DNA from: Dehalococcoidia bacterium | GTDB lineage: Bacteria > Chloroflexota > Dehalococcoidia > Lucifugimonadales > HRBIN23 | Reading direction: 5' to 3' | Length of the DNA: 64,000 nucleotides | Assembly: GCA_025060295.1 (NCBI GenBank) | Contig: JANXCH010000011.1 | Location: 87,904 to 151,903, forward strand | Part shown: piece after piece, positions 1 to 64,000 of the stretch | How positions within the stretch are numbered: position 1 is the first letter of the stretch | Layout: each line of letters opens with the position of its first letter | Made by a program: the position numbers and the translations under genes | The notes under the pieces: generated by a model | The model's input: the letters and a program-made list of their open reading frames with translations, nothing else | What the model was told of the DNA's origin: nothing | Database searches by the model: none

Positions 1-673
1 GGAAGTCGGTATTGCCCCCGAAGTTCAACTGGTAGGTGCGCTCCAGCCTCACCCCCCGCTGGCGGAACAGATGGGTGAGCGCCCGATGCACAATGGTCGC
101 CCCCACCTGGGACTTAATGTCGTCCCCAATGATGGGCAGACCTCGGTCGCGGAAGCGCTTCTGCCAATAGCGCTCCCGCCCAATGAACACCGGGATGCAG
201 TTCACAAAGGCGCACCCCGCCTGCAACACCTGCTCCACATACCACTTGGTCGCCTCCTCCGACCCCACGGGCAGGTAGTTCACCACCACATGGCACTCCC
301 GTTCCCGCAAGATGTTCACAATATCGGCCGTAGAGCCCGGGGCCTTCTGCACCAGGGGCGCCACATACTTGCCGATACCATCGTGGGTCATCCCCCGCTC
401 CACAATGACACCCGTCGGGGGCACATCGGCGAACTTGATGGTGTTATTGGGCGGGGTAAAAATGGCCTCTGCCAGGTCCTTCCCCACCTTGTTGCGGTCA
501 ATATCAAAGGCCGCCACGAAGCGGATGTCCCCTATGGCGTAGCCCCCCAGCACAGGGTGCATCAGCCCGGGGATGAAAGCGTGGGGTGGAGCGTTACGGT
601 AGTGGTACACCCCCTGCACCAGGGAAGAGGCGCAGTTGCCCACCCCAATGATAGCCACATTGATGGTGCCCAT
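1..673 (-). CDS. ino1: myo-inositol-1-phosphate (inositol-3-phosphate) synthase, N-terminal ~224 codons; the gene runs off the left edge
   Basis: Not in the ORF track because there is no stop in the window. The reverse complement from ATG 673..671 reads [28 protein letters not shown]...[16 protein letters not shown]...[17 protein letters not shown]...[17 protein letters not shown]...[10 protein letters not shown], which is the bacterial Ino1 signature. A GAGGGGGGAG SD lies just upstream. This call supersedes the + strand ORF 71..727. Confidence 0.9.
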
Positions 674-759
674 GCTCCCCCCTCAATGGTGGATATCGTG
701 CGCACGGGGCTACACCTGCTATTGTAAGGCACCCGCGCAACGGGGCAAAACAAGGGCGT

Positions 760-1614
760 TTACCCCCTCATCAGGGAGCGCCCCACCTCCCGCCCCCGTT
801 CGGCCGTCTCAGGGGAACGGCATGCCAGGATGCGCACCCCCTCCCGTATCTTTTCCTCCACCGTCTCCGGCGTCGCCGCCTCCAGAAAGGCCAACCCCGC
901 ACTCCGACAGGCGGCAAATACCCGATTGCGGGCCTCCACCATCTCCGGTGGGTAGGGCGGGTCGTGGCGGTCCCGGTAGCCGAAGGACATCCCCATATCC
1001 CCCGGCCCCCACTCGGCAAAGGCCAGCCCCGGCACCTGGGCGATGGCCTCCGCCTGGGGCAGGGCGCGGCGCGTCTCTATCTTCACCCCCAGGAGCACCT
1101 CCCCCTGGGGGGCCAACGGCCACGGCTCCGCCCGCTCCAGATACTCCTCCACCGATACGCCCCACACAGCCGCCGCCGTTTCCTGCCCCCCGTTGCCCCG
1201 TCGCCCCACCCCAGCCGTATGGAACGGATACCGACACGCCTCCACAAACGCCCGCACCGCCTCGGGCGATTCGGCGTGCGCCAGCAGAATTCCGTGCACC
1301 CCGCGCGCCAGCACCTGCTTGAACATCCAGGCGTTGGCGCGCACCTCCTCCACACTGGCCCCCGTGGCGGGCACCACCACGATGACCGCCGGCGTGCGGT
1401 GGCCGGTGGGGGTTGGCCCCCCGTCCACCAGCCCCCGCATAAAGGCGTCCAATCCCGCCAGGTCAAAGGTGGCGTGCTCCAAATCCACCGTCAGGTAATC
1501 GGCCCAGGTCTGGGCCATCCGCTTCCCGTTGGCATAGGTCAACTCCTTCGTCCCCGTGGTAAACACGGGAAGCCCCTTCTCCAAAAGGTCAATAGCCCTA
1601 TTCACGCGCCCCAT
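760..1614 (-). CDS. HpcH/HpaI-family aldolase (2-keto-3-deoxy-sugar-acid aldolase-like)
   Basis: 284-aa ORF. Family-like segments include ...TVDLEHATFD...GILLAHAESPE...GVKIETRRAL...AFAEWGPGDMGMS. A GAGGGG SD lies 9 nt upstream of the ATG. The gene is 19 nt downstream of the preceding dehydratase gene. Confidence 0.75.
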   Translation of the reverse strand: MGRVNRAIDLLEKGLPVFTTGTKELTYANGKRMAQTWADYLTVDLEHATFDLAGLDAFMRGLVDGGPTPTGHRTPAVIVVVPATGASVEEVRANAWMFKQVLARGVHGILLAHAESPEAVRAFVEACRYPFHTAGVGRRGNGGQETAAAVWGVSVEEYLERAEPWPLAPQGEVLLGVKIETRRALPQAEAIAQVPGLAFAEWGPGDMGMSFGYRDRHDPPYPPEMVEARNRVFAACRSAGLAFLEAATPETVEEKIREGVRILACRSPETAERGREVGRSLMRG

Positions 1615-1633
1615 AGTGCTTTACCCCTCTGCT

Positions 1634-2776
1634 CTACCAGTTGGTGAAGGCCCCATCCCGCCGCCGCAGGCGCGGCGGATAGCCCGGCGTATAGGCGCGG
1701 GCGTAGGCCAGGCACGCCTCCTCGTTGAACTCCAGCCCCAAGCCCGGCCGCTCCGGCTTCAGCACATACCCATCCTCCCAGGGGATTTGCACGGGGAACA
1801 CATCGGGCAAAAATGTGCCCGGCTTCACGGGCAACTCCAACACCCCCACATTGGTGGACGCCAGGCACAGGTGGGCCGCCGCCGCCGAACTCACCGGCCC
1901 CAGGGGATTGTGCGGCACGATGTCTATGTAATGGGTCTCGCACCAGTGGGTAACCTTAAGGGCCTCCGTAATGCCCCCCACGATGCACAGGTCAATGCGG
2001 GCATACTGAATCAGTTCCTCCTCAATGACCTCCCGAAAAGCCCACTTGCCCGCCCATTGCTCCCCGGCGGCGATGGGCACTGCCACGTGGCGCGCCAGGG
2101 TGCGGTAACTGGCGGGGTTCTCCGAGCGCAGGGGATCCTCCACGAAGAAGGGACGGAAGGGCTCCAACTCCCGACACAGGCGAATGGCATAGGCCGTATC
2201 CAGGCGCGTGTGCACATCCAGGCAGATCTCAATCTCGTCCCCCACCGTTTCCCGCACGGCGGCCACCTGCTGCACCGCCATGCGCACCGAGGCCGACGGC
2301 TCCAACACCCCATCGGGGTAGTGGGGGAGCCCCCACCGCACGAACTTCCACCCCTCCGCCACCGTGCGCCGGCAACTGGCCAGCAGGCTCTCCGTATCCG
2401 TCTCGGCGTTGTGGGGATAGCACACCACCTTATCCCGCACCGGCCCGCCCAAGAGTTTATACACGGGCAGGCCCAGCGCTTTCCCCTTGATATCCCACAG
2501 GGCGATGTCTATGGCGCTCAGGGCGGCACAGACCACCTTATCGGCGGGGAAGAAGCCCGCGCGGAACATCCGTTGCCACAGGCGCTCGGTGCTGAAGGGG
2601 TCCTCCCCCAGGAGCAACTCCTCCGTCAGACGACGCACCGCCTGCTCTAGGGAGCCTGCCCAATAGGGCACCCCTGCCTCCCCCACTCCGTAGATGCCCT
2701 CGTCCGTCTCCACTTTCACGAAGAAGAAGTGGCGCTGGGCGCGCACCGGGAAGGACTTCACCGCCGTGATCTTCAT
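1634..2776 (-). CDS. enolase-superfamily acid-sugar dehydratase, paralog 1 (galactonate dehydratase-like, mandelate racemase/muconate lactonizing family)
   Basis: 380 aa. The sequence reads MKITAVKSFPV...FFFVKVETDEGIYGVGEAG...SAIDIALWDIKGKALGLPVYKLLGG...CLDVHTRLD...FFVEDP...DLCIVGGITE...PHNPLGPV. A GGGAGG SD is present. Confidence 0.85.
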   Translation of the reverse strand: MKITAVKSFPVRAQRHFFFVKVETDEGIYGVGEAGVPYWAGSLEQAVRRLTEELLLGEDPFSTERLWQRMFRAGFFPADKVVCAALSAIDIALWDIKGKALGLPVYKLLGGPVRDKVVCYPHNAETDTESLLASCRRTVAEGWKFVRWGLPHYPDGVLEPSASVRMAVQQVAAVRETVGDEIEICLDVHTRLDTAYAIRLCRELEPFRPFFVEDPLRSENPASYRTLARHVAVPIAAGEQWAGKWAFREVIEEELIQYARIDLCIVGGITEALKVTHWCETHYIDIVPHNPLGPVSSAAAAHLCLASTNVGVLELPVKPGTFLPDVFPVQIPWEDGYVLKPERPGLGLEFNEEACLAYARAYTPGYPPRLRRRDGAFTNW

Positions 2777-2826
2777 GCCTACTACCCTCCCAGAAGGCTT
2801 CGGGGCTGGGCCTACACAACTTCCGT

Positions 2827-4518
2827 CTATCGGCCGGGGGCGGGGTTAGTAACAGCCCCCTGGGCCGCCGAGCCTACCGCCTGGGCATACTTGGCCAATG
2901 CCCCCCCAAAGGGAACGGGGCGAGGGCGCCACTGGGCACGGCGGCGGTCCAGTTCCTCTTTGGGCACCTCCACCTCCAGCCGCCGATTGGGGATGTCCAG
3001 GACGATGGGGTCGCCCTCCTGCACCAGGGCGATGGGGCCCCCCACCGCCGCCTCGGGGGCCACATGCCCAATCATGGGCCCCCGCGTCGCCCCCGAGAAG
3101 CGCCCGTCGGTGATGAGAATCACTTGGTCGCCAATGCCCTGCCCCACCAGCGCAGCTGTAACCGCCAACATCTCCCGCATCCCTGGGCCACCCTTCGGCC
3201 CTTCGTAGCGGATGATCACCGCATCGCCAGGACGGATGCGGCGCTCCTGCACCGCCTTGAAGCAGTCCTCCTCCCGGTCAAAGACCCGCGCCGGCCCGCG
3301 GAAGGTGGTGGTGCGCACGCCGGTGGTCTTGATAATTGCCCCCTCGGGGGCCAGGCTCCCCTTCAGCACCACCAACGACCCCGTGGGACCAAGGGGGTTG
3401 CTTACCGGGCGCACCACCGCCTGGTTGGGATTGAACCGATACGGAGCCAGGTTCTCGGCCACCGTCTTCCCCGTAACGGTAATGGGATCCCCGTGCAGGA
3501 GGCCCCCCTCCCACAGCGCCCGCATCACCAACGGCACACCCCCCACGGCGTCCAGATCCGCCATCGTAAAGCGGCCGGCGGGCTTCATATCGCAGATAAG
3601 GGGCGTGCGTCGGCTGATGCGGTCAAAGTCGTCTAGCGACAGGGGCACCCCCGCCTCGGCAGCGATGGCCAGCAGGTGCAAAACGGCGTTGGTGGATCCC
3701 CCCATCGCCTCCACCACCGTAATGGCGTTCTCAAAAGCCTTGCGGGTCAGGATATCCCGAGGGCGGATGCCCTGCTCCAGCAAGCGCATCACCAACATCC
3801 CCGCCTGGAAGGACGCCTGCAAACGCCGGGCGTCCACCGCCGGGATGGACGCCGAGCCAGGGGGAGCCAAACCCAACGCCTCGCTGACACTGGCCATCGT
3901 GTTGGCGGTGAACATCCCCCCGCAGGAGCCCGGGCCGGGGCAGGCACACGCCTCTATCTCCGCCAGGTCCTCGCGGGTGATGGCCCCCGCCTGAAACTGC
4001 CCCACCGCCTCGTAAACATCCTGAATAGTGATAGCCTTTCCCCGCCAGTGGCCAGGTAGGATAGTGCCCCCATAGAGGAACACGCTGGGGATGTTCAGAC
4101 GGGCCATGCCCATCATGGAGCCGGGGATGGTCTTATCGCACCCCGCCATGGTTACCAGCCCGTCCAGACCGTGGGCGAAGCAGACCAGTTCAATGGAATC
4201 GGCGATGACCTCCCGGCTCACCAGAGACGCCTTCATCCCCTGGTGGCCCATGGCGATGGCGTCGCTGATGCAGATGGTGCCGAACTCAATGGGCGTCCCG
4301 CCTGCGGCGCGGATACCCTCCCGCACCTTGGGGGCCAGGCGGTCCAGGTGGTAGTTGCAGGGGGTAACCTCGCTGGCGGTATTGGAGATGCCGATGAAGG
4401 GACGCTGCAGATCCTCGGGGGTCAGGCCCATGGCCAGGAACATGGCGCGGTGGGGTGCCCGCTCAGGGCCTTCCACCACCACACGACTGCGCTGTTTGAG
4501 GGGAGTGGGTTGGCTCAC
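2827..4518 (-). CDS. IlvD/Edd-family dehydratase (dihydroxy-acid dehydratase or sugar-acid dehydratase)
   Basis: Reads [16 protein letters not shown]...[16 protein letters not shown]...[16 protein letters not shown]...[11 protein letters not shown]. The track ORF (to 4620) is over-extended. A GTG at 4518 preceded by GAGGAGG gives a family-typical N-terminus ([17 protein letters not shown]...). The genomic context (aldolase plus enolase-type dehydratases) leaves the substrate open. Confidence 0.85.
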
Positions 4519-4624
4519 GGTGCGCCTCCTCGTGGCCCTTTTTGGGGACAAGATAGCCTGTCCCCTCCTGGGGACGCAAGGTGTGCCCCAGTGAAGGGAC
4601 TGCGTCTTGGTCGACGACAACCAC

Positions 4625-5316
4625 CTACCCTCGGAAGTGGGGGAGCACCTGCTGGGCGACTAAACGCATCTGCTCCCAGGCTTGCGGGGGCGTCCCCTGG
4701 AACTGGAACACCACATCCGTTACCCCCAGGGCCAGGCGCGCCTCCACCTCTCGGATGCAATCCTGGGGCGTGCCCGTGATGCACAGGGCCTGGGCCACAT
4801 CCTGGGCGCTCATACGCTCCGTGGCGTAGCGCCGGCCTACTGTGGCCACCCCAGATGCAGGGCCTCGGCCGTATCCTGAGCGATGGCGATGGGCTGGAGC
4901 ACCCCCCAGCGGAAGTGGGAGAGGTCGCACCCCTCCTGGGCGGCAAACTAACGAATTTTTTTCTCCCCGCTGGACTGCAATCGGCGCAGGGTATACAGGA
5001 AGGGATACCAGCCGTCCCCGTAGCGGGCGGCGCGGCGCATGGCGGGCTCCTCCCGTCCGGCCACCCAGATGGGGGAATGGGGCTCCTGGACGGGATGGCC
5101 AGCAAAACGGGATGCTAGAGGGGGATAAGGACAATGCCCGTCAACAGACGAATGCGGCGGGTTGCCCCACCGGCGGCCGCCAGGGCGGGGACGCCCATCC
5201 ATCACCTGCTCGCCGATGCTCACCCGGTCATAGCCTCAAGCCTCCGCCTCCCGTGCCATATCCACCACCGTTTCCATCTGCAGGGCGACCCCAAAGGTGA
5301 TATCCTTGCCTGCCAT
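4625..5316 (-). pseudogene. decayed LLM-class (luciferase-like, F420-type) oxidoreductase
   Basis: Starts with GGAGGGAGG-ATG (5316): MAGKDITFGVALQMETVVDMAREAEA*GYDRVSIGEQ. Recognisable LLM blocks then sit in different frames: GVPALAAAGGATRRIRLLTGIVLIPL*HPVLLA, PIWVAGREEPAMRRAARYGDGWYPFLYT...KKIR*FAAQEGCDLSHFRWGVLQPIAIAQDTAEA and ...CITGTPQDCIREVEARLALGVTDVVFQF. There are at least 3 in-frame stops, at least 2 frameshifts and a missing central block of ~100 codons. An intact paralog lies at 22766..23668. Confidence 0.8.
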
Positions 5317-5329
5317 CCTCCCTCCAGCA

Positions 5330-6499
5330 CTACTTATTCCAGGCGTGTTTGAGAGCCACCTTCTCGTTGAACTCCACACCCCATCCCGGCTTGGTGGAGA
5401 CCTTCATATACCCTTTCTCAAACTCGGGTGGGGTGCACAGGTCGTCCTTCCAGGGCACATCGTCTATGTCTATCTCCATAATCCGCACATTGGTGAGGGT
5501 GGCGCACAGGTGAGCACTGATGTGGGACGAGAGGTGGCTATAGTAGTTGTGGGGGGAGATGTTGATATCGTAGGCCTCGGCCATAGTAGCGATTTTGCGG
5601 GACTCCCCGAAGCCATTCCAGGGCACATCAATCATCAGGTGGTCCACGCACTGCAGTTCACAAAAGCGTCGGTAGCCGCGGATGCCGTAGAGGTTCTCCC
5701 CCGAGGTGATGCGGGTGGCGGTGGACATTTTGATCTGCAGAAGGGCCTCGGGGTTGTAGTTATCGATCTCCAGCCACAGCAGGTTATAGGGCTCCAAGGC
5801 CTTGGCGATGCGGATACAACTCTCCGGGGTGAAGTTGAAGTTCAGGTCCAAGTTGATGTCCACATCGGGGCCGACGGCCTGGCGGAAGGTGCCGATGAGG
5901 GTCTGGATGTGGCGCAGGAGCCACGGCTCCACCACCCGGTCGCTGGTGCCTGGGGGGCCGCCGAAGCCGGGCATCCACACCTCGGCCGGGTCACCGGGGA
6001 TGATGATGTTGGTCTTCAGGGCCGTAAAGCCCCGCTCCACCACCTCCCGCCCCAAGCGGGCGATGTCCTCCATCGTGCGGATGGGGGGCTTCCCCACCAG
6101 GTGAGCGTGGCGGGCGCGGGTCGTCCCGCAGTGCGACCAATACACCCGCACCCGGTCGCGCGTCGGCCCCCCGAACAGGGAATACACCGGCACCCCCAGC
6201 GCCTTCCCCTTGATGTCCCACAGGGCCAGGTCTATGCCGGCGATGGCCTTCTGCACCACACCCCCGGGGGCGTGGCGGGCGGCGCGATACATATCGTGGG
6301 TGATCATCTCCACATGGTGCGGATCCCGCCCCAGCACCAGTGGCTCCAGGTCTCGCACCGCCCCAGCGATGCTGTGGGGCAAGCGGTTATCGCTACACTC
6401 CCCATACCCCACAATCCCCGCGTCCGTCTCCACCTTCACAAAAGTCCAGGGACGCCATCCTCCGTCCACGTGGAACACGCTCACCCGCGTAATCTTCAC
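5330..6499 (-). CDS. enolase-superfamily acid-sugar dehydratase, paralog 2
   Basis: Reads VKITRVSVFHVDGGWRPWTFVKVETDAGIVGYGEC...AGIDLALWDIKGKALGVPVYSLFGG...DLNFNF...WLEIDN...PHNYYSH. The GTG at 6499 is preceded by AAAGGAGG. The track start at 6514 lies inside that SD. Confidence 0.85.
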   Translation of the reverse strand: MKITRVSVFHVDGGWRPWTFVKVETDAGIVGYGECSDNRLPHSIAGAVRDLEPLVLGRDPHHVEMITHDMYRAARHAPGGVVQKAIAGIDLALWDIKGKALGVPVYSLFGGPTRDRVRVYWSHCGTTRARHAHLVGKPPIRTMEDIARLGREVVERGFTALKTNIIIPGDPAEVWMPGFGGPPGTSDRVVEPWLLRHIQTLIGTFRQAVGPDVDINLDLNFNFTPESCIRIAKALEPYNLLWLEIDNYNPEALLQIKMSTATRITSGENLYGIRGYRRFCELQCVDHLMIDVPWNGFGESRKIATMAEAYDINISPHNYYSHLSSHISAHLCATLTNVRIMEIDIDDVPWKDDLCTPPEFEKGYMKVSTKPGWGVEFNEKVALKHAWNK

Positions 6500-6604
6500 G
6501 GCGCCTCCTTTCACAGCCGGGGTCTTGCCTAGTATATCCTACGCCCCCCAAGAGGGGCAGGGGACGCCGAAGGCCCGCCGATGAGCGGTCAGGGACCGGA
6601 GGGG

Positions 6605-7597
6605 TCAACTGGCCGAGCCATACAGGTGGCAGGCCACCTGATGCCCGGGGCGCACCTCCAGGGTCGGAGGCTCCACCTGGGAACAGTGGGGCATGGCGAA
6701 GGGACACCTCGGATGGAACCGGCACCCCCTGGGAATGTTGAGGGGAGAGGGCACCTCCCCCGTCAGGATGATCTCCTCCCGGTGGATATCGGGATGGGAG
6801 GGGAGGGCGGCGGAGAGGAGGGCTTTAGTGTAGGGGTGCAGGGGGTTATCAAACAACTCCCCGCTGGGAGCCGACTCCACGATGCGCCCCAGGTACATCA
6901 CCGCCACCCGATGGCACATATAGCGCACCGTAGCCAGGTGGTGAGCAATGAGCAGATAACTCAGGTTGAACTGTTTCTGCAGGTCTTTCAAAAGATTCAT
7001 AATCTGGGCGCGGATGGACACATCCAGTGCCGACACCGGCTCGTCCAGAACGATGAGTTTGGGGTTCAGGGCCAAGGCGCGGGCGATGGCGATGCGTTGG
7101 CGCTGGCCCCCGCTGAACTCGTGGGGATACAGGGTGGCGTGGTGAGGGTTCAGCCCCACATTCTCCAACAACTGGGCCACCCGCTCCCGCGTCTCCTGGG
7201 GCGACAGTTTCAGGTTGATGTCCAGAGGCTCGGCGACGATCTTCCCCACCCGCATGCGGGGGTTCAGGGACGCCCACGGGTCCTGGAACACGGCCTGCAC
7301 CGACTGGCGATACCGCTTCCTCTGGGCACCATCCATGCGTACCACATCCTGGCCCTCAAAGAGGATGGTACCTGCCGTGGGCGTCTCCAGCATCAGCACC
7401 ATCTTGGCGGTGGTGGTCTTCCCGCATCCCGATTCCCCAACCAGTCCCAACGTCTCCCCCTGGCGAATCACAAAGGAGACACCGTCCACCGCCTTCAACA
7501 GGGCGGGCTTGCGGAACAGCCCCCGCCCCACCGGGAAGTACTTCTTCACCTCCCGGGCTTCCAAGAGCACCTGTCCGTCAGACGGCGACCCATTCAT
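6605..7597 (-). CDS. ABC transporter ATP-binding protein (OppF/DppF-like)
   Basis: From the internal ATG it reads MNGSPSDGQVLLEAREVKKYF...GLVGESGCGKTT (Walker A)...LSGGQRQRIAIARAL...LIVLDEPVSALD. This start overlaps the upstream stop as ATGA (7597/7594). The track N-terminus (to 7894) is an extension into the upstream gene. Confidence 0.9.
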   Translation of the reverse strand: MNGSPSDGQVLLEAREVKKYFPVGRGLFRKPALLKAVDGVSFVIRQGETLGLVGESGCGKTTTAKMVLMLETPTAGTILFEGQDVVRMDGAQRKRYRQSVQAVFQDPWASLNPRMRVGKIVAEPLDINLKLSPQETRERVAQLLENVGLNPHHATLYPHEFSGGQRQRIAIARALALNPKLIVLDEPVSALDVSIRAQIMNLLKDLQKQFNLSYLLIAHHLATVRYMCHRVAVMYLGRIVESAPSGELFDNPLHPYTKALLSAALPSHPDIHREEIILTGEVPSPLNIPRGCRFHPRCPFAMPHCSQVEPPTLEVRPGHQVACHLYGSAS

Positions 7598-8583
7598 ACC
7601 AGTGTCCAACACGCTGCAGTGTGCCCCGGGGCTACTTCCACCCTCGGCGGATACTCCCGCCGACAGCGCTCCTGCACATAGACACAGCGGGGGGCAAAGG
7701 GACACCCCGGCGGCAAATTGTGTAACACGGGAGGCTGGCCGGGAATAGAGTACAGGCGCTCCACATCCTCCTCCATCTTGGGGACGGAGGCCAGCAGAGC
7801 CTTGGTATAGGGATGGGCGGGGCTGTTGAAGATGCGGCGCACATCCCCTTTCTCCACGATGCGCCCCGCATACATCACCGCCACCGTGTCGCACATCTTG
7901 GCCACGATCCCGAAGTCATGGGTGATGAAGATGATGGACAGGCCCGTCTCCTGCTGGATTTCCTTCAGCAGGCGCAGGTATTGGGCCTGGATGGTGGCAT
8001 CCAGGGAGGTGGTCGGCTCGTCGGCGATCAGCACCGTGGGCTCGCAGGAGATGGCGATGGCCCCCACCACCCGCTGGCGCATCCCCCCGCTCAGTTGGTG
8101 GGGGTAATCGCGCATGCGCACCTCGGCAGCGGGGATGCGCACCTGCTTGAGCACCTGCACCGCCCGCTCCACCAGGCTCCGCTTGTTGGGCAACTTCTGG
8201 TGGATGCGAATCGCCTCCATCACCTGGTCGCCGATGGAGAGCACAGGGTTCAGAGAGGTCATGGGGTCCTGCAGGATGAGGGCGATGCGCTTCCCCCGCA
8301 CCTTCTGCATCTCCCTCTCGGGGAGGGTGAGCAGGTTCTCCCCGTCCAACAGCACCTCTCCCCCTACAATCCTCCCCGGGGGCGAGGGCACCAGGCGCAT
8401 GATGGAGAGGACAGTAACCGACTTCCCGCTCCCCGACTCCCCCACGATGCCCAAAGTCTCCCCCCGGTGCAGGTCAAAACTGACCCCATCCACCGCCTTC
8501 ACCACACCCCAGCGGGTGTAGAAGTAGGTGCGCAGGTCCCGCACCCGCAGAACCACGTCCTGGAACGCCTTTCCCTGCACCAT
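7594..8583 (-). CDS. ABC transporter ATP-binding protein (OppD/DppD-like)
   Basis: Has Walker A GIVGESGSGKS, signature LSGGMRQRV and Walker B LIADEPTTSLD. The C-terminal oligopeptide-type extension reads ...HPYTKALL...PPGCPFAPRC. Confidence 0.9.
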   Translation of the reverse strand: MVQGKAFQDVVLRVRDLRTYFYTRWGVVKAVDGVSFDLHRGETLGIVGESGSGKSVTVLSIMRLVPSPPGRIVGGEVLLDGENLLTLPEREMQKVRGKRIALILQDPMTSLNPVLSIGDQVMEAIRIHQKLPNKRSLVERAVQVLKQVRIPAAEVRMRDYPHQLSGGMRQRVVGAIAISCEPTVLIADEPTTSLDATIQAQYLRLLKEIQQETGLSIIFITHDFGIVAKMCDTVAVMYAGRIVEKGDVRRIFNSPAHPYTKALLASVPKMEEDVERLYSIPGQPPVLHNLPPGCPFAPRCVYVQERCRREYPPRVEVAPGHTAACWTLV

Positions 8584-8600
8584 GGGCCTCGTTGTGGCCC

Positions 8601-8629
8601 TATTCTAGAAGCCTTAGGGTGTCCTGTCA
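8601..8629 (-). promoter_or_regulatory. sigma70-type promoter for the ATPase/dehydratase transcription unit
   Basis: The minus strand reads TTGACA (8629..8624), a 17-nt spacer, then TAGAAT (8606..8601), about 15 nt upstream of the oppD-like ATG. Confidence 0.55.
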
Positions 8630-8659
8630 AGCCCCTTTGCGAAAATCGTTGCAAAACTC

Positions 8660-8689
8660 TTGACAAACGCCCCAACGCCTTTCTATAAT
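8660..8689 (+). promoter_or_regulatory. sigma70-type promoter for the SBP-permease unit
   Basis: TTGACA (8660..8665), an 18-nt spacer, then TATAAT (8684..8689). This leaves a ~110-nt 5' UTR before ATG 8808. Confidence 0.55.
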
Positions 8690-8807
8690 ACGGCCACCTT
8701 TCCAGCCTACAGCAGGGGATCTTATGCCCCCATAGTGGAGGGCTTGCAGGGGAGTGTATCGGAACCACCCCAGTAGATAGGGAAAAAGTGTATAGGGAGG
8801 GAAGGCC

Positions 8808-10619
8808 ATGCAGAGGACACGGTGGTCGCTCATCCTCATCGGCGTGCTGGGGTTGGCCCTCTTCCTGGTGGGGGCGTGTCGGCCGGCGGCAGCGCCCACC
8901 CCCACCCCTACACGGGCACCCGCCCCCGCCCCCGCCGTCGCCGTTACCCCCACCCCCACACCCATCCCGCCCACGCCCACCCCACCCCCCGTCATCACCC
9001 CCACCGGCACCCTTACCGTCGCCGTCGCCACGGTGAATGTGCCCGCTGGGACTCCCCGCTTCTGCACCGCCGGGTGCGCCGAGAACGTCTACCTCGCCAG
9101 TGTGATGGAGACCCTCTTCCGCCCCGCCTCGGGCGACATCGCCGGCGAGAAGCCCGAAGTGCCCATCCTGGCCGAATCCTGGACTATGGATACCCAGGTG
9201 CCCCCGCGCTGGCTGGACTTCAAACTGCGCCCGGGAATCCAGTTCCACAGAGGCTATGGGGAGATGACCGCCGAGGATGTGGCCTTCTCCTTCAACGACG
9301 CCAACTCCCGCACCACCCCCGAAAGCATCCACGGCCAGGCCGGCGACTTCTACCCCCTCATCAAAAAGATGGAGCCCCTGGACAAGTACACCGTCCGCCT
9401 CTGGTATGAGACCTTTGACAGCCGCGGCCTTCGCCACCGCTTCAGCCTCTTCTGGCAGACCGCTGGTGTGACCAGCAAGAAGGTGTTTGACGAACTGGGC
9501 CCCGAGCGGATGCGCACCGTGTTCATCGGCACCGGCCCCTTCCAGATGGTGGAATACACCCAGAACAAGGGCATCTTTATGGAGGCGGTGGATCGCCACT
9601 GGCGGCAGACGGCCCGCTTCAAGACCGTGCGCATCCTGGAGGTGCCCGAGACGGCCACCCGCCGCGCCATGGCCCTGACGGGTGAGGCGGATATCGTCCA
9701 GGCAGCCCTGAAGGATGTGCCCGACCTGGTGCGGGCAGGTCTGAAGACTGCCGAAACAGGCAACTACGACCAGATGGTTATCTACTTCACCGGCAACTAT
9801 TGGGAGAAGCGCCACCCCATCACGGGCGAGCCCCTCAACCGCAAACTGGACTTGACCAAGCCCTGGGTCTCCCCCAACCCCGACGATGACCCCGCCCGCG
9901 CCGAGCAGGCCCGCAAAATCCGTTGGGCACTGGCTTTGACCATTGACCGTGAGGCGCTGAATCAGGCCATCCTGCAGGGCTTGGGCCGGCCCGTGCACAT
10001 CGGCTATGTGTCCGTGGCCCACAAGGAGTTCCAAGAGAAATGGAAGGTGCCCTACGACCCCGCCCGCGCCCGCCAGCTGCTGCGGGAGGCCGGGGGCTGG
10101 CCCGCTGGCGTCAACATGGAGATGCACTGCTTTACCCCCGCTATCTGGAGCGAACTGTGTGAGGCCATCGCTAGCGTCTGGCTGACCGAGTTGGGCATCA
10201 AGACCGACATTGAGAAGGTGGCCTACACGGTCTACCGCCCAGGCCTGGTGCAGCGCACCACCTCCAAGCCCATCATCTTCCCAGGCGACGATGGCAAGTC
10301 CGCCTTCCCCTATCGCTGGGCCAAGGGCTTCACCAACAGCGCCATCAGTTCGGGTGGGTTCGGCGTGGGCATGGAGATTCCCAAGATGACCGAGTTCTAC
10401 CTCAAGGCTGCCGCTGAGATAGATCCCCTCAAGCAGAAGCAAATTGTGGACCAGTTCCACGACTACTCCTACCACTGGATGCTGATGCCCGGCACCATCG
10501 AGGCTCCCCTCTTGCTTATCTATAACCCGCGCCGCATCGCCTCCTGGGACATCCTGCCCAACGCCAACGGCAACCTGGGGGGCCTGAACAACTTGGAGAG
10601 CGTGGTGCCCGCCCGCTAG
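8808..10619 (+). CDS. ABC transporter substrate-binding lipoprotein, family 5 (peptide/nickel/oligosaccharide type)
   Basis: 603 aa. A signal peptide with a lipobox-like LFLVGAC is followed by a Pro/Thr/Ala linker (APTPTPTRAPAPAPAVAVTPTPTPIPPTPTPPP), then an SBP_bac_5-like body. A GGGAGGGAAGG SD is present. Confidence 0.85.
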   Translation: MQRTRWSLILIGVLGLALFLVGACRPAAAPTPTPTRAPAPAPAVAVTPTPTPIPPTPTPPPVITPTGTLTVAVATVNVPAGTPRFCTAGCAENVYLASVMETLFRPASGDIAGEKPEVPILAESWTMDTQVPPRWLDFKLRPGIQFHRGYGEMTAEDVAFSFNDANSRTTPESIHGQAGDFYPLIKKMEPLDKYTVRLWYETFDSRGLRHRFSLFWQTAGVTSKKVFDELGPERMRTVFIGTGPFQMVEYTQNKGIFMEAVDRHWRQTARFKTVRILEVPETATRRAMALTGEADIVQAALKDVPDLVRAGLKTAETGNYDQMVIYFTGNYWEKRHPITGEPLNRKLDLTKPWVSPNPDDDPARAEQARKIRWALALTIDREALNQAILQGLGRPVHIGYVSVAHKEFQEKWKVPYDPARARQLLREAGGWPAGVNMEMHCFTPAIWSELCEAIASVWLTELGIKTDIEKVAYTVYRPGLVQRTTSKPIIFPGDDGKSAFPYRWAKGFTNSAISSGGFGVGMEIPKMTEFYLKAAAEIDPLKQKQIVDQFHDYSYHWMLMPGTIEAPLLLIYNPRRIASWDILPNANGNLGGLNNLESVVPAR

Positions 10620-10626
10620 GAGAGGG

Positions 10627-11565
10627 ATGGTTCGCTTCCTCGTCCGCCGGTTCATCTTTATGATCCTGGCCCTCATCGGGGCCACCATGCTGGTGTTCTT
10701 CATGTCCCGAGCCGGCGGACGCGACCCGCGCTACCTGTATGCCCAGGCCGGCGGGTACGGCCTCTCCCCCGCCATGTGGGAGGAGTTGGGACGGCGCCTC
10801 CACTTGGACAAGCCCCTCATCGTCCAGTATCTCCTCTGGTTAGGGGACACCATGCGAGGGGATTTGGGGGAGTCGCTTATGGACCGCCGGCCTGTGGCCG
10901 AAAAGATAGCGGAGCGGATTCCCAACACCCTGCGGTTAGCCCTAGCGGCGTGGCTGTTCGCCACCTTTGTGGGAGTGCCCCTGGGGGTGCTCTCGGCCGT
11001 CAAGCGGGGCACCGTCTGGGACTATATCGCACGCGCCTTCGCCATGATGGGCCAGGCGGCCCCCCCCTTCTGGGTGGGCCTGATGGCCATTCTCCTCTTC
11101 TCCGTCCAACTGCGCCTGCTCCCCACCGGCACCATGGGGGAGGGCATCGCCATCCGCAACTACATCATGCCCTCCATAACTTTGGGGTGGCTGGCGGCGG
11201 CGGGCTATTTGCGCCTCACCCGCTCGGCCATGCTGGAGGTGCTGGACGCCGAGTTCATCAAGTTGGCCCGGGCCAAGGGGGTCAGCGAGTGGATGGTCAT
11301 CTGGAAACACGCCTTCCGCAACGCCCTCATCCCCCCGCTGACCCTCTCGGCCATTATTTTGGCGGGCTTCCTGGCGGGCGCCGTCGTGGTGGAGACGGTG
11401 TTCTCCTGGCCCGGGGTGGGCCGCCTGGCCTATGAGTCCGTGCTCAACGACGACTTCCCCCAGATTACCGCATGCGTGCTGGTGTTCACGGCCGGGTACC
11501 TGGTGCTCAACTTCCTCACCGACTTGGCCTATGCCGTCATTGACCCCCGTATCCGCATCAGTTAG
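10627..11565 (+). CDS. ABC transporter permease (DppB/OppB-like)
   Basis: 312 aa and multi-TM. Contains the EAA-type region ...FIKLARAKGVSEWMVIWKHAFRNALIP. Confidence 0.9.
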   Translation: MVRFLVRRFIFMILALIGATMLVFFMSRAGGRDPRYLYAQAGGYGLSPAMWEELGRRLHLDKPLIVQYLLWLGDTMRGDLGESLMDRRPVAEKIAERIPNTLRLALAAWLFATFVGVPLGVLSAVKRGTVWDYIARAFAMMGQAAPPFWVGLMAILLFSVQLRLLPTGTMGEGIAIRNYIMPSITLGWLAAAGYLRLTRSAMLEVLDAEFIKLARAKGVSEWMVIWKHAFRNALIPPLTLSAIILAGFLAGAVVVETVFSWPGVGRLAYESVLNDDFPQITACVLVFTAGYLVLNFLTDLAYAVIDPRIRIS

Positions 11566-11574
11566 GGGGATGCC

Positions 11575-12471
11575 ATGGCCAATGTAACTGTCGCTGTTCC
11601 CCGCAACCGCCTGGTGCTGGCCCTGCCGGGCAAAGCCTTCTCCGCCCTTACCCGTTGGCCGGTTATCCCCCTGGTCATCCTCACCACAATGGTCTTTACA
11701 GCCATTTTCGCCCCCGTTTTGGCCCCGCACGATCCGGTCAAGGCTAGCCTGGTCAAGCGCAACATCCCCCCCGCCTGGACGGCGAAGGGCACCTCCGAAC
11801 ATCTGCTGGGCACCGACCCCGTCGGACGGGATATCCTCAGCCGTCTGATGTTCGGAGCGCGGGTCTCCCTGATGGTGGTGGGCATCTCCTTGGCCACAGG
11901 CCTGCTGGTGGGGACGACCTTGGGCATCATCGCCGGGTATTTCGGGGGCCTGTTGGACGAAATCATCAGCCGTTTTGTGGACATCTGGCTGTCCTTACCC
12001 CTGATCGTCTTGGCGTTGGCCATCGTCATCGTTTTCGGGCAGAGTTTCGGAGTGATGATCGGTCTTTTGGCCCTTTTGGCGTGGGCACCCTTCGTCCGCA
12101 ATGTGCGGGCGGAGGTCATGGTGCTCAAGACAAAGGACTATGTGGCTCTGGCCAAGGTGGCGGGAGCCTCTACTTTGCGCATTATGGTTACCCACATCCT
12201 CCCCGGCGTCTTGAACACCGTGATCGTCATCGCCACCCTGCGGGTGGGGCAACTGATCCTCTTTGAGGCCATCCTCAGTTTCCTGGGTGCGGGCATCCCC
12301 CCGCCTACACCTGCCTGGGGTGTCATGGTGGCTGACGGGCGCGACTATGTGCACAGCGCTTGGTGGGTCTCTTTCTTCCCCGGCCTGGCCATCTTCCTGG
12401 TGGTCATGAGCCTCAACTTCTTGGGCGACTGGATGCGCGACCGCTTTGACCCGCGCCTGCGCCAACTGTAA
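11575..12471 (+). CDS. ABC transporter permease (DppC/OppC-like)
   Basis: 298 aa. The N-terminus reads ...HLLGTDPVGRDILSRLMFGARVSL and the EAA region reads YVALAKVAGASTLRIMVTHILPGVL. Confidence 0.9.
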   Translation: MANVTVAVPRNRLVLALPGKAFSALTRWPVIPLVILTTMVFTAIFAPVLAPHDPVKASLVKRNIPPAWTAKGTSEHLLGTDPVGRDILSRLMFGARVSLMVVGISLATGLLVGTTLGIIAGYFGGLLDEIISRFVDIWLSLPLIVLALAIVIVFGQSFGVMIGLLALLAWAPFVRNVRAEVMVLKTKDYVALAKVAGASTLRIMVTHILPGVLNTVIVIATLRVGQLILFEAILSFLGAGIPPPTPAWGVMVADGRDYVHSAWWVSFFPGLAIFLVVMSLNFLGDWMRDRFDPRLRQL

Positions 12472-12492
12472 CGGTATTCCCCGAGGGCAAGG

Positions 12493-13785
12493 GTGCAGGT
12501 AGCCCGCGCCGTCGGTCGGCGTCTCCCCGTGTTCTATGGCTGGGTAGTGGTGGGGGCGGCCGGCTCTACCATGTTCGTGCGCAATGCGGCGGCCAGCCTG
12601 ACGCTGGCCGTCTTTGTGTACCCCATGGCCGCTGACCTCGGCTGGAGCCGCACCCTCATCGCTGGAGCGGCCAGCCTGGGGGGCATCCTGGCCACCGCCG
12701 CCTCGCCCCTCTCCGGCTGGGCCGTGGACCGCTACGGCCCCCGCCGGGTGCTCCTGGGGAGTGTGGTGGTTCTGGGGTTGTCCACCCTGGCCCTTGGCTG
12801 GGCCAGCACCCCCCTGGTCTTCTACCTGGCCTACGCTGTCGGACGCGTCCTCTTCTCTAGCCCTATCCAGATTGGGGCGTCGGTGGCCGTCTCCCAGTGG
12901 TTCATCCGCCTGCGGGGGAGGGCCAACGCCTTCCTGTTCCTGGCCCACGCCTTGGGTATGGGCCTGTTCCCCCTCATCGCCCAGGGCCTTATGGCGCTGG
13001 GCGGGGGCGAGGCGTGGCGGCAGGCCTGGGTAGGGCTGGGCCTGCTGGTGTGGGGCGTGGCGGTGCTCCCCGTGGCCCTGCTATTGGTGGGCAAGCCCGA
13101 GGAGATGGGCCTTGCCCCCGATGGTTCCACGCCCCCCACCCCTGGAGGCCCCAAGCCCTTTCCCCCCGCTCCCCCCGACACCTCCTTCACCACGGCCCAA
13201 GCCCTGCGCACCCCAGCCCTATGGCTTTTGGCTCTGGCGGGGGGCCTGCTCTTCTGCGTCCACGCCGGGGTGAACATCCACCAGGGGGCCTACCTGCGGG
13301 ATAAGGGCCTGGCGGCGAGCATGGCCGCCTTCGCCATCGCCGTCAACGCCGCTTGCACGGGCGGGGGGAGCCTGGTGTGGGGCTTCCTGTCGGAGCGCCT
13401 CCCGGTGCGCTGGCTCTATGTGGCGACGGCAGGCACTATCGCCCTCGCCTCCGTCCTCTTCGCCCAGGTGAACACAGTGGCAGAAGCCTTCGGGGTAACG
13501 GCCCTGTTCGGCTTTGGGCTGGGAGGCATGCTGGTCCTCCCCTCCGTCGCCTACGCCAACTACTTCGGGCGCCGCTTCCTGGGAAGCATCCGAGGTCTTG
13601 CCGAGCCTTTCGTGGCAGGGGGACAGGCTGTGGGAGCCCTTTTGGCCGGGGCGATCTTCGACGCCACCGGCAGTTACCAGACGGCCTTCCTGCTATACGC
13701 GGGCACAGGCTTGACAGCGGCTCTCCTGCTGGTGGGAGCTCGCCCCCCCACTCCGCCTCAGGTGGCGCCCCCTCCCCGCCCTTGA
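12493..13785 (+). CDS. MFS transporter
   Basis: 430 aa with ~12 predicted hydrophobic segments and a central Pro-rich loop. Uses a GTG start with a GAGGG SD. Confidence 0.8.
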   Translation: MQVARAVGRRLPVFYGWVVVGAAGSTMFVRNAAASLTLAVFVYPMAADLGWSRTLIAGAASLGGILATAASPLSGWAVDRYGPRRVLLGSVVVLGLSTLALGWASTPLVFYLAYAVGRVLFSSPIQIGASVAVSQWFIRLRGRANAFLFLAHALGMGLFPLIAQGLMALGGGEAWRQAWVGLGLLVWGVAVLPVALLLVGKPEEMGLAPDGSTPPTPGGPKPFPPAPPDTSFTTAQALRTPALWLLALAGGLLFCVHAGVNIHQGAYLRDKGLAASMAAFAIAVNAACTGGGSLVWGFLSERLPVRWLYVATAGTIALASVLFAQVNTVAEAFGVTALFGFGLGGMLVLPSVAYANYFGRRFLGSIRGLAEPFVAGGQAVGALLAGAIFDATGSYQTAFLLYAGTGLTAALLLVGARPPTPPQVAPPPRP

Positions 13786-13810
13786 CGACTCCCCGCCCAC
13801 AGGGGATAAT
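13782..13810 (+). promoter_or_regulatory. candidate internal promoter for dehydratase paralog 3
   Basis: TTGACG (13782..13787), a 17-nt spacer, then GATAAT (13805..13810). It overlaps the 3' end of the MFS gene, 27 nt before ATG 13838. Confidence 0.4.
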
Positions 13811-13837
13811 GCCCCCGAACCCCTGGGAGGGGACGCC

Positions 13838-14986
13838 ATGAAAATCACCGACCTGCGCGTGTTCCCTATGCAGGGTGGCCACGCCAACTGGACATTCGTG
13901 AAAATCTACACCGACAGCGGGTTGACCGGTGTGGGGGAAGCCACCTTAGAGCGCTTTGATGCCGCCGTCATCCGCACCCTGGAGTCCTTCCGGGACTTCC
14001 TGATCGGCCAAGATCCCTTCCAGATTGAATACATCTGGACGACCATTTACAAGAAGACCTTTTGGCACGGGGGTGTGATTGTCCTCACCGCCCTGAGCGG
14101 GGTGGAGCAGGCTCTGTGGGATATCAAGGGGAAGGCTTTGGGGGTGCCCGTGTACGAACTCCTCGGGGGCAAGGTGCGGGATACAGTGCGCGCCTACGCC
14201 AACGCCTGGGCCTTCCATCGGGGGGTCTACTTCGGCCCCGATACCCCCGATACCATCGCCCGCCGCGCCCAGGAGATGGTGGCCAAAGGCTTCACCGCCC
14301 TCAAATGGGACCCCTTCGGCAACGCCGGCCAGGTCATCGGCAAGGAGGACGAGGAGTTCGCCATCGCCAGTGTCCGCGCCGTGCGGGAGGCCGTCGGCCC
14401 CAAAGTAGACCTGCTGATTGAGTGCCACGGGCGCTTCAATGTGTGGAGCGCCATCCGCATGGCCCACAAACTGGAGGCCTTTGACCCCTTCTTCTACGAG
14501 GAGCCCATCCCCCCCGACAATGTGGACGCCCTGGCCGCAGTGGCCGCCGCCATCCGTATCCCCGTGGCCACCGGCGAGCGCCTGTTCACCCGCTGGGAGT
14601 TCCGCACCCTCCTGGAGAAGCACGCCGCCCGCATCATTCAGCCTGATGTCTGCCACGCCGGGGGCATCCTGGAGACCAAGAAAATCGCCGCTATGGCCGA
14701 GGCCTACTACGTCGCCGTCCAGCCCCATAACCCCAACGGCCCCATCTCCACCTTGGCCAGCCTCCACCTGGACGCCACCATCCCTAACTGCATCTTCCAG
14801 GAGTTCTTCTACCCCTATCTGGATTTGTATAACGAAATCCTCACCGTCCCCATCACCTACGAAAAGGGCTCCCTCCGCATCCCCAACGGCCCCGGCCTGG
14901 GGGCCGACATCCGCGAGGAGGTGATTCGCAAGTATCCGCCTGTGTCCCACCCCCTGCCCGCCCCCTGGGGCGGACCGTACTTCTAG
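13838..14986 (+). CDS. enolase-superfamily acid-sugar dehydratase, paralog 3
   Basis: Reads MKITDLRVFPMQGGHANWTFVKIYTDSGLTGVGEAT...SGVEQALWDIKGKALGVPVYELLGG...ECHGRF...FYEEP...QPDVCHAGGI...PHNPNGP. A GGGAGGGG SD is present. Confidence 0.85.
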   Translation: MKITDLRVFPMQGGHANWTFVKIYTDSGLTGVGEATLERFDAAVIRTLESFRDFLIGQDPFQIEYIWTTIYKKTFWHGGVIVLTALSGVEQALWDIKGKALGVPVYELLGGKVRDTVRAYANAWAFHRGVYFGPDTPDTIARRAQEMVAKGFTALKWDPFGNAGQVIGKEDEEFAIASVRAVREAVGPKVDLLIECHGRFNVWSAIRMAHKLEAFDPFFYEEPIPPDNVDALAAVAAAIRIPVATGERLFTRWEFRTLLEKHAARIIQPDVCHAGGILETKKIAAMAEAYYVAVQPHNPNGPISTLASLHLDATIPNCIFQEFFYPYLDLYNEILTVPITYEKGSLRIPNGPGLGADIREEVIRKYPPVSHPLPAPWGGPYF

Positions 14987-15038
14987 CCGTCGCTCTGCAG
15001 AGGAGAGACTCACTCCCCCACGCCTACAGGAGGAGCAT

Positions 15039-15827
15039 ATGGATCTCGGCCTGAAAGGACGGGTTGCCATTGTAACCGGAGGGAGCGAAGGCATAGGGAA
15101 AGCAACCGCCCTGCGCCTGGCGCAGGAGGGGGCCAAGGTGGCCATCTGCGCCCGACGCCCCGGCCCCTTGGAGCAGGCCGCCCAGGCCATCCGCGCCCAG
15201 GGGGGCGAAGTTTTGGCCATCCCCGCTGATGTAACGCGCCCAGAGGATGTGCAGCGGGTCGTGGATACGGTGCTAGCCCACTGGGGAAGGATAGACATTC
15301 TCATCAACAACGCCGGCACCTCCGCCGCCCACCCCTTTGAATCCGTCTCCGATGAAGGGTGGGAGGCCGACTTCGCTTTGAAGGTGTGGCCAGCCATCCG
15401 CTTCACCCGTGCCGTCCTGCCCACCATGAAGGCCCAGCGGTGGGGGCGGATTATCAATGTCACCAACATCGGTGGGCGCGCCCCCGTCGCCCGCTCCGTC
15501 CCCACCTCCGTCAGCCGCGCCGCCGGCATCGCCCTCACCAAGGCCCTCTCCAAAGAGTTCGCCCCCTACAACATATTGGTCAACACCGTCTGCATCGGCC
15601 TCGTCAAAAGCGCTCAGCACGAACGGCGCTATCAGAAGGCCAAAGAGCAAAACCCCACCCTGACGCTAGAGCAGTTTTACGCCGAGATGGGCAAGAGCGT
15701 GCCTCTGGGACGTGTGGGCGAGACCGAGGAAGCTGCCGATGTCATTGTCTTCCTGGCGTCCGAGCGCGCCAGTTACATCACAGGCGTGGCCATCAACATA
15801 GACGGGGGCACCAGCCCCGTCGTCTAA
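15039..15827 (+). CDS. SDR-family oxidoreductase
   Basis: Has TGGSEGIGKA (the TGxxxGIG motif), NNAG, and an S...Y/K catalytic region. An AGGAGGAG SD is present. Confidence 0.85.
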   Translation: MDLGLKGRVAIVTGGSEGIGKATALRLAQEGAKVAICARRPGPLEQAAQAIRAQGGEVLAIPADVTRPEDVQRVVDTVLAHWGRIDILINNAGTSAAHPFESVSDEGWEADFALKVWPAIRFTRAVLPTMKAQRWGRIINVTNIGGRAPVARSVPTSVSRAAGIALTKALSKEFAPYNILVNTVCIGLVKSAQHERRYQKAKEQNPTLTLEQFYAEMGKSVPLGRVGETEEAADVIVFLASERASYITGVAINIDGGTSPVV

Positions 15828-15832
15828 CACCC

Positions 15833-17560
15833 CTACCGGCGGCGGAACTCCTTCTCCACATACGCCCGGGACAGGAGCACCAGGGTGGGTCGCCCGTGAG
15901 GGCAGGTGTAGGGATCCTCTGCCCGCCCCAGGTCCTCCAACAGGGAGGCCATCTCCTGGGGCGAGAGGAGCATCCCCGCCGTGACGGCGCTGTGGCAGGC
16001 CACCACAGCCGCCACCCGCGCCTCCATCCCCATCCCCTGGGGGAGGTCGTCCCCCAGCAGGGCATCCAGAAAGTCCAAGAAAGCCGGGCGGGGGGGTTTG
16101 CCCACCAAAGGCGCGGGCATCCCCCGCACCAGCACCGCCCGCTCACCGAAAGGCTCCACCTGCCAGCCCGCCTGGGCGATGGCGTCCTGCCCGTCGGCCA
16201 GGGCCTGGGCTTGGGGAGGCGAAAGCTCCACCACCACGGGCTCTAAAAGGCCCTGCGTCCACGGCTCGCGGCGGCGCAGACGCTCCCACACCCGTTCAAA
16301 GAGCACCCGCTCATGAGCGGCGTGCTGGTCTATCAGGTACAGCCCCTCGGCCCCCTCGGCCACGATGTAGCACGCCCCCATCTGCCCCAGGGGGCGCAAC
16401 GCGGGCAAAGCCACCCGCAACGCCGGCGCAGGGGGCGACGCCACCCCCGCTGTGGGCGCAGGCGCCTCCCCGCGCCCCCGCACCGTGCCCCCTCCCCCCC
16501 GCCCACCCAGAGGCGGGGCAGGGCCAACCTCGGGCCGCAGTAAGGGGACCGCAACCTGGGGGACAGCACTACGAGCCACCACCGCCTCCCGCACAGTTCG
16601 TTGGAGTAGCCCCGCCACTTCCCCCTCGGCAGCGATGCGCACCTCAGCCTTACTGGGGTGGACATTGGCATCCACCTGCTCGGAGGGAAGGGTCAGGTGC
16701 ACCACGGCCAGGGGATGCCTCTCCTGGGGCAGAAGGCCCGTATAGGCCTCCTCCACGGCGAAGGCCAGGGCGCGCGCCTGCACGGGGCGACGATTCACAA
16801 TGATGCTGATGTTCCCCCGATGGGAGCGGTGCAGATCCGGCGGGCTCACCAGACCCCATATCTTCCACCCCCGCTCGGGGGCCTCCCCCTGAACCTCCAC
16901 CAACGCCTGGGCCACCTGGGAGCCATAGACAGCCCCCACGGCGTCCCGCAGGTTGCCATTCCCCGGCGCCGTGAGCACCGTGCGCCCGTCCACCTGCAGA
17001 GTGAAGCGCACCTGGGGAAAGGCCAGCACATAGGCACACACCACCTGCTGACAGCGGGCCGCTTCAGCCGACGGGGAACGCAAAAACTTGCGCCGCGCCG
17101 GCACGTTGCGGAACAGACCCCGCACCGTTAGGGTCGTCCCCACGCGGGCCCCGGCGGGCTCCCGACGGAGCACCGCCCCCTCCCGCACCTCCACCAGCGT
17201 CCCCTGCTCCTCGTCCCGATGGCGCGTCAACAGACTCACCCAGGAGACTTGGGCGATACTATACAGCGCCTCCCCCCGAAAGCCCAGGGTAGCGATGGCC
17301 TCCAGATCCTTCGCCGACGCCAGTTTACTGGTGGCGTGGCGCTGAAAGAGCAGGGGCACATCGGCCTGGGGGATGCCCACCCCATCGTCGGAGACGCGGA
17401 TGCGCTCCATCCCCCCACCCACCACCTCCACCACCACCTGCGTCGCCCCCGCGTCCAGAGCATTCTCCACCAACTCCTTCACCACCGAGGCGGGACGTTC
17501 CACCACCTCCCCCGCTGCAATGCGGGCAGCCACCTCGGGGTCTAGAACACGGATAGGCAC
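15833..17560 (-). CDS. mutL: DNA mismatch repair protein MutL
   Basis: Reads (M)PIRVLDPEVAARIAAGEVVERPASVVKELVENALDAGA...GFRGEAL...CPHGRPT. Uses a GTG start with an AGGAG SD. Confidence 0.95.
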   Translation of the reverse strand: MPIRVLDPEVAARIAAGEVVERPASVVKELVENALDAGATQVVVEVVGGGMERIRVSDDGVGIPQADVPLLFQRHATSKLASAKDLEAIATLGFRGEALYSIAQVSWVSLLTRHRDEEQGTLVEVREGAVLRREPAGARVGTTLTVRGLFRNVPARRKFLRSPSAEAARCQQVVCAYVLAFPQVRFTLQVDGRTVLTAPGNGNLRDAVGAVYGSQVAQALVEVQGEAPERGWKIWGLVSPPDLHRSHRGNISIIVNRRPVQARALAFAVEEAYTGLLPQERHPLAVVHLTLPSEQVDANVHPSKAEVRIAAEGEVAGLLQRTVREAVVARSAVPQVAVPLLRPEVGPAPPLGGRGGGGTVRGRGEAPAPTAGVASPPAPALRVALPALRPLGQMGACYIVAEGAEGLYLIDQHAAHERVLFERVWERLRRREPWTQGLLEPVVVELSPPQAQALADGQDAIAQAGWQVEPFGERAVLVRGMPAPLVGKPPRPAFLDFLDALLGDDLPQGMGMEARVAAVVACHSAVTAGMLLSPQEMASLLEDLGRAEDPYTCPHGRPTLVLLSRAYVEKEFRRR

Positions 17561-17568
17561 AGATGCTC

Positions 17569-18012
17569 CTACACGGTGGGGCGGCGATAGGCGTCGTCGC
17601 TACTGTGCCCGTAGAGGGCGATGTCGCGGATAATGCGGTAGACCCGCTCCATCTCCCGGTCGTCGGGCTTGGGCCAAAAGTACGGGCGCACCACAATCCC
17701 CCCCAACGCCGACACGATTTCCGGGTAATCGTCCACCACCACATCGGGCATGCGTGGAATGACCCCCTGAGCCACAAGACGCTCCACCGCAGCCCGATAG
17801 TTCTGCAACGGCTTCTCATACACCCCTACCACATAGGAGGCCAGCCCCACACTGCGCACCTCCCCCCATCGCACCCCCATCCCCGACCAGATGTGGAGGG
17901 TATGCCCGTCCTCCCGCAGCCGTTGGAACACCTCCTTCACCAAAGGGCGCAAGGTGCCATCCATGGCCAGGATGGTGTAGTCCATATCAAAAAAGAGGTT
18001 GAGGGAGCGCAT
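17569..18012 (-). CDS. small HAD-like hydrolase between mutS and mutL
   Basis: Reads MRSLNLFFDMDYTILAMDG (the DxDxT motif I)...HIWSG...VVDD. The GGGAGG SD favours ATG 18012, with 18018 as an alternative. The track ORF (to 18555) is an over-extension into mutS. Confidence 0.7.
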   Translation of the reverse strand: MRSLNLFFDMDYTILAMDGTLRPLVKEVFQRLREDGHTLHIWSGMGVRWGEVRSVGLASYVVGVYEKPLQNYRAAVERLVAQGVIPRMPDVVVDDYPEIVSALGGIVVRPYFWPKPDDREMERVYRIIRDIALYGHSSDDAYRRPTV

Positions 18013-18053
18013 CGGCATCCTCCCAAAGGTGTCCTGCAGGGTCTGTGCTAGGG

Positions 18054-20720
18054 CTACCCCCTCTCCCAACCTTTCCTTCCCGGCGTCCCCAGGGGGGGAG
18101 GGCGTCCCGCCGGTGGCGCCGCGGGGAACAGGGCGCGCGCCTTGCTCTGCAGGTGATACAGAAAGGTCAACGCCTCTAAGGGGGTGATGTTGTGCAGGTC
18201 CAGCGCCAACACCTCCTGGAGCAGGGAGTCCCCAACCCCGGCGAACAGGGAAAGTTGCTGGGCGGTGCCGTCCCGGCGCGCGGGGCGCTCCAACGTGGGG
18301 GTGGCAAGGGCAGACCGCTTCTCCTCCAAGCTGCGGAGCACCTCCCAAGCCCTCTGCACCACCCCTCGGGGCATCCCCGCCAACTGGGCCACATGCACCC
18401 CATAACTGCGGTCGGCCTTGCCCGGCACGATGCGGTGCAGGAACACCACCTTCCCCCCCTCCTCCTGCACCTGCACTGTATAGTTGCGCAAGCGGGGCAA
18501 AACCCCCTCCAGGGCTGTGAGTTCGTGGTAGTGGGTGGCGAACAGGGTGCGACACCCCAAACGGGGATGGTTGTGCAGATACTCCAACACCGCCTGGGCG
18601 ATGGCCAGGCCGTCATAGGTGCTGGTGCCCCGCCCCACCTCGTCCAGGAGCACCAGGGAGCGAGCCGTGGCGTGATGCAGGATGTGGGCCGTTTCCACCA
18701 TCTCCACCATAAAGGTGGATTGCCCTTCGGCCAAATCATCCTGCAGGCCAATGCGGGTAAAGAGGCGGTCCACCAGCCCGATGCGCGCCTCCTGGGCGGG
18801 CACGAAACTCCCCACCTGGGCCATCAGCACCATCAATGCCACCTGGCGAATGTAGGTGGACTTCCCGCTCATGTTGGGGCCGGTCAGGAGCAGAATCTGG
18901 TTTTGGCGCGTGTCCAGGAGGGTGTCGTTGGGAACGAAGGCCCCCGGGGGCAACACCTGCTCCACCACCGGGTGCCGTCCCCCTTTGATGTGAATCACGG
19001 GCGCTTCATCCAGGATGGGGCGCACATACCCATGCCGCTGGGCCGCCTCGGCAAAGGACGCCAGCACATCCACCTCGGCCACCGCCTGGGCCGTCTCCAG
19101 GATGCGGGGGGCCATCTCCCCCACCTGCCGACACACCTGCCGAAACAGGAAGGACTCCAGCTCGGCGATACGCTCCTGGGCGTTGAGAATCAGCGCCTCA
19201 TACTCCTTCAGCTCGGGGGTGATGAAGCGCTCCGCATCAGTCAGCGTCTGGCGGCGAATGTAATGGGGCGGGACTTTGGCCAGGTTGGGCTTGCTCACCT
19301 CAATGTAGTAGCCGAACACCTTGTTGAACCCCACCTTCAAGGAGGCGATGCCCGTGCGTTCCCGCTCCTTCTGCTCCAGGCCCGCCAGCACCTCCCGGGC
19401 GTTGCGGGCGGCATAGCGCACCTCGTCCAGATCCTTGGAAAAGCCCTCCTTGATGACGCCTCCCTCGCCCACGGGGGTGGATGCCTCCTCCTCAACAGCG
19501 CGGGCGATGAGGTCTACCGCCTCGGGGCAGAGGTGGATGCGGGCGCACAGGGAGGCGAAGGGAGGAGCCTTCTGCAACACCTCCACCAGGCGGGGGAGGG
19601 CCTCCAGCCCCCGGCGTAGAGCCACCACCTCCCGAGGGGTGGCCATCCCCGCCCGCACCCGATTGAGCAGACGTTCTATGTCCGCTACCTCCTTCAGCAC
19701 CCCCCGCAGGCCCTCCCGCTCCAGGGGGTGCTGCACCAGCCATGCCACCCGATCCAAGCGCTCCTCCAGTTCCTGGATATCTAACAGGGGCTGGGCCAGC
19801 CACTTGCGCAGGAGCCTTCCCCCCATAGGCGTGCGGGTATAGTCCAACACCCCCAGGAGAGACGGCCCCGTGCCTGTGCGCCCCCCCTGGAACACCTCCA
19901 GGTGGCGGCGGGTGCGGGCATCCAGAGGCATATAGCGCTCGGTGGTATAGGTGCGCAGGGAGGTGATAAGGCCCAAGAAGCCCTTCTGGGCACGGGCCAG
20001 GTGAAACAGCACCGCCCCCGCCGCCCGTATAGCCAGGGGGAGGTGGGCACATCCGAAGGCCTCCAGGGTGTGCACCCCCAGGTGGGCCTTCAGGCGCTCG
20101 GTGGCCTCCTCCAGGTCAAAGGCGGGGGCGGGCAGGGGCGTGGTGGCGTTGCCCCCAGGCGGGGGCGGGGCACCCTCGGGCAGAAGGAGTTCGGCCGGCG
20201 CCAGACGCTCCAGTTCCAGCAACGCCTGGGGCCAGGGGCACTGGGTTACGGCAAACTCCCCCGTGCTAATGTCCGCATAGGCCAGACCGGCCGCGTCCCC
20301 CTCCAGCACCAGGGCGCACAGGTAGTTATTCGCCTTCTGGTCCAGCAGGGCGGGCTCCAGCACCGTCCCGGGGGTTACCACCCGCACCACCTCCCGCTCC
20401 ACCAGGCCCTTGGCTGTGGCGGGGTCGCCCAGTTGCTCACAGATGGCGACCTTGAAGCCCTTTTTGATGAGGCGGGCCAGGTAACCCTCCAAAGCATGGT
20501 AGGGGATGCCCGCCATAGGCACCCGATGCCCCTTCCCCATCTCGCGGGCGGTGAGGGTTATTTCCAGTTCGCGGGAGGTGGTATAGGCGTCCTCCCCGAA
20601 GGTCTCGTAGAAGTCCCCCAGGCGAAAGAGGACGATGCAATCGGGGTAGGCGCGCTTGATGCGCTGATACTGACGCCAGATGGGGACGGCCTTCTCCGGG
20701 GTGCCCACCGCTTCCCTCAC
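18054..20720 (-). CDS. mutS: DNA mismatch repair protein MutS
   Basis: 888 aa. Reads ...WRQYQRIKRAYPDCIVLFRLGDFYETF...TGPNMSGKSTYIRQ...LLDEVGRGTSTYDG. Confidence 0.95.
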   Translation of the reverse strand: MREAVGTPEKAVPIWRQYQRIKRAYPDCIVLFRLGDFYETFGEDAYTTSRELEITLTAREMGKGHRVPMAGIPYHALEGYLARLIKKGFKVAICEQLGDPATAKGLVEREVVRVVTPGTVLEPALLDQKANNYLCALVLEGDAAGLAYADISTGEFAVTQCPWPQALLELERLAPAELLLPEGAPPPPGGNATTPLPAPAFDLEEATERLKAHLGVHTLEAFGCAHLPLAIRAAGAVLFHLARAQKGFLGLITSLRTYTTERYMPLDARTRRHLEVFQGGRTGTGPSLLGVLDYTRTPMGGRLLRKWLAQPLLDIQELEERLDRVAWLVQHPLEREGLRGVLKEVADIERLLNRVRAGMATPREVVALRRGLEALPRLVEVLQKAPPFASLCARIHLCPEAVDLIARAVEEEASTPVGEGGVIKEGFSKDLDEVRYAARNAREVLAGLEQKERERTGIASLKVGFNKVFGYYIEVSKPNLAKVPPHYIRRQTLTDAERFITPELKEYEALILNAQERIAELESFLFRQVCRQVGEMAPRILETAQAVAEVDVLASFAEAAQRHGYVRPILDEAPVIHIKGGRHPVVEQVLPPGAFVPNDTLLDTRQNQILLLTGPNMSGKSTYIRQVALMVLMAQVGSFVPAQEARIGLVDRLFTRIGLQDDLAEGQSTFMVEMVETAHILHHATARSLVLLDEVGRGTSTYDGLAIAQAVLEYLHNHPRLGCRTLFATHYHELTALEGVLPRLRNYTVQVQEEGGKVVFLHRIVPGKADRSYGVHVAQLAGMPRGVVQRAWEVLRSLEEKRSALATPTLERPARRDGTAQQLSLFAGVGDSLLQEVLALDLHNITPLEALTFLYHLQSKARALFPAAPPAGRPPPLGTPGRKGWERG

Positions 20721-20728
20721 CTGTGCCC

Positions 20729-20757
20729 ATTATAGCGGGGGTGTGGGCTCCCGACAC
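20729..20757 (-). promoter_or_regulatory. candidate promoter giving a leaderless or near-leaderless mutS mRNA
   Basis: The minus strand has a perfect TATAAT (20734..20729) only 8 nt upstream of the GTG start (20720), with no SD in between. A weak -35 (GTGTCG) sits at a 17-nt spacing. Confidence 0.3.
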
Positions 20758-20768
20758 CCAGAACCCGT

Positions 20769-22361
20769 TTACTTGTGCGGGATGGGCGTAAGGCCCCGGT
20801 GCACTATCCACCACTCCAGGCTGTCCTGCAGGGCCAGCCAGGACGCCTCAATGATATTGGTGGATGCCCCCACCGTGCGCCAGGTGCGCTGGCCGTCGGT
20901 GGACTCCATCAGCACCCGCACCGACGCCCCTGTGCCCGACCCCTGATCCACCACCCGCACCTTGTAGTCCACCAACCGCACCCCCTCCAATTGGGGGTAG
21001 AAGGTTTGCAACGCCTTGCGGACGGCGTTGTCCAGGGCGTTGACGGGGCCGTTGCCCTCGGCGGCTGTATGGAGCACCTGCCCGTTCACCCGCACCTTCA
21101 CCGTCGCCTCGGCCAGCAGGTCGCCCCCGTTCTCGGGGGTGCGCCGGCGCTTCTCCACCACCACCAGAAAGTCCACCAACTCAAAGGGGGGGCGATAGCC
21201 GGGCTGTTCCCTGCGCACCAGCAGTTCAAAGGACGCCTCCGCCTCCTCGTATTGGAAACCCCGCGCCTCCCGCTCCTTCACCACCTCCAAGATGCGGCGC
21301 GCCAGGGCCTCCTCGGCGGGCAGGCCCACCTCCCGCATCTTGTAGAGCACATTCCCCCGCCCCGCCAACTCGGAGACGATGATGCGCTTGGTGTTGCCCA
21401 CCGCCTCGGGCGGAATGTGCTGATAACTCTCCTCTACCTTCATCACCCCCGAGGCGTGCAGGCCCCCTTTGTGCACAAAGGCGCTACTGCCCACATAGGG
21501 CTGAGTGGGGGCAAGGGGGCGGTTCACCACCTCGCTCACCCAGCGGGCTAACGCCGTCAACTGGGGAAGGGATTCATCGGGCACCACCGGTATGCCTAAC
21601 TTCAGGTGCAAAGCTGGAATGAGGGAGACCAGGTTGGCGTTGCCGCACCGCTCCCCATAGCCATTGATGGTGCCCTGCACCTGCACCACCCCCGCCTGCA
21701 CCGCCGCCAGGGCATTCGCCACCGCCAGTTCCCCGTCGTTGTGGGTGTGGATGCCCAGGGGCACGGGCACCTCCCGCCGCACCGCCTGCACAACGGAGGC
21801 GACCTCATGGGGAAGGCTCCCCCCGTTGGTGTCGCACAGCACCACGCAGGCCGCCCCCGCCTCGGCCGCCACCTGGATGCACCGCAGGGCATACTGCCGA
21901 TTGGCCTTCCACCCGTCAAAGAAGTGCTCGGCATCAAAAAAGACCCGCCGCCCCTTGCTCCGCAGGTAGACAATGGAGTCCCGAATCATCGCCAGGTTCT
22001 CCTCCAGGGAGGTCTCCAGCACACGGGTTACATGCAAATCCCACGTCTTGCCCACCAGAGTAACCACGGCGGTTTGGGCTTCCAGCAAGGCGCGGATGTT
22101 GGCGTCCTGCTCCACAGGTGTGTGGGCCTTACGGGTGGAGCCGAAGGCCACCACCGTGGCCTGCTTCAAGGGCAGGTGGCGCACCCGTGCAAAGTACTCG
22201 GCGTCTTTGGGGTTGGAGCCGGGCCACCCCCCCTCAATGTACGGGATGCCGAAGGCATCCAGGCGCTGGGTGATGCGCAATTTATCCTCCACCGACAGGG
22301 CGATGCCCTCCTGCTGGGCGCCGTCTCGTAATGTCGTATCGTACAGGGCGACCTGATACAT
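20769..22361 (-). CDS. cimA: (R)-citramalate synthase / 2-isopropylmalate synthase family
   Basis: Reads MYQVALYDTTLRDGAQQEGIALSVEDKLRI...GIHTHNDGELAVAN. The ~530-aa length and C-terminal regulatory domain are typical of CimA. An AAGGAGG SD is present. Confidence 0.85.
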   Translation of the reverse strand: MYQVALYDTTLRDGAQQEGIALSVEDKLRITQRLDAFGIPYIEGGWPGSNPKDAEYFARVRHLPLKQATVVAFGSTRKAHTPVEQDANIRALLEAQTAVVTLVGKTWDLHVTRVLETSLEENLAMIRDSIVYLRSKGRRVFFDAEHFFDGWKANRQYALRCIQVAAEAGAACVVLCDTNGGSLPHEVASVVQAVRREVPVPLGIHTHNDGELAVANALAAVQAGVVQVQGTINGYGERCGNANLVSLIPALHLKLGIPVVPDESLPQLTALARWVSEVVNRPLAPTQPYVGSSAFVHKGGLHASGVMKVEESYQHIPPEAVGNTKRIIVSELAGRGNVLYKMREVGLPAEEALARRILEVVKEREARGFQYEEAEASFELLVRREQPGYRPPFELVDFLVVVEKRRRTPENGGDLLAEATVKVRVNGQVLHTAAEGNGPVNALDNAVRKALQTFYPQLEGVRLVDYKVRVVDQGSGTGASVRVLMESTDGQRTWRTVGASTNIIEASWLALQDSLEWWIVHRGLTPIPHK

Positions 22362-22374
22362 AGCACCTCCTTAC

Positions 22375-22652
22375 CTGCACACAAAACACAAAGCCCGTCC
22401 CCGAAGGGACGGGCGTTCTTTCCCGCGGTACCACCCTTCTTCCCCTGGGGTTGCCAGGGGCACCTCACCGGGGTGCTATCACACCCCCGCCCGGGTAACG
22501 GTGGGCGCTCCGTCCGCGCCTACTGGGGCCGAAAGCCTGTTCGGGCGGCGGCTCGGGAGGGATATCCACGCCCCCGGTGCGCATCCCCTTCCACCACACG
22601 GGACTCGCTGGGCACACCCGCAGGGCGAGATGTGGCTCCGTCGTCGCCTTTG
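22375..22652 (-). promoter_or_regulatory. T-box riboswitch leader of cimA
   Basis: The minus strand carries the T-box core GGGTGGTACCGCG (22436..22424) in AAGAAGGGTGGTACCGCGGGAAAG, and an F-box CCGTTA (22501..22496). A terminator GCCCGTCCC-TTCG-GGGACGGGC plus TTTGTGTTTTGT (22414..22381) lies just before the SD. The leader is ~290 nt long. Confidence 0.75.
22381..22414 (-). terminator. T-box attenuator terminator
   Basis: A 9-bp GC stem with a TTCG loop is followed by a U-rich tract. The 5' arm can alternatively pair within the antiterminator formed by the T-box sequence. Confidence 0.7.
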
Positions 22653-22658
22653 TTCTCC

Positions 22659-22687
22659 AGAGTACTTCCTCTGCACCCTTGTGTCAA
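22659..22687 (-). promoter_or_regulatory. promoter of the T-box/cimA unit
   Basis: The minus strand reads TTGACA (22687..22682), a 17-nt spacer, then TACTCT (22664..22659). Confidence 0.5.
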
Positions 22688-22697
22688 CCCCCCGCAG

Positions 22698-22726
22698 TTG
22701 ACAACCTGCCCCACACCCCCCATAGT
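22698..22726 (+). promoter_or_regulatory. divergent promoter of the LLM gene
   Basis: TTGACA (22698..22703), a 17-nt spacer, then CATAGT (22721..22726). The two divergent -35 boxes form the inverted repeat GTGTCAAC-N8-GTTGACAA. Confidence 0.45.
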
Positions 22727-22765
22727 GGGGGAAGGGCATCCCCACACCCGTGCCAGGAGGCGGGC

Positions 22766-23668
22766 ATGTTCTTCGGATTGGCAGCACCCCACTTTCGGCA
22801 AGTGGCCTCGGTGGAGGCCCTGCAGAGGGTCGCCCGCGAGGCGGAGGCCTTGGGCTACCACAGCCTTTGGGTAACCGACCACATCCTGCTGCCCAAGCAG
22901 TACCACCAGCGCTTCGGGGCCGAGATGCTGGAGATGGTGCCCGTGCTGGGCTATCTGGCGGCCATCACCCAGCGCATTCGCCTCGGCACCAGCGTGGTCA
23001 TCCTGGCCCATCGCAATCCCATCTTCATGGCGCGGGCGCTGGCCACGGTGGATGTGCTCTCCGGCGGTCGGCTCATCGTGGGGGCGGCAGCGGGGTGGTG
23101 CAAAGAGGAGTTTGAGTTTCTGGGCATCCCCTTTGACCAGCGGGGGGAGATCAGCGACGAGACCCTGCGCATCTACAAGGTGTTGTGGACGCAGGACGAG
23201 CCCCACTTTGAGGGCAAGTTCTGGCGCTTCAGCAACACCCGCGCCGAGCCCAAGCCCGTCCAGAAGCCCCACCCCCCTATCTGGATCGGCGGCAACAGCC
23301 GGCGTGCCCTGCGCCGCGCCATAGAGTTGGGCGATGGCTGGCATCCCACCCGCCCCTCCCCCCAAGACATTCTCGCCGCCCGCCCTATCCTCCAGCGCCT
23401 GGCCGAGCAGAGGGGGCGGCGCTTGGACCACTTCCCCATCGTGGTGCGCCACCCCCTCAAGTTCACCGACACCCCCAGCCCCCAGTTCCCCCTCATCGGC
23501 CCCCCCGACTCCATCCGCCGGGGGATTGAGGAGTTTCAGAAAGCGGGCGTGGACGGCTTTATGCTGGATACCTTCTATAGCGTCCCCGCTGTGGCCCACG
23601 AGACGGTGGACACCATCCTGCGCACCATAGAACGCTTCGCCCGCGAAGTGATGCCCCACTTCCGCTAG
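22766..23668 (+). CDS. LLM-class (luciferase-like) F420-dependent-type oxidoreductase
   Basis: From ATG 22766 (AGGAGG SD 5 nt upstream) it reads MFFGLAAPHFRQVASVEALQRVAREAEALGYHSLWVTDH...RIRLGTSVVILAHRNP...PPIWIGGNSRRALRRAIELGDGWHP. The track N-terminus (22577) runs through the promoter region. Confidence 0.85.
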   Translation: MFFGLAAPHFRQVASVEALQRVAREAEALGYHSLWVTDHILLPKQYHQRFGAEMLEMVPVLGYLAAITQRIRLGTSVVILAHRNPIFMARALATVDVLSGGRLIVGAAAGWCKEEFEFLGIPFDQRGEISDETLRIYKVLWTQDEPHFEGKFWRFSNTRAEPKPVQKPHPPIWIGGNSRRALRRAIELGDGWHPTRPSPQDILAARPILQRLAEQRGRRLDHFPIVVRHPLKFTDTPSPQFPLIGPPDSIRRGIEEFQKAGVDGFMLDTFYSVPAVAHETVDTILRTIERFAREVMPHFR

Positions 23669-23683
23669 AGGCAGGAGCCGGGC

Positions 23684-24160
23684 GTGGCGCGCGGGGTGCT
23701 CATCGCCTTGGGGATAGGCGGAGGCCTCCTGGTGGGTATCGCCGTCCTAGCAGTTCTCCTCACACGGCGGGAGCCTCCTCTGTATCCCCCTACCACTCCC
23801 GAAGGGGTTACCCAGCGCTACCTGCAGGCCCTGGCCCAGGAGCAGTGGGCCGAGGCCTATACCTACCTCGCCCCTGACCTGCAGGCTCGATGCACCCTGG
23901 ATGCGTGGCAAAGCCAGGTGGCCTTTGCCCGCTATACCTTGGAGCAGTCGGCCGTGCTCCTACGGGGAGTGGACTACAGGGACGAAGGGACAGTGGTGGT
24001 GCGGGTGGTTTTCTCCCAACCGGCGCCCCCCCGCCCCTTTCAACTGACGCCCCAGGACTGGACCAGCGAGCACCAGTTCCGTCTGAAGCGCCAGGCGGAC
24101 GGCAGTTGGAAGTTCGCCGTCTTTCCCTGGCCCCTGTGGCCCGAGGGGCAATGCCCCTAG
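23684..24160 (+). CDS. hypothetical membrane-anchored protein
   Basis: 158 aa with a single N-terminal TM segment (LIALGIGGGLLVGIAVLAVLL) and then a soluble domain. I recognise no family. Uses a GTG start with an AGGAG SD. Confidence 0.55.
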   Translation: MARGVLIALGIGGGLLVGIAVLAVLLTRREPPLYPPTTPEGVTQRYLQALAQEQWAEAYTYLAPDLQARCTLDAWQSQVAFARYTLEQSAVLLRGVDYRDEGTVVVRVVFSQPAPPRPFQLTPQDWTSEHQFRLKRQADGSWKFAVFPWPLWPEGQCP

Positions 24161-24170
24161 TGAGGGACTT

Positions 24171-25853
24171 GTGAGCAACGCCCGTCGCCTCTACTTCTAT
24201 AGCGTCGCCTTCATCGCCCTGATGGTATCTGCCAGCGGTGCCACCTCCCTGCTGGGGATGCTCCTGCAACTGGCCCTCGGCGATATCCTGGTGGCGCCGG
24301 GCCGTGCCACCCGGGAGCAGGCCAGTGTCGCCCTGGCCATGCTGGTGGTGAGCGTGCCCCTGTGGGCGGTGCATTGGGGCATCATCCAGCGCTCCGTCCG
24401 CCGCACCCCCGACGAGGCGGGAGCGGTGGTGCGCAAACTGGCCCTCTACGGGGCCTTGGGTCTGGCAGCGGCCATCCTGTTCAGCCAGACCGTTACCGTG
24501 CTGGTGCGGGCTTTCAGGGGCGATGGTGATGCAGTGCTTCTGCTCCCCGCCTATCTCGTCTGGGGTGCGGTGTGGTTCTACCACTGGGGCGTGGAGCGGG
24601 CCGAAGGGCAACCCTCCGCCGGCGCACGCACCATCCGCCGCTGGTACATCTACCTCACCAGTTCCTACGGCTTGGGGGCTCTGGTGGGCGGGAGCATCTT
24701 CGCTTTGGCAGCGCTCCTCACCCGCGCCTACGATGCCCTATTGGCCATGCCCTACCTGGCCCGCCCCGGCCCCTTGTGGGACGCGGGGATGCACCGCGCC
24801 GTGGCGCTGGTCCTGGCGGGGGGAGCGTGGTGGGCCTTCCACGGGCTGGGGATGGCCAAGCACGATACCCCATCCCTCCTGCGGCGGGTCTATCTCTCCC
24901 TTTGGGCGTTGCTGGGGGGTGCAGTCCCGGCGGTAGGCGTTACTGCCTTTGTCCTCTCCCTGGTGCTGGCGTGGGTGCTGGGGGCATCCCCCGCAGGCAC
25001 CATAGAGCACTTCCGCAGTATACCCCGTGTCCTTCCGGCTCTGGGGATTGCCCTGGCCCTGCTGGCGTACCACGGGGGTGTGATGCAGAGGGAATTGGAA
25101 CAGGCGGGGCAAGGCGAAAGCGCCCGGCGGGTCTTGGGCTATGGCCTATCAGCCCTGGGGCTAGCGACCTTGATGGGCGGGATGGTCGCCCTGTGGAGCC
25201 TGCTGTTGGGGCTGGCGACGCTGGGCGGGCCCGCCCCCCTGGTGGGGCCGGACCCTGGGCGGGGCCTGCTGGCCGTGGCCCTGGCCCTTCTGGCCGTGGG
25301 GGGGCCGTTGTGGGCCTCCCAGTGGACACGCCTGCACCGCCGCGCCCACACCGCAGGAGCTCCCGAGCGCTCGGCCCTGGCGCGGCGCATCTTCCTGTAT
25401 GGGGTGCTGGGGGTTTTGGCGGTTCTGGCGTTGACCAACGCTGTCGCCTTCCTTTCCCTCCTCCTACGGGATATCCTCGCGGGACGGGTCGCGTGGGGGT
25501 TCCTAGAGGCAGGGCGCTGGCCCCTGGGGATACTCCTCACCACCCTGCCCCTGCTGGCCTACCATTGGCAGGTCTTGCGGGAGGACCAGCGGGCAGAAGC
25601 CCAAAGGCCCCTGGTACGCAAGACGATAACCCTGGTGGTGGGGGAAAAGGGGCGTCCCCTGCACACCGCCCTGGAACAAGCCCTGGGCACCCGCCTGGAG
25701 GTGCTTTGGGTTGTGGAGACGGAGGGGGAGGAACCCCCCACCCTAACCCCGGAGGCGCTGGACGCCCTGGTGGAGCGCATCCGCACCACCCCTGCCCCGC
25801 GGGTGCTGGTACTGGCCCTGGGCGGCACCATCCGCATCTACCCACGCCCCTAG
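24171..25853 (+). CDS. polytopic membrane protein built from six 2-TM repeats
   Basis: 560 aa. Six RRxYxY-type repeat openings are present: ARRLYFYSV, VVRKLALYG, TIRRWYIYL, LLRRVYLSL, SARRVLGYG, LARRIFLYG. Each is paired with a second TM segment ending in an aromatic-H/W motif: AVHWG, FYHWG, AFHGL, AYHGG, ASQWT, AYHWQ. A ~85-aa soluble tail follows. Confidence 0.65.
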   Translation: MSNARRLYFYSVAFIALMVSASGATSLLGMLLQLALGDILVAPGRATREQASVALAMLVVSVPLWAVHWGIIQRSVRRTPDEAGAVVRKLALYGALGLAAAILFSQTVTVLVRAFRGDGDAVLLLPAYLVWGAVWFYHWGVERAEGQPSAGARTIRRWYIYLTSSYGLGALVGGSIFALAALLTRAYDALLAMPYLARPGPLWDAGMHRAVALVLAGGAWWAFHGLGMAKHDTPSLLRRVYLSLWALLGGAVPAVGVTAFVLSLVLAWVLGASPAGTIEHFRSIPRVLPALGIALALLAYHGGVMQRELEQAGQGESARRVLGYGLSALGLATLMGGMVALWSLLLGLATLGGPAPLVGPDPGRGLLAVALALLAVGGPLWASQWTRLHRRAHTAGAPERSALARRIFLYGVLGVLAVLALTNAVAFLSLLLRDILAGRVAWGFLEAGRWPLGILLTTLPLLAYHWQVLREDQRAEAQRPLVRKTITLVVGEKGRPLHTALEQALGTRLEVLWVVETEGEEPPTLTPEALDALVERIRTTPAPRVLVLALGGTIRIYPRP

Positions 25854-25895
25854 GGAGAACACCCCTCTTTCCCCCAAAACACCCCCGTACCCCCC

Positions 25896-25925
25896 TTGAC
25901 AACCCCGGGGGGATGCGCCTATAGT
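25896..25925 (+). promoter_or_regulatory. 23S rRNA promoter
   Basis: TTGACA (25896..25901), an 18-nt spacer, then TATAGT (25920..25925), ~210 nt upstream of mature 23S. Confidence 0.65.
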
Positions 25926-26061
25926 CATGAGTGGCTGGAGTCCCCGAGGGGGCACTCCAGGAGAGTCACCAACGGATGCAGAGGACCTGAAACCCAAAAG
26001 GCAGGCCACACCACCAGGGGCGGCGGCCCACGCGGTGTGTGGCCGCCGCCTCTGCATCAGA

Positions 26062-26074
26062 GCACCTTAACAAG
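26062..26074 (+). promoter_or_regulatory. boxA-like antitermination motif in the 23S leader
   Basis: GCACCTTAACAAG resembles the rrn boxA core (..CTTTAACAA..). The identical 13-mer occurs in the 16S leader at 52421..52409 on the minus strand. Confidence 0.5.
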
Positions 26075-26133
26075 GGAAGAGGAGCGCCAAGCATCACCAC
26101 AGGGCACAGGCGTGGAGTCTGGGCCCTGCAGTG

Positions 26134-29086
<2,953 letters not shown>

Positions 29087-29129
29087 CACTGCAGGGCCGA
29101 GACCCCACGCCCCCCCTCTTCCCTCCCAT

Positions 29130-29204
29130 CGCGGGGTGGAGCAGCGGCAGCTCGTCGGGCTCATAACCCGAAGGTCGGTGGTTCGAGTCCACCCCCCGCT
29201 ACCA
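29130..29204 (+). tRNA. initiator tRNA-fMet (CAT), CCA encoded
   Basis: Sequence CGCGGGGTGGAGCAGCGGCAGCTCGTCGGGCTCATAACCCGAAGGTCGGTGGTTCGAGTCCACCCCCCGCTACCA. It has a CAT anticodon, three G-C pairs closing the anticodon stem, and an unpaired 1-72 position (C1/U72), all initiator hallmarks. Confidence 0.9.
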
Positions 29205-29216
29205 ACGCCACTTCCC

Positions 29217-29255
29217 ACGGCCCCGCGGATACCCCCACGGGGCCGTCTCTTTTTT
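29217..29255 (+). terminator. intrinsic terminator of the 23S-tRNA unit
   Basis: The stem ACGGCCCCG...CGGGGCCGT is followed by CTCTTTTTT. Confidence 0.7.
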
Positions 29256-29318
29256 CCCCCTTTCCTCCCCTCCGCTATACTACTCTTAAGAAGCACTACA
29301 CCCAGGGGAACATCACCT

Positions 29319-30251
29319 ATGCCCACCTACGACGTCATTATCATCGGCGGCGGGGCAGCCGGACTGTCCGCCGCCATCTACACCACCCGCGCCCAACTGA
29401 AAACCCTCGTCATCGAAAAACTCGGTTGCGGCGGCCAAATCCTCACCACCGACATCATCGAAAACTACCCCGGCTTCCCCGACGGCATCAAAGGCCCCCT
29501 CCTCGCCCGCGCCATGGAGGAGCAGGCCCGCAAGTTCGGCGCCGACATTCTCTATGATGTGGTGGAACGGGTGGACGTGCAGGGCCACCCCAAAACCGTG
29601 TACACCTCCAGTGGCCCCCTCACCGCCACAGCCCTCATCCTGGCCACCGGCGGCGAGCATAACAAACTGGGCGTCCCCGGCGAGGAGGAGTTCGCCGGGC
29701 GCGGCGTCTCCTACTGCGCCACCTGCGACGGCAACTTCTTCACCGACCAACCCGTCGTCGTGGTCGGAGGCGGAGATGCTGCCATTGAAGAGGGCCTCTA
29801 CCTCACCCGCATCGTCCAAAAAGTAACCGTCGTCCACCGACGTGACCACCTGCGCGCCAGCAAAATCCTCCAACAGCGCGCCTTCGCCAACCCCAAAATG
29901 GAGTTCAAGTGGAGCACTATCGTCCAGGAAATCCGCGGCAACACCTCCGTGGACCGAGTGCTCCTCAAAGACCTCAAAACAGGTCAGACCTACGAGTTCC
30001 CCACGAAAGGGGTGTTCATCTACATCGGCTTCCACCCCGCCACCGATTTCCTCAAGGGCAGCGGCATCCCCATGGACCCCGCCGGCCACGTCATCACCAC
30101 CATCCGCATGGAGACAGCCATCCCCGGCGTGTTCGCCTGTGGGGATGTGCGCCAGTTCTCCGACCGGCAACTAGGCACCGCCGTGGGGGACGGCATCACC
30201 GCCGCCCTCTCCGCCTATCGCTACATCACCGAACATCTCCCCCACACCTAA
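29319..30251 (+). CDS. trxB: thioredoxin-disulfide reductase
   Basis: Reads MPTYDVIIIGGGAAGLSAAIYT...YCATCDG (the redox CxxC)...VVGGGDAAIEE...GVFACGDV. The track ORF start (29031) runs through the tRNA and the 23S 3' end. Confidence 0.9.
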   Translation: MPTYDVIIIGGGAAGLSAAIYTTRAQLKTLVIEKLGCGGQILTTDIIENYPGFPDGIKGPLLARAMEEQARKFGADILYDVVERVDVQGHPKTVYTSSGPLTATALILATGGEHNKLGVPGEEEFAGRGVSYCATCDGNFFTDQPVVVVGGGDAAIEEGLYLTRIVQKVTVVHRRDHLRASKILQQRAFANPKMEFKWSTIVQEIRGNTSVDRVLLKDLKTGQTYEFPTKGVFIYIGFHPATDFLKGSGIPMDPAGHVITTIRMETAIPGVFACGDVRQFSDRQLGTAVGDGITAALSAYRYITEHLPHT

Positions 30252-30292
30252 ACCCACACGGGCCCCACGCCCAGAAAGGAGCAAAGCACAGC

Positions 30293-31321
30293 ATGACCAC
30301 CATCGGTTGGGGCATCATCGGCATCGGCCAGCACGCCGACCGCTTCATCGCCCCCGCCATCAGCAAGGCCAAAGGGGCCCGCCTGGTGGCAGTGCTCAGC
30401 CGCGACAAGGGACGCGCCCGCGCCTTCGCCGACAAGCACGGTGCCCCCGGGGCCTACGATTCCCTCCCCGATTTCCTGCGCCACCCCGGCTTGGATGCGG
30501 TGTTCATCGCCTCCCCCAACGCCCTGCATAAGGAGCAGACCATCGCCTGCGCCCAGGCGGGCAAACACGTCCTGGTGGAGAAGCCCATGGCCCTCTCAGT
30601 GCCCGACTGCTGGGCCATGATAGAGGAGTGCCAACGCCGAGGAGTCAAACTGGGTGTGGGCTTCCACGCACGCCAGCACCCCGCCCACCAGGAGGTGCGC
30701 CGCCTCGTCCAGAACGGCGTGCTCGGCGACCTGGTGCTCCTGCAGGGGCAATGGGCACGGGGCACGCGGGGCCAGAAAACCGTCCCCCCCGCCACAGGCC
30801 TGCGCGCCTGGTGGAGCGACCCCGACTTGGCCGGCGGCGGAGCCGTCATGGGCATGGGCGTCCACATTATGGACCTCCTGCGCTTCGTCAGCGGGCAGGA
30901 GATCATCCAAGTTACTGCCATGACCGACGGCCAGTCCGAGGCCAAACCGCTGGAGGACCTGGCCATCGCCCTCCTGGCCCTCTCGGGCGGAGCCTACGCC
31001 ACCCTCGTCTGCTCCCGCCGTATACCCGACTCCCTCAACAACCTGGTGGTGTACGGGGTCAACGGACGGGCAGTAAGCATCAACACCCTGGGCACCACCC
31101 TGACCGGCCGTTTAGAGGTGGAGACCCAGCAGGTGCAGACCACCATCGCCTATACCGCCGGGGATATGTATCAGGCCGAGGTGGAGGCCTTCCAGAAGGC
31201 TATCCTGGAGGGGGGCGATCCCCCCGCCACAGGGATGGACGGCCTACGGGTCTGCCAGATAACCGAGGCCCTCTTCCGCTCCCAGCGGGAGGGGAAGCGC
31301 ATCCCCGTCCCCCCCCTGTAA
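30293..31321 (+). CDS. Gfo/Idh/MocA-family oxidoreductase
   Basis: Reads MTTIGWGIIGIGQHADRFIAPAI...VLVEKPMAL. An AAAGGAG SD is present. The track N-terminus (29909) overlaps trxB in another frame. Confidence 0.8.
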   Translation: MTTIGWGIIGIGQHADRFIAPAISKAKGARLVAVLSRDKGRARAFADKHGAPGAYDSLPDFLRHPGLDAVFIASPNALHKEQTIACAQAGKHVLVEKPMALSVPDCWAMIEECQRRGVKLGVGFHARQHPAHQEVRRLVQNGVLGDLVLLQGQWARGTRGQKTVPPATGLRAWWSDPDLAGGGAVMGMGVHIMDLLRFVSGQEIIQVTAMTDGQSEAKPLEDLAIALLALSGGAYATLVCSRRIPDSLNNLVVYGVNGRAVSINTLGTTLTGRLEVETQQVQTTIAYTAGDMYQAEVEAFQKAILEGGDPPATGMDGLRVCQITEALFRSQREGKRIPVPPL

Positions 31322-31334
31322 CCCCCAGGGTGGA

Positions 31335-34300
31335 TTACCCCGCAGGCGTGGGGGGTGGCCCCTCCCGATACTCGGGCAGACGACGCACGGTATAGCGCCC
31401 CCCGTTGCTAATAAGGGCCTCCACCGCCGCCCGTGCCGTGTCCAGCCAGGTGAAGCAGGGGATACGCCTTTCGGCCGCCGCCCGCCGAATGTAAAAGCCA
31501 TCCCGCAGGGGGTCCCGCCCGCCGGAGAGGGTGTTCACCACCGCATCTACCAACCCCGCCTTGATCACATCCACCACACTGGGCTGGTCAGGGGTGCTGT
31601 GGGTCAGCTTGCTCACCGTCTTGACATGGCTGATGCCCACATCCCGCAGGAAGCGCGCCGTCCCCTCGGTGGCATAGAAACCCCACCCCTGCCGTGCCAA
31701 TGCCAGGGCGATCTCGGCCCCCTCGGGCTTGGTGCGGTCGGACAGGCTCAGCAGGATGTTCCCCTTAGGGGGCAGGTGCATCCCCGCCGCCATCAACGCC
31801 TTGGTCAGCGCCGCGTGGAAGTCGTGGTCAATCCCCATCACCTCGCCCGTGGACTTCATCTCCGGCCCCAGGTAGGTATCGGCCCCCGTCAGTTTGCTCA
31901 TACTGAACACCGGGGCCTTCACGGCCACCAGCTTCATCCGCCGATAGAGGCCCCCCTGCCACCCCTGCCGGCGCAGGCTGATGCCCAGCATGGCGTGGGT
32001 GGCCAGACGCACCATAGGCACCCCCGTTACCTTGCTGATGAAGGGGATGGTGCGGCTGGCGCGCGGGTTGGCTTCAATGACATACACAGTGGACTTGAAG
32101 GGCTCGCTCGGGGGCTGACGGGGCGTGCGGTAGGGCGGCCCCCCCATCACGATGAACTGCACATTCATCAGCCCCACCACCCCCAGTGCCCGCCCGATGC
32201 GCTGGGTGTAATCCACCAGCGTCTCCACCTCCTCGGGCGTCAAGGTTACCCCCGGATAGACGGTGATAGCATCCCCCGAATGGACGCCCGCCCGCTCAAT
32301 GTGCTCCATCATCCCAGGAATCAGCACCTCCTCCCCATCGCACACGGCATCTACTTCACACTCCTTCCCCTCCATATACTTGTCCACCAGCAGGGGCTTC
32401 CCGGGGGAGACCTCCAACGCCGAGCGGGCATACTGCTCCAGTTCCTCGGGGGTGTAGACGATCTCCATCGCCCGCCCCCCCAGCACATAACTGGGGCGCA
32501 CCAGCACGGGGTAGCCGATGTGCTCGGCCACCTCCAAGGCGTCCTGCACCGAGAGCACCGCCGCCCCCGGCGGTTGGGGAATCCCCAAACTGGACAGAAA
32601 CTCCTCCCACTTGCTCCGGTCGGACGCGATGTCAATGGCCTTGGCCGAGGAGCCCAGGATGGGCAGGCCCGCCCGGTCCACCCCCTGGGAGAGGTTGAGG
32701 GCCGTTTGCCCCCCGAACTGGACGACGGTGGGCGGGGGCCCCTCCTCGGCCGCCTCGTTCTCCAGCAGGTCGCGCACCGCCTCCTCGTCCAGGGCCTCAA
32801 AGTACAGGCGGTCGGAGGTGTCAAAGTCGGTGGAGACAGTTTCGGGGTTGGAGTTGGCCATCAGGGCCTTCCAGCCCGCCTTCTGCAGCGCCCACGCCGC
32901 GTGCACCGAGCAGTAGTCGAACTCTATCCCCTGCCCGATGCGGATGGGCCCCGAGCCGATGACCAAGGCCTTGCGCCCCGGGAGGGGGGGGGCCTCGTTC
33001 TCCTGCTCATAGGTGGAGTAGAAGTAGGGGGTAACCGCCTCAAACTCGGCGGCGCAGGTGTCCACCATCTTGTAAACAGGGCGGATGCCCCACTGCTGGC
33101 GCAAGGCGCGCACCCGCTCCGGCAGGCCCTGGGCATGGCCCAGGGCGGCGATGGTGGCATCCGAGAAGCCCATGCGCTTGGCCTCCCGCAGGAGGGCAGG
33201 GGTCAACTCCTCCTTCAGGAGGCGCTGTTCCATCTGCATGATGCGCCCAATGGCACGGGTGAACCAGGGGTCTATGAGAGAGGTGCGGGAGACCTCTTCG
33301 GGAGTGGCCCCACGGCGAATGGCAGCGGCGATGGCCCACAGGCGCAAATCGTGGGGTGGGAAGAGGGGAATATCCCGCCAGTCCTTGCGCTCCCGCCACG
33401 CCGGCGCCTCCCACAGTAGGTTCTTGGCCTGGTGCTCCAGCCCCCGCACGGCCTTCTGCAGGGCCGCCTCAAAGGTGCGGTCTATGGCCATCACCTCCCC
33501 CGTGGACTTCATCTGGGTGGTGAGGGTGCGGTCGGCATAGGGGAACTTGTCAAAGGGCCAGCGGGGGATTTTCACCACACAGTAGTCCAAGGCCGGCTCA
33601 AAACACGCCAGGGTCTTGCGGGTAACGGCGTTGGGAATCTCGTCCAATCGCTTGCCGATGGCTATCTTGGCGGCCACACGGGCGATGGGGTAGCCTGTGG
33701 CCTTGGAGGCCAGGGCGCTGGAACGGCTGACGCGGGGGTTGACCTCAATCACATAGTAGTCCAGGGGGCTTTTGGGACGGGCCGCTTCGGGCAGGGCCTC
33801 GGCCACGATGGGATGGGGGGCCAGGGCGAACTGGATGTTGCATCCCCCCTCTATCCCCAGGGCGCGGATGATGCGGAGCGCCGCCGAGCGGAGCATCTGG
33901 TGCTCCTTATCGGACAGGGTCTGGGACGGAGCCACCACAATGGACTCCCCCGTGTGGACGCCCATGGGGTCCATGTTCTCCATGTTGCACACGGTGATGC
34001 AGTTGTTGGCCCCGTCCCGCATCACCTCGTACTCCAGTTCCTTCCAGCCCTCCACGGAGCGCTCCAGGAGCACCTGGTGCACGGGGCTGGCGTGCAGGCC
34101 CCGCTGCACGATTTCCTCCAACTCCTCCCACCGGCGCACCATACCCCCGCCCGTGCCCCCCAGGGTATAGGCGGGGCGCACCACCAACGGCAGGCCCACC
34201 TCCTCGGCAAAGCGGCGCGCCTCGGCCACAGAGGTAACGGTGGTATTGGGGGGCTGGGGCTCGCCAATCTCCTGCAAAAGTTGGCGGAACAGCTCCCGGT

Positions 34301-34679
34301 CCTCGGCGCGCTTGATGGCCATGAGGGGCGTGCCCAGCAGGCGCACCCCATACTTGTCCAAAATGCCCTTTTCGGCCAGTTCCACCGCCATGTTGAGGCC
34401 CGTCTGCCCCCCCAGAGTAGGCAACAGGCCATCGGGGCGCTCCCGGGCGATGATCCGCTCCAACACCTCAACCGTGAGCGGTTCAATGTACACGATGTCG
34501 GCGATGTCCTCGTCCGTCATGATGGTGGCGGGGTTGGGGTTGACCAGGACGGTGATCACCCCCTCCTCCCGCAGGGAGCGGCACGCCTGGGCGCCGGCGT
34601 AATCAAACTCGGCCGCCTGGGCGATGACAATAGGACCAGAGCCGATGACCAGCACTTTAGAGGGTTTGAAAGCCATCAC
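31335..34679 (-). CDS. carB: carbamoyl-phosphate synthase large subunit
   Basis: 1114 aa. The sequence opens [32 protein letters not shown] and has duplicated ATP-grasp halves plus an MGS-like C-terminus. Confidence 0.97.
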
Positions 34680-35011
34680 AACTCCTTTCCTGTGCGCAGG
34701 ACTTCCTCAGCGAAGGGGTTCCCTTCCCGAAGCATCTGCTCCCACTCCTGGGGGGGGTAGACCAGCGGCTCTATGGGCAGGTCGCCCGCCAGGCGCAGGA
34801 TGGCATCGGCACGGTAGGGGAAACGCTCCCCAAAGTCGCCGATGATGACCAGATCTATATCGCTTCCCTCGTGCACCTCCCCACGGGCGAAGGAGCCGAA
34901 CAGGATGACCTTCTGCACGGGGTAGGTAGCCTTGAGGAGGCGCACAAAGGCCTCCAGGCGCTGGGCGTACTCCTCCAAGCGATCTAGGTCTATGCGCACG
35001 ACCTTGCTCAT
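34676..35011 (-). CDS. nucleotidyltransferase-domain protein (MNT antitoxin-type partner of HEPN)
   Basis: Reads [17 protein letters not shown]...[23 protein letters not shown] (the GSxxRGxxxxxSDxD motif). Its ATG overlaps the HEPN stop as ATGA, and its stop overlaps the carB start by 4 nt. Confidence 0.8.
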
Positions 35012-35469
35012 GCCCCCTCCTGGGGGAGTTTGCTCTGCACGAAGGTGAGAATGGCAAAGGCGGCGGTGAGGCATCGCTGGGCATCCTGGGCCGTAAAGAA
35101 GTCGGCGGGAGCCTGGTGCCCGCCCAGGGCGTTGGGATAGCGTGTCGTTATGTAGAACAGAGCCAACAGATGGGCCTGCTCCGCTACCTGGGCGAAAGTG
35201 GGGTCTATCCTCTGGCACTCCCGCACCAGGTCATCCAAGGCTTGGGTCAAGATAGAGGTGCGCCCGTGCTGATAGAGGAAGGCTTTAAGGGCCTTTTCGG
35301 CGCACTGCTGGGCCTGGAAGCAGGCCCACTCGTAGCGCCCTGCCCCTGCACTCGCTTGAGCGCCCTCCCAGTCGGCTTGGCTTTGGCGCAGCCACGCTTT
35401 TGCGACGGGGCGCACCGCCTTTTCCCCCTCCATCTGTGCTATCGTGGGACCCGGCATGGAGAAGGACAC
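35008..35469 (-). CDS. HEPN-domain protein (toxin-type partner of MNT); start uncertain (35469, 35457 or 35433)
   Basis: Reads ...AKAWLRQSQADWEGAQASAGAGRYEWACFQAQQCAEKALKAFLYQHG...FYITTRYPN. Confidence 0.75.
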   Translation of the reverse strand: MSFSMPGPTIAQMEGEKAVRPVAKAWLRQSQADWEGAQASAGAGRYEWACFQAQQCAEKALKAFLYQHGRTSILTQALDDLVRECQRIDPTFAQVAEQAHLLALFYITTRYPNALGGHQAPADFFTAQDAQRCLTAAFAILTFVQSKLPQEGA

Positions 35470-35813
35470 ACGCTACTGGTATGACCAGGTGGAGTACGAT
35501 GGGGAGACGGCACAGGCCATGTTCCGTAGCCGTCGGTATCGGTCTGTGGTGTTTTTCTGCCACCGGGCGTTGGAGCAGAGGGTGAAGGGGCTGGGGGCCC
35601 AGGCGACGGGCACCACCCCTCCCCGCACCCACGACTTGGGACGGCTGGCGGCACTGGCCAACGGACACCTCCTGTGGCGTACGGGGCCTTCCTGGACGAA
35701 CCGACGCACCTGACCCTAGAGGGCCGATACCCAACCCTGGGCCTGCCCTTGACGCGAAGCAAGGCCCAGGCCACAGCAAGTGCACGGGCGTGGTGGTCGT
35801 CCAGCGGGGCTAG
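35456..35813 (+). pseudogene. frameshifted orphan HEPN-domain gene
   Basis: MEKDTRYWYDQVEYDGETAQAMFRSRRYRSVVFFCHRALEQRVKGL...PPRTHDLGRLAALA continues in another frame as ...FLDEPTHLTLEGRYPTLGLPLTRSKAQA. The shift is near 35665-35675. A second shift is needed to reach a sensible end (...VVVVQRG* at 35811..35813). No MNT partner lies on this strand. Confidence 0.6.
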
Positions 35814-35832
35814 GCGAGGGCGCATAGGAGCC

Positions 35833-36222
35833 TCACCTCCCTTGGGGCTCATACAGACGCACCCCTGGGATGCGCTGGAAGTGAGCATCCAGGGTGTAGA
35901 CGGGGCAATCGTGCTCAATAGCTAGGGCGGCGATGAGGAGGTCAGTGAGCCCCACTTTTTGGCCCCGTTGGCGTAACTGATAGGAGAGCTCAGCAACACG
36001 AAGCCAAGTCCCGTGGGTCTCCGTAGCGTAAGGGAGGGCGATCAAACGGCTCTGTAAGGGTGCGAACTCCTGGGGAGTCCGTGCCCCCTGAAGCAGTTCT
36101 GCCAACACCGGCCCTACCATCAGAACCTGCCTTTGAGCCAAGAGATAATCCACAGCGCGGTGCTCTGGCGACCCAAGGGCGCGCAGGAACTGCACCCATA
36201 CGGAGGTATCTACGATGACCAT
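35833..36222 (-). CDS. vapC: PIN-domain ribonuclease toxin VapC
   Basis: Reads MVIVDTSVWVQFLR...GPVLAELLQG...GLTDLLIAALAIEHDCPVYTLDAHF. Confidence 0.9.
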   Translation of the reverse strand: MVIVDTSVWVQFLRALGSPEHRAVDYLLAQRQVLMVGPVLAELLQGARTPQEFAPLQSRLIALPYATETHGTWLRVAELSYQLRQRGQKVGLTDLLIAALAIEHDCPVYTLDAHFQRIPGVRLYEPQGR

Positions 36223-36227
36223 AGCCC

Positions 36228-36434
36228 TTACCGGGGTGCATCCATATGGCGCAGGTCGTACCAGTCGTCGCCCAGGTCTATGGTGCCCGCCATCGCCCGC
36301 AACTCCTCTATACGCTTCCAGCGGATGTATTCCTCCAGGGCCTTAGCGAGAGCCTTGCTTTTCCGCTTCTCCCCCGTGACCCGCAGCACCTCCTCCACCA
36401 GTTTGGCGTCTATGCTGACGGTTGTTCGCACCAC
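36228..36434 (-). CDS. vapB: type II antitoxin VapB (DUF2191-like)
   Basis: Reads (M)VRTTVSIDAKLVEEVLRVTGEKRKSKALAKALEEYIRWKR. Uses a GTG start with a GGAGGTG SD. The small palindrome GGCACGTTTGTGCC lies between the carA stop and this SD. Confidence 0.8.
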   Translation of the reverse strand: MVRTTVSIDAKLVEEVLRVTGEKRKSKALAKALEEYIRWKRIEELRAMAGTIDLGDDWYDLRHMDAPR

Positions 36435-36458
36435 GCACCTCCAGGCACAAACGTGCCA

Positions 36459-37550
36459 TTACTCTCCCGCTTTCCCTCGCACCATCTCCATAAACTGGTC
36501 AAACAGGTACTCGTTGTCCCGCGGCCCTGGGGACGCCTCCGAGTGATACTGAATGGTCAGCAGAGGCAGGGAGCGGTGGCGCATCCCCTCCACCGTCCCG
36601 TCGTTCAGATTGATGTGGCTCACCTCCAGGTCGGGCGGGAGGGAGTCCGCATCCACCGCATACCCGTGGTTCTGGGCGGTGATGTACACCCGCCCTGTGC
36701 GCATGTCGCGGACGGGGTGATTGCCCCCCCGATGGCCGAACTTCAGTTTGAAGGTGCGCCCCCCGAAGGCGCGGGCGAGCACCTGATGCCCCAGGCAGAT
36801 GCCCAGAAGGGGCACCCGCCCCACCAGCCCCCGCGCCGTCTGCACCACCCCGTCCAGCAGGGCGGGGTCGCCCGGCCCGGGGGAGAACACCACCCCATCC
36901 GGGCGCAGGGCCAACACCTGCTCTGCCGTAAAGGTAGAAGGCACCACCGTTACCCGACACCCCCGACGGTTCAACAGGCGCATGATGTTGTACTTCAACC
37001 CGCAGTCGAAGGCCACGATATGCCACCGCTCGGCGGTGGTGGCGGGCCAGGTGTACAGGCTCCCTGTGGTAACCTTCTGCACAAAGTCCACATTGCCATA
37101 AGGGGGCACATCCCGCAGGCGGGCCAGGGCGCTTTCGGGGCCTTCGTCGCACGCCAGAATTCCCATCATTACCCCCCGCGTGCGCAGGCGATGGGTCAAC
37201 GCCCGCGTATCCACCTCCGTCAGCCCCGGCACCCCGTAGGCCTTCAGGAAGGCGTCCAGGGTCATCTCCGCTCGCGGATGGCTGGGCTGGGGACACCACT
37301 GGCGCACCACCATCCCCGCCACCTGAATCCGCCGCGACTCAAAGTCCTCCCGATTGATGCCGTAGTTCCCCTGCATGGGGTATGTGGGCACCAAAATCTG
37401 CCCCGCATAAGAGGGGTCGGTCAGCATCTCCTGATAGCCCGTCATGGAGGTGTTGAACACCACCTCCCCATAGGCCGACTCCTCCGCCCCAAACACCTCC
37501 CCCTCAAACACCGAGCCGTCTTCCAGCACCAGGTAGCCTCGCTTGCCCAT
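36459..37550 (-). CDS. carA: carbamoyl-phosphate synthase small (glutaminase) subunit
   Basis: Reads MGKRGYLVLEDGSVFEGEVFGAE...GEVVFNTSMTGYQE...GICLGHQ...QYHSEASPGP. Confidence 0.95.
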   Translation of the reverse strand: MGKRGYLVLEDGSVFEGEVFGAEESAYGEVVFNTSMTGYQEMLTDPSYAGQILVPTYPMQGNYGINREDFESRRIQVAGMVVRQWCPQPSHPRAEMTLDAFLKAYGVPGLTEVDTRALTHRLRTRGVMMGILACDEGPESALARLRDVPPYGNVDFVQKVTTGSLYTWPATTAERWHIVAFDCGLKYNIMRLLNRRGCRVTVVPSTFTAEQVLALRPDGVVFSPGPGDPALLDGVVQTARGLVGRVPLLGICLGHQVLARAFGGRTFKLKFGHRGGNHPVRDMRTGRVYITAQNHGYAVDADSLPPDLEVSHINLNDGTVEGMRHRSLPLLTIQYHSEASPGPRDNEYLFDQFMEMVRGKAGE

Positions 37551-37551
37551 G

Positions 37552-37977
37552 TTATGTCTCCTTTGTCGCCAGGGGGCGGCGCACCAGCCACAGGCTCACC
37601 GCCACCCGCCACAGCATCAGCAGGAGGGCATTGCCCCCCAGGAAGATGACCACCACCGGCACCACCAGGGGCCGGTGGAGCCACTCGCTCCGAAGCCACA
37701 GCCCCACCAGGCCCGCCACGAGCCACGGCCCCACAACCCGCCACCACGCCACCCGCGGGTGGCTGACGGCCGAGGGGTGAAAGGCCCCCAACACACCCCC
37801 CACTATCAGCCACGCCACCGCCAACGGCACCGCATTGCGCAGGATACCCTGCAGGGTTACAGCCGTCTGGTGGCTCATCAGTCCCAACACCGCAAACACC
37901 CCAAACGACAGCAGGTCGCCCGCCAGCACCAGAGCCATCAAACCCCACGCACGCCGGGGTGGCACCAGGGCCCTCAT
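37552..37977 (-). CDS. DUF3054-like small membrane protein embedded in the pyr operon
   Basis: Reads MRALVPPRRAWGLMALVLAGDLLSFGVFAVLGLMSH..., with four hydrophobic segments. The ATG overlaps the pyrC stop as ATGA. The track ORF (to 38127) is over-extended. Confidence 0.65.
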   Translation of the reverse strand: MRALVPPRRAWGLMALVLAGDLLSFGVFAVLGLMSHQTAVTLQGILRNAVPLAVAWLIVGGVLGAFHPSAVSHPRVAWWRVVGPWLVAGLVGLWLRSEWLHRPLVVPVVVIFLGGNALLLMLWRVAVSLWLVRRPLATKET

Positions 37978-39338
37978 AGGCTCCCCCCTCCTGCGGGCGC
38001 GGCTGTGCGGGCGTCGTAGACCACCCTGCCCCCCACCACCGTGCCCACCACCCGCCCTTGGAGTGTTACCCCCGCCAGGGGTGTGTTCTTGCCCTTGGAG
38101 GCGAAGCGGTCGGGATCCACCGTCCACCGCTCCGCTAGGTTCAGGAGCACCAGGTCACCCCACGCCCCGGGGCGCAGGCTTCCCAGCCCTTTCCCCCGCT
38201 CCCCCAGCACCCGTGCCGGCCCGATGGTCAGGGCCTCCACCAGGCGTCGGAAGGGCAAGCCCCCCTGCACCACCAACGCGGTGTAGCACAGGGCGAAGGC
38301 CGTCTCCAACCCGCTGATGCCGAAGGCCGCCTCGGCGAAGGTGCCCATCTTATCCACCGCTGTATGGGGGGCGTGGTCGGTGGCGATGGCGTCAATCACC
38401 CCCTCCCGCAAAGCCTGCTGGAGGGCGTCCCGATGCTCCGCACTGCGCAGGGGCGGGTTCACCTTACAAGCCGTGTCATACGCCCGCGCCGAGAGGGGGG
38501 CAAAGGGCGACCCCTCCCCGTGCTCCCCCAAGAGCCACGCATCCGTCAAACACAAGTGGTGGGGTGTCGCCTCGGCCGTCACGGGCAGGCCCCGCTCCTT
38601 GGCCCGGCGCACCACCTCCACCGTGCCCGCCGTGGAGATGTGGGCCAAGTGCAGACGCCCCCCTGTCAGGGCGCACAGGGCGATATCCCGACTGGCCATG
38701 CTCTCCTCCGCCTGGGGAGGCACCCCCGGCAGGCCCAGCCGACTGGCCACCCACCCCTCGTGGGCCACACCCCGCGCCAGGGCTGGCTCCTCCAGGTGGT
38801 TGATAATCGGAAGGCCGATGAGGGTGCTGTAGTGCAAGGCCGTGCGCATCAGGAAGGCGTTGGCCACAGGTGCCCCGTCGTCGGAGAAGCCCACCACCCC
38901 CGCCTGGGCCAAATCGGCCAGTTCGGCCAGTTCCCGCCCCTGTCGCCCCTTGCTGATGCACCCCAGGGGCAGAACGCGCGCCAGCCCCACCGCCTCCCCC
39001 CGCCGACGCACCGCCTCCACCAGGGCGGGGGTGTCAATGGGGGGTTGGGTATTGGGCATAGCGCACACGGTGGTGAAGCCCCCTTTGACCGCCGCCAGGG
39101 CGCCGGTGGCGATGGTCTCCTTCTCCTCCTCCCCGGGTTCCCGCAGGTGGGTGTGGAGGTCCACAAAGCCGGGGCAGACCACCAGCCCTGTGGCGTCCAG
39201 CACCAACGCCTCATCGGGCGGGGCCAGGGATGGGCCCACCGCCTCCACACGCCCCTCCCGAATCAACACATGGGCGGTGGCGTCCACCCCCTGGGAGGGG
39301 TCCACCACCCGCCCGCCCCGCACCAGCAGGGGCCTCAT
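37974..39338 (-). CDS. pyrC: dihydroorotase
   Basis: Reads MRPLLVRGGRVVDP...GFVDLHTHLREPG...ATDHAPH. ATG 39338 overlaps the pyrB stop as ATGA. The track start at 39362 is possible but less likely. Confidence 0.9.
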   Translation of the reverse strand: MRPLLVRGGRVVDPSQGVDATAHVLIREGRVEAVGPSLAPPDEALVLDATGLVVCPGFVDLHTHLREPGEEEKETIATGALAAVKGGFTTVCAMPNTQPPIDTPALVEAVRRRGEAVGLARVLPLGCISKGRQGRELAELADLAQAGVVGFSDDGAPVANAFLMRTALHYSTLIGLPIINHLEEPALARGVAHEGWVASRLGLPGVPPQAEESMASRDIALCALTGGRLHLAHISTAGTVEVVRRAKERGLPVTAEATPHHLCLTDAWLLGEHGEGSPFAPLSARAYDTACKVNPPLRSAEHRDALQQALREGVIDAIATDHAPHTAVDKMGTFAEAAFGISGLETAFALCYTALVVQGGLPFRRLVEALTIGPARVLGERGKGLGSLRPGAWGDLVLLNLAERWTVDPDRFASKGKNTPLAGVTLQGRVVGTVVGGRVVYDARTAAPAGGGSL

Positions 39339-40351
39339 GGGCGTCCTCCCGCCGGCATGCACAGCAGATACAGCAGGGCCATTCGCACCGCCACCCCGTT
39401 GGTAACCTGCTCCTGAATGACCGACTGGGAGCCGTGGGCGACGGCGGGGCTAATCTCCACCCCCTCATTCATAGGCCCGGGGTGGAGCACCAGAGCGCCC
39501 GGGCGCGCCCGCAGCAACCGCCTCTCGTTCACCTGATACAGGGCGATATACTCCCGCAGGCTGGGGATCAGCCCGGCTTCCATGCGCTCCTTTTGCAAGC
39601 GCAGGGCCATCACCGCATCGGCCCCCTCCAGGGCCTTGTCCAGGTCCGTCTCCACCTCCACCGAGGCGAAGGGGTGGCCGGGGGTCTCCCGTCGCCCCTT
39701 GAGAAGATCCCAGGGGAGCAGTGTAGGTGGGGCGCACAGCACCACCCGCATCCCCATCTTGGTCATCCCCCACAGGTTGGAGCGGGCCACACGGCTGTGG
39801 GCGATGTCCCCCACGATGACGATGGTGCGCCCCTCCAGGGTGCCCAGATGCTCCCGCAGGGTGAAGAGATCCAGCAGGGCCTGGGTGGGGTGGGCGTGGG
39901 TGCCGTCGCCGGCATTGATAACAGACGTGCGTCCCAGCCAGCGGGCAGCCAGGTAGGGAGCACCCGCGTGGGGATGGCGCAAAACCAGCACATCGCAGGC
40001 GGTGGCTTGCAGAGTGAGAAGGGTATCCACCAGAGACTCCCCCTTCTCCACACTGGAGCCGGTCGCCTGCATATTGATCACATCGGCCGAGAGGAGTTTG
40101 CCCGCCGTCTCAAAGGAGATGCGGGTGCGGGTGCTGGGCTCATAGAAGCAGGTGATAACCGTCTTCCCCCGCAGGGAGGGGAGTTTCTTCACCTCCCGCC
40201 CCAGCACCTCCTTCATGCTGGTTGCCAGGTCCAGCACCAGGGAAATCTCCTGGGGCGCAAAGGTATCCAAATCCAAGATGTGGCGATGGGGCCAGGGGAC
40301 AGATGCGCTCCCCGCCTTACGGCGTGCTGGGGTTGTTTCTACCTTCTGCAT
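39335..40351 (-). CDS. pyrB: aspartate carbamoyltransferase catalytic subunit
   Basis: Reads ...FYEPSTRTRISFETA...HPTQALLD...HPGPMNEGVEI. Confidence 0.92.
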   Translation of the reverse strand: MQKVETTPARRKAGSASVPWPHRHILDLDTFAPQEISLVLDLATSMKEVLGREVKKLPSLRGKTVITCFYEPSTRTRISFETAGKLLSADVINMQATGSSVEKGESLVDTLLTLQATACDVLVLRHPHAGAPYLAARWLGRTSVINAGDGTHAHPTQALLDLFTLREHLGTLEGRTIVIVGDIAHSRVARSNLWGMTKMGMRVVLCAPPTLLPWDLLKGRRETPGHPFASVEVETDLDKALEGADAVMALRLQKERMEAGLIPSLREYIALYQVNERRLLRARPGALVLHPGPMNEGVEISPAVAHGSQSVIQEQVTNGVAVRMALLYLLCMPAGGRP

Positions 40352-40388
40352 AGGCCCCCTTCTCCTTGTGTGTTGGCCAAGCCCCTAT

Positions 40389-41069
<681 letters not shown>

Positions 41070-41179
41070 CTAAAATAACACATTACCACAGGGATGGAGC
41101 ACCGCGCAAGGGGAATGGCCGTGCCTCCGGCCACCTCTGCTGGTGTATACTACTGCACAAGGGGAGAAAGCAAAGGCGC

Positions 41180-42916
41180 ATGCGCACCTTCCGTATCGCC
41201 CTGGCCCAGGTGAACCCCACCGTGGGCGACCTGCAGGGCAACCGCGACCTGGTTCTGCGCTTCGCCCGCGAGGCGGCCGCCCAGGGGGCCGACCTGGTGG
41301 CCTTCCCCGAACTGGTGGTTACCGGCTACCCCCCCGAAGACCTCCTCCTGAAACCCCAGTTCATCCGGGACAACCTGAAAGTGGCCCAGGAGCTGGCTGC
41401 GGCCAGCACCCGCATCCCCATGCTCTTCGGCTTTGTGGACATGCGGGACAACGAGGTCTATAATGCCGCCGCCCTGGCCGCCGAAGGGCGCATCGTGGGC
41501 GTTTACCACAAAATCTACCTGCCCAACTACGGCGTCTTTGATGAAGACCGTTACTTCCGCCCGGGCAGGGTGTGCCCCGTGTTCGTCCTCAACGGCACCC
41601 CCCTGGGTATCAACATCTGCGAAGACATCTGGTACGCCATCGGCCCCGTGGCCGTGCAGAGGGAGGCGGGTGCGGAGGTCATCGTCAACATCAACGGCTC
41701 CCCCTACCACATGGGCAAGCGCCTCTTCCGCGAAAAGATGCTGGCCACCCGCGCCAGCGACAACCTCCTGTTCATCGCCTATGTCAACACCGTGGGCGGG
41801 CAGGACGAACTGGTCTTTGACGGGGCCAGCATGGTCTTTGATCAGAACGGCGACCTGGTGGCCCGCGCCAAGCAGTTCCAGGAGGACCTGCTGGTGGTGG
41901 ATTTGCCGGTAGAGTCCGTGTTCCGCCAGCGCCTGCGCGATCCCCGCCCCCGCAAGGATGCCCCCTTCCTGCAACACATCGGCACTGCCCAACGCATCCA
42001 CGTGTCCGCCTACAGCCCCCGAGAGCGCCCCCCCATCACCCCCCGCACAGAAGAGCCTCTCGACCCCATCGGCGAGGTCTACCACGCCCTGGTGCTGGGG
42101 GTGCGGGATTATGTGCGCAAGACGGGCCACCAGAAGGTGGTCATCGGCCTATCGGGGGGGATAGACTCCAGCGTGACCTGCTGTGTGGCGGTAGATGCCC
42201 TGGGGCCCCAGAATGTGCTGGGAATCTCCATGCCCTCCCGCTACTCCAGCGAGGGGAGCATCCTGGACGCCCGCGCCCTGGCCCAGAACCTGGGTGTGGA
42301 CCTATGGGTGGTGCCCATCGAACCCGCCCACGCCGCCTACCTGGACATGCTGGCCCCCCACTTCAAAGACCTGCCCCCCGATGTAACGGAGGAGAACATC
42401 CAGGCCCGTATCCGGGGCAACATCCTCATGGCCATCAGCAACAAGTTCGGCATGCTGGTGCTCTCCACGGGCAACAAGAGCGAGATGGCCACTGGCTACT
42501 GCACCCTGTATGGGGATATGGCGGGGGGGTATGCAGTGCTCAAGGATGTGCCCAAGACCCTGGTGTATCGCCTGGCCGAGTGGCGCAACGCCCACGGCAC
42601 CCCGCCCAACCCCATCCCTCCCAGCGTCCTCAAAAAGCCCCCCAGCGCTGAACTGCGCCCCGGCCAGCGCACCGAGGAGGAACGCCTCCCCTTCCGCCTC
42701 CTGGACCCCATTCTCAAGGCTTATGTGGAGGAGGACCGCACCTTTGAGGAAATCGTGGCTATGGGCTACGATGCGGAGGTGGTGAAACGCATTATCCGCT
42801 GGGTAGACCGCAACGAATACAAACGCCGTCAGGCCCCGCCGGGCATCAAAATCACCCCCCGCGCCTTCGGGCGCGACCGGCGCATGCCCATCGTCAACCG
42901 CTACCCCCACTTCTAA
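41180..42916 (+). CDS. nadE: glutamine-dependent NAD+ synthetase
   Basis: Reads MRTFRIALAQVNPTVGDLQGN (the nitrilase-like domain)...GLSGGIDSS (the PP-loop)...SELRPGQ. The track start at 41063 is over-extended. Confidence 0.9.
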   Translation: MRTFRIALAQVNPTVGDLQGNRDLVLRFAREAAAQGADLVAFPELVVTGYPPEDLLLKPQFIRDNLKVAQELAAASTRIPMLFGFVDMRDNEVYNAAALAAEGRIVGVYHKIYLPNYGVFDEDRYFRPGRVCPVFVLNGTPLGINICEDIWYAIGPVAVQREAGAEVIVNINGSPYHMGKRLFREKMLATRASDNLLFIAYVNTVGGQDELVFDGASMVFDQNGDLVARAKQFQEDLLVVDLPVESVFRQRLRDPRPRKDAPFLQHIGTAQRIHVSAYSPRERPPITPRTEEPLDPIGEVYHALVLGVRDYVRKTGHQKVVIGLSGGIDSSVTCCVAVDALGPQNVLGISMPSRYSSEGSILDARALAQNLGVDLWVVPIEPAHAAYLDMLAPHFKDLPPDVTEENIQARIRGNILMAISNKFGMLVLSTGNKSEMATGYCTLYGDMAGGYAVLKDVPKTLVYRLAEWRNAHGTPPNPIPPSVLKKPPSAELRPGQRTEEERLPFRLLDPILKAYVEEDRTFEEIVAMGYDAEVVKRIIRWVDRNEYKRRQAPPGIKITPRAFGRDRRMPIVNRYPHF

Positions 42917-42926
42917 AGGAGGCACA

Positions 42927-43727
42927 ATGACCACATCGGATGCCTTGTACGCCCAGGGACAGGAGATTCGCCGGCGTTTTGCAGGCGGGGGCACCTTTGT
43001 CGGCTCCCAGCCCGGGGCGCAGGACCTGGCTCCCGGCCTCTCCCGCATCGTGGACGAAGCCCTGTTCGGGGCCATCTGGAGCCGTCCCCAGTTGGACATC
43101 CGCTACCGAAGCCTGGCCACCATCTCGGTGCTCACCGTCCTGCAACGCCTCCCCCAACTGAAGGTGCATGTGCGCAACGGCCTGAACCTGGGCCTCTCCC
43201 CAGCCACCATCACCGAAGCCATGGCCCACCTGGTCTTTTACGGGGGACTGCCCGCCGCCCTCAACGCCCTGCAAGTGGCGGGGGAGGTGTTCGCCGAAAG
43301 GCCCGAATGGCAGAAGGCCGTTCAACGTCCTGCCCCTCCGCGCCCCGCCACCCTGGAGGAGCGGATTCAGAAGGGCAACGAGATGCGCCGACGCCTGTGG
43401 GGCGAGGCCGAGGCCCGTCGCGGCGTTGCCGCCGCCGAGGAACTCGCCCCCGACTTTGTGCGCCTGGTAGATGCCTACCTGTTCGGGGAGGTCTACTACC
43501 GCCCCGACCTGGACCTGAAGCAGAGGGCCGTCTGCACCCTGGCCGCCCTCACCGCCCTGGGCAAAGAGAGACAACTGGCTCGCCACCTGCGCGCCGCCCT
43601 GAACGTGGGCCTCTCTCAGCAGGAAATCGTGGAGGTGCTGTGCCACACGGCCTTCTACTGCGGCTTGCCCGCAGCTCTGAACGCCCTGAGCGTAGCCCAC
43701 GACGTGTTTCGGCAGACGGGCATTTAG
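42927..43727 (+). CDS. carboxymuconolactone decarboxylase (AhpD-like) family protein, tandem CMD domains
   Basis: Two repeats of the ...LFGxxxxRPxLDxxxRxLxTxxxLTxL...HxxxALNxGLSxxEIxExxxHxAFYxGxPAALNAL pattern. Confidence 0.75.
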   Translation: MTTSDALYAQGQEIRRRFAGGGTFVGSQPGAQDLAPGLSRIVDEALFGAIWSRPQLDIRYRSLATISVLTVLQRLPQLKVHVRNGLNLGLSPATITEAMAHLVFYGGLPAALNALQVAGEVFAERPEWQKAVQRPAPPRPATLEERIQKGNEMRRRLWGEAEARRGVAAAEELAPDFVRLVDAYLFGEVYYRPDLDLKQRAVCTLAALTALGKERQLARHLRAALNVGLSQQEIVEVLCHTAFYCGLPAALNALSVAHDVFRQTGI

Positions 43728-44374
43728 CGGCCGCTGACCTCCCCAGCGGGCACCCGGCGCGCCACCTCCTCCGCCAGCACCCCCGCCGACACCACCACCT
43801 TCAGAGCGTCCTCCACACTCATGGAGGTCTCCTCCACCTGGTCGGCGGGCACCACCACCAGAAAACCCGAGGTGGGGTTGGGCACCGTGGGGATGTAGAC
43901 CACCAGATGTACCCGCCCATCACGCTCCCGCCACTCGCCGGTAACCAGGCCGATGGAACGCAGGCCAGGGCGCGGGAACTCCAAAAACACCACCCGCCGA
44001 TAGCGCGCCGCGGAGTGGGAGTTGAACACATCAGCCACCTGGCGGGCGGTGCGGTATATCACCCGAATCCCAGGCACCCGCTCCATCAGCCCGTTCCACA
44101 TCTGCACCAGTTGGCGGCCCACCACCGTCGTTACCACAAGCCCAATAATGTACAGGGCCACCACAGTGATGGCCAACCCCAACCCCGGCACCACCCCATG
44201 GAATAGCCGCCCCGTCAGCGGGCGCAACAGGCCATCCACAAACTCCACCACGAAGCGCACCACCAGGTAGGTGATGACGGCCGGCACCAGAACGGCCAAG
44301 CCCGTCAGGATGTTGCGCCGCAGGTGATGCTCCAGGCGGACAAGGGCTTTCCGCACCCAGGAGAAAAGGAACAC
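43724..44374 (-). CDS. DUF502-family membrane protein
   Basis: 216 aa. Two N-terminal TM segments are followed by ...GLVTGEW...VYIPTVPNPTSGFLVVVP. Confidence 0.7.
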   Translation of the reverse strand: MFLFSWVRKALVRLEHHLRRNILTGLAVLVPAVITYLVVRFVVEFVDGLLRPLTGRLFHGVVPGLGLAITVVALYIIGLVVTTVVGRQLVQMWNGLMERVPGIRVIYRTARQVADVFNSHSAARYRRVVFLEFPRPGLRSIGLVTGEWRERDGRVHLVVYIPTVPNPTSGFLVVVPADQVEETSMSVEDALKVVVSAGVLAEEVARRVPAGEVSGR

Positions 44375-44386
44375 GCCGCCGCCCCT

Positions 44387-45526
44387 TTACCCGACCAGAT
44401 GTTGATACCAGCATAGCACACGTTCCACCCAGGCGTCCCAGGTGAAGGTGCGGGCGCGCTGGAGAGCCTGCTCCCCCATAACCTGGCGCAGAGAGGGGGA
44501 GGCCAGCAACGCCTCCTCCCGTAGAGCATAGGCCTGGGGACAGCCCCGTTCCACCAGGTATCCCGTCCGCCCGTGCTCCACCAGGCTGGCCAACCCCCCC
44601 ACTCGCGCCGCCACCACCGGCCTCCCGCAGGCCATCCCCTCCAAAGCCACCATCCCGAAACTCTCATAGGCAGAGGGCACCACCACCACATCGGCTGCGG
44701 CATACAGGTGGGGCATAGCCCGCCCCGCCACCGGCCCCAACAAATGCACCCGCTCCGCTACACCCAGACGGTGCGCCAACCCCCGCAGAACACCATCGTG
44801 CTCCCCTGCTATCACCAAATGTCCCACCTCCATATGGGCCAGGGCCTCCACCGCCAAGGGGAAGCGCTTGATGGGATCGGGGCGTCCCACCGCCACCACG
44901 AGCGGTACATCGGGCAGACCAAACAGCCGCCGTGCCGCCAGGCCCTCGTGCGGGTGAAAGCGCTCCAGATCCACCCCCGGCGGGGCCAAAACCACGCGGT
45001 GGGGATCCGCCCCGTAGCCCTTTACCAGCAGATCCACCTCGTGGGGACTGGAGACCGTCAGACCCTGGGCCTGGCGTGCCAGCAGACGCTCGGCGCGCCA
45101 GCGGGAAGCAGGCTCGGCACGGCTGTCCAAGAACAGGCGCTTGGCCAGGGCAGTGGTATGGAAGGTAACCACCAGGGGCACCTCCCAGAGGCGGGCCAAG
45201 TGCAAGCCCGCCAGACCACTTGTCCAGTAATGGCCGTGCACAAGGGCATAGCGCTCAGCCGCGGCCTGCGCCACCCCTTGCCAAAAGGCCTGGATGCTCC
45301 CTGCAAGGGAGGAGGGTGCGGTCGGGATATGCATCACCTTCGCCCCAGGGGGCATCTCCACCAGTTCGTGGGGCGCATCGTGCGCGCGGGTGAACAGATG
45401 CACCTCCACCCCAGCCCTAACCAGAGCGGTGCACATGCCCCGCAGGTAGGTATTCATCCCGCCGAAGCGGGCTCGCCCCATGCCCACCAGCGGGCAGGTG
45501 TGGTGCGAAAGAACAGCGATGCGCAC
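44387..45526 (-). CDS. GT4-family glycosyltransferase, MshA/BshA-like
   Basis: Reads MRIAVLSHHTCPL...FGGMNTYL...VHLFTR...HGHYWTSG...PSAYESFGMVALEGMACGRPVVAARVGGL, which resembles D-inositol-3-phosphate glycosyltransferase architecture. Confidence 0.75.
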   Translation of the reverse strand: MRIAVLSHHTCPLVGMGRARFGGMNTYLRGMCTALVRAGVEVHLFTRAHDAPHELVEMPPGAKVMHIPTAPSSLAGSIQAFWQGVAQAAAERYALVHGHYWTSGLAGLHLARLWEVPLVVTFHTTALAKRLFLDSRAEPASRWRAERLLARQAQGLTVSSPHEVDLLVKGYGADPHRVVLAPPGVDLERFHPHEGLAARRLFGLPDVPLVVAVGRPDPIKRFPLAVEALAHMEVGHLVIAGEHDGVLRGLAHRLGVAERVHLLGPVAGRAMPHLYAAADVVVVPSAYESFGMVALEGMACGRPVVAARVGGLASLVEHGRTGYLVERGCPQAYALREEALLASPSLRQVMGEQALQRARTFTWDAWVERVLCWYQHLVG

Positions 45527-45535
45527 AGTCCGCCC

Positions 45536-46543
45536 CTAGCCCGCACGCTTCGGGGAGCGCAAAAGGGTCAGGCGATACAGTTTCCGGGAGCGCCCCCCCA
45601 GGCGGAACTTATAGTCCTCATCTCCCCGCAGGAAATCGTAATAAACCAGCCCCCGCTCTATGGCGTCCTTGATGGTTAACGCCTTCAGCACCAGGCCCAC
45701 ACTCCAATGCCCATAGGCGGGGTCAAACCCGCTGTTGTATAGCAGGCGCTGGCCCCTGTAATCAAAACACAAAGCGGAAGCCACCCGCTTCCCCACATGC
45801 TCCAGGAAGAAAAGGCGCAGGATGCCCCGCTCCGCCAGGGCCATCCCCGCATCCCGGAAAAAGGCCTCCCGCTGAGGTGTCAGGAAGCGGGACTTCTCCT
45901 CCATGCTTTGCCGCATCAGGGCGAAGAACTCGTCCAGAAAGCCCCATAGGTAGTTGGGGTCCTCGAGGGTATAGAAGTGGGGCAAGCCCTCGGGGGAAAG
46001 GCGGCGAATCTTGCGGCGTATCTCGTGGCGGTCGTGGCGGTCCAGCCCCTGCAGGTAGGCCTCCCAGGTGGCAGGCAAGGGCATCCCCGGTGCCACATCC
46101 TCCTGCTCCACCAGGCAGGCCCATCCTTGTCGGCGCGCCAGAGGGGGTATGTGCTCCAGCGTGGGCGACCCCTCCCGCACCGACAAAAGCACTACCCGCT
46201 CCCAGGACAGGGTGGCCAAAGTGTCCATCAGGGCGGGGTAAAAAGCCCCCTCCTCCCCCTGGGGGACCAGGAAATCGTGGTAGTCAAAGAGATCTGTCTC
46301 CCCCAGAAAGGCGAGTGCATCTCCTCTCTGGCAAAGGGGGGCTACTCCCAGAAGGCGTTGCCCGGCCCAGAAAGAGAGGAGCAGAGGCTCCCCCCCCTGC
46401 CCAAAGTGCTTCCACCAGATGCGTTGCCACAGCGCCGTCAAGAAGAGGGTATCTCCAGGAGAGCGGGCCAGGGCCTCCTCCCACACCGGGAGCACCGAGG
46501 TCCAGGACTCCCGCACCGCCCGCACCGTCAACGCCTGACACAA
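45536..46543 (-). CDS. GNAT-fold acetyltransferase (FemAB/CelD-like, Acetyltransf_6 type)
   Basis: 335 aa. The C-terminus reads ...ALCFDYRGQRLLYNSGFDPAY...YYDFLRGDEDYKFRLGG. Confidence 0.65.
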   Translation of the reverse strand: MCQALTVRAVRESWTSVLPVWEEALARSPGDTLFLTALWQRIWWKHFGQGGEPLLLSFWAGQRLLGVAPLCQRGDALAFLGETDLFDYHDFLVPQGEEGAFYPALMDTLATLSWERVVLLSVREGSPTLEHIPPLARRQGWACLVEQEDVAPGMPLPATWEAYLQGLDRHDRHEIRRKIRRLSPEGLPHFYTLEDPNYLWGFLDEFFALMRQSMEEKSRFLTPQREAFFRDAGMALAERGILRLFFLEHVGKRVASALCFDYRGQRLLYNSGFDPAYGHWSVGLVLKALTIKDAIERGLVYYDFLRGDEDYKFRLGGRSRKLYRLTLLRSPKRAG

Positions 46544-46619
46544 GCGCGCTCTCCTTGTTTCTCACCCGTGCGTGCCGACACCCTTTTCTCTAGGATACGG
46601 TGTGGCGGAGGACGGTGCA

Positions 46620-47234
46620 CTATCCCCCCTGGCGCAGGAGGGCAAGGAATTCCCGCACCTGCTCCTGGATGCAGGCCGCATCGCCCCGCCACGCCTGGGT
46701 AACCAGTCGGGTGCCCGGCTTCTGAACGCCGCGCATACTCATGCACAGGTGCTCGGCGGCGACCACCACAAAGACGGCCCGGGGCTGGAGGGCCTGGTAG
46801 AGGGCATCGGCCATCTGGTTGGTGAGGCGCTCCTGCAGCTGGGGGCGACGGGCCAAAGCCTCCCACGCCCGCACCAGTTTGCTGGCCCCCACAATGCGCT
46901 CCCGGGGCAGGTAGCCGATGTGGGCGTGGCCAAAGAAGGGGAGCAGGTGGTGCTCACACAAGGAGTAGAAAGGAATGTCCCGCACCAGCACCAGCCCGTG
47001 CGCCCCCTCTGGGGGCAAGCCCAGCGCAAGGAACGCCTGGGGGTCCTCCTGCAGCCCCCTCAACAGTTCCCGCAACATCTCGGCCACCCGTTGGGGTGTC
47101 TCCTGGAGGCCCTCCCGCTGGGGGTCCTCCCCCACCGCCTCCAGAATCTCCCGGACGGCCCGACGGATGCGCTCCTCCTGGAACACCCGTCCTCCCCGTG
47201 CCGCGCCCGCACGCGGGGCGCCGCACACCAGCAT
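46620..47234 (-). CDS. folE: GTP cyclohydrolase I; start uncertain (ATG 47234, or GTG 47186 behind GGGGAGGA)
   Basis: Reads ...GEDPQREGLQETPQRVAEM...FYSLCEHHLLPFFGHAHIGYLP...HLCMSMRGV. Confidence 0.9.
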   Translation of the reverse strand: MLVCGAPRAGAARGGRVFQEERIRRAVREILEAVGEDPQREGLQETPQRVAEMLRELLRGLQEDPQAFLALGLPPEGAHGLVLVRDIPFYSLCEHHLLPFFGHAHIGYLPRERIVGASKLVRAWEALARRPQLQERLTNQMADALYQALQPRAVFVVVAAEHLCMSMRGVQKPGTRLVTQAWRGDAACIQEQVREFLALLRQGG

Positions 47235-47328
47235 ACTTCAACGGCGCTGCGGGGACAACCTTTGACGCCCTCCTAGCCGTATGTTACCATTGCGCTAGGG
47301 CTACTCTCTCCCCCAGGGGGCAACTCCC

Positions 47329-48618
47329 ATGCCAGGCCCGTCCATAGGCACGTACCTCGCCCTTTTTCTGATGTGCCTGGCCCTCTCCTTCTTTTTCTCC
47401 TACTCGGAAGCGGCGTTCCTGTCGGTTTCCCGCTTACGCTTGCGCACCCTGGTAGAGAAGGGCATCCCCCGTGCCCAGCGCGCCCTGGCCCTGGCCGAGC
47501 GCACTGACCGCCTGCTGGCCACTGTGCTATTGGGCAACAACACGGTCAACACCGCTGCCGCCTCGGTGGGCACGGCAGCCCTTATTCTGCTCCTGGGCTC
47601 GGAGGGCTGGGGTGTGGCGGTGGCCACAGCCAGCATCGCCGCCATCTTGGCCGTGTTAGGCGACCTGGTGCCCAAAAGCCTGGCCGCCAGCAACCCCGAA
47701 CGCACCGCCCTGCGCCTGGTTACCTTGGTGGAGTGGGCAGAGCGCATTGTGTACCCGGTGGCGGCGGTGCTCCAGCGCATTAGCCGGGGTGTGGTGCGCC
47801 TGATGGGGGCCAAGACCTCCCGCCCCCCCTTCACGGAGGAGGAGCTGCACACCGTGATCCAGATTGGCAAAGAGGCAGGGGTGGTGGAAGAGGAGGAGGC
47901 CCACCTGTTCGCCAACATCTTCCGCCTGTGTGACCGCCAAGTGCGCCAGGTCATGACCCCCCGCACGGCCATTCAATGGGTCGCCAAAGGCACTTCTTTG
48001 GCCGACTTCCTCACCCTCTACCTGAAGGAGCCCCACACCCGCTACCCTGTCTACGAGGGCACCCCCGACAACCCCATCGGTGTGGTGGATATCCGCACCA
48101 TCCTACGGGGCCTCGCCCAGGGCACCCTGCACCCCCACAGCGACATCACTACCCTGGCCACGCCTCCCATCTTCATCCCCGAGACAGCCCAAATCGGAGC
48201 GCTCCTGCAACAGTTCCGCCAAAGCGGCCAGCGCTTGGCTATTGTGGTGGACGAGTTTGGAGGGGTGGCGGGGATGGTGACCTGGGGGCAAATCGTGCGG
48301 GCTATTGTGGGCGTCATGGGCGATGAGGGGAAAGAGGCCATCTCCGCCGTCGGCCCCCATGTGTATGAGGTGGATGGCAGCCTCCCGGTGGACGAGGTCA
48401 ACCAGCGTTTGGGCCTGTCCATCCCCCCCGGGGATTACGACACCCTGGCGGGGTGGGTGATGACGGTGTTGGGACGTGTGCCTAAGGTGGGCGACGGCGT
48501 AGAATACCAAGGCTTCAAGTTTGTGGTGGCGCGCACGGAAGGGGCGCGGGTCTCCCGCATCTATGTGGTGCGTAAAGGGGAGCCCCTCCCTGCCATCGCA
48601 CGCCACGAGGTGTCCTGA
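47329..48618 (+). CDS. CNNM/DUF21-CBS-CorC_HlyC family transporter-associated protein (hemolysin-family)
   Basis: 429 aa. An N-terminal 4-TM DUF21 domain (...SYSEAAFLSVSR..LR) is followed by a CBS pair and a C-terminal CorC domain. Confidence 0.85.
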   Translation: MPGPSIGTYLALFLMCLALSFFFSYSEAAFLSVSRLRLRTLVEKGIPRAQRALALAERTDRLLATVLLGNNTVNTAAASVGTAALILLLGSEGWGVAVATASIAAILAVLGDLVPKSLAASNPERTALRLVTLVEWAERIVYPVAAVLQRISRGVVRLMGAKTSRPPFTEEELHTVIQIGKEAGVVEEEEAHLFANIFRLCDRQVRQVMTPRTAIQWVAKGTSLADFLTLYLKEPHTRYPVYEGTPDNPIGVVDIRTILRGLAQGTLHPHSDITTLATPPIFIPETAQIGALLQQFRQSGQRLAIVVDEFGGVAGMVTWGQIVRAIVGVMGDEGKEAISAVGPHVYEVDGSLPVDEVNQRLGLSIPPGDYDTLAGWVMTVLGRVPKVGDGVEYQGFKFVVARTEGARVSRIYVVRKGEPLPAIARHEVS

Positions 48619-48619
48619 C

Positions 48620-49240
48620 ATGCGCCTGCTCCTGGTCCGCCACGGCGAGACCCCCGCTAACCGGGACGGGCGGGTGCAGGGCCACAGCCCCGAAGGGCTC
48701 ACCCCGCTGGGGCAGCACCAGGCCCACAGCGCCGCCCGTCTGCTCAAGGGCTATGCCCCCACCGCCCTTTATACCAGCCCTTTGCCCCGTGCCCGGCAGA
48801 CCGCCCGCATCATCGCCCAGCATTTGGGATTGGAGCCCCTCCCTTTGCCCGCCTTGGCCGAGATGCACCTGGGAGAGGTGGACGGCCTCACGGTGGCCCA
48901 GCTGCAGCAGCGCTACCCCGCCTTTATGAGCGCATGGCGAGCCGATCCCGCCCGTGCTGTTGCCCCCGGGGGTGAAAGCCTCCAGGAGGTTCAGGAGCGG
49001 GCGTGGCACGCCCTGGAGGACCTCCTGCACCGCCATCCCCACGAGACCGTGGTGGCCGTGAGCCACAACTTCACCATCCTGGCCCTGCTGACCCGCGCCC
49101 TGGGCCTCCCCCTTCAGGGCTTCCGCCACTTCCACCTGGACCTGGGGGGCATTGTGGTTTTGGCCCGTGGGCGGGAGGGACAGTGGGTGCTGGAGGCCTT
49201 CAACCTACGGGATACGGCGGCCCCTCCCCATGAGGCCTGA
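48620..49240 (+). CDS. histidine phosphatase (phosphoglycerate mutase-like) family protein
   Basis: Reads MRLLLVRHGETPANRDGRVQG (the RHG motif)...VSHNF. It starts 1 nt after the upstream stop. The track start at 48521 overlaps the CNNM gene. Confidence 0.85.
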   Translation: MRLLLVRHGETPANRDGRVQGHSPEGLTPLGQHQAHSAARLLKGYAPTALYTSPLPRARQTARIIAQHLGLEPLPLPALAEMHLGEVDGLTVAQLQQRYPAFMSAWRADPARAVAPGGESLQEVQERAWHALEDLLHRHPHETVVAVSHNFTILALLTRALGLPLQGFRHFHLDLGGIVVLARGREGQWVLEAFNLRDTAAPPHEA

Positions 49241-50684
49241 CCCGTCCGATTCCCTGGTGCGGAAGGTGGCCCGCTCCCTGGAGGGGGCGGGCATGGGGGG
49301 AAAAGCCCTCCTCGTGGCCGTCTCCGGCGGGCCCGATTCCCTGGCATTGCTCTACGCCTTGCACACTTTAGGCGAGAGGTATGCCCTGCGCCTGTTCGTG
49401 GGCACCGTAGACCACCGTTTGCGCCCCACCAGCGCCCAGGAGGCCCAAGTGGTGGCCCAGCACGCCCAGGCCCTGGGCCTCCCCTGCCAGGTGCTCACCG
49501 CCGATGTGCGCTCCTACCAGCGCGCCCATCGCCTCACCCTGGAGCAGGCGGCGCGGGAGGTGCGCTATACTCTGCTGGCTCAGACCCTTCGTGCGCGAGG
49601 GGCTGATGCCCTCACCCTGGGCCACACCGCCACCGACCAGGCGGAAACGCTCCTTCTGCACATGGCACGGGGGGCAGGGCTGACAGGCCTGCGGGGGATG
49701 CGTGTTCTTTCCCCCCTGCCCACCCCGGTCGGCCCTGTTCAAGCCTTTCGCCCCCTGTTGGAGTGCCACCGCAGGGAAACCGAGGCCTTCTGCCAACGGT
49801 GGGGGCTGACCCCCTGTGTGGACGAAAGCAATCGGGACCTGCGCTTTGCCCGCAACCGGGTGCGCTGGGGCGTGCTCCCGGCTCTGCGCGCCCTCAACCC
49901 CCAGGTAGAGGAGGCCCTGGTGCGCCTGGCCCGCACGGCGGAGCAGGTGCTGGACTACTTAGACTCCCAGGTCGCCCGCGTGCGGGAGGAGGTGGTATCT
50001 CCCGTGCCCTCTGGGGTGGGGGTGGACACCACCCGCTGGCGGGATCTGCACCCCGCCTTGCAACGGCACCTCCTCCGCACCCTGTGGGGAGAGGTGGCCG
50101 GCACCCCGGAGGGCCTCACCCAGGCCCATGTCGAGAGCATGGTTACCCTTTTGGGAGGCCCAGCGGGGCGGCGGCTGGCCTTACCGAGGGGCATCGTCCT
50201 GGAGTGCGGGTATGGGCGGGCGTGGCTTGTGCGGAGGGATGTGCCCTGCCCCTTGCCCACCGTGGCGGGGGAGGTTATCCTCCGCATCCCCGGCACGACC
50301 CCCCTGGACGGCTGGGAGGTGCACACCCGTTGCGTGGAGCCCCCCGTGCCCTATCGGGAGGCGGGCCCCCTGCAGGCCTACTTAGATGCCGATGCCGTCG
50401 GGATGACTTTGCGCCTGCGGACGCGCCGGCCGGGCGACCGCTTCTGGCCTTTGGGGATGCCTGGCCCCAAGCGCCTGCACGATTTCCTGGTGGATGCCCA
50501 CATTCCGCGGCGGTGGCGGGAGCGGTTAGCGCTTCTGGAGGGGCGGGAGGGCATTGCGTGGGTGCTCGGCGTGCGCATCGCCCATTGGGCGCGGGTAACG
50601 CCGCAGACGCGGCGGGTGCTGGTGGCGGAGGCGCGCCCGGCACAGGAGACGGCTTCCCCCCGGGGTGAAGCCGAAGGGGAATAA
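49230..50684 (+). CDS. tilS: tRNA(Ile)-lysidine synthetase
   Basis: Reads MRPDPSDSLV...LLVAVSGGPDSLALL (the PP-loop SGGxDS)...GHTATDQAET. It overlaps the upstream gene by 11 nt. Confidence 0.88.
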   Translation: MRPDPSDSLVRKVARSLEGAGMGGKALLVAVSGGPDSLALLYALHTLGERYALRLFVGTVDHRLRPTSAQEAQVVAQHAQALGLPCQVLTADVRSYQRAHRLTLEQAAREVRYTLLAQTLRARGADALTLGHTATDQAETLLLHMARGAGLTGLRGMRVLSPLPTPVGPVQAFRPLLECHRRETEAFCQRWGLTPCVDESNRDLRFARNRVRWGVLPALRALNPQVEEALVRLARTAEQVLDYLDSQVARVREEVVSPVPSGVGVDTTRWRDLHPALQRHLLRTLWGEVAGTPEGLTQAHVESMVTLLGGPAGRRLALPRGIVLECGYGRAWLVRRDVPCPLPTVAGEVILRIPGTTPLDGWEVHTRCVEPPVPYREAGPLQAYLDADAVGMTLRLRTRRPGDRFWPLGMPGPKRLHDFLVDAHIPRRWRERLALLEGREGIAWVLGVRIAHWARVTPQTRRVLVAEARPAQETASPRGEAEGE

Positions 50685-50688
50685 GAGG

Positions 50689-50718
50689 AAAAAACAACGG
50701 CCAGCCCGTGGGCTGACC
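50689..50718 (-). terminator. intrinsic terminator of the solitary 16S unit
   Basis: The minus strand reads GGTCAGCCC-ACG-GGCTGGCC followed by GTTGTTTTTT. Confidence 0.6.
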
Positions 50719-50723
50719 AGAAC

Positions 50724-50757
50724 GGGGCACCTTACGGAGCGGAGAACGGGAGGAAGG
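50724..50757 (-). other. 3' half of the 16S pre-rRNA processing stem
   Basis: The minus-strand CCTTCCTCCCGTTCTCCGCTCCGTAAGGTGCCCC is complementary to the leader GGGGCACCTTAACAAGCGGAGAACGGGAGGAAGG (52424..52391). This gives a ~30-bp helix with one internal loop. Confidence 0.75.
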
Positions 50758-50879
50758 GTATGGTCTCTGCAGGAAGGCCCCTCTGAGCAGGAGCGATGGC
50801 GTTGGAGGGGGCAACGCCTCTGGGGGAGATCCCCCAGGCTCCTACCCACCGACCTAGGACTGCGCTGACGCGCACTCCC

Positions 50880-52380
<1,501 letters not shown>

Positions 52381-52390
52381 AGGAACCTTA

Positions 52391-52424
52391 CCTTCCTCCC
52401 GTTCTCCGCTTGTTAAGGTGCCCC
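52391..52424 (-). other. 5' half of the 16S processing stem, containing the boxA-like GCACCTTAACAAG (52421..52409)
   Basis: See the complementary 3' half at 50724..50757. The boxA-like 13-mer is identical to that in the 23S leader. Confidence 0.7.
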
Positions 52425-52460
52425 GTCGGGTCAGGGGGCTGTCCCCCCAACCCATCGCTC

Positions 52461-52489
52461 ATTATAGGCCACCCCACGCCCCCTGTCAA
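52461..52489 (-). promoter_or_regulatory. 16S rRNA promoter P1
   Basis: The minus strand has a perfect consensus: TTGACA (52489..52484), a 17-nt spacer, then TATAAT (52466..52461), ~75 nt upstream of mature 16S. Confidence 0.75.
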
Positions 52490-52579
52490 GGGGTGCCCCC
52501 CGGGAATTTCCCCGACACCAAACGGGGGGCGAGCCCCCGCAGAGACCCGCCCCCCTTGCCCATCTACCAGCGCACGGCT

Positions 52580-52612
52580 TTACTTCTTCTTGGGAGCGGG
52601 CTTGCCCTTCAC
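52580..52612 (-). CDS. micro-ORF A, 10 codons: MKGKPAPKKK
   Basis: GTG AAG GGC AAG CCC GCT CCC AAG AAG AAG TAA lies 8 nt downstream of AGAAAGGGGGTGA (52630..52618). That element is complementary to the 16S 3' end at 12 of 13 positions. A paralogous copy lies at 52944..52976. Confidence 0.45.
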   Translation of the reverse strand: MKGKPAPKKK

Positions 52613-52659
52613 CTGCGTCACCCCCTTTCTGTGCGGTGGTGGGCTCCCCTACGGACACC

Positions 52660-52693
52660 AAAAACGGCCCCCGACGCCTCACCGTCGGCGGGC
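52660..52693 (-). terminator. leader hairpin plus U-run upstream of micro-ORF A (attenuator or sRNA terminator)
   Basis: The minus strand reads GGCCCGCCGAC-GGTGAGGC-GTCGGGGGCC followed by GTTTTT. Confidence 0.5.
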
Positions 52694-52766
52694 CGTGCCG
52701 TAGGCGTTACCAAGACCCTGGGGGACGATGCGTCGTCCATCTTCTCCCGCAACCTGCCCTGTTTTT

Positions 52767-52794
52767 ACAGTAGCAAACAGACCCTCTTTGTCAA
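52767..52794 (-). promoter_or_regulatory. promoter P2 (cassette A)
   Basis: The minus strand reads TTGACA (52794..52789), a 16-nt spacer, then TACTGT (52772..52767) with an extended -10 TG (TGCTACTGT). An A/T-rich GATAAAAATTG lies upstream of the -35. Confidence 0.5.
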
Positions 52795-52943
52795 GGGGTT
52801 TGGGGCGCAATTTTTATCCCCTCCACGATTTGGCCGAATTTCCCCCGCACATCAGCAGGGGCTCCTCCCCACACCCCCACAAAAGGGAGACGGGCCCCGT
52901 TCCCAGGACCCGCCCCCTGAACGATCTCCCAGCGGGGATGGTG

Positions 52944-52976
52944 TTACTTCTTCTTGGGCTCGGGCTTACCCTTCAC
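52944..52976 (-). CDS. micro-ORF B, 10 codons: MKGKPEPKKK
   Basis: GTG AAG GGT AAG CCC GAG CCC AAG AAG AAG TAA lies 8 nt downstream of GGAGAAAGGGGGTGAT (52996..52981). Confidence 0.45.
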   Translation of the reverse strand: MKGKPEPKKK

Positions 52977-53017
52977 GACAATCACCCCCTTTCTCCACGC
53001 TGGGCATGGCCAACGGC

Positions 53018-53050
53018 AAAAAAAGAACCCCCGACCTCGGTGGAGGCCGG
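53018..53050 (-). terminator. leader hairpin plus U-run upstream of micro-ORF B
   Basis: The minus strand reads CCGGCCTC-CACC-GAGGTCGG, then GGGTTC, then TTTTTTT. The U-run is 6 nt from the stem, so this is less canonical than copy A. Confidence 0.4.
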
Positions 53051-53132
53051 CGGCCCCAAGCGCTGGCGTGTGGGACCACGACGCGGCGAAGAGCCTTCGT
53101 CCATCCCGTGCCCAATCAGTTTGCAATTCCCT

Positions 53133-53160
53133 ACTATAGCACGGCCCCGCCCCTTGTCAA
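53133..53160 (-). promoter_or_regulatory. promoter P3 (cassette B)
   Basis: The minus strand reads TTGACA (53160..53155), a 16-nt spacer, then TATAGT (53138..53133) with an extended -10 TG (TGCTATAGT). The -35 sits inside the perfect palindrome CCCCTTGACAAGGGG. Confidence 0.55.
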
Positions 53161-53200
53161 GGGGGCCCAGCCCCCTGGCTAGCCCCCCGGGAGCACCCTG

Positions 53201-54139
53201 CTATCTTTTCCCCACAACACCCCACACCCCACCTAGAATAAGGGCACCCCCCACCAGGGTGGTGGAGGACGGCGTCTCCCCCAGCACCAGCCATGCCAAA
53301 ACGGTGGCCACCACCGGCTCCGTCATGACCACCGCCGACACCACCACCGCCCGCAAGCGCCCCAGGGTCCAGTTGAGCAGAGTGTGCCCCACCATTTGGG
53401 GGAGCAGCGCCACCAACAGCAGGAAGCCCAACGTCCGCAATGTGAAGCCCCACACGGGCGCACCCCCCAGCAGGCTGGCCCCCACCAGCACCAGCGCCGC
53501 TGTCCCATACACCGGCCCAATGTAGGCCAGCAAGGGCAGGTGGGGGCGCACCGCCCGGCCAATGGTGTAATAGACCGCCACGCCCACCGCCCCCAGAAGG
53601 GCCAACCCATCCCCCAGCAGCTCCCTCCGCCCCAGGCGGAAGTCGCCCCATCCCAACACCAGCCCCCCCACCAGGGCCACCCCTATCCCCACGAGCACAC
53701 GCCTCCCCGGCCGCTCCCCCAGGAACACCCACCCCAACACCGCCACCAAAAGGGGATTAGATGTTACGATGACCACCGAACTGGCTACGGTAGTGTAGTC
53801 CAGGGAGGCGATCCAAAAGGCAAAATGCACGGCTAACGCCACGCCCGAAAGGACGAGTAGCCCCCCTGTGCGCCAGCCCATGTGCAGCAGGACACGCCCG
53901 TGCAGGGCCCACGCCAGGGGCAGAAACGCCAGCGCCGCCACCCCTGTCCTCCAGGTGGAGACGGTCAGAGCAGGGGCATCGGCCAAGCGAATGAGCACCG
54001 CCGCGCTGGAGACCGCCAGCACCCCCGCCACCAACGCCCCATAGGTAGCAGCATCCCGATGCCCAGGGGGGCCGCGAACCTCGGAGGAAACGGAAATGCC
54101 CACGCCGGCCTCTACCCTTCGGCGGGCTGGCTGAACCAA
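53201..54139 (-). CDS. DMT-superfamily (EamA-like) transporter; start uncertain
   Basis: 312 aa with ~10 hydrophobic segments and duplicated EamA-type halves. The listed start overlaps the upstream gene by 28 nt. Confidence 0.75.
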   Translation of the reverse strand: MVQPARRRVEAGVGISVSSEVRGPPGHRDAATYGALVAGVLAVSSAAVLIRLADAPALTVSTWRTGVAALAFLPLAWALHGRVLLHMGWRTGGLLVLSGVALAVHFAFWIASLDYTTVASSVVIVTSNPLLVAVLGWVFLGERPGRRVLVGIGVALVGGLVLGWGDFRLGRRELLGDGLALLGAVGVAVYYTIGRAVRPHLPLLAYIGPVYGTAALVLVGASLLGGAPVWGFTLRTLGFLLLVALLPQMVGHTLLNWTLGRLRAVVVSAVVMTEPVVATVLAWLVLGETPSSTTLVGGALILGGVWGVVGKR

Positions 54140-55146
54140 CGGGCCACTTCATCCCGCGGGAAGGTGGGCAGGGGCTCCCGATGCCCCCCACGCACCAGGA
54201 ACAACCCCTCCCCCTTGCCCAGCACCCGCCCAATGACGGCACAGGGAATACCCTCCTTCTCTACCGCCTGCCGCACACCCTTTTCGGCCTCGGGGGGCAC
54301 CACAATGAGCAGGGCACCCGATGCCAACATCCCCAAAGGGTCTAACCCCAACGCCCCACACACCGCCCGACACTCCTCCAGGACGGGGATAGCCTCTGCA
54401 TCCACCTCCAATCCCACGCCGGCGGGGTGGGCCAGCTCCCAGAGGGCGGTGGCTAACCCCCCTTCGGTGGGGTCGTGGAGGGCGTGTATTTGCCCCGTTG
54501 CTGCCGCTGCCAACGCCTCCCGCACGATGCTAATGCCAGGCTCCACTAGGAGGCGTTGGGCCTGGGCCACCTGGTCTCGGGTCAGGCCCCTCCGCAGGAG
54601 AGCCTCCTCCGCCTCCCGGGCCAGCAAGGCCGTCCCCTCCAGAGCGATGCCCTTGGTGAGGAGAATCAGGTCACCGGGATGAGCACCCCCCGGGCGCACC
54701 AGGCGCTCCCGCTCCACCTCCCCCAGCATGGCCCCGATGGCCAAAGGGCGCGTCAACCCGTAGGTTACCTCCGTATGCCCCCCGATGAGGGTGATGTCCA
54801 AAGCGCGGCACGCCTCCACCACCTGGCGGAAGATGTCCTCGGCCAGGGCAGGAGTGCATCCCTCGGGAAGTAAAAGGGTACACACCAGCCAGCGGGGACG
54901 GGCCCCCATGCAGGCGATATCATTGGCATTCACCTGCACCACATACCACCCGATGCGGTCGGTGGCGAAAGTAATGGGGTCGCTCTTGGCCACCAGCAGG
55001 CGCCCCCCCATCTCCACCACCGCAGCATCGGCCCCCACGCCGGGGCCGACGAGGACGCGGGGGTCGGTGCCCTGGGCCATGCCCAGCAGGCGCTCCAGCA
55101 GAGGAGCGGGCAGTTTCCCCACCCATAAGCCGTGTGTATTCCCCAT
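54112..55146 (-). CDS. AIR synthase-related (PurM/ThiL/HypE superfamily) protein
   Basis: Reads ...GPGVGADAAVV...AKSDPITF...VNANDIACMGARP...GGHTEV.... Confidence 0.7.
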   Translation of the reverse strand: MGNTHGLWVGKLPAPLLERLLGMAQGTDPRVLVGPGVGADAAVVEMGGRLLVAKSDPITFATDRIGWYVVQVNANDIACMGARPRWLVCTLLLPEGCTPALAEDIFRQVVEACRALDITLIGGHTEVTYGLTRPLAIGAMLGEVERERLVRPGGAHPGDLILLTKGIALEGTALLAREAEEALLRRGLTRDQVAQAQRLLVEPGISIVREALAAAATGQIHALHDPTEGGLATALWELAHPAGVGLEVDAEAIPVLEECRAVCGALGLDPLGMLASGALLIVVPPEAEKGVRQAVEKEGIPCAVIGRVLGKGEGLFLVRGGHREPLPTFPRDEVARWFSQPAEG

Positions 55147-55217
55147 AGGGCGCCTCCCCTTGCCTTATCCCGCTTCTTTATGCCATCATACCCCCAGACT
55201 TGCCCGGGAGGACGCCT

Positions 55218-56084
55218 ATGGTGCAGGTGGGCACGCGGCCGTACACCTATCGTCTGGTGGAGGGGTGGGCACACCTCCCCCGCTGGTGGGAGATGGGCGA
55301 GGTGGCCGATGTGGCCATCAGCCCAGAGGGGCTGGTATTCGTCTACTGTCGGGGGGCACACCCTGTCCTGGTGTTGGAACGGGATGGGCGCTTCGTCTCC
55401 TCGTGGGGCGAGGGCCAGTTCCGCAACCCCCACGGCCTCACCTTCGCTCCCGACGGCACCCTCTACCTGGTCGACCGGGACTCCCATGTGGTGCTCCAGT
55501 ATACCCCCGAGGGACGCCTGCTCAAGACCCTGGGCACCCGCGACGCCCCCAGTCCCACCCTGTTCGGCCGCCCCTTCAACATGCCCGCCAAGGTGGCCTT
55601 CGCCCCCTCGGGCCACTTCTTCGTGGCCGACGGTTATGGCAACCGCCGTGTCCACAAGTTCGCCCCCGATGGCACCCTCCTCCTCTCCTGGGGCGAGCCC
55701 GGCACTGGCCCCGGCCAGTTCGCTTTGGTGCACAGCCTCATCGTGGACCCCAGAGGGCGGGTGCTGGTGTGCGACCGGGAGAACGACCGCATCCAGATTT
55801 TTGACCAGGAGGGGCGCTTCCTGGGGCAGTGGACAGGCATCCCCCGCCCGGCGGGCCTGGCCCTGGACGCCCAGGGCACCCTCTATGTGGCCGAGTTGGG
55901 GAGCCGCAGCGGCCCCCCTGGGGTGAGCATCTGGACGCTGGACGGCCAGTGCCTCGCCCGCTGGAGCAAGGAGCAGTGCCCCACCATCGCCGCCCCCCAC
56001 GCCCTCGCCGTGGACGCCCGCGGCGATATCTACCTGGCCGAGGTGGCCCCCGGACGCCAACTGTTGAAGTTCGCCCGCCTCTAA
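55218..56084 (+). CDS. NHL-repeat beta-propeller protein (peptidyl-alpha-hydroxyglycine lyase-like)
   Basis: Contains repeated units ...FRNPHGLTFAPDGTLYLVDRDSHVV..., FNMPAKVAFAPSGHFFVADGYGNRRVHKF, and GQFALVHSLIVDPRGRVLVCDRENDRIQIF. ATG 55218 is preceded by GGGAGGA. The track start at 55200 is a TTG. Confidence 0.75.
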   Translation: MVQVGTRPYTYRLVEGWAHLPRWWEMGEVADVAISPEGLVFVYCRGAHPVLVLERDGRFVSSWGEGQFRNPHGLTFAPDGTLYLVDRDSHVVLQYTPEGRLLKTLGTRDAPSPTLFGRPFNMPAKVAFAPSGHFFVADGYGNRRVHKFAPDGTLLLSWGEPGTGPGQFALVHSLIVDPRGRVLVCDRENDRIQIFDQEGRFLGQWTGIPRPAGLALDAQGTLYVAELGSRSGPPGVSIWTLDGQCLARWSKEQCPTIAAPHALAVDARGDIYLAEVAPGRQLLKFARL

Positions 56085-56130
56085 CCTGCGGGGCACGCAC
56101 CATACACCCCCACCCAGCAAGGAGGACACT

Positions 56131-56523
56131 ATGCCCAAACAGATTATCAACCCCCCCACAGTGCACACCCCCATCGGCCGTGGCTACTCCCACGCCGTCA
56201 AGGTGGGGAACACCGTCTACATCGCCGGCCAGGTGGCGCTGGACGCCCAGGGCACCCTGGTCGGCAAGGGGGACATCCGCGCCCAAACCGACCAGGTGTT
56301 CCGCAACCTCCAGGCCGTTCTGCAGGCCTGCGGGGGCTCCTTGCGCGACCTGGTGAAGATCAACGTCTACCTGGTACGGGCCGAGGACATCCCCGCCTTC
56401 CGCGAGGTGCGCTCCCGCTACCTCGCCCAGGAGCCTCCCGCCTCCACCTTGGCCGTCATCTGCCAACTGGCCTCCCCCGACTTCCTAGTGGAAGTGGAGG
56501 GCATCGCCGTCGTCGGTGCCTAA
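56131..56523 (+). CDS. RidA/YjgF-family reactive intermediate deaminase
   Basis: 130 aa. Reads ...YSHAVKVGNTVYIAGQVALD...NVYL...PASTLAV...VEVEGIAV. An AAGGAGG SD is present. Confidence 0.85.
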   Translation: MPKQIINPPTVHTPIGRGYSHAVKVGNTVYIAGQVALDAQGTLVGKGDIRAQTDQVFRNLQAVLQACGGSLRDLVKINVYLVRAEDIPAFREVRSRYLAQEPPASTLAVICQLASPDFLVEVEGIAVVGA

Positions 56524-56550
56524 TCGTGTTGTACCACAGGGAGGGAAAGA

Positions 56551-57450
56551 ATGCCCGCACCGGTTGCCTTTGTCGGCTTGGGGCTGATGGGAAAGCCCAT
56601 GGCCCGCAACATTTTGAAGGCCGGCTTCCCCCTGACCGTCTGGAACCGCACCCCCAGCAAGGCCCAGGACCTTCTGCAAGAAGGGGCGCGCTGGGCCCCT
56701 TCCCCCGCCGATGCCGCCCGTCAGGCCGACATCACCATCACCTGCGTGACCGACTCCCCCGATGTGGAGGAGGTGGTGCTGGGGCCTCAGGGGATCATCC
56801 ACGGTGCCCGCCCCGACAGCATCCTCGTGGACATGAGCACCATCTCCCCCAAAGTTACCCAGACCATCGCCCAACGCCTGAAGGAGAAGGGCATCCATAT
56901 GCTGGATGCTCCCGTCAGTGGGGGCGTCTGGGGAGCCATCAACGCCACCCTCTCCATCATGGTGGGGGGCGAGAAGGCCGTCCTGGAGCGGGCCATGCCT
57001 GTCCTGCAAGCCATGGGCAAGCGCATCACCCACTGCGGGGGCAACGGCATGGGCCAGGTGGCCAAGGCGGTCAACCAAATCATTGTCGCCGGCACCCTGG
57101 CGGCCGTGTGCGAGGGGCTGGTCTTCGCAGCCCGGGCAGGTGCCAATCTTCAGGCCGTCTTCCAGGCCGTGACGGGCGGGGCCGCCAACTCCTGGCAACT
57201 GGAGAACCTGGGTGCCCGCATCCTGAAGGGCGACTTCGCCCCCGGCTTTATGGTCAAACTCCAGCAGAAGGACCTGCGCATCATCCTGGAATCGGCACGG
57301 GAGTGGCACCTGCCCCTCTTCACCACCCCCATCGTCAACCAGGTGTTCCACATTCTTGAGCGCCAAGGCCTCGGAGAAGAGGGCACCCAGGCTTACATCA
57401 AGGCGTTGGAGCAACTGGCGGGGGTGCAGGCCCGCCTCCCCTCGGCCTAG
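56551..57450 (+). CDS. NAD(P)-dependent 3-hydroxyisobutyrate / 2-hydroxy-3-oxopropionate reductase-family dehydrogenase
   Basis: Reads VAFVGLGLMGKPMARN...DAPVSGG...GNGMGQVAKAVNQ...KDLRI. Confidence 0.85.
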   Translation: MPAPVAFVGLGLMGKPMARNILKAGFPLTVWNRTPSKAQDLLQEGARWAPSPADAARQADITITCVTDSPDVEEVVLGPQGIIHGARPDSILVDMSTISPKVTQTIAQRLKEKGIHMLDAPVSGGVWGAINATLSIMVGGEKAVLERAMPVLQAMGKRITHCGGNGMGQVAKAVNQIIVAGTLAAVCEGLVFAARAGANLQAVFQAVTGGAANSWQLENLGARILKGDFAPGFMVKLQQKDLRIILESAREWHLPLFTTPIVNQVFHILERQGLGEEGTQAYIKALEQLAGVQARLPSA

Positions 57451-57492
57451 ACCACGCCGTCCCATACCACCCACCCCCCTGCCCCTGCTAGC

Positions 57493-60312
57493 ATGGGCAG
57501 GGGGATACTTGTGCTGGACCATCCCGACGCCCTTCTCTCGCGGCCCTGGGTCGCCCTGGACCTGGAGACCACCGGCCTGGACACGGCCCACGACGCCATC
57601 ATTGAGGTGGGGGCGGTGCGCTTCCAGGGCGGAAAGGTGCTGGACACTTTCACCAGCCTGGTGAACCCCTATCGCCCCATCCCCCCTGAAGTGGAGCGCC
57701 TGACGGGGATCACCTCCCGCGCCGTAGCCACCGCTCCACCCTTTGCCCTGGTGGCAGGGCAACTGTTGGACTTTCTGGGCGATGCCCCTGTTATTGTGGG
57801 GCACAACCTGGCCTTTGACCTGGCCTTTTTGGAGCGGGCAGGAGTGCGCCCTTCAGCCCTGCCAGCGGACACTCAGGAACTTGCAGAGGTGCTGTTCCCC
57901 CGCGGCCCGTATGGGCTCGGGGCTTTGGCATCGGCGTTGGGCATCCCTGTAACCACTGCCCACCGCGCCCTGCCCGATGCCCTGACCACGGCGCACCTGT
58001 GCGGAGTCTTATGGGAGCGCTTGCTGGCCCTAGACCCCTCCCAAGTGGCGGAGTGGCGACGTCTGGCGACCCTGGGAGGGCGTCCCGTGGGGAGGCTGTT
58101 GGCCGTCGTGGAGGCCCTGCAAACCCAACGGGGCCTGCGCCCCCGCTTCGGCCCCGGGGGCGTTGATACCGACGCCCTTGCCCAACGCCTGGCCTGCCCC
58201 CCTGCGCCCAAAGACCCCCATCCCCCTCCACCCGCCACCGAGGAGACGGTGCTGGCTTTCCTGGAACCGGGAGGGCCGTGTGCCCGCCTTGTGCCGGGAT
58301 GGGAACACCGCCCCCAACAGGTGGAGATGGCCCGCGCGGTCCTGCGCACCTTCACCGAGAGAGGCGTCCTGCTGGCCGAAGTGGGCACCGGCGTCGGTAA
58401 GACCTTGGCCTACCTGGTGCCCGCCGCCCTCTTCGCGCTCCAGCGGGGGGAGCGCGTGGTGGTCTCCACCGCCACCGTCAGCCTGCAAGAGCAGTTGGTG
58501 CAGAAGGACCTCCCCCTCCTCTCCCAGGCCCTGCAAGCCCTGGGTGCACCCCCCGTGCGCTGGGCGCTCCTGAAGGGGAGGGGGCATTACCTCTGCCTGC
58601 GGCGGTTCAGCTATTGGCGCAGCGCCCCCACCCTGACTCCAGACATGGCCCACCTGCTGGCCAAAGTAACCCTCTGGCTCAACTCCACAGCCGCCGGCGA
58701 CCGGGGCGAGTTACGCCTCTCCCCTCGCCAGGCAGCCCTGTGGGGCGACCTGTCAGCCCAAGCATCCGTAGCCTGCCCGGACGGGCGGGGCCCCTGCTTC
58801 CTGGCGGCCGCCCGCGCCTGCGCTGAGGATGCCCACATCCTGGTGGTCAACCATGCCCTCCTTCTGCGGGCGGCAGCGGCGGGGGGTGGGCTTCTCCCCC
58901 CCTTCCGCTACCTGGTGGTGGACGAGGCCCACCACCTGGCCGACGAGGCCACCCGCCAGTTCGGTGTGCGTGTGGAGCGGAGAGGGGTGGACATGCTCCT
59001 GGAGCGCCTAGCGGGGCCCACAGGGCTGGCCCAGACCGCGGTGGTGGCCTACACCCCCTCCCGCGCCAGCCGCGAACGCCGCCAACAGACCGAGGCTGCG
59101 GCCCAGGCCTTACAACGGGCCGTGCACACCGCCCGCGAGGCGTGGGAGGCTTTGTGGCATGCGGCTGTGGCCTTCGCCCACCAGCACCGGGAGGGCAGGG
59201 GGGAGACGGGCATAGAGGTGGCCGTTACCCCCGAACGCAGACGGGAACGCCTCTGGGCCTCTCTGGCAGCGACCTGGGACCGCGTATACCCCGCGTTGAG
59301 GGACGTGGAGCGAGCCCTCCTGGCCCTGTTCGCCTCCCTGGAGGGGTTGCACAACACCGGTCTGGCCAACTATGAAGCCGTGCTGGCCGAGGTGCACAGC
59401 CGTCTGCAGGAGATAGGGGAGGTCTTGGCGGGCCTCACCACCTTTTTCGGCCCCCACCACACCGATACGGTCTACTGGCTGGAGGCCCAGGAGGGGGAGG
59501 GGGCTTTGGTGTGCGCCCCCTTGCAGGTAGGGAACCTCTTGCAGGAGCACCTGTTCACAGGTCTGGAGGGGGCAGTGCTCACAAGCGCCACCCTGGCAGT
59601 GGCTGGGGATATGCTCCCCACAGCCACCGACCTGGGGTTGACCGACGCCAAGCACCTGATCGTCGGCTCTCCCTTTGACTACCGACGGCAGGTGATGGTG
59701 GTGGTGCCCACCGACCTGCCCGACCCTGACGGGGCGGACTATATGCTGCGGGTGCCCCAGGTGCTGGCGTCCCTGGCGAAAGTGGCCCACGGGCGCATCC
59801 TGGTGCTGTTCACCTCCCACAGCACCCTGCGCCATATCGCCGACACCCTGCGCCCCCTCCTTGCCCCCCAGGGCATCCGTGTGCTGGCCCAGGGTCTAGA
59901 CGGCACCCCCCAACAGGTAACCGAGCAGTTCATCCAGGAGGGGAAGGCTGTCCTGCTGGCCACCGCCAGCCTGTGGGAGGGACTGGACCTCCCGCCCGGG
60001 AGCCTGAAAGTGGTGGTGCTGGCACGCCTGCCCTTCCCCGTGCCCACCAGCCCCCTCTTCGCTGCCCGCTCCCAGTTGTATCCAGACCCCTTTCACGACT
60101 ATGCGGTGCCTCAGGCCGTTCTGCGCTTCCGCCAGGGGTTTGGACGCCTGGTGCGCCGCCGCTCCGACCGCGGGGCAGTGGTGGTCCTGGACAGCCGTCT
60201 TTTGACCCGCTCCTATGGCCCCCTCTTTTTGCGCTCTTTACCCCCCTGCCCCCTGCAGCGCGTCCCCACAGCCAGTATCTCCCAGGTGGTGGGGCAATGG
60301 CTTGCCGGGTGA
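57493..60312 (+). CDS. dinG: DinG-family ATP-dependent helicase with N-terminal DnaQ-like 3'-5' exonuclease domain
   Basis: The N-terminus reads VALDLETTGLDTAHDAIIEVGAV...GHNLAFDLAFL...AHRALPDA (Exo I-III). The helicase part has EVGTGVGKT (Walker A) and VVDEAHHL (DEAH), followed by a C-terminal helicase domain. Confidence 0.85.
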   Translation: MGRGILVLDHPDALLSRPWVALDLETTGLDTAHDAIIEVGAVRFQGGKVLDTFTSLVNPYRPIPPEVERLTGITSRAVATAPPFALVAGQLLDFLGDAPVIVGHNLAFDLAFLERAGVRPSALPADTQELAEVLFPRGPYGLGALASALGIPVTTAHRALPDALTTAHLCGVLWERLLALDPSQVAEWRRLATLGGRPVGRLLAVVEALQTQRGLRPRFGPGGVDTDALAQRLACPPAPKDPHPPPPATEETVLAFLEPGGPCARLVPGWEHRPQQVEMARAVLRTFTERGVLLAEVGTGVGKTLAYLVPAALFALQRGERVVVSTATVSLQEQLVQKDLPLLSQALQALGAPPVRWALLKGRGHYLCLRRFSYWRSAPTLTPDMAHLLAKVTLWLNSTAAGDRGELRLSPRQAALWGDLSAQASVACPDGRGPCFLAAARACAEDAHILVVNHALLLRAAAAGGGLLPPFRYLVVDEAHHLADEATRQFGVRVERRGVDMLLERLAGPTGLAQTAVVAYTPSRASRERRQQTEAAAQALQRAVHTAREAWEALWHAAVAFAHQHREGRGETGIEVAVTPERRRERLWASLAATWDRVYPALRDVERALLALFASLEGLHNTGLANYEAVLAEVHSRLQEIGEVLAGLTTFFGPHHTDTVYWLEAQEGEGALVCAPLQVGNLLQEHLFTGLEGAVLTSATLAVAGDMLPTATDLGLTDAKHLIVGSPFDYRRQVMVVVPTDLPDPDGADYMLRVPQVLASLAKVAHGRILVLFTSHSTLRHIADTLRPLLAPQGIRVLAQGLDGTPQQVTEQFIQEGKAVLLATASLWEGLDLPPGSLKVVVLARLPFPVPTSPLFAARSQLYPDPFHDYAVPQAVLRFRQGFGRLVRRRSDRGAVVVLDSRLLTRSYGPLFLRSLPPCPLQRVPTASISQVVGQWLAG

Positions 60313-61163
60313 CGCGGGCCGTCGTACCCCTCCAGTCCCCTCTGGACCTCCAGACCACCCTCTTCAGCGGGCAGGACTTCCGCTGGGAGCCGGAAGGGGA
60401 CGGGTATGTAGGCTGGCTGGGGGATGCCCCCGTCCTCTTGCGCCCTGTGCGCACCGCTTTGGAGGCCCACTCCCCTTTGCCGGCGGAGGAGACCGCCGCC
60501 CGCCTCCGATGCTACTTTCGCTTGGACGACGACTTACAGGCAGTGCACCGCGCACTGGCGGAGGACGGGCCGGTGGCCCAAGCGATGCGGCGCTGGCAGG
60601 GCCTGCGCCTCCTCCGATTGGACGCCTGGCACGCCCTGGCGTCCTATATCTGCTCCGCGCAAGCCAACATCCCCCGCATCACCCGCATGGTGCACGCCCT
60701 GGCCAGACACCTGGGAGAACCTGTGCATTTCATGGAGAGGGTGCTCTGGCGCTTCCCCACACCCCACACCATAGCCCAGGCGGGGGAAGGGGTGCTCCGC
60801 GCCTTGGGTCTCGGCTACCGCGCCCCCCACCTGTGGCAGACGGCTTGTCAGATCGCCCAAGGGGAGGTGGACTTGGCAGCCCTGGCTTCCCTGCCCACCG
60901 AGGACCTGCGCCAGTGCCTCCGGGACCTGCCGGGCGTAGGGGACAAGGTGGCCGACTGTGTGCTCCTGCTGGGGTATGGGCGCACCGAGGCCTTCCCCAT
61001 AGATGTCTGGGTGCGCCGTGCCCTCCGGGAGGGCTATTCCATCCCCCCACCCCACACCTACAGGCGCTTGCGGGAGTGGGCAGTGCAGCGGTGGGGACAC
61101 TATGCCGGCTACGCCCAACTATACCTGTTCCACCACTGGCGCACCCGCAGGCGTCGAGGATAA
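60297..61163 (+). CDS. ogg: 8-oxoguanine DNA glycosylase/AP lyase (OGG1-type HhH-GPD)
   Basis: Reads MACRVTRAVVPLQSPLDLQTTLFSGQDFRW...SAQANIPRI...LPGVGDKVADCVLL...AFPIDVWV. It overlaps the dinG 3' end by 16 nt. The track start at 59973 is over-extended. Confidence 0.8.
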   Translation: MACRVTRAVVPLQSPLDLQTTLFSGQDFRWEPEGDGYVGWLGDAPVLLRPVRTALEAHSPLPAEETAARLRCYFRLDDDLQAVHRALAEDGPVAQAMRRWQGLRLLRLDAWHALASYICSAQANIPRITRMVHALARHLGEPVHFMERVLWRFPTPHTIAQAGEGVLRALGLGYRAPHLWQTACQIAQGEVDLAALASLPTEDLRQCLRDLPGVGDKVADCVLLLGYGRTEAFPIDVWVRRALREGYSIPPPHTYRRLREWAVQRWGHYAGYAQLYLFHHWRTRRRRG

Positions 61164-61217
61164 GGCATCGCCAACGGCCTTCTGGGAGAATACCAAGTGG
61201 AGAGCTAATGTAAGCGG

Positions 61218-61743
61218 TCATCGCCACAGACCTCGGCCGGCAGGTCGCCCTGTCTGTTGCCCACATTCACCGTGAGGCTTGTGGGACCCGGTGGGGCCTG
61301 GGCCACACCCCGCTCCTTTGCCCCCTGGAGGGTGCCTGCAGGCGGCCCACCGCCCTGAGGGGTCTTCCTGTCCCTGCCCCTGCAACTCTGCCTCGAGCGC
61401 TTCTACTGTCCATTCCACTAGACGGGGGCCAGGGCCGCATACTCCAACACCTGTCCCACCACCCTTCGGCGTCTCTGGGGGTTCTGGGGGAGTTTGCACT
61501 CCGTCAAGATCAGGCACCCCGTCGGCGAGGCCAGCAGCACATCCACCGCCATATCCTGCAGGTTACCTCTCGCGCTGAGGTGCACAGTTCCTTACCCCCT
61601 CACCGCCTCGGCCACCAAGCCGGGGTTTTTGGCGATAAGGCGTTGGAGCATATCCTCCTGGTGCATACCACAGTGAGTTCCGCCTGGCAATCCACCGGCT
61701 GCAGCTCCTCCGACGTGCCTGTGGCCGGGAAGTAACGGTAGAC
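61218..61743 (-). pseudogene. remnant of a PD-(D/E)XK (NucS/DUF91-like) nuclease gene
   Basis: One minus-strand frame reads HQEDMLQRLIAKNPGLVAEAVRG*GTVHLSARGNLQDMAVDVLLASPTGCLILTECKLPQNPQRRRRVVGQVLEYAALAPV*. This gives the D...E-x-K...Q..Y pattern with an in-frame TAA at 61594..61592 and a TAG at 61420..61418. Plausible flanking pieces (VYRYFPATGTSEELQP...; LVEWTVEALEAEL...) lie in other frames. Confidence 0.4.
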
Positions 61744-61761
61744 AGACACAACCGATCCCCT

Positions 61762-62802
61762 TTACCCCACCTGCAGCACCAGTTTTCCAAAGAAACTCCG
61801 GCTCTCCATCGTTTCGTGGGCGCGGCGGGCCTCGGCGAGGGGAAAGACCTTATCCACCAGCCCCTTCACCAGCCCCCGACGGGCCGCATCCACCACCTGG
61901 CGGAAGTCCTCCTTGTTCCCCATGCTCACCCCGAACACCATCACCTGCTTGCTGAACAGTTGCCCCATGTGCAACTCGGTGCGGTAGCCCGTGGTAACCC
62001 CGCACACCCCATAGCGCCCGCCCCGCGCCAGCACGGCATAGGCCTTGGGCCAGAACTCGGCTCCCACGTGGTCCACCACCATGTCCACCCCCCGTCCGCC
62101 CGTCACCTCCAACACCCGCTTCTCCAGATCCTCCTGGGTATAGATGATGACCTCGTCGGCTCCCAGGGAGCGGGCGCGCTGGGCCTTGTCGGGGGTGCTG
62201 GTGGTGGCGATGACCCGCGCCCCCAGCACCCGCTTGGCCACCTGGATAGCCGCCGTCCCCACCCCCGCCGAGGCCGACAGCACCAGCACCGTCTCCCAGG
62301 GCTTCACCGCCCCCTTCCGCACCAGCATGTGCCACACGGGCATAAAGGTGGTGGGCATAGCCGCCGCCTCCTCGTAGGACAAGTTGGGGGGGATAAGGTA
62401 GGCGTTGGCGGCAGGGGCCACCACATACTCCGCATACCCCCCGTTCACGGTGGAGCCTAACATCCCCCGGGAGGGGCACAGGTCGTCCTGGCCGGCCCGG
62501 CAGAAGTCGCACTGTCCGCAGGAGAGCACGGGGTCTAGCACCACCCGCTCCCCGCCCCTAAGGGTGCGCACCCCTGGCCCCACCTCCACCACATCCCCCG
62601 CAATGTCCAGACCCAGGATGAAGGGCTGGGGGAACTCCCGACGGGTGCCCCGCAACCCCGTGCGTATCCACACATCCAAACGGTTGAGGGAGCACGCCCG
62701 CACCCGCACCTTCACCTCCCCCCAGCCGGGGACAGGGTCGGGCACCTCCCCATAGGTAAGCACCTCAGGGCCACCGTGCTGTTGGATGTAGACCGCTTTC
62801 AT
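61762..62802 (-). CDS. zinc-type alcohol dehydrogenase / quinone oxidoreductase (MDR family)
   Basis: Reads MKAVYIQQHGGPEVLTYGEVPDP...CSLNRLD...GSTVNGGYAEYV...SASAGVGTAAIQVAK. ATG 62802 is preceded by GGGGGG 5 nt upstream. The track start is a GTG at 62805. Confidence 0.85.
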   Translation of the reverse strand: MKAVYIQQHGGPEVLTYGEVPDPVPGWGEVKVRVRACSLNRLDVWIRTGLRGTRREFPQPFILGLDIAGDVVEVGPGVRTLRGGERVVLDPVLSCGQCDFCRAGQDDLCPSRGMLGSTVNGGYAEYVVAPAANAYLIPPNLSYEEAAAMPTTFMPVWHMLVRKGAVKPWETVLVLSASAGVGTAAIQVAKRVLGARVIATTSTPDKAQRARSLGADEVIIYTQEDLEKRVLEVTGGRGVDMVVDHVGAEFWPKAYAVLARGGRYGVCGVTTGYRTELHMGQLFSKQVMVFGVSMGNKEDFRQVVDAARRGLVKGLVDKVFPLAEARRAHETMESRSFFGKLVLQVG

Positions 62803-62856
62803 CACTACCCCCCTTGCGGTCCTCTTGGGCGGAACAGCGCGGGGAGAGCCAGCGCC

Positions 62857-63600
62857 TTACAGGTCGGGCTGGCCCAGCTCCCGCCCAAACGCGCCCGTCT
62901 CGGCGATCTCCTCGCCGAAGATACGCAAGTTGCCCACATGGAAGCCCTCGGCCGGCCGATAGGCCCCCGCCCGCAGGGCCTCCAGGAGATCCTTCTCGTT
63001 GCGGATGGGGCCGTCAAAGAGGGTGACCCCCTTCCCCAAGCCGTGCACCGAGTGGGCATCGCTCCCCCCTGTGCCCGGCTTGCGCAGGCGGCGGCACACC
63101 TCCAGGGCGAAGCGGTTCTCCTGGTCGGTGTTGGCCCCGTTGACCACCTCCAGAGCGTCCACCAGGTCAAAGAGCATGTGCTCGCACGCCTCCCGGGGCG
63201 TCTTGGGGTAGCAACGGGGGTCCTTAAACAGGAGGTTGTGGTTATAGGGCGGGGGGTTGAACAGGTTGCGGAAGGGGTGGGCTGCCACCATATAGCCCCC
63301 CAGGGCCTGTACCACCTTCCGCAGGTCGCGCACACGGGTCACCCCAGGCAGGTAGCCGTCTAACCCGAATACGAGGATATGCCCGTAGTCGGTATCAATC
63401 TCCAAGGCGCGGATAAGGACGATATCCTGCTGGCGGGCGAAGCGTTCAAAATCGTGGCGGTCGGTCCATCCGCTGTGCTCCGTGAGGCATACACCCGTCA
63501 ATCCGATGCGTCGCGCCTCCCGCACCAGCTCCTCAGGGGTGAGGCTACTATCGCTACTACCCTTGGTGGTGTGCACATGCAGGTCAAAGATAGAGACCAT
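62857..63600 (-). CDS. PHP-domain metal-dependent phosphoesterase
   Basis: From ATG 63600 it reads MVSIFDLHVHTTKGSSDSSLTPEELV...CLTEHS...GGSDAHS. The listed TTG start at 63666 adds 22 non-family residues. Confidence 0.75.
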   Translation of the reverse strand: MVSIFDLHVHTTKGSSDSSLTPEELVREARRIGLTGVCLTEHSGWTDRHDFERFARQQDIVLIRALEIDTDYGHILVFGLDGYLPGVTRVRDLRKVVQALGGYMVAAHPFRNLFNPPPYNHNLLFKDPRCYPKTPREACEHMLFDLVDALEVVNGANTDQENRFALEVCRRLRKPGTGGSDAHSVHGLGKGVTLFDGPIRNEKDLLEALRAGAYRPAEGFHVGNLRIFGEEIAETGAFGRELGQPDL

Positions 63601-63675
63601 CGGTGGAATATCTGGAGCCCAAATGCACGCTTCCCTTATGCTACCGTAGGGGGGAGAAGGAGTCAACGGCAGCGG

Positions 63676-64000
63676 TCAGCCGGAGCCGTTGCCGCCACTG
63701 GCGGGGGCTGGACGGGGGGCCAGACGGGGCTCCCGCAGGCGCAGGCCCAGCAGAAGGGCAGGCACCATCATCCCCACCCCCACGATCCCCAACACCCCCA
63801 GCCCCAGGGTAGCCACACCCACCCCCAACACCAATGGCAACACAATGCCCGAGGCGTTGCTGAAGGTGTCGTTGGCTCCGATGGCACGCCCCCGCTCGCT
63901 GGGATGCACCACATCGGCGATGAGGGCCGTGGCCCCCACATTCACGAACGACCACCCCACGCCCACCAGGAAGGTGCCCGTGGTGATCACCCAGTAGTGG
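63676..64000 (-). CDS. MFS transporter, C-terminal part; the gene continues beyond the right edge
   Basis: Reads ...TGTFLVGVGWSFVNVGATALIADVVHPSERGRAIGANDTFSNASGIVLPLVLG.... These are hydrophobic helices containing an MFS-type loop motif. Confidence 0.6.
   Translation of the reverse strand, partial: HYWVITTGTFLVGVGWSFVNVGATALIADVVHPSERGRAIGANDTFSNASGIVLPLVLGVGVATLGLGVLGIVGVGMMVPALLLGLRLREPRLAPRPAPASGGNGSG

Follow-up and report, generated by a model that had tools for sequence, protein, structure and literature searches.

The genes carA and carB encode the two subunits of carbamoyl-phosphate synthase (CPSase), and in the DNA analyzed here (the window, a stretch of 64,000 nucleotides from a Dehalococcoidia bacterium) they are separated by an islet of toxin-antitoxin (TA) type genes inside the pyrimidine operon. 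The original prediction viewed these genes as selfish modules wedged between carA and carB and raised two possible consequences, namely that carB expression depends on transcription through or from within the modules, or that TA autoregulation is wired into the supply of arginine and pyrimidine precursors. The locus thus raises the question of how TA genes came to lie between two subunit genes of one enzyme, and whether they control the second of them.

Layout and transcription of the operon

The following features frame the islet and its transcript:

36459..37550, minus strand: carA, carbamoyl-phosphate synthase small subunit (TIGR01368, 469.9 bits; Pfam CPSase_sm_chain and GATase)
31335..34679, minus strand: carB, carbamoyl-phosphate synthase large subunit (NF003671, 1451 bits)
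40945..41049, minus strand: probable PyrR-binding leader RNA upstream of pyrR (Rfam RF00515)

Analysis of the minus strand confirmed the predicted gene order of pyrR, pyrB, pyrC, DUF3054, carA, vapB, vapC, HEPN, MNT and carB, and Pfam and NCBIfam profile matches assigned the four small ORFs to the VapB, VapC (PIN), HEPN and MNT families, as proposed. The tight junctions described between carA and carB were also borne out by the overlaps and spacers read in the sequence. The statement that all of these genes lie on the minus strand failed for the decayed HEPN gene, the remnant of which was found on the plus strand. The first ORF of the operon was assumed to be pyrR; its tblastn homologues in loci L083-L086 coincide with genes carrying the PF00156 Pribosyltran domain.

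An Rfam scan of the operon revealed the PyrR element as the sole match (49.2 bits, just below the gathering score of 54; E = 1.6e-4). The pyrR leader contains a G+C-rich terminator hairpin of 10 pairs (40978-40953) followed by the T-run TTTTTTGTGT, and is the likely control point of the transcript that bears the islet. Downstream, carA and carB share a strand and are separated by unrelated ORFs, with no minus-strand terminator in between. The terminator scan identified no terminator-like site on the minus strand of the islet. The lone terminator-like site in the islet (35013-35026) was weak, on the plus strand, and was set aside. No consensus promoters were found inside the islet, where their count equalled that of shuffled sequence, although such a scan says little in a Chloroflexota genome of 66% G+C. 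In a host of this kind a non-consensus carB promoter inside the islet is conceivable. Since neither an internal terminator nor a consensus promoter was detected, co-transcription of the islet with the presumably PyrR-attenuated pyr operon would be the simplest reading.

The VapBC pair linked to carA

Directly downstream of carA lie the following features:

36435..36458, minus strand: carA-vapB spacer, containing a palindrome and a GGAGG Shine-Dalgarno site (36442-36438)
36228..36434 (probable start 36431), minus strand: vapB antitoxin gene (PF09957, E = 8.5e-7)
35833..36222, minus strand: vapC, PIN-domain toxin gene (PIN, E = 1.5e-15)

The match of vapB to PF09957 scored 29.2 bits, above the curated cut-off of 23.4. 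Its start is most likely the second GTG, at 36431, giving a protein of 67 aa, because relatives begin with MRTT and the spacing to GGAGG is improved. VapC scored 94 bits against the NCBIfam VapC equivalog NF047959 (cut-off 80), its nearest solved structure was Mycobacterium tuberculosis VapC11 (6a7v), and the four acidic PIN residues D5, E42, D94 and D112 were invariant across 60 family members, including the window copy (P0001). The vapC gene starts 5 nt past the vapB stop, with the same gap in the closest linked relatives (L081-L089, L110 and L116). With a four-acid PIN toxin and a same-strand VapB-family gene directly upstream, the pair fits the type II VapBC architecture and resembles M. 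tuberculosis VapBC11 (PDB 6a7v) and VapBC15, which are tight bicistrons with VapB upstream of a four-acid PIN VapC. Unlike the M. tuberculosis systems, pairs of the window type are fixed at the carA 3' end in the pyrimidine operon, class-wide. The window pair also differs from the type II norm in having no recognizable promoter or operator of its own, and its VapC is a putative toxin by sequence.

The small palindrome predicted between carA and vapB, GGCACGTTTGTGCC, was located at 36457-36444. It was rejected as a terminator or structured RNA, as its folding z-score was -0.30 relative to shuffled sequence and no T-run was present downstream. In most linked relatives, the carA stop codon is overlaid by GATGYA repeats with a period of 13 nt and by a TAnAAT box, in an array that begins in the last carA codons and ends at the Shine-Dalgarno site of vapB. 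Counted over 60 nt ahead of vapB, GATGYA had a mean of 1.2 copies in 19 relatives versus a background of 0.02, an approximately 60-fold enrichment. This array resembles the promoter/operator of free-standing VapBC relatives, which have TTGACA-17-TAYRAT with GCATA repeats, and repeats over a promoter-like box are what antitoxin autoregulation predicts for type II VapBC. In the window, the corresponding 60 nt contained neither the GATGYA repeat nor the TAnAAT box; the spacer sits where the array of the relatives would be, and the array has been lost here. The suggestion that transcription might start within the TA modules thus gains a candidate source at the carA/vapB junction of the relatives, but not in the window.

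We also examined the age and spread of this linkage. Of 80 loci that were retrieved from species-representative genomes using CarA, six had vapBC at carA. For the closest VapC homologues, all five distinct Chloroflexota-type contexts were carA-linked, whereas a Nitrospira homologue was not, and carA-linked VapBC was present at 19 distinct loci besides the window. All 20 distinct carA/carB-linked VapC sequences, the window copy included, fell apart from a large free-standing clade in neighbor-joining trees without bootstrap support, in which the linked sequences represent a grade and not a proven clade. In the carA tree, the vapBC-linked loci clustered mainly in a single region. Co-divergence of VapC and carA was weak but positive (Mantel r = 0.38, reached by 42 of 5000 permutations), the weakness being due to carA identities that span just 61-70%. 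The window VapB was 54-70% identical to the carA-linked VapB of L081, L083, L084, L086, L089 and L110, and 36-51% identical to the remaining linked VapB proteins; the identity of VapB and VapC to relatives (up to 70% and 69%, respectively) was near that of CarA. Judged from these comparisons, the 3' end of carA has long been occupied by vapBC in Dehalococcoidia-type Chloroflexota. That a single VapBC group has stayed at the same site over deep divergence is unusual for a purely selfish module. Given this persistence, the pair could have a selected role at carA; the available pairs, which differ at 30-40% of their amino acids, are too diverged for a dN/dS comparison.

One such role would be a functional wiring in which the carA-linked VapBC has been domesticated and governs an internal promoter or a roadblock through binding of VapB, or of the VapBC complex, to the array. 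The expression of carB would then be determined separately from PyrR attenuation, and TA autoregulation would be linked to carbamoyl phosphate supply. The retention of one VapBC group at the site, the conservation of the array, the parallel between its layout and the canonical promoters of free-standing relatives, the invariant PIN catalytic residues and the position of carB, often 0-105 nt past vapC, all agree with this explanation. We nevertheless consider it unlikely, as the array has been lost from the window, the closest relatives have deleted vapBC with carA and carB apparently intact, and the same carA clade includes many members in which carA adjoins carB directly or is followed by other genes at this junction. 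Moreover, in the carA-vapBC loci L081 and L082, the 6 kb available past vapC contained no carB. It is similarly improbable that VapBC serves as a domesticated regulator across the Dehalococcoidia, with the window representing a lineage that lost such control.

The HEPN-MNT pair and the start of carB

Adjacent to carB are two further intact genes:

35008..35415, minus strand: HEPN1, intact HEPN-domain gene (PF05168, E = 1.2e-25; mechanical ORF up to 35469)
34676..35011, minus strand: MNT1, minimal nucleotidyltransferase (NTP_transf_2, E = 3.2e-12)

HEPN1 most likely starts at the GTG at 35415, after GGAGGGGG, giving a protein of 135 aa, the length of P0121 and most homologues. It was 99% identical to P0121, an NCBI protein, and 73% identical to the HEPN of L170, a locus with the same layout. 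The family alignment of HEPN1 revealed no Rx4-6H RNase motif: R92 is invariant within RYP, and no conserved His occurs 4-6 residues later. In addition, the window protein has Gln at the position of His58, which is near-invariant in the family. The missing motif and this substitution make the toxin label for HEPN1 uncertain. MNT1 displays a GS...DID motif in its translation, is 79% identical to the MNT of L170, and has weak PDB matches that include MntA chains.

The predicted ATGA overlap between the HEPN1 stop and the MNT1 ATG was confirmed. The overlap of MNT1 with carB is the predicted 4 nt if carB starts at the GTG at 34679, but 1 nt if it starts at the ATG at 34676; the two starts are indistinguishable here. 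In combining a PF05168 HEPN with a GS...DxD nucleotidyltransferase, the pair is similar to Thermus thermophilus TT1696 (1ufb)/1wot and to type VII HepT/MntA, and the overlapping HEPN and MNT genes are shared with HEPN-MNT systems. It differs from type VII HepT/MntA in several respects: the order is HEPN then MNT rather than antitoxin gene upstream of toxin gene, Rx4-6H is absent, Gln replaces the near-invariant His, and MNT1 scored 32.8 bits on the NCBIfam MntA equivalog model NF047752, below the cut-off of 60. TT1696-type HEPN-MNT pairs are, to our knowledge, putative toxin-antitoxin systems.

A decayed HEPN gene on the plus strand

The remaining stretch between vapC and HEPN1 contains the following features:

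35456..about 35770-35830, plus strand: psi-HEPN2, dead HEPN gene (PF05168, E = 7e-11, over the first 85 aa)
35437..35445, plus strand: extended -10-like box TGCTATCGT, 10 nt upstream of the psi-HEPN2 ATG
35771..35860, no strand: deletion junction, defined by collinear blastn blocks between the window and L175

The dead gene is oriented head-to-head with the intact HEPN gene and convergent with vapC. Its residues 1-69 are 72-74% identical to the intact 126-aa proteins P0164 and P0165, after which the reading frame shifts; identity to the intact antisense HEPN of L089 was 40%. The damage comprises a frameshift at approximately 35663, loss of the 3' end and deletion of the MNT partner. Comparison with L175 aligned window positions 35900-35861 with 1220-1181 and positions 35770-35361 with 756-340, and revealed that approximately 400 nt of L175, containing the antisense MNT2 gene and the HEPN2 3' end, are missing from the window. 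The box TGCTATCGT is kept as TGnTAxxxT in four relatives (the window compared with L175, L170 and L172), and we infer that it would be the promoter-like -10 element of psi-HEPN2. An inverted duplication of the two HEPN genes was considered as their origin and rejected, since tblastn with HEPN1 matched its own gene alone, leaving the psi-HEPN2 region unmatched; it was also contradicted by the nearest homologues of the two genes, which are different proteins.

History of the islet

A CarA scan of species-representative genomes identified no relative of more than 67% identity, and the closest relatives were reached solely via homologues of psi-HEPN2. In four of these (L172-L175), CarA was 87-89% and CarB 89-92% identical to the window, and the antisense HEPN-MNT pair was intact. 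Three of the four (L173-L175) retain remnants of vapB, vapC, HEPN1 and MNT1, in the form of deletion scars, beside this intact pair. A further locus, L170, displayed the same antisense-HEPN/HEPN/MNT/carB layout as the window at 76% nucleotide identity. The combination of intact antisense pair and scars in L173-L175 indicates that the ancestor had three modules and that different lineages lost different ones. From these alignments, the whole islet is older than the split from relatives with 87-92% identical CarA and CarB.

These data also bear on a recent horizontal insertion, in which a mobile TA cassette would have entered a contiguous carAB in this genome or a very recent ancestor. The G+C content of the islet (0.60-0.64) is slightly below that of its flanks (0.65-0.71), GC3 is 0.66 in vapC versus 0.84 in carA, and 29 of 70 related loci have carA directly next to carB, all in line with such an event. 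However, it was rejected as scarcely credible on the grounds of the shared layout of L170, the scars of the same modules in L173-L175 and the 19 other distinct loci with carA-linked VapBC; VapB and VapC identities to relatives that about equal those of CarA also argue against it. The simple wedge-in pictured by the original prediction was not borne out either, given the L170 layout, the scars and the long-standing linkage of vapBC to carA.

The same relatives address the dependence of carB on the islet. L173-L175 have deleted vapBC and the sense HEPN-MNT pair, yet carB is apparently intact, which argues that carB does not need these modules. A regulatory link of the islet to carB is therefore weakened for this genome: the proposed dependence or TA wiring is opposed by relatives that lost these modules and keep carB, and is partly echoed by the promoter/operator-like array carried by relatives.

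The carA-carB junction in other genomes

We also analyzed the carA-carB junction in 70 Chloroflexota and Armatimonadota loci. The contiguity of carA and carB that the original prediction took as normal applied to the 29 loci mentioned above, whereas 41 had an insert of at least 320 bp in this slot. Inserted genes included GNAT, GDPD, UDG, exonuclease, signal peptidase and HEPN genes.

The islet might also be explained by defence, with the modules acting in anti-phage abortive infection, the junction being a small defence hotspot and turnover tracking phage pressure rather than neutral decay. Several HEPN, MNT, PIN and GNAT genes occupy the slot in different lineages and are rapidly gained and lost, MNT1 matched the PADLOC candidate defence families PDC-M05A and PDC-S09, and the free-standing Nitrospira homologue of VapC adjoins SLFN-like and AAA genes. 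Against this, PADLOC matched none of VapB, VapC and the two HEPN proteins, the GDPD, UDG, signal peptidase and exonuclease genes in the slot are of housekeeping type, and the slot genes examined included neither an integrase nor any other mobile-element gene. Overall, we regard a defence islet as quite unlikely.

Partial parallels exist in other bacteria. In Escherichia coli, the mazEF TA pair lies directly downstream of the housekeeping gene relA and is partly co-transcribed with it; the likeness lies in the TA pair adjoining a housekeeping gene, but mazEF is at the end of its unit rather than between two subunit genes, and is not conserved at class-level divergence. In Lactococcus lactis, pyrRPB-carA forms an operon and carB is transcribed separately, so that carA closes a PyrR-controlled pyr operon at a natural seam, comparable to L081 and L082; unlike the window, the L. 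lactis operon has no inserted TA genes. An unrelated, co-transcribed ORF lies between carA and carB in both Pseudomonas aeruginosa (carA-orf-carB-greA) and Xanthomonas citri (carA-orf-carB), according to PMC4619228, which cites Lu et al. 1997. These operons are alike in having an unrelated intervening ORF, but theirs is a single ORF of unknown function and not TA modules, and neither turnover nor scars are known to have been described for them. We found no description in the literature of TA genes arranged in this way in carAB or pyr operons.

Discussion

Taken together, these data are probably best explained by the window carrying the remnant of an old three-module TA islet, the survivors of which would be dispensable passengers and not a means of CPSase control. 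The islet comprises an intact vapB-vapC pair, a dead opposite-strand HEPN gene and an intact HEPN-MNT pair whose stop and start codons overlap each other and carB. The surviving sense-strand modules would ride the PyrR-attenuated pyr transcript, with translation of carB coupled to that of MNT, and would persist as dispensable, self-maintaining passengers in a permissive operon seam. The HEPN gene that lost its antitoxin-type partner MNT would survive as a pseudogene, which is the outcome expected if HEPN is harmful without MNT.

TA modules are usually viewed as mobile and patchy, and the carA-linked VapBC departs from this view in being fixed, class-wide, in a core biosynthetic operon, with promoter/operator-like repeats that extend across the stop codon of the adjacent enzyme gene. 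The islet also represents a natural experiment, as sister lineages have retained different modules of a single ancestral three-module islet, and the losses can still be read from their scars. A frameshifted, partnerless HEPN gene reflects the order of events expected of a harmful toxin and offers material on how such modules die. Should the array turn out to be a VapB-controlled promoter that feeds carB, it would exemplify the recruitment of a TA system into metabolic regulation. More broadly, in Chloroflexota and Armatimonadota the pyr operon may have a permissive seam at the carA-carB junction, which matters for operon prediction and for the annotation of these mostly uncultured groups.

Organization of the islet and its gene families

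The pyrimidine operon in the window runs on the minus strand from a PyrR-type leader through pyrR, pyrB, pyrC, a DUF3054 gene and carA to vapB, vapC, a stretch holding a decayed HEPN gene (HEPN2), HEPN1, MNT1 and carB.

Features of the operon (window positions)
40945-41049, minus: PyrR-type leader RNA (Rfam RF00515, 49.2 bits versus a gathering score of 54, E = 1.6e-4)
40978-40953, minus: leader terminator hairpin and T-run (10 pairs, G+C-rich)
37550-36459, minus: carA
36434 or 36431 to 36228, minus: vapB (PF09957, over the curated cut-off)
36222-35833, minus: vapC (PIN, E = 1.5e-15; NCBIfam VapC equivalog, 94 bits versus a cut-off of 80)
vapC to HEPN1, ~420 nt: stretch containing the decayed HEPN
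35415-35008, minus: HEPN1 (PF05168, E = 1.2e-25)
35242-35244, minus: Gln58 codon of HEPN1
35011-34676, minus: MNT1 (NTP_transf_2, E = 3e-12)
34679 or 34676 to 31335, minus: carB

The mechanically called 'pyrR' ORF (41027-40389) starts too far upstream, because the leader overlies its start. The family assignments of VapB, VapC, HEPN1 and MNT1 are solid. Measured spacings and overlaps agreed with the tight junctions of the original prediction: 24-27 nt from the carA stop to the vapB start, 5 nt from the vapB stop to the vapC start, an ATGA overlap of HEPN1 and MNT1, and a 4-nt or 1-nt overlap of MNT1 and carB depending on the carB start codon. The palindrome described in the carA-vapB spacer (36457-36444) is present, but when folded it is no more stable than shuffled sequence (z = -0.30). 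No terminator-like site was found on the minus strand of the islet, and no consensus promoter within it. The DUF3054 membrane-protein gene (37552-38127, minus), a second non-pyr gene within this operon, overlaps both neighbors, pyrC and carA; it is common to the closest relatives (L175, 2348-2779) and occurs in L026 (9624-9956).

The HEPN1 family has invariant W8, D15, Q37, E40, K41, K44 and R92 and near-invariant His58 and Y93-P94; the Rx4-6H motif is absent from the family alignment. Position 58, in a THS motif, is His in 33 of 36 members and in the closest homologue (P0122 of contig L170), and Gln in the window, a substitution that may attenuate HEPN1. Among proteins of solved structure, the nearest are the uncharacterised TT1696 (1ufb) for HEPN and a minimal nucleotidyltransferase (1wot) for MNT, and MNT1 scored under the cut-off of the MntA equivalog model. 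The pair is like type VII systems but shows none of their defining features clearly. Another, more distant HEPN-MNT pair among nucleotide-metabolism genes was seen in L171 (21-4415), where a HEPN1 homologue (48% identical) with its own MNT directly follows phosphoribosyltransferase and adenine-deaminase-like genes.

Reciprocal deletions in the closest relatives

The decayed HEPN had been placed on the minus strand; it lies instead on the plus strand, starting at 35456, head-to-head with HEPN1 and pointing toward the vapC 3' end. It is 72-74% identical to intact 126-aa homologues over residues 1-69, shifts frame at ~35663, continues for ~35 residues and then degenerates; in the NCBI annotation its first 85 codons are protein P0163. 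The intact homologues are found in bacterium HR23 (L172) and on three contigs from metagenomes (L173-L175), with CarA 87-89% and CarB 89-92% identical to the window. Between carA and carB, these four loci carry an intact opposite-strand HEPN2-MNT2 pair, and none has an intact vapBC there.

Four DNA blocks are collinear between the window and L175.

Collinear blocks (window; L175)
36699-36479; 1500-1280: carA 3' part
35900-35861; 1220-1181: vapC 3' end
35770-35361; 756-340: HEPN2, spacer and first ~18 HEPN1 codons
34721-34500; 322-103: MNT1 3' end and carB

Three remnants persist in L175: a piece of vapB (RIEELRAMLGTLD), now read into by an altered carA C-terminus; a C-terminal piece of vapC (YTRDEHSQRIPGVTVYAPPG); and, directly before carB, the first ~19 HEPN1 codons fused to the last ~13 MNT1 codons (LDEEVLRTGREL, then stop), the HEPN1 part having a stop at codon 6. 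The vapBC deletion replaced the last CarA residues in L175 (1233-1290), L173 and L174; the carA frame now ends in FLEMMHILADRGTAGYAGHP and a stop, crossing what is left of vapB in a different frame. L170, 76% identical in DNA to the window over 1.17 kb, has the window's layout, overlaps included: antisense HEPN2 start, HEPN1, MNT1 and carB. The shared blocks, the L175 remnants and the L170 layout therefore point to a common ancestor with all three modules between carA and carB, and the reconstructed order is carA, vapB-vapC, antisense MNT2/HEPN2, sense HEPN1-MNT1, carB. By this reconstruction, the window lineage lost ~400 nt by deletion, comprising MNT2 and the 3' end of HEPN2, and its HEPN2 acquired a frameshift; vapBC and HEPN1-MNT1 were the modules deleted in the L175 lineage. 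HR23 retains HEPN2-MNT2 alone, with no recognizable scars of the other modules. If HEPN is the harmful partner, a module without MNT would be survivable only with an inactivated HEPN, which matches the observation.

A TGnTAxxxT (extended -10-like) box lies ~10 nt 5' of the HEPN2 start codon (35437-35445, plus) and is kept in 4/4 loci: the window, L175 (~421-431), L172 (~6985-6993) and L170 (reverse complement). The conserved box suggests a leaderless-type promoter. Since the box is conserved even where HEPN2 is dead, antisense transcription into vapC possibly persists; we speculate that the dead module may still be emitting it.

Variable inserts at the carA|carB junction

A CarA scan of species-representative genomes yielded 80 loci (48-67% identity, mostly Chloroflexota and some Armatimonadota), with both carA and carB visible in 70. 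The expected contiguity of the two genes held in 29 of these (gap <220 bp), but 41 contained an insert of 320-6437 bp. The junction is thus a variable slot in Chloroflexota, and the same gene types recur in it.

Slot inserts (number of loci)
GNAT acetyltransferase: 12
unknown 150-160-aa partner of GNAT: 8
vapB-vapC: 6 (vapC truncated in L014)
glycerophosphodiester phosphodiesterase (GDPD): 3
S26 signal peptidase: 2
uracil-DNA glycosylase (UDG): 1 (Thermoflexus)
PolB-type exonuclease: 1
Hypoth_Ymh protein: 1
HEPN genes, three copies: 1

The GNAT gene (~150 aa) directly follows carA at its 12 loci (including L056, L068, L070, L075, L077, L079 and L080), which lie in another CarA clade, one with a Tepidiformaceae MAG among its members; the protein 3' of it in 8/12 had no Pfam match. 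In one metagenomic locus, carB is preceded by GDPD-like, UDG-like, vapB, vapC and exonuclease-like genes; the three '-like' names come from sequence motifs only. Nucleotide-sanitation genes recur within the pyrimidine operon: UDG in the slot of L019 (Thermoflexus hugenholtzii, 4647-5327, by Pfam) and L095 (858-1493, by motifs only), and NUDIX between pyrB and pyrC in L085 (2345-2971). Split CPSase large subunits exist in some organisms; carB seemingly lies in two halves (residues ~7-562 and 570-1089) in L064, L065, L069 and L072, from Armatimonadota and related bacteria, with 0.5-2.1 kb between the halves in L064, L065 and L072. Pseudomonas and Xanthomonas likewise have ORFs between carA and carB (PMC4619228).

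vapBC is probably an old resident next to carA

Surroundings of the closest VapC homologues (identity to the window)
71%, L081/L082: carA-vapB-vapC-RRM
66%, L083: pyrR-pyrB-pyrC-carA-orf-vapB-vapC-exonuclease-carB
61%, L084: carA-vapB-vapC-carB
60%, L085/L086 (SAR202): carA-vapB-vapC-GDPD-carB
58%, L089: carA-vapB-vapC-intact antisense HEPN-carB
53%, L087/L088 (Nitrospira): away from carA

Scanning metagenomes with a VapC alignment brought in 80 further loci. All nine distinct VapC sequences at least 58% identical with visible flanks, the window included, adjoin carA or carB; for a tenth (L090, 68%) the upstream sequence is limited to 50 nt, which encode a CarA-like C-terminus. In a neighbor-joining tree, 20 distinct linked VapC sequences stand apart from a large free-standing clade; that they form one clade is unproven, because the trees carry no support values and midpoint rooting makes the linked group a grade. 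On the CarA tree, vapBC loci are concentrated in one region, mixed with contiguous loci or loci with other genes, a spread consistent with an early gain and later losses. Identity to relatives' proteins reaches 70% for VapB and 69% for VapC, with CarA of those relatives at 61-70%, and pairwise identities co-vary weakly with CarA (VapC, Mantel r = 0.38, reached in 42/5000 permutations; VapB, r = 0.30, 112/5000). Four PIN active-site residues are invariant among 60 VapC homologues.

In most linked relatives the carA-vapB spacer is 35-38 nt long and AT-rich, with GATGYA motifs exactly 13 nt apart (L092: TGATGTATGATAG TGATGCAGCATAG TGATGAGG). The first repeat falls within the final codons of carA, a TAnAAT box comes after the second, and the last overlaps the vapB Shine-Dalgarno site. 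The array was seen in the 35-60 nt upstream of vapB in L081, L083, L084, L086, L092, L093, L094/L095, L101, L110, L116 and L126, and linked spacers average 1.2 GATGYA motifs per 60 nt versus 0.02 elsewhere in the same loci (~60-fold). Free-standing relatives carry a canonical TTGACA-17-TAYRAT promoter and GCATA repeats at 12-13-nt spacing. By analogy to other type II systems, the GATGYA array is most likely a VapB operator and promoter; a role in relatives as an internal promoter that VapB controls and that drives carB appears unlikely. The window spacer (36435-36458) aligns position for position with the nearest VapC relatives (L093, L091 and L090), and in this alignment every GATGYA repeat and the TAnAAT box are lost; no promoter of its own is visible for the window vapBC.

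Proposed working and persistence of the modules

The component families are already known. In the searchable literature we found no description of one VapBC group stably between carA and carB across Dehalococcoidia, of a repeat array over the carA stop codon, or of a three-module islet with reciprocal scars. We propose that the PyrR-controlled pyr transcript carries vapBC, HEPN1-MNT1 and carB, and that close or overlapping stop and start codons would couple translation of vapC to vapB, MNT1 to HEPN1 and carB to MNT1. The suggested dependence of carB expression on the toxin-antitoxin modules is weakened: relatives do without both vapBC and HEPN1-MNT1, so neither is needed for it. The modules would persist by their own addictive properties, and also because a seam between essential genes may tolerate inserts and not large deletions.

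Follow-up and report, generated by a model that had tools for sequence, protein, structure and literature searches.

Attenuation at the pyrBI and pyrE operons of Enterobacteria relies on a leader ORF that extends into or through a terminator with a long U tract, and a ribosome moving close behind the polymerase stops formation of the hairpin. The mccA gene, encoding the microcin C precursor, comprises only seven codons; it stands alone, with a strong Shine-Dalgarno (SD) sequence and a hairpin terminator, and the peptide is itself the product. To our knowledge, there are few precedents for stand-alone functional peptides of ten residues. As stated in excerpts of one report, terminators can work efficiently when placed less than ~100 bp into a coding region, and are repressed close behind a translating ribosome (PMC4824070); excerpts of a second describe that a tightly coupled ribosome blocks formation of the terminator hairpin (PMC5021804). 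The leader of Salmonella mgtCBR, as presented in the excerpted part of a third, contains proline codons and two very short ORFs, mgtM and mgtP, each linked to a stem-loop or a terminator (PMC3641672).

Here we analyze a 64,000-nucleotide stretch of DNA from an uncultured member of the Dehalococcoidia (the window), in which the minus strand at 53160-52515, 5' of the 16S rRNA gene, is occupied by two diverged copies (modules A and B) of one unit. Each consists, in this order, of a promoter, a leader, a GC hairpin followed by U5-7 (T1), a 13-nt SD, a 10-codon ORF (ORF2) and a second hairpin (T2). The module is unlike anything annotated or deposited in Rfam, Pfam or NCBIfam. In the reading that we favor, and to which we assign a probability of roughly one half, the modules are not appendages of the rRNA promoter: each forms an autonomous micro-operon that is controlled by a ribosome-coupled attenuator and yields a polycationic decapeptide.

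Results

Architecture of the modules and predicted promoters

A first-pass annotation of the window had described an organized two-copy module on the minus strand with a second GC hairpin and a motif ending each copy, and all elements that it listed were recovered (Table 1). It had missed a further element, an ATG-initiated leader ORF (uORF1) that begins within the sequence GATGGAC of either leader.

Table 1. Predicted elements of modules A and B and flanking features (positions within the window)
Feature	Positions	Strand	Description
EamA/DMT transporter gene	end at 53201		upstream neighbor
Promoter P3 (module A)	53133..53160	-	TTGACA-16-TGcTATAGT; 11/12 match with TG in promoter scan; predicted activity
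P3 -35	53160-53155	-	TTGACA; TGcTATAGT ends at 53133
uORF1-A	52982..53104	-	40-codon leader ORF (MDEGSSPRRGPT...GERG) from the ORF list; starts at ATG of GATGGAC; stop = TGA inside SD-A
T1-A	53018..53057	-	14 bp hairpin, -24.7 kcal/mol, then U7; inside uORF1-A
SD-A	52982..52994	-	AGAAAGGGGGTGA, 13 nt; pairs with 16S 3' end
ORF2-A	52944..52976	-	GTG AAG GGT AAG CCC GAG CCC AAG AAG AAG TAA = MKGKPEPKKK
T2-A	52880..52918	-	15-bp GC hairpin, -29.0 kcal/mol, then CUUUUG
Motif	52836..52846	-	GGGGGAAATTC, in the T2-A/P2 interval
Promoter P2 (module B)	52767..52794	-	TTGACA-16-TGcTACTGT; read from sequence; putative
P2 -35	52794-52789	-	TTGACA; TGcTACTGT ends at 52767
uORF1-B	52618..52740	-	40-codon leader ORF (MDDASSPRVLV...TERG); stop = TGA inside SD-B
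T1-B	52660..52694	-	11 bp hairpin, -24.0 kcal/mol, then GUUUUU
SD-B	52618..52630	-	AGAAAGGGGGTGA
ORF2-B	52580..52612	-	GTG AAG GGC AAG CCC GCT CCC AAG AAG AAG TAA = MKGKPAPKKK
T2-B	52515..52555	-	14-bp GC hairpin, -32.1 kcal/mol, weak tail GUUUGGUGU
Motif	52503..52513	-	GGGGAAATTCC, 13 nt 5' of P1 -35
16S promoter P1	52461..52489	-	TTGACA-17-TATAAT; 12/12 match in scan; context, outside the module
boxA-like element	52420-52409	-	CACCTTAACAAG; only downstream of P1
16S rRNA gene	52383-50883	-	

Both modules had been credited with strong promoters, an assessment that holds for P3 but not for the -10 element of P2: TACTGT agrees with the consensus at 3 of 6 positions, and P2 was missed by the promoter scan. 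Its form is nevertheless kept in the corresponding B copy of a relative (L001, see below), which has TTGACA-16-TGtTACTCT (TG-N-TACTNT) although the promoter spacer has diverged, and the -35 TTGACA, preceded by CCC, is invariant in each of the six homologous modules. The same relative carries a similar sequence, GGGGAACTTCCC, at the position equivalent to the GGGGGAAATTC motif.

Tandem rRNA promoters are common, and with three near-consensus promoters in the same orientation less than 700 bp from the 16S gene it might be argued that P2 and P3 are merely additional rRNA promoters whose transcripts run straight into 16S. This is extremely improbable: each of the two promoters is followed by two stable terminator-like hairpins, the boxA-like element occurs solely downstream of P1, and away from rRNA genes, too, the modules are conserved as whole units. 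In this lineage the rRNA genes are unlinked; a single 16S and a single 23S gene lie in the window, and the region 5' of the 23S gene lacks module copies. The first-pass annotation had itself named this explanation among the outcomes that would refute its proposal; it is largely refuted by the loci L001 and L011.

Homologous modules and their genomic context

The pattern search in relatives proposed along with the initial description did recover homologues of the SD and micro-ORF. Units with an identical set of parts were found in a further Dehalococcoidia MAG (L001, a tandem of an E-type followed by an A-type module) and in two metagenome contig families (L011, identical to L021, and L012, identical to L013 and L022), and thus span at least three organisms. 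Both scans of sequence collections required the SD and/or the peptide, and since the genome scan demanded a TAA stop, copies of the L011/L012 type would be missed by it. No extra copies were detected by nhmmer in the window or in the 26 loci scanned.

The neighbors differ between loci: EamA in the window; genes for enoyl-CoA hydratase and thioesterase; M20 peptidase, HAD-IB and SerRS; and acyl-CoA dehydrogenase. At L001 the tandem pair lies between the enoyl-CoA hydratase gene and the convergent thioesterase gene, with neither rRNA nor any downstream gene on the same strand, while the L011 copy precedes the HAD-IB/SerRS genes. A second 16S-adjacent module is found in L022, where the 16S gene is 94% identical to that of the window and the flanking TilS 71%; as this is the orthologous locus of a relative, both adjacencies represent a single evolutionary event. 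The proposed check whether homologues lie next to rrs thus turns out positive for the window orthologue L022 and negative for L001 and L011, and the earlier idea of an element linked to rRNA transcription fares poorly. A functional link to rrs is weak, because the adjacency is one inherited arrangement that is absent at two other loci. When TilS homologues were used to reach orthologous 16S loci, no further copies came to light: in close relatives the contig breaks off at TilS, presumably where it meets the 16S repeat, in HR23 and in relatives further removed TilS has no 16S next to it, and the module profile did not match the TilS loci L027 and L032.

At three of four loci, nonetheless, the modules are followed on the same strand by translation genes, namely 16S (window, L022) and HAD-IB plus SerRS (L011). 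This would suit a translation-sensing leader for these downstream genes, in which the two short ORFs would each control a terminator, the peptides themselves would be irrelevant, and read-through from the strong module promoters would boost downstream expression depending on the supply of ribosomes or charged tRNA. A tandem attenuator with two short ORFs has a precedent in the excerpted account of the mgtCBR leader (PMC3641672). However, L001 holds both modules intact and the only downstream gene is convergent, module A precedes module B and not a gene, and both 16S cases trace back to one inherited locus. A pure sensor would, in addition, need neither an exactly conserved peptide nor a conserved E/A pair. 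If the modules are autonomous, the proximity to translation genes at three of four loci is to be taken as history or coincidence.

The Shine-Dalgarno sequence and the decapeptide ORF

The combined SD and ORF pattern occurs twice in the window and in none of 100 shuffles. Because the 16S 3' end reads GGATCACCTCCTTTCT, the 13-mer pairs with it at 12 Watson-Crick positions plus one G.U, in line with the 12 of 13 positions originally counted. The calculated duplexes of -23.7 (A) and -21.1 (B) kcal/mol rank first and third among the 5,858 start-like triplets of the window (median -5.8). The start codon, previously placed 8 nt past the SD, lies 5 nt after the 13-mer; 8 nt is obtained only when counting from the G-run.

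In all pairwise module comparisons the SD is identical at 12-13 of 13 positions, and the spacer to the GTG, with an identity of 0-4 out of 5, has a length of always exactly 5 nt. ORF2 identity amounts to 27-33 over 33-36 nt, in a set of homologues that is a biased sample for codons 1-5 since the scans required the SD and/or the peptide, and conservation stops right after the stop codon. Each of the changes GGT/GGC/GGG, GAG/GAA, CCC/CCG and TAA/TAG either is synonymous or preserves the stop; E/A is the sole replacement and a single codon the sole indel. The L001 orthologue of ORF2-A differs by one change, GAG to GAA, and the B copy of L001 equals ORF2-B exactly, whereas GGG and a TAG stop occur in both L011 and L012, the former also having CCG and an extra AAG codon. 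The substitutions respect codon phase, and the sense frame is better conserved than its co-wobble antisense counterpart. Homologues, codon-phased substitutions, a free spacer of fixed length and conservation ending at the stop codon together bear out the proposal of selection on a translated SD plus micro-ORF. As a side observation, the codon GCT, rare at 66-70% GC, is fixed in all A-type copies of ORF2, a hint of constraint at the RNA level.

The decapeptide comprises five Lys, two Pro, one Gly and one Glu or Ala. It is without a hydrophobic stretch, and a type I toxin or membrane micro-protein was rejected on this ground.

The leader ORF

The invariant GATGGAC holds the ATG of a leader ORF starting with MD[EDS][GAD]SSP[RS]. 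Across homologues, third positions of codons 2-8 vary in 7 of 7 cases and first and second positions in 4 of 14 (p = 0.0028, or p = 0.0085 once three frames are allowed for, with low statistical power given a sample of just six different module sequences, drawn from a small set of related organisms, about three or four in number). Ser-Ser-Pro-Arg is recoded between the modules, TCG TCC CCC AGG in one and TCT TCG CCG CGT in the other, and the Ser, Pro and Arg residues are kept via different codons across copies. The co-wobble antisense frame is, again, less conserved, and in L011 and L012 it is interrupted by a stop. Only 41-50 nt separate the ATG from the beginning of T1, and the uORF1 frame runs into or through T1 in all six copies, with the stop inside T1 in L011 and past it in the other five. 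In four of six copies uORF1 stops at a UGA within the SD, 5 nt before the GUG of ORF2. Conservation is restricted to the first eight codons; the ORF is variable in length and in its stop, and L011 and the B copy of L001 differ in frame. Measured against leader ORFs of the pyrBI type, uORF1 thus has an invariant ATG, three-periodic substitution and a sense frame more conserved than its antisense, but its own SD is weak (-4.4 to -8.5 kcal/mol).

Hairpins, leader and RNA structure

The six copies share one T1 architecture, consisting of a lower stem GGCCC/GGGCC, a bulge and an upper stem, and the U-run 3' of it is kept in all six. Pairing in T1 and T2 is preserved through compensatory changes, in T1 from G-C to A-U (window A versus L001 A) and from G-C to U-A (window B versus L001 B). 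The GC hairpin with U-run at which the leader had been proposed to end is therefore genuinely terminator-like, with a covarying stem. T2 is present as a 13-18 bp hairpin in every homologue, at ~7 to ~31 nt from the ORF2 stop as read from the alignments; its sequences are unrelated and its tails weaker than the U5-7 of T1.

The tail of T2 is poor or absent in window B, L011 and L012, the last modules before translation genes, as would be expected of a sensing leader. In window B the ORF2 codons CCC-GCU-CCC can, furthermore, pair with the 5' arm of T2 (-22.6 kcal/mol, reached by 3% of shuffles). As a general antiterminator this pairing was rejected: it beats shuffles only in window B and L001 A, and the fraction of shuffles reaching the observed value is 0.17 in window A, 0.37 in L012 and 0.99 in L011. 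The variable distance from the stop codon to T2 also speaks against a sensing leader. Considering the genomic context and these pairings, we regard the sensing leader as rather unlikely.

A sequence of promoter, ~60 nt, terminator, SD and ORF is also the classic layout of a riboswitch, and the leader might bind a ligand or, through the conserved GAUGGAC(G/U)A, a protein that decides between termination at T1 and read-through, with uORF1 remaining untranslated, as its weak SD might suggest. A ligand aptamer is disfavored because the identity of the 5' leader is too low (28/58 between A and B copies, 23-33/58 between lineages). No conserved aptamer was found in the 5' leader; apart from T1 there is no covarying helix, the hairpin H1 lacking clean covariation, Rfam gives no match even at E <= 10, and the variation is three-periodic in the ATG frame. 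A helix occluding the SD was rejected as well, since the predicted SD partners differ in every copy. We hence consider a riboswitch or protein-binding leader highly unlikely, and the structured leader of the earlier description, if meant as riboswitch-like, turns out to carry an ORF instead.

More weight is due to a small RNA as the main product, either the ~105-nt RNA from promoter to T1 or the whole RNA from promoter to T2, which would act in trans or bind the 30S subunit via the 13-nt anti-anti-SD, the ORFs being secondary (dual-function) or incidental. Such an RNA would be consistent with the textbook U5-7 tail at T1 in six of six copies next to weaker T2 tails, with the invariant GAUGGAC motif, the fixed GCT codon and the very high non-coding identity of the B copies. 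In these, the 27-nt linker between T1 and SD is identical at 27 of 27 positions in the window and L001, which suggests RNA-level constraints beyond the attenuator model. Both ORFs, however, show three-periodic substitution, and the free sequence but fixed length of the SD-GTG spacer and the loss of conservation after the stop are hallmarks of translation. No complementary target for GAUGGACGA exists in the window except in the modules themselves, Rfam gives no match, and no conserved overall fold was found beyond T1 and T2. On balance we judge the small RNA to be unlikely as the main product, and prefer the attenuated decapeptide operon.

Several other possibilities were rejected. No conserved alternative (antiterminator) pairing emerged from consensus or single-sequence folds. 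A -1 frameshift on U7 fusing uORF1 to ORF2 would fit the register of three copies, but L001 A and the B copies of both the window and L001 have a closed -1 frame. An antisense gene, the frame of which is open in six copies, is less conserved than the sense strand and interrupted in L011 and L012. Mimicry of rRNA by the leader was dismissed, its similarity to the 16S and 23S genes of the window being limited to chance matches (8-11 nt exact, 12-15 nt with one mismatch; all E >= 0.22).

Database and literature searches

Matches to Rfam at gathering score were confined to rRNA and tRNA in the window, and other than 16S none was obtained in L001 or the metagenome loci; searching 52300-53300 at E <= 10 returned only chance matches well below threshold. 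Longer MKGKP-initial peptides and concatenated decapeptides had no match in Pfam or NCBIfam, ten residues being below the length limit of profile and structure searches and the NCBIfam query an artificial concatenation. In the protein collection no gene is on record over the decapeptide ORF, and an exact look-up of three window proteins, with starts as predicted here, gave no record. Protein searches with the 254-aa antisense ORF and with every open frame of the six modules joined into a 2,366-aa query were without match at E <= 0.01, viral contigs contained no match to the SD+MKGKP pattern, and plasmids none in blastn (distant mode). Literature on Lys/Pro micro-peptides, small proteins of Chloroflexota and new ribosomal proteins yielded nothing relevant.

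Discussion

Most likely, as judged from the sequences, the module makes a ten-residue Lys/Pro peptide under a ribosome-dependent stop signal. We propose that transcription begins at a near-consensus promoter of the sigma-70 type and that uORF1 would come first on the RNA, ~20 nt in, with an N-terminus, MD[E/D/S][G/A/D]SSP[R/S], kept at the amino-acid level and a frame entering or crossing T1. With no ribosome close behind RNA polymerase, T1 would fold and a ~105-nt RNA would be released; upon prompt initiation at uORF1, a ribosome trailing the polymerase would occupy the 5' arm of T1 and transcription would go on, a coupling-dependent attenuation of the pyrBI type. The read-through RNA would bear the 13-nt SD and the 10-codon ORF2. 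As the UGA of uORF1 resides inside the SD, 5 nt from the GUG, in four of six copies, ORF2 might be translated by re-initiation besides direct binding of 30S subunits. The product would be the polycation fMet-Lys-Gly-Lys-Pro-(Glu/Ala)-Pro-Lys-Lys-Lys, apparently maintained in two paralogous forms, E and A, and T2 would end or stabilize the transcript. As a guess, the decapeptide may serve as a nucleic-acid- or ribosome-binding polycation.

Since T1 falls within the first 50-90 nt of uORF1, read-through would hinge on the speed at which free ribosomes load and catch up with the polymerase. Thus, it might be speculated that the modules are a sensor of ribosome capacity wired to ribosome synthesis, which we regard as quite improbable. 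The output would then be read-through via the weak-tailed T2 into 16S, or a decapeptide acting on ribosomes or the rrs promoter, and in either case rRNA and ribosome production would be subject to feedback that is encoded in cis and coupled to translation, in a lineage with unlinked rRNA genes. A module that gates 16S transcription would be relevant to the old question of how cells adjust ribosome synthesis to their translational capacity.

The ORF2 gene, if its peptide is made, would rank with the shortest stand-alone genes conserved in bacteria that are known to us, a mini-gene with its own predicted promoter, attenuator and terminator, in two maintained paralogues, that is invisible to standard annotation. 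The metagenome matches suggest that tandem Lys/Pro micro-ORFs with very strong SDs may form a class that recurs and has gone unstudied. The module would also provide a compact natural case of an intrinsic terminator early in a leader ORF, in which control of termination by ribosome loading becomes directly testable against a thermophilic Chloroflexota background.

With pyrBI-type attenuators the modules share a leader ORF overlapping T1 in all copies and a U5-7 tail. In contrast, the regulated cistron has only 10 codons, there are no pyrimidine genes nearby and no sequence homology, a U-rich pause region was not found upstream of T1, and no regulated biosynthetic operon follows, the neighbors differing at every locus. 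An attenuator of the trp type was rejected: uORF1 reads through T1, Ser-Ser provides the only candidate codons, and no alternative pairing is conserved. Similar to the mgtCBR leader, the modules combine two very short ORFs, each with a hairpin, and proline codons; that leader always precedes its operon, while the modules are stand-alone tandem units without a constant downstream gene and without conserved antiterminator pairings. Dual-function small RNAs (SgrS/SgrT, RNAIII/hld, SR1/SR1P) are likewise short transcripts with their own promoter and terminator that encode a small peptide; compared with these, the module encodes a far shorter peptide and has two ORFs and an internal terminator, and neither a base-pairing target nor a seed was found. 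In mccA, a stand-alone ORF of about ten codons or fewer with a strong SD is likewise followed by a hairpin. A minigene akin to that of microcin C was rejected, since the four loci lack genes for an MccB-type adenylyltransferase, modification or export and the peptide ends in Lys and not in Asn. Finally, the decapeptide is two to four times shorter than Thx, bS22, bL36 and eL41, with no similarity detectable by the concatenated NCBIfam query, but like them it is short, highly basic and easily missed by annotation, and its two copies here adjoin rrs.

Two mini-gene modules upstream of the 16S rRNA gene

On the minus strand, the region between the EamA/DMT transporter gene and the complete 16S rRNA gene consists of one module in two copies, A and B, each comprising a promoter, a leader, a GC hairpin with a U-run (T1), a Shine-Dalgarno (SD) sequence, a 10-codon reading frame (ORF2) and a second hairpin (T2), with the perfect-consensus 16S promoter P1 past module B. 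The two-module mini-gene layout proposed in the first-pass annotation was confirmed with small corrections: the GTG of ORF2 lies 5 nt, not 8 nt, past the 13-mer SD, and of the two promoters described as strong both have TTGACA, but the -10 element of P2 (module B) is weak by consensus. The SD-plus-ORF pattern matched twice in the window and never in 100 shuffles. When the 20 nt upstream of all 5,858 ATG/GTG/TTG triplets in the window were paired with the 16S tail (3' end ...GGATCACCTCCTTTCT), the two mini-ORFs ranked first and third (-23.7 and -21.1 kcal/mol; window-wide median -5.8, 0.1st percentile -18.5 kcal/mol). The mini-ORF observation is thus confirmed by both the shuffle counts and the SD ranks.

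Features of the module region and of related loci
Feature	Position	Strand	Remark
EamA/DMT transporter gene	ends at 53201		upstream neighbour of modules
Module A promoter (P3)	53160-53133	-	TTGACA-16-TGcTATAGT
Module A T1	53057-53018	-	hairpin + U7 (U7 at 53024-53018)
Module A SD	52994-52982	-	AGAAAGGGGGTGA
Module A ORF2	52976-52944	-	MKGKPEPKKK (E-type)
Module A T2	52918-52880	-	hairpin
Module B promoter (P2)	52794-52767	-	TTGACA-16-TGcTACTGT
Module B T1	52694-52660	-	hairpin + U5
Module B T1-SD linker	52659-52631	-	27 nt
Module B SD	52630-52618	-	AGAAAGGGGGTGA
Module B ORF2	52612-52580	-	MKGKPAPKKK (A-type)
Module B T2	52555-52515	-	hairpin
Half-palindromic motif	52846-52836 and 52513-52503	-	GGGGAAATTC(C)
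Motif variant, L001	3093-3083	-	GGGGAACTTCCC
P1, 16S promoter	52489-52461	-	perfect consensus
boxA-like, 16S leader	52420-52409	-	CACCTTAACAAG
16S rRNA gene	52383-50883	-	complete; Rfam
TilS gene, window	49152-50684	+	convergent with 16S
TilS gene, L022	3836-5401	-	convergent with 16S
23S promoter	TTGACA 25896-25901, TATAGT 25920-25925	+	near-consensus
boxA-like, 23S leader	26063-26074	+	CACCTTAACAAG, identical to 16S-leader copy
23S gene	26134-29088	+	Rfam
tRNA-Met	29130-29204	+	directly 3' of 23S
Antisense ORF	52418-53182	+	254 aa
Antisense ORF	52728-53525	+	265 aa
L014 micro-ORFs	2095-2136 and 2178-2219		MKGKPTPKPGPKK x2
L002 micro-ORFs	264-290 and 328-414		MKGKPKPK then MFKKPGTPPGKPGPGPAKPGAPPRPPKK
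L005 micro-ORFs	9439-9465 and 9553-9612		MAKKPKPR then MKGKPGKPGPGKPSTPPKK
L004/L015 micro-ORF	L004 about 4856	-	MKGKPKKPGGGKPKPC

The boxA-like element occurs downstream of the own promoters of the 16S and 23S genes and is absent from the modules. These rRNA genes are unlinked, ~22 kb apart on opposite strands, and a 5S rRNA was not detected at the Rfam gathering score within the whole 64 kb. The half-palindromic motif, which stands between each T2 and the promoter after it, 16S P1 included, may be a protein-binding site; a stricter form of the pattern has only one match in the window versus 0.11 expected. The long antisense ORFs over the modules were rejected as spurious, as they lack homologues among 5.8 billion proteins and are expected at 66% GC.

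Homologous modules and conservation of ORF2

One genome per GTDB species was scanned with a peptide-degenerate pattern that required a TAA stop, so that copies ending in TAG would be missed. A single other genome matched, a Dehalococcoidia MAG (L001), where two modules are again in tandem, E-type first and A-type second, and are clearly orthologous to window A and B. A scan of metagenome contigs with a pattern demanding just the SD core and MKGKP yielded two more module types with full leader, both with a TAG stop: L011 (= L021), encoding MKGKPEPKKKK, and L012 (= L013 = L022), encoding MKGKPAPKKK. Homologues of the kind that the first-pass annotation proposed to search for are therefore found in L001 and two metagenome families, with E-type and A-type copies both present in every lineage seen. 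The sample comprises only six distinct modules from some three or four related organisms, and the patterns used to find them already presupposed the SD and some of the peptide residues; a profile built from these six modules detected no further copies in the window or the gathered loci.

In pairwise comparisons, 12-13/13 positions of the SD and 27-33 of 33-36 positions of ORF2 are identical, against 0-4/5 in the spacer between them, which is always exactly 5 nt long, and similarity stops directly past the ORF2 stop codon. None of the differences GGT/GGC/GGG, GAG/GAA, CCC/CCG and TAA/TAG changes a residue or removes a stop; beyond them there is only an extra in-frame AAG codon and Glu/Ala (GAG/GCT), the sole replacement. 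The antisense frame sharing the wobble positions is open, less conserved and shows Leu/Phe changes. Codons 1-5 were constrained by the search patterns and are not independent evidence, as opposed to the remaining ORF2, the stop and the spacer behaviour. Read from the sequences, this pattern is the mark of a translation-initiation region and a reading frame under selection, in line with the earlier suggestion of selection on a translated peptide.

A reading frame in the leader

A second frame, uORF1, was missed in the first-pass annotation. The invariant GATGGAC holds an ATG ~20 nt from the predicted transcription start, and the frame opens in every copy: 40 codons in window A (MDEGSSPRR...), 41 in L001 A (MDSDSSPSS...), 35 in L012 and 16 in L011 (both MDEGSSPRQ...), 40 in window B (MDDASSPRV...) and 31 in L001 B (MDDASHPP...). 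Within codons 2-8, which lie outside every search pattern, third positions vary at 7/7 and first and second positions at 4/14 (hypergeometric p = 0.0028; 0.0085 allowing for three frames), and residues are kept by different codons, namely Ser (TCT/TCC/TCG), Pro (all four CCN) and Arg (CGT/AGG). The co-wobble antisense frame is less conserved, with a stop in L011 and L012. Past codon 8 the peptide is not conserved, and the uORF1 SD is weak (-4.4 to -8.5 kcal/mol). T1 starts 41-50 nt past the ATG; uORF1 ends inside the T1 5' arm in L011, 8 nt beyond the U-run in L001 B and, in the four other copies, at a TGA that lies in the SD, with 5 nt left to the GTG of ORF2. The run of U that follows T1 (U7 or U6A) stands in the X_XXY_YYZ register of uORF1 in three copies, window A, L001 A and L012, and a -1 shift would reach ORF2 through an open frame in window A and L012. 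Programmed frameshifting at this tract was rejected because L001 A and both B copies (window and L001) have a closed -1 frame.

Hairpins T1 and T2

T1 is built alike in 6/6 copies: GGCCC pairs with GGGCC in the lower stem, a 5' bulge comes next, and the upper stem spans 5-8 bp. The whole hairpin has 10-14 bp and -19 to -25 kcal/mol, and U5-U7 adjoins it directly. Compensatory exchanges alter the upper stem from window A to L001 A (CCGGCCUC/GAGGUCGG to CCAACCUC/GGGGUUGG) and from window B to L001 B (CCGACG/CGUCGG to CCGACU/AGUCGG). The compensatory changes looked for in the leader were accordingly found in T1, but no other helix besides T1 and T2 is convincingly conserved among the six modules: a consensus pairing of the post-T1 segment with the ORF2 start, with covariation at the Gly wobble base (G.U, C-G, G-C), is broken in 1/6 copies, and predicted SD-pairing partners differ in every copy. 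A riboswitch or protein-controlled leader is improbable given the low leader conservation and the lack of an Rfam match.

Window B and L001 B share a 100% identical T1-SD linker (T1, 35/38); the A copies are more diverged (linker 19/24, T1 30/40). The identical B linker may reflect either extra RNA-level constraint or recent exchange. Together with the textbook T1 it would suit a mainly non-coding or dual-function sRNA, which we consider unlikely in view of the coding-type substitution in both uORF1 and ORF2 and since neither a target within the window nor a conserved fold besides T1 and T2 was found.

T2 (13-18 bp, -27 to -41 kcal/mol) differs in sequence in each copy, and its U tail is good after A modules only; window B, L001 B, L011 and L012 have a weak tail or none. 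These weak tails, the gene contexts described below and the good ORF2:T2 antiterminator pairing of window B would fit a tandem-attenuator leader feeding downstream translation genes; the L001 locus and the lack of this pairing in window A, L011 and L012 make that unlikely.

Relation to the 16S rRNA gene

A 16S gene also lies downstream of the L022/L013 module, in the same orientation; its start is 487 nt away from the ORF2 stop codon, and ~350 nt separate its own promoter from the T2 hairpin. As this 16S is 94.0% identical to that of the window and the TilS proteins encoded convergently share 71% amino-acid identity, L022/L013 is the orthologous locus of a relative, and the adjacency represents one evolutionary event. 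The TilS of 'bacterium HR23' (L027) is 76% identical to that of the window and is followed by a short-chain dehydrogenase gene, not 16S; in other close relatives the contig ends just beyond TilS. The window TilS itself has a 100% identical counterpart among NCBI proteins, from a Dehalococcoidia bacterium. The L001 pair is flanked by an enoyl-CoA hydratase gene in divergent and a YbgC-type thioesterase gene in convergent orientation, with no rRNA within the 8 kb examined, the L011 module lies upstream of HAD-IB hydrolase and seryl-tRNA synthetase genes, and the window 23S gene has no module upstream. Proximity of homologues to rrs thus holds for L022/L013 but not for L001 and L011, and the functional tie to rrs suspected earlier is not upheld. 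The differing loci rather indicate that the unit, which brings a promoter and terminators of its own, changes place and is maintained without regard to rrs. That the modules are plain extra rRNA promoters is highly improbable, as they contain terminators and occur at non-rRNA loci.

Proposed mechanism and comparison with known systems

We put the probability at about one half that each module is a micro-operon with a ribosome-coupled attenuator. The strong promoter would start transcription, and a ribosome would have to engage uORF1 quickly, because T1 falls within its first 50-90 nt. According to published work in E. coli, a terminator in the opening ~100 bp of a coding region can work efficiently, terminators close behind a translating ribosome are repressed (PMC4824070), and tight coupling keeps the terminator hairpin from forming (PMC5021804). 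Read-through RNA would expose ORF2 behind the strongest SD of the window, re-initiation at ORF2 might also follow where uORF1 ends at the UGA inside the SD, and the putative product would be a +4/+5 decapeptide. The sequences themselves show the conservation, the covariation and the periodicity; use of the promoters, termination, coupling, re-initiation and the peptide with its role are inferred.

The metagenome scan also brought up unrelated contigs on which other tiny Lys/Pro/Gly ORFs, frequently two in tandem and with a terminator downstream, stand behind strong SDs (L014, L002, L005, L004); the second ORFs of L002 and L005 share this composition though not pattern-selected. These loci are without leader, uORF1 and T1, and homology to the modules is not demonstrable. 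Such ORFs may represent a wider class of polycationic micro-peptides that has escaped annotation.

No fitting family for the module exists in Rfam, Pfam or NCBIfam, as the first-pass annotation had surmised. Thx, bS22 and bL36 are all much longer than its putative peptide. A stand-alone ~10-codon ORF with SD and hairpin recalls mccA, but no maturation genes lie near the modules. The closest working likeness is pyrBI-type coupling attenuation, and the module also resembles the two-ORF mgtCBR leader (PMC3641672). The module is nevertheless not a member of either system, having no homology, constant downstream operon, defined regulatory codons or pause sites, and would instead be classed as a leader-ORF-attenuated small-protein gene.
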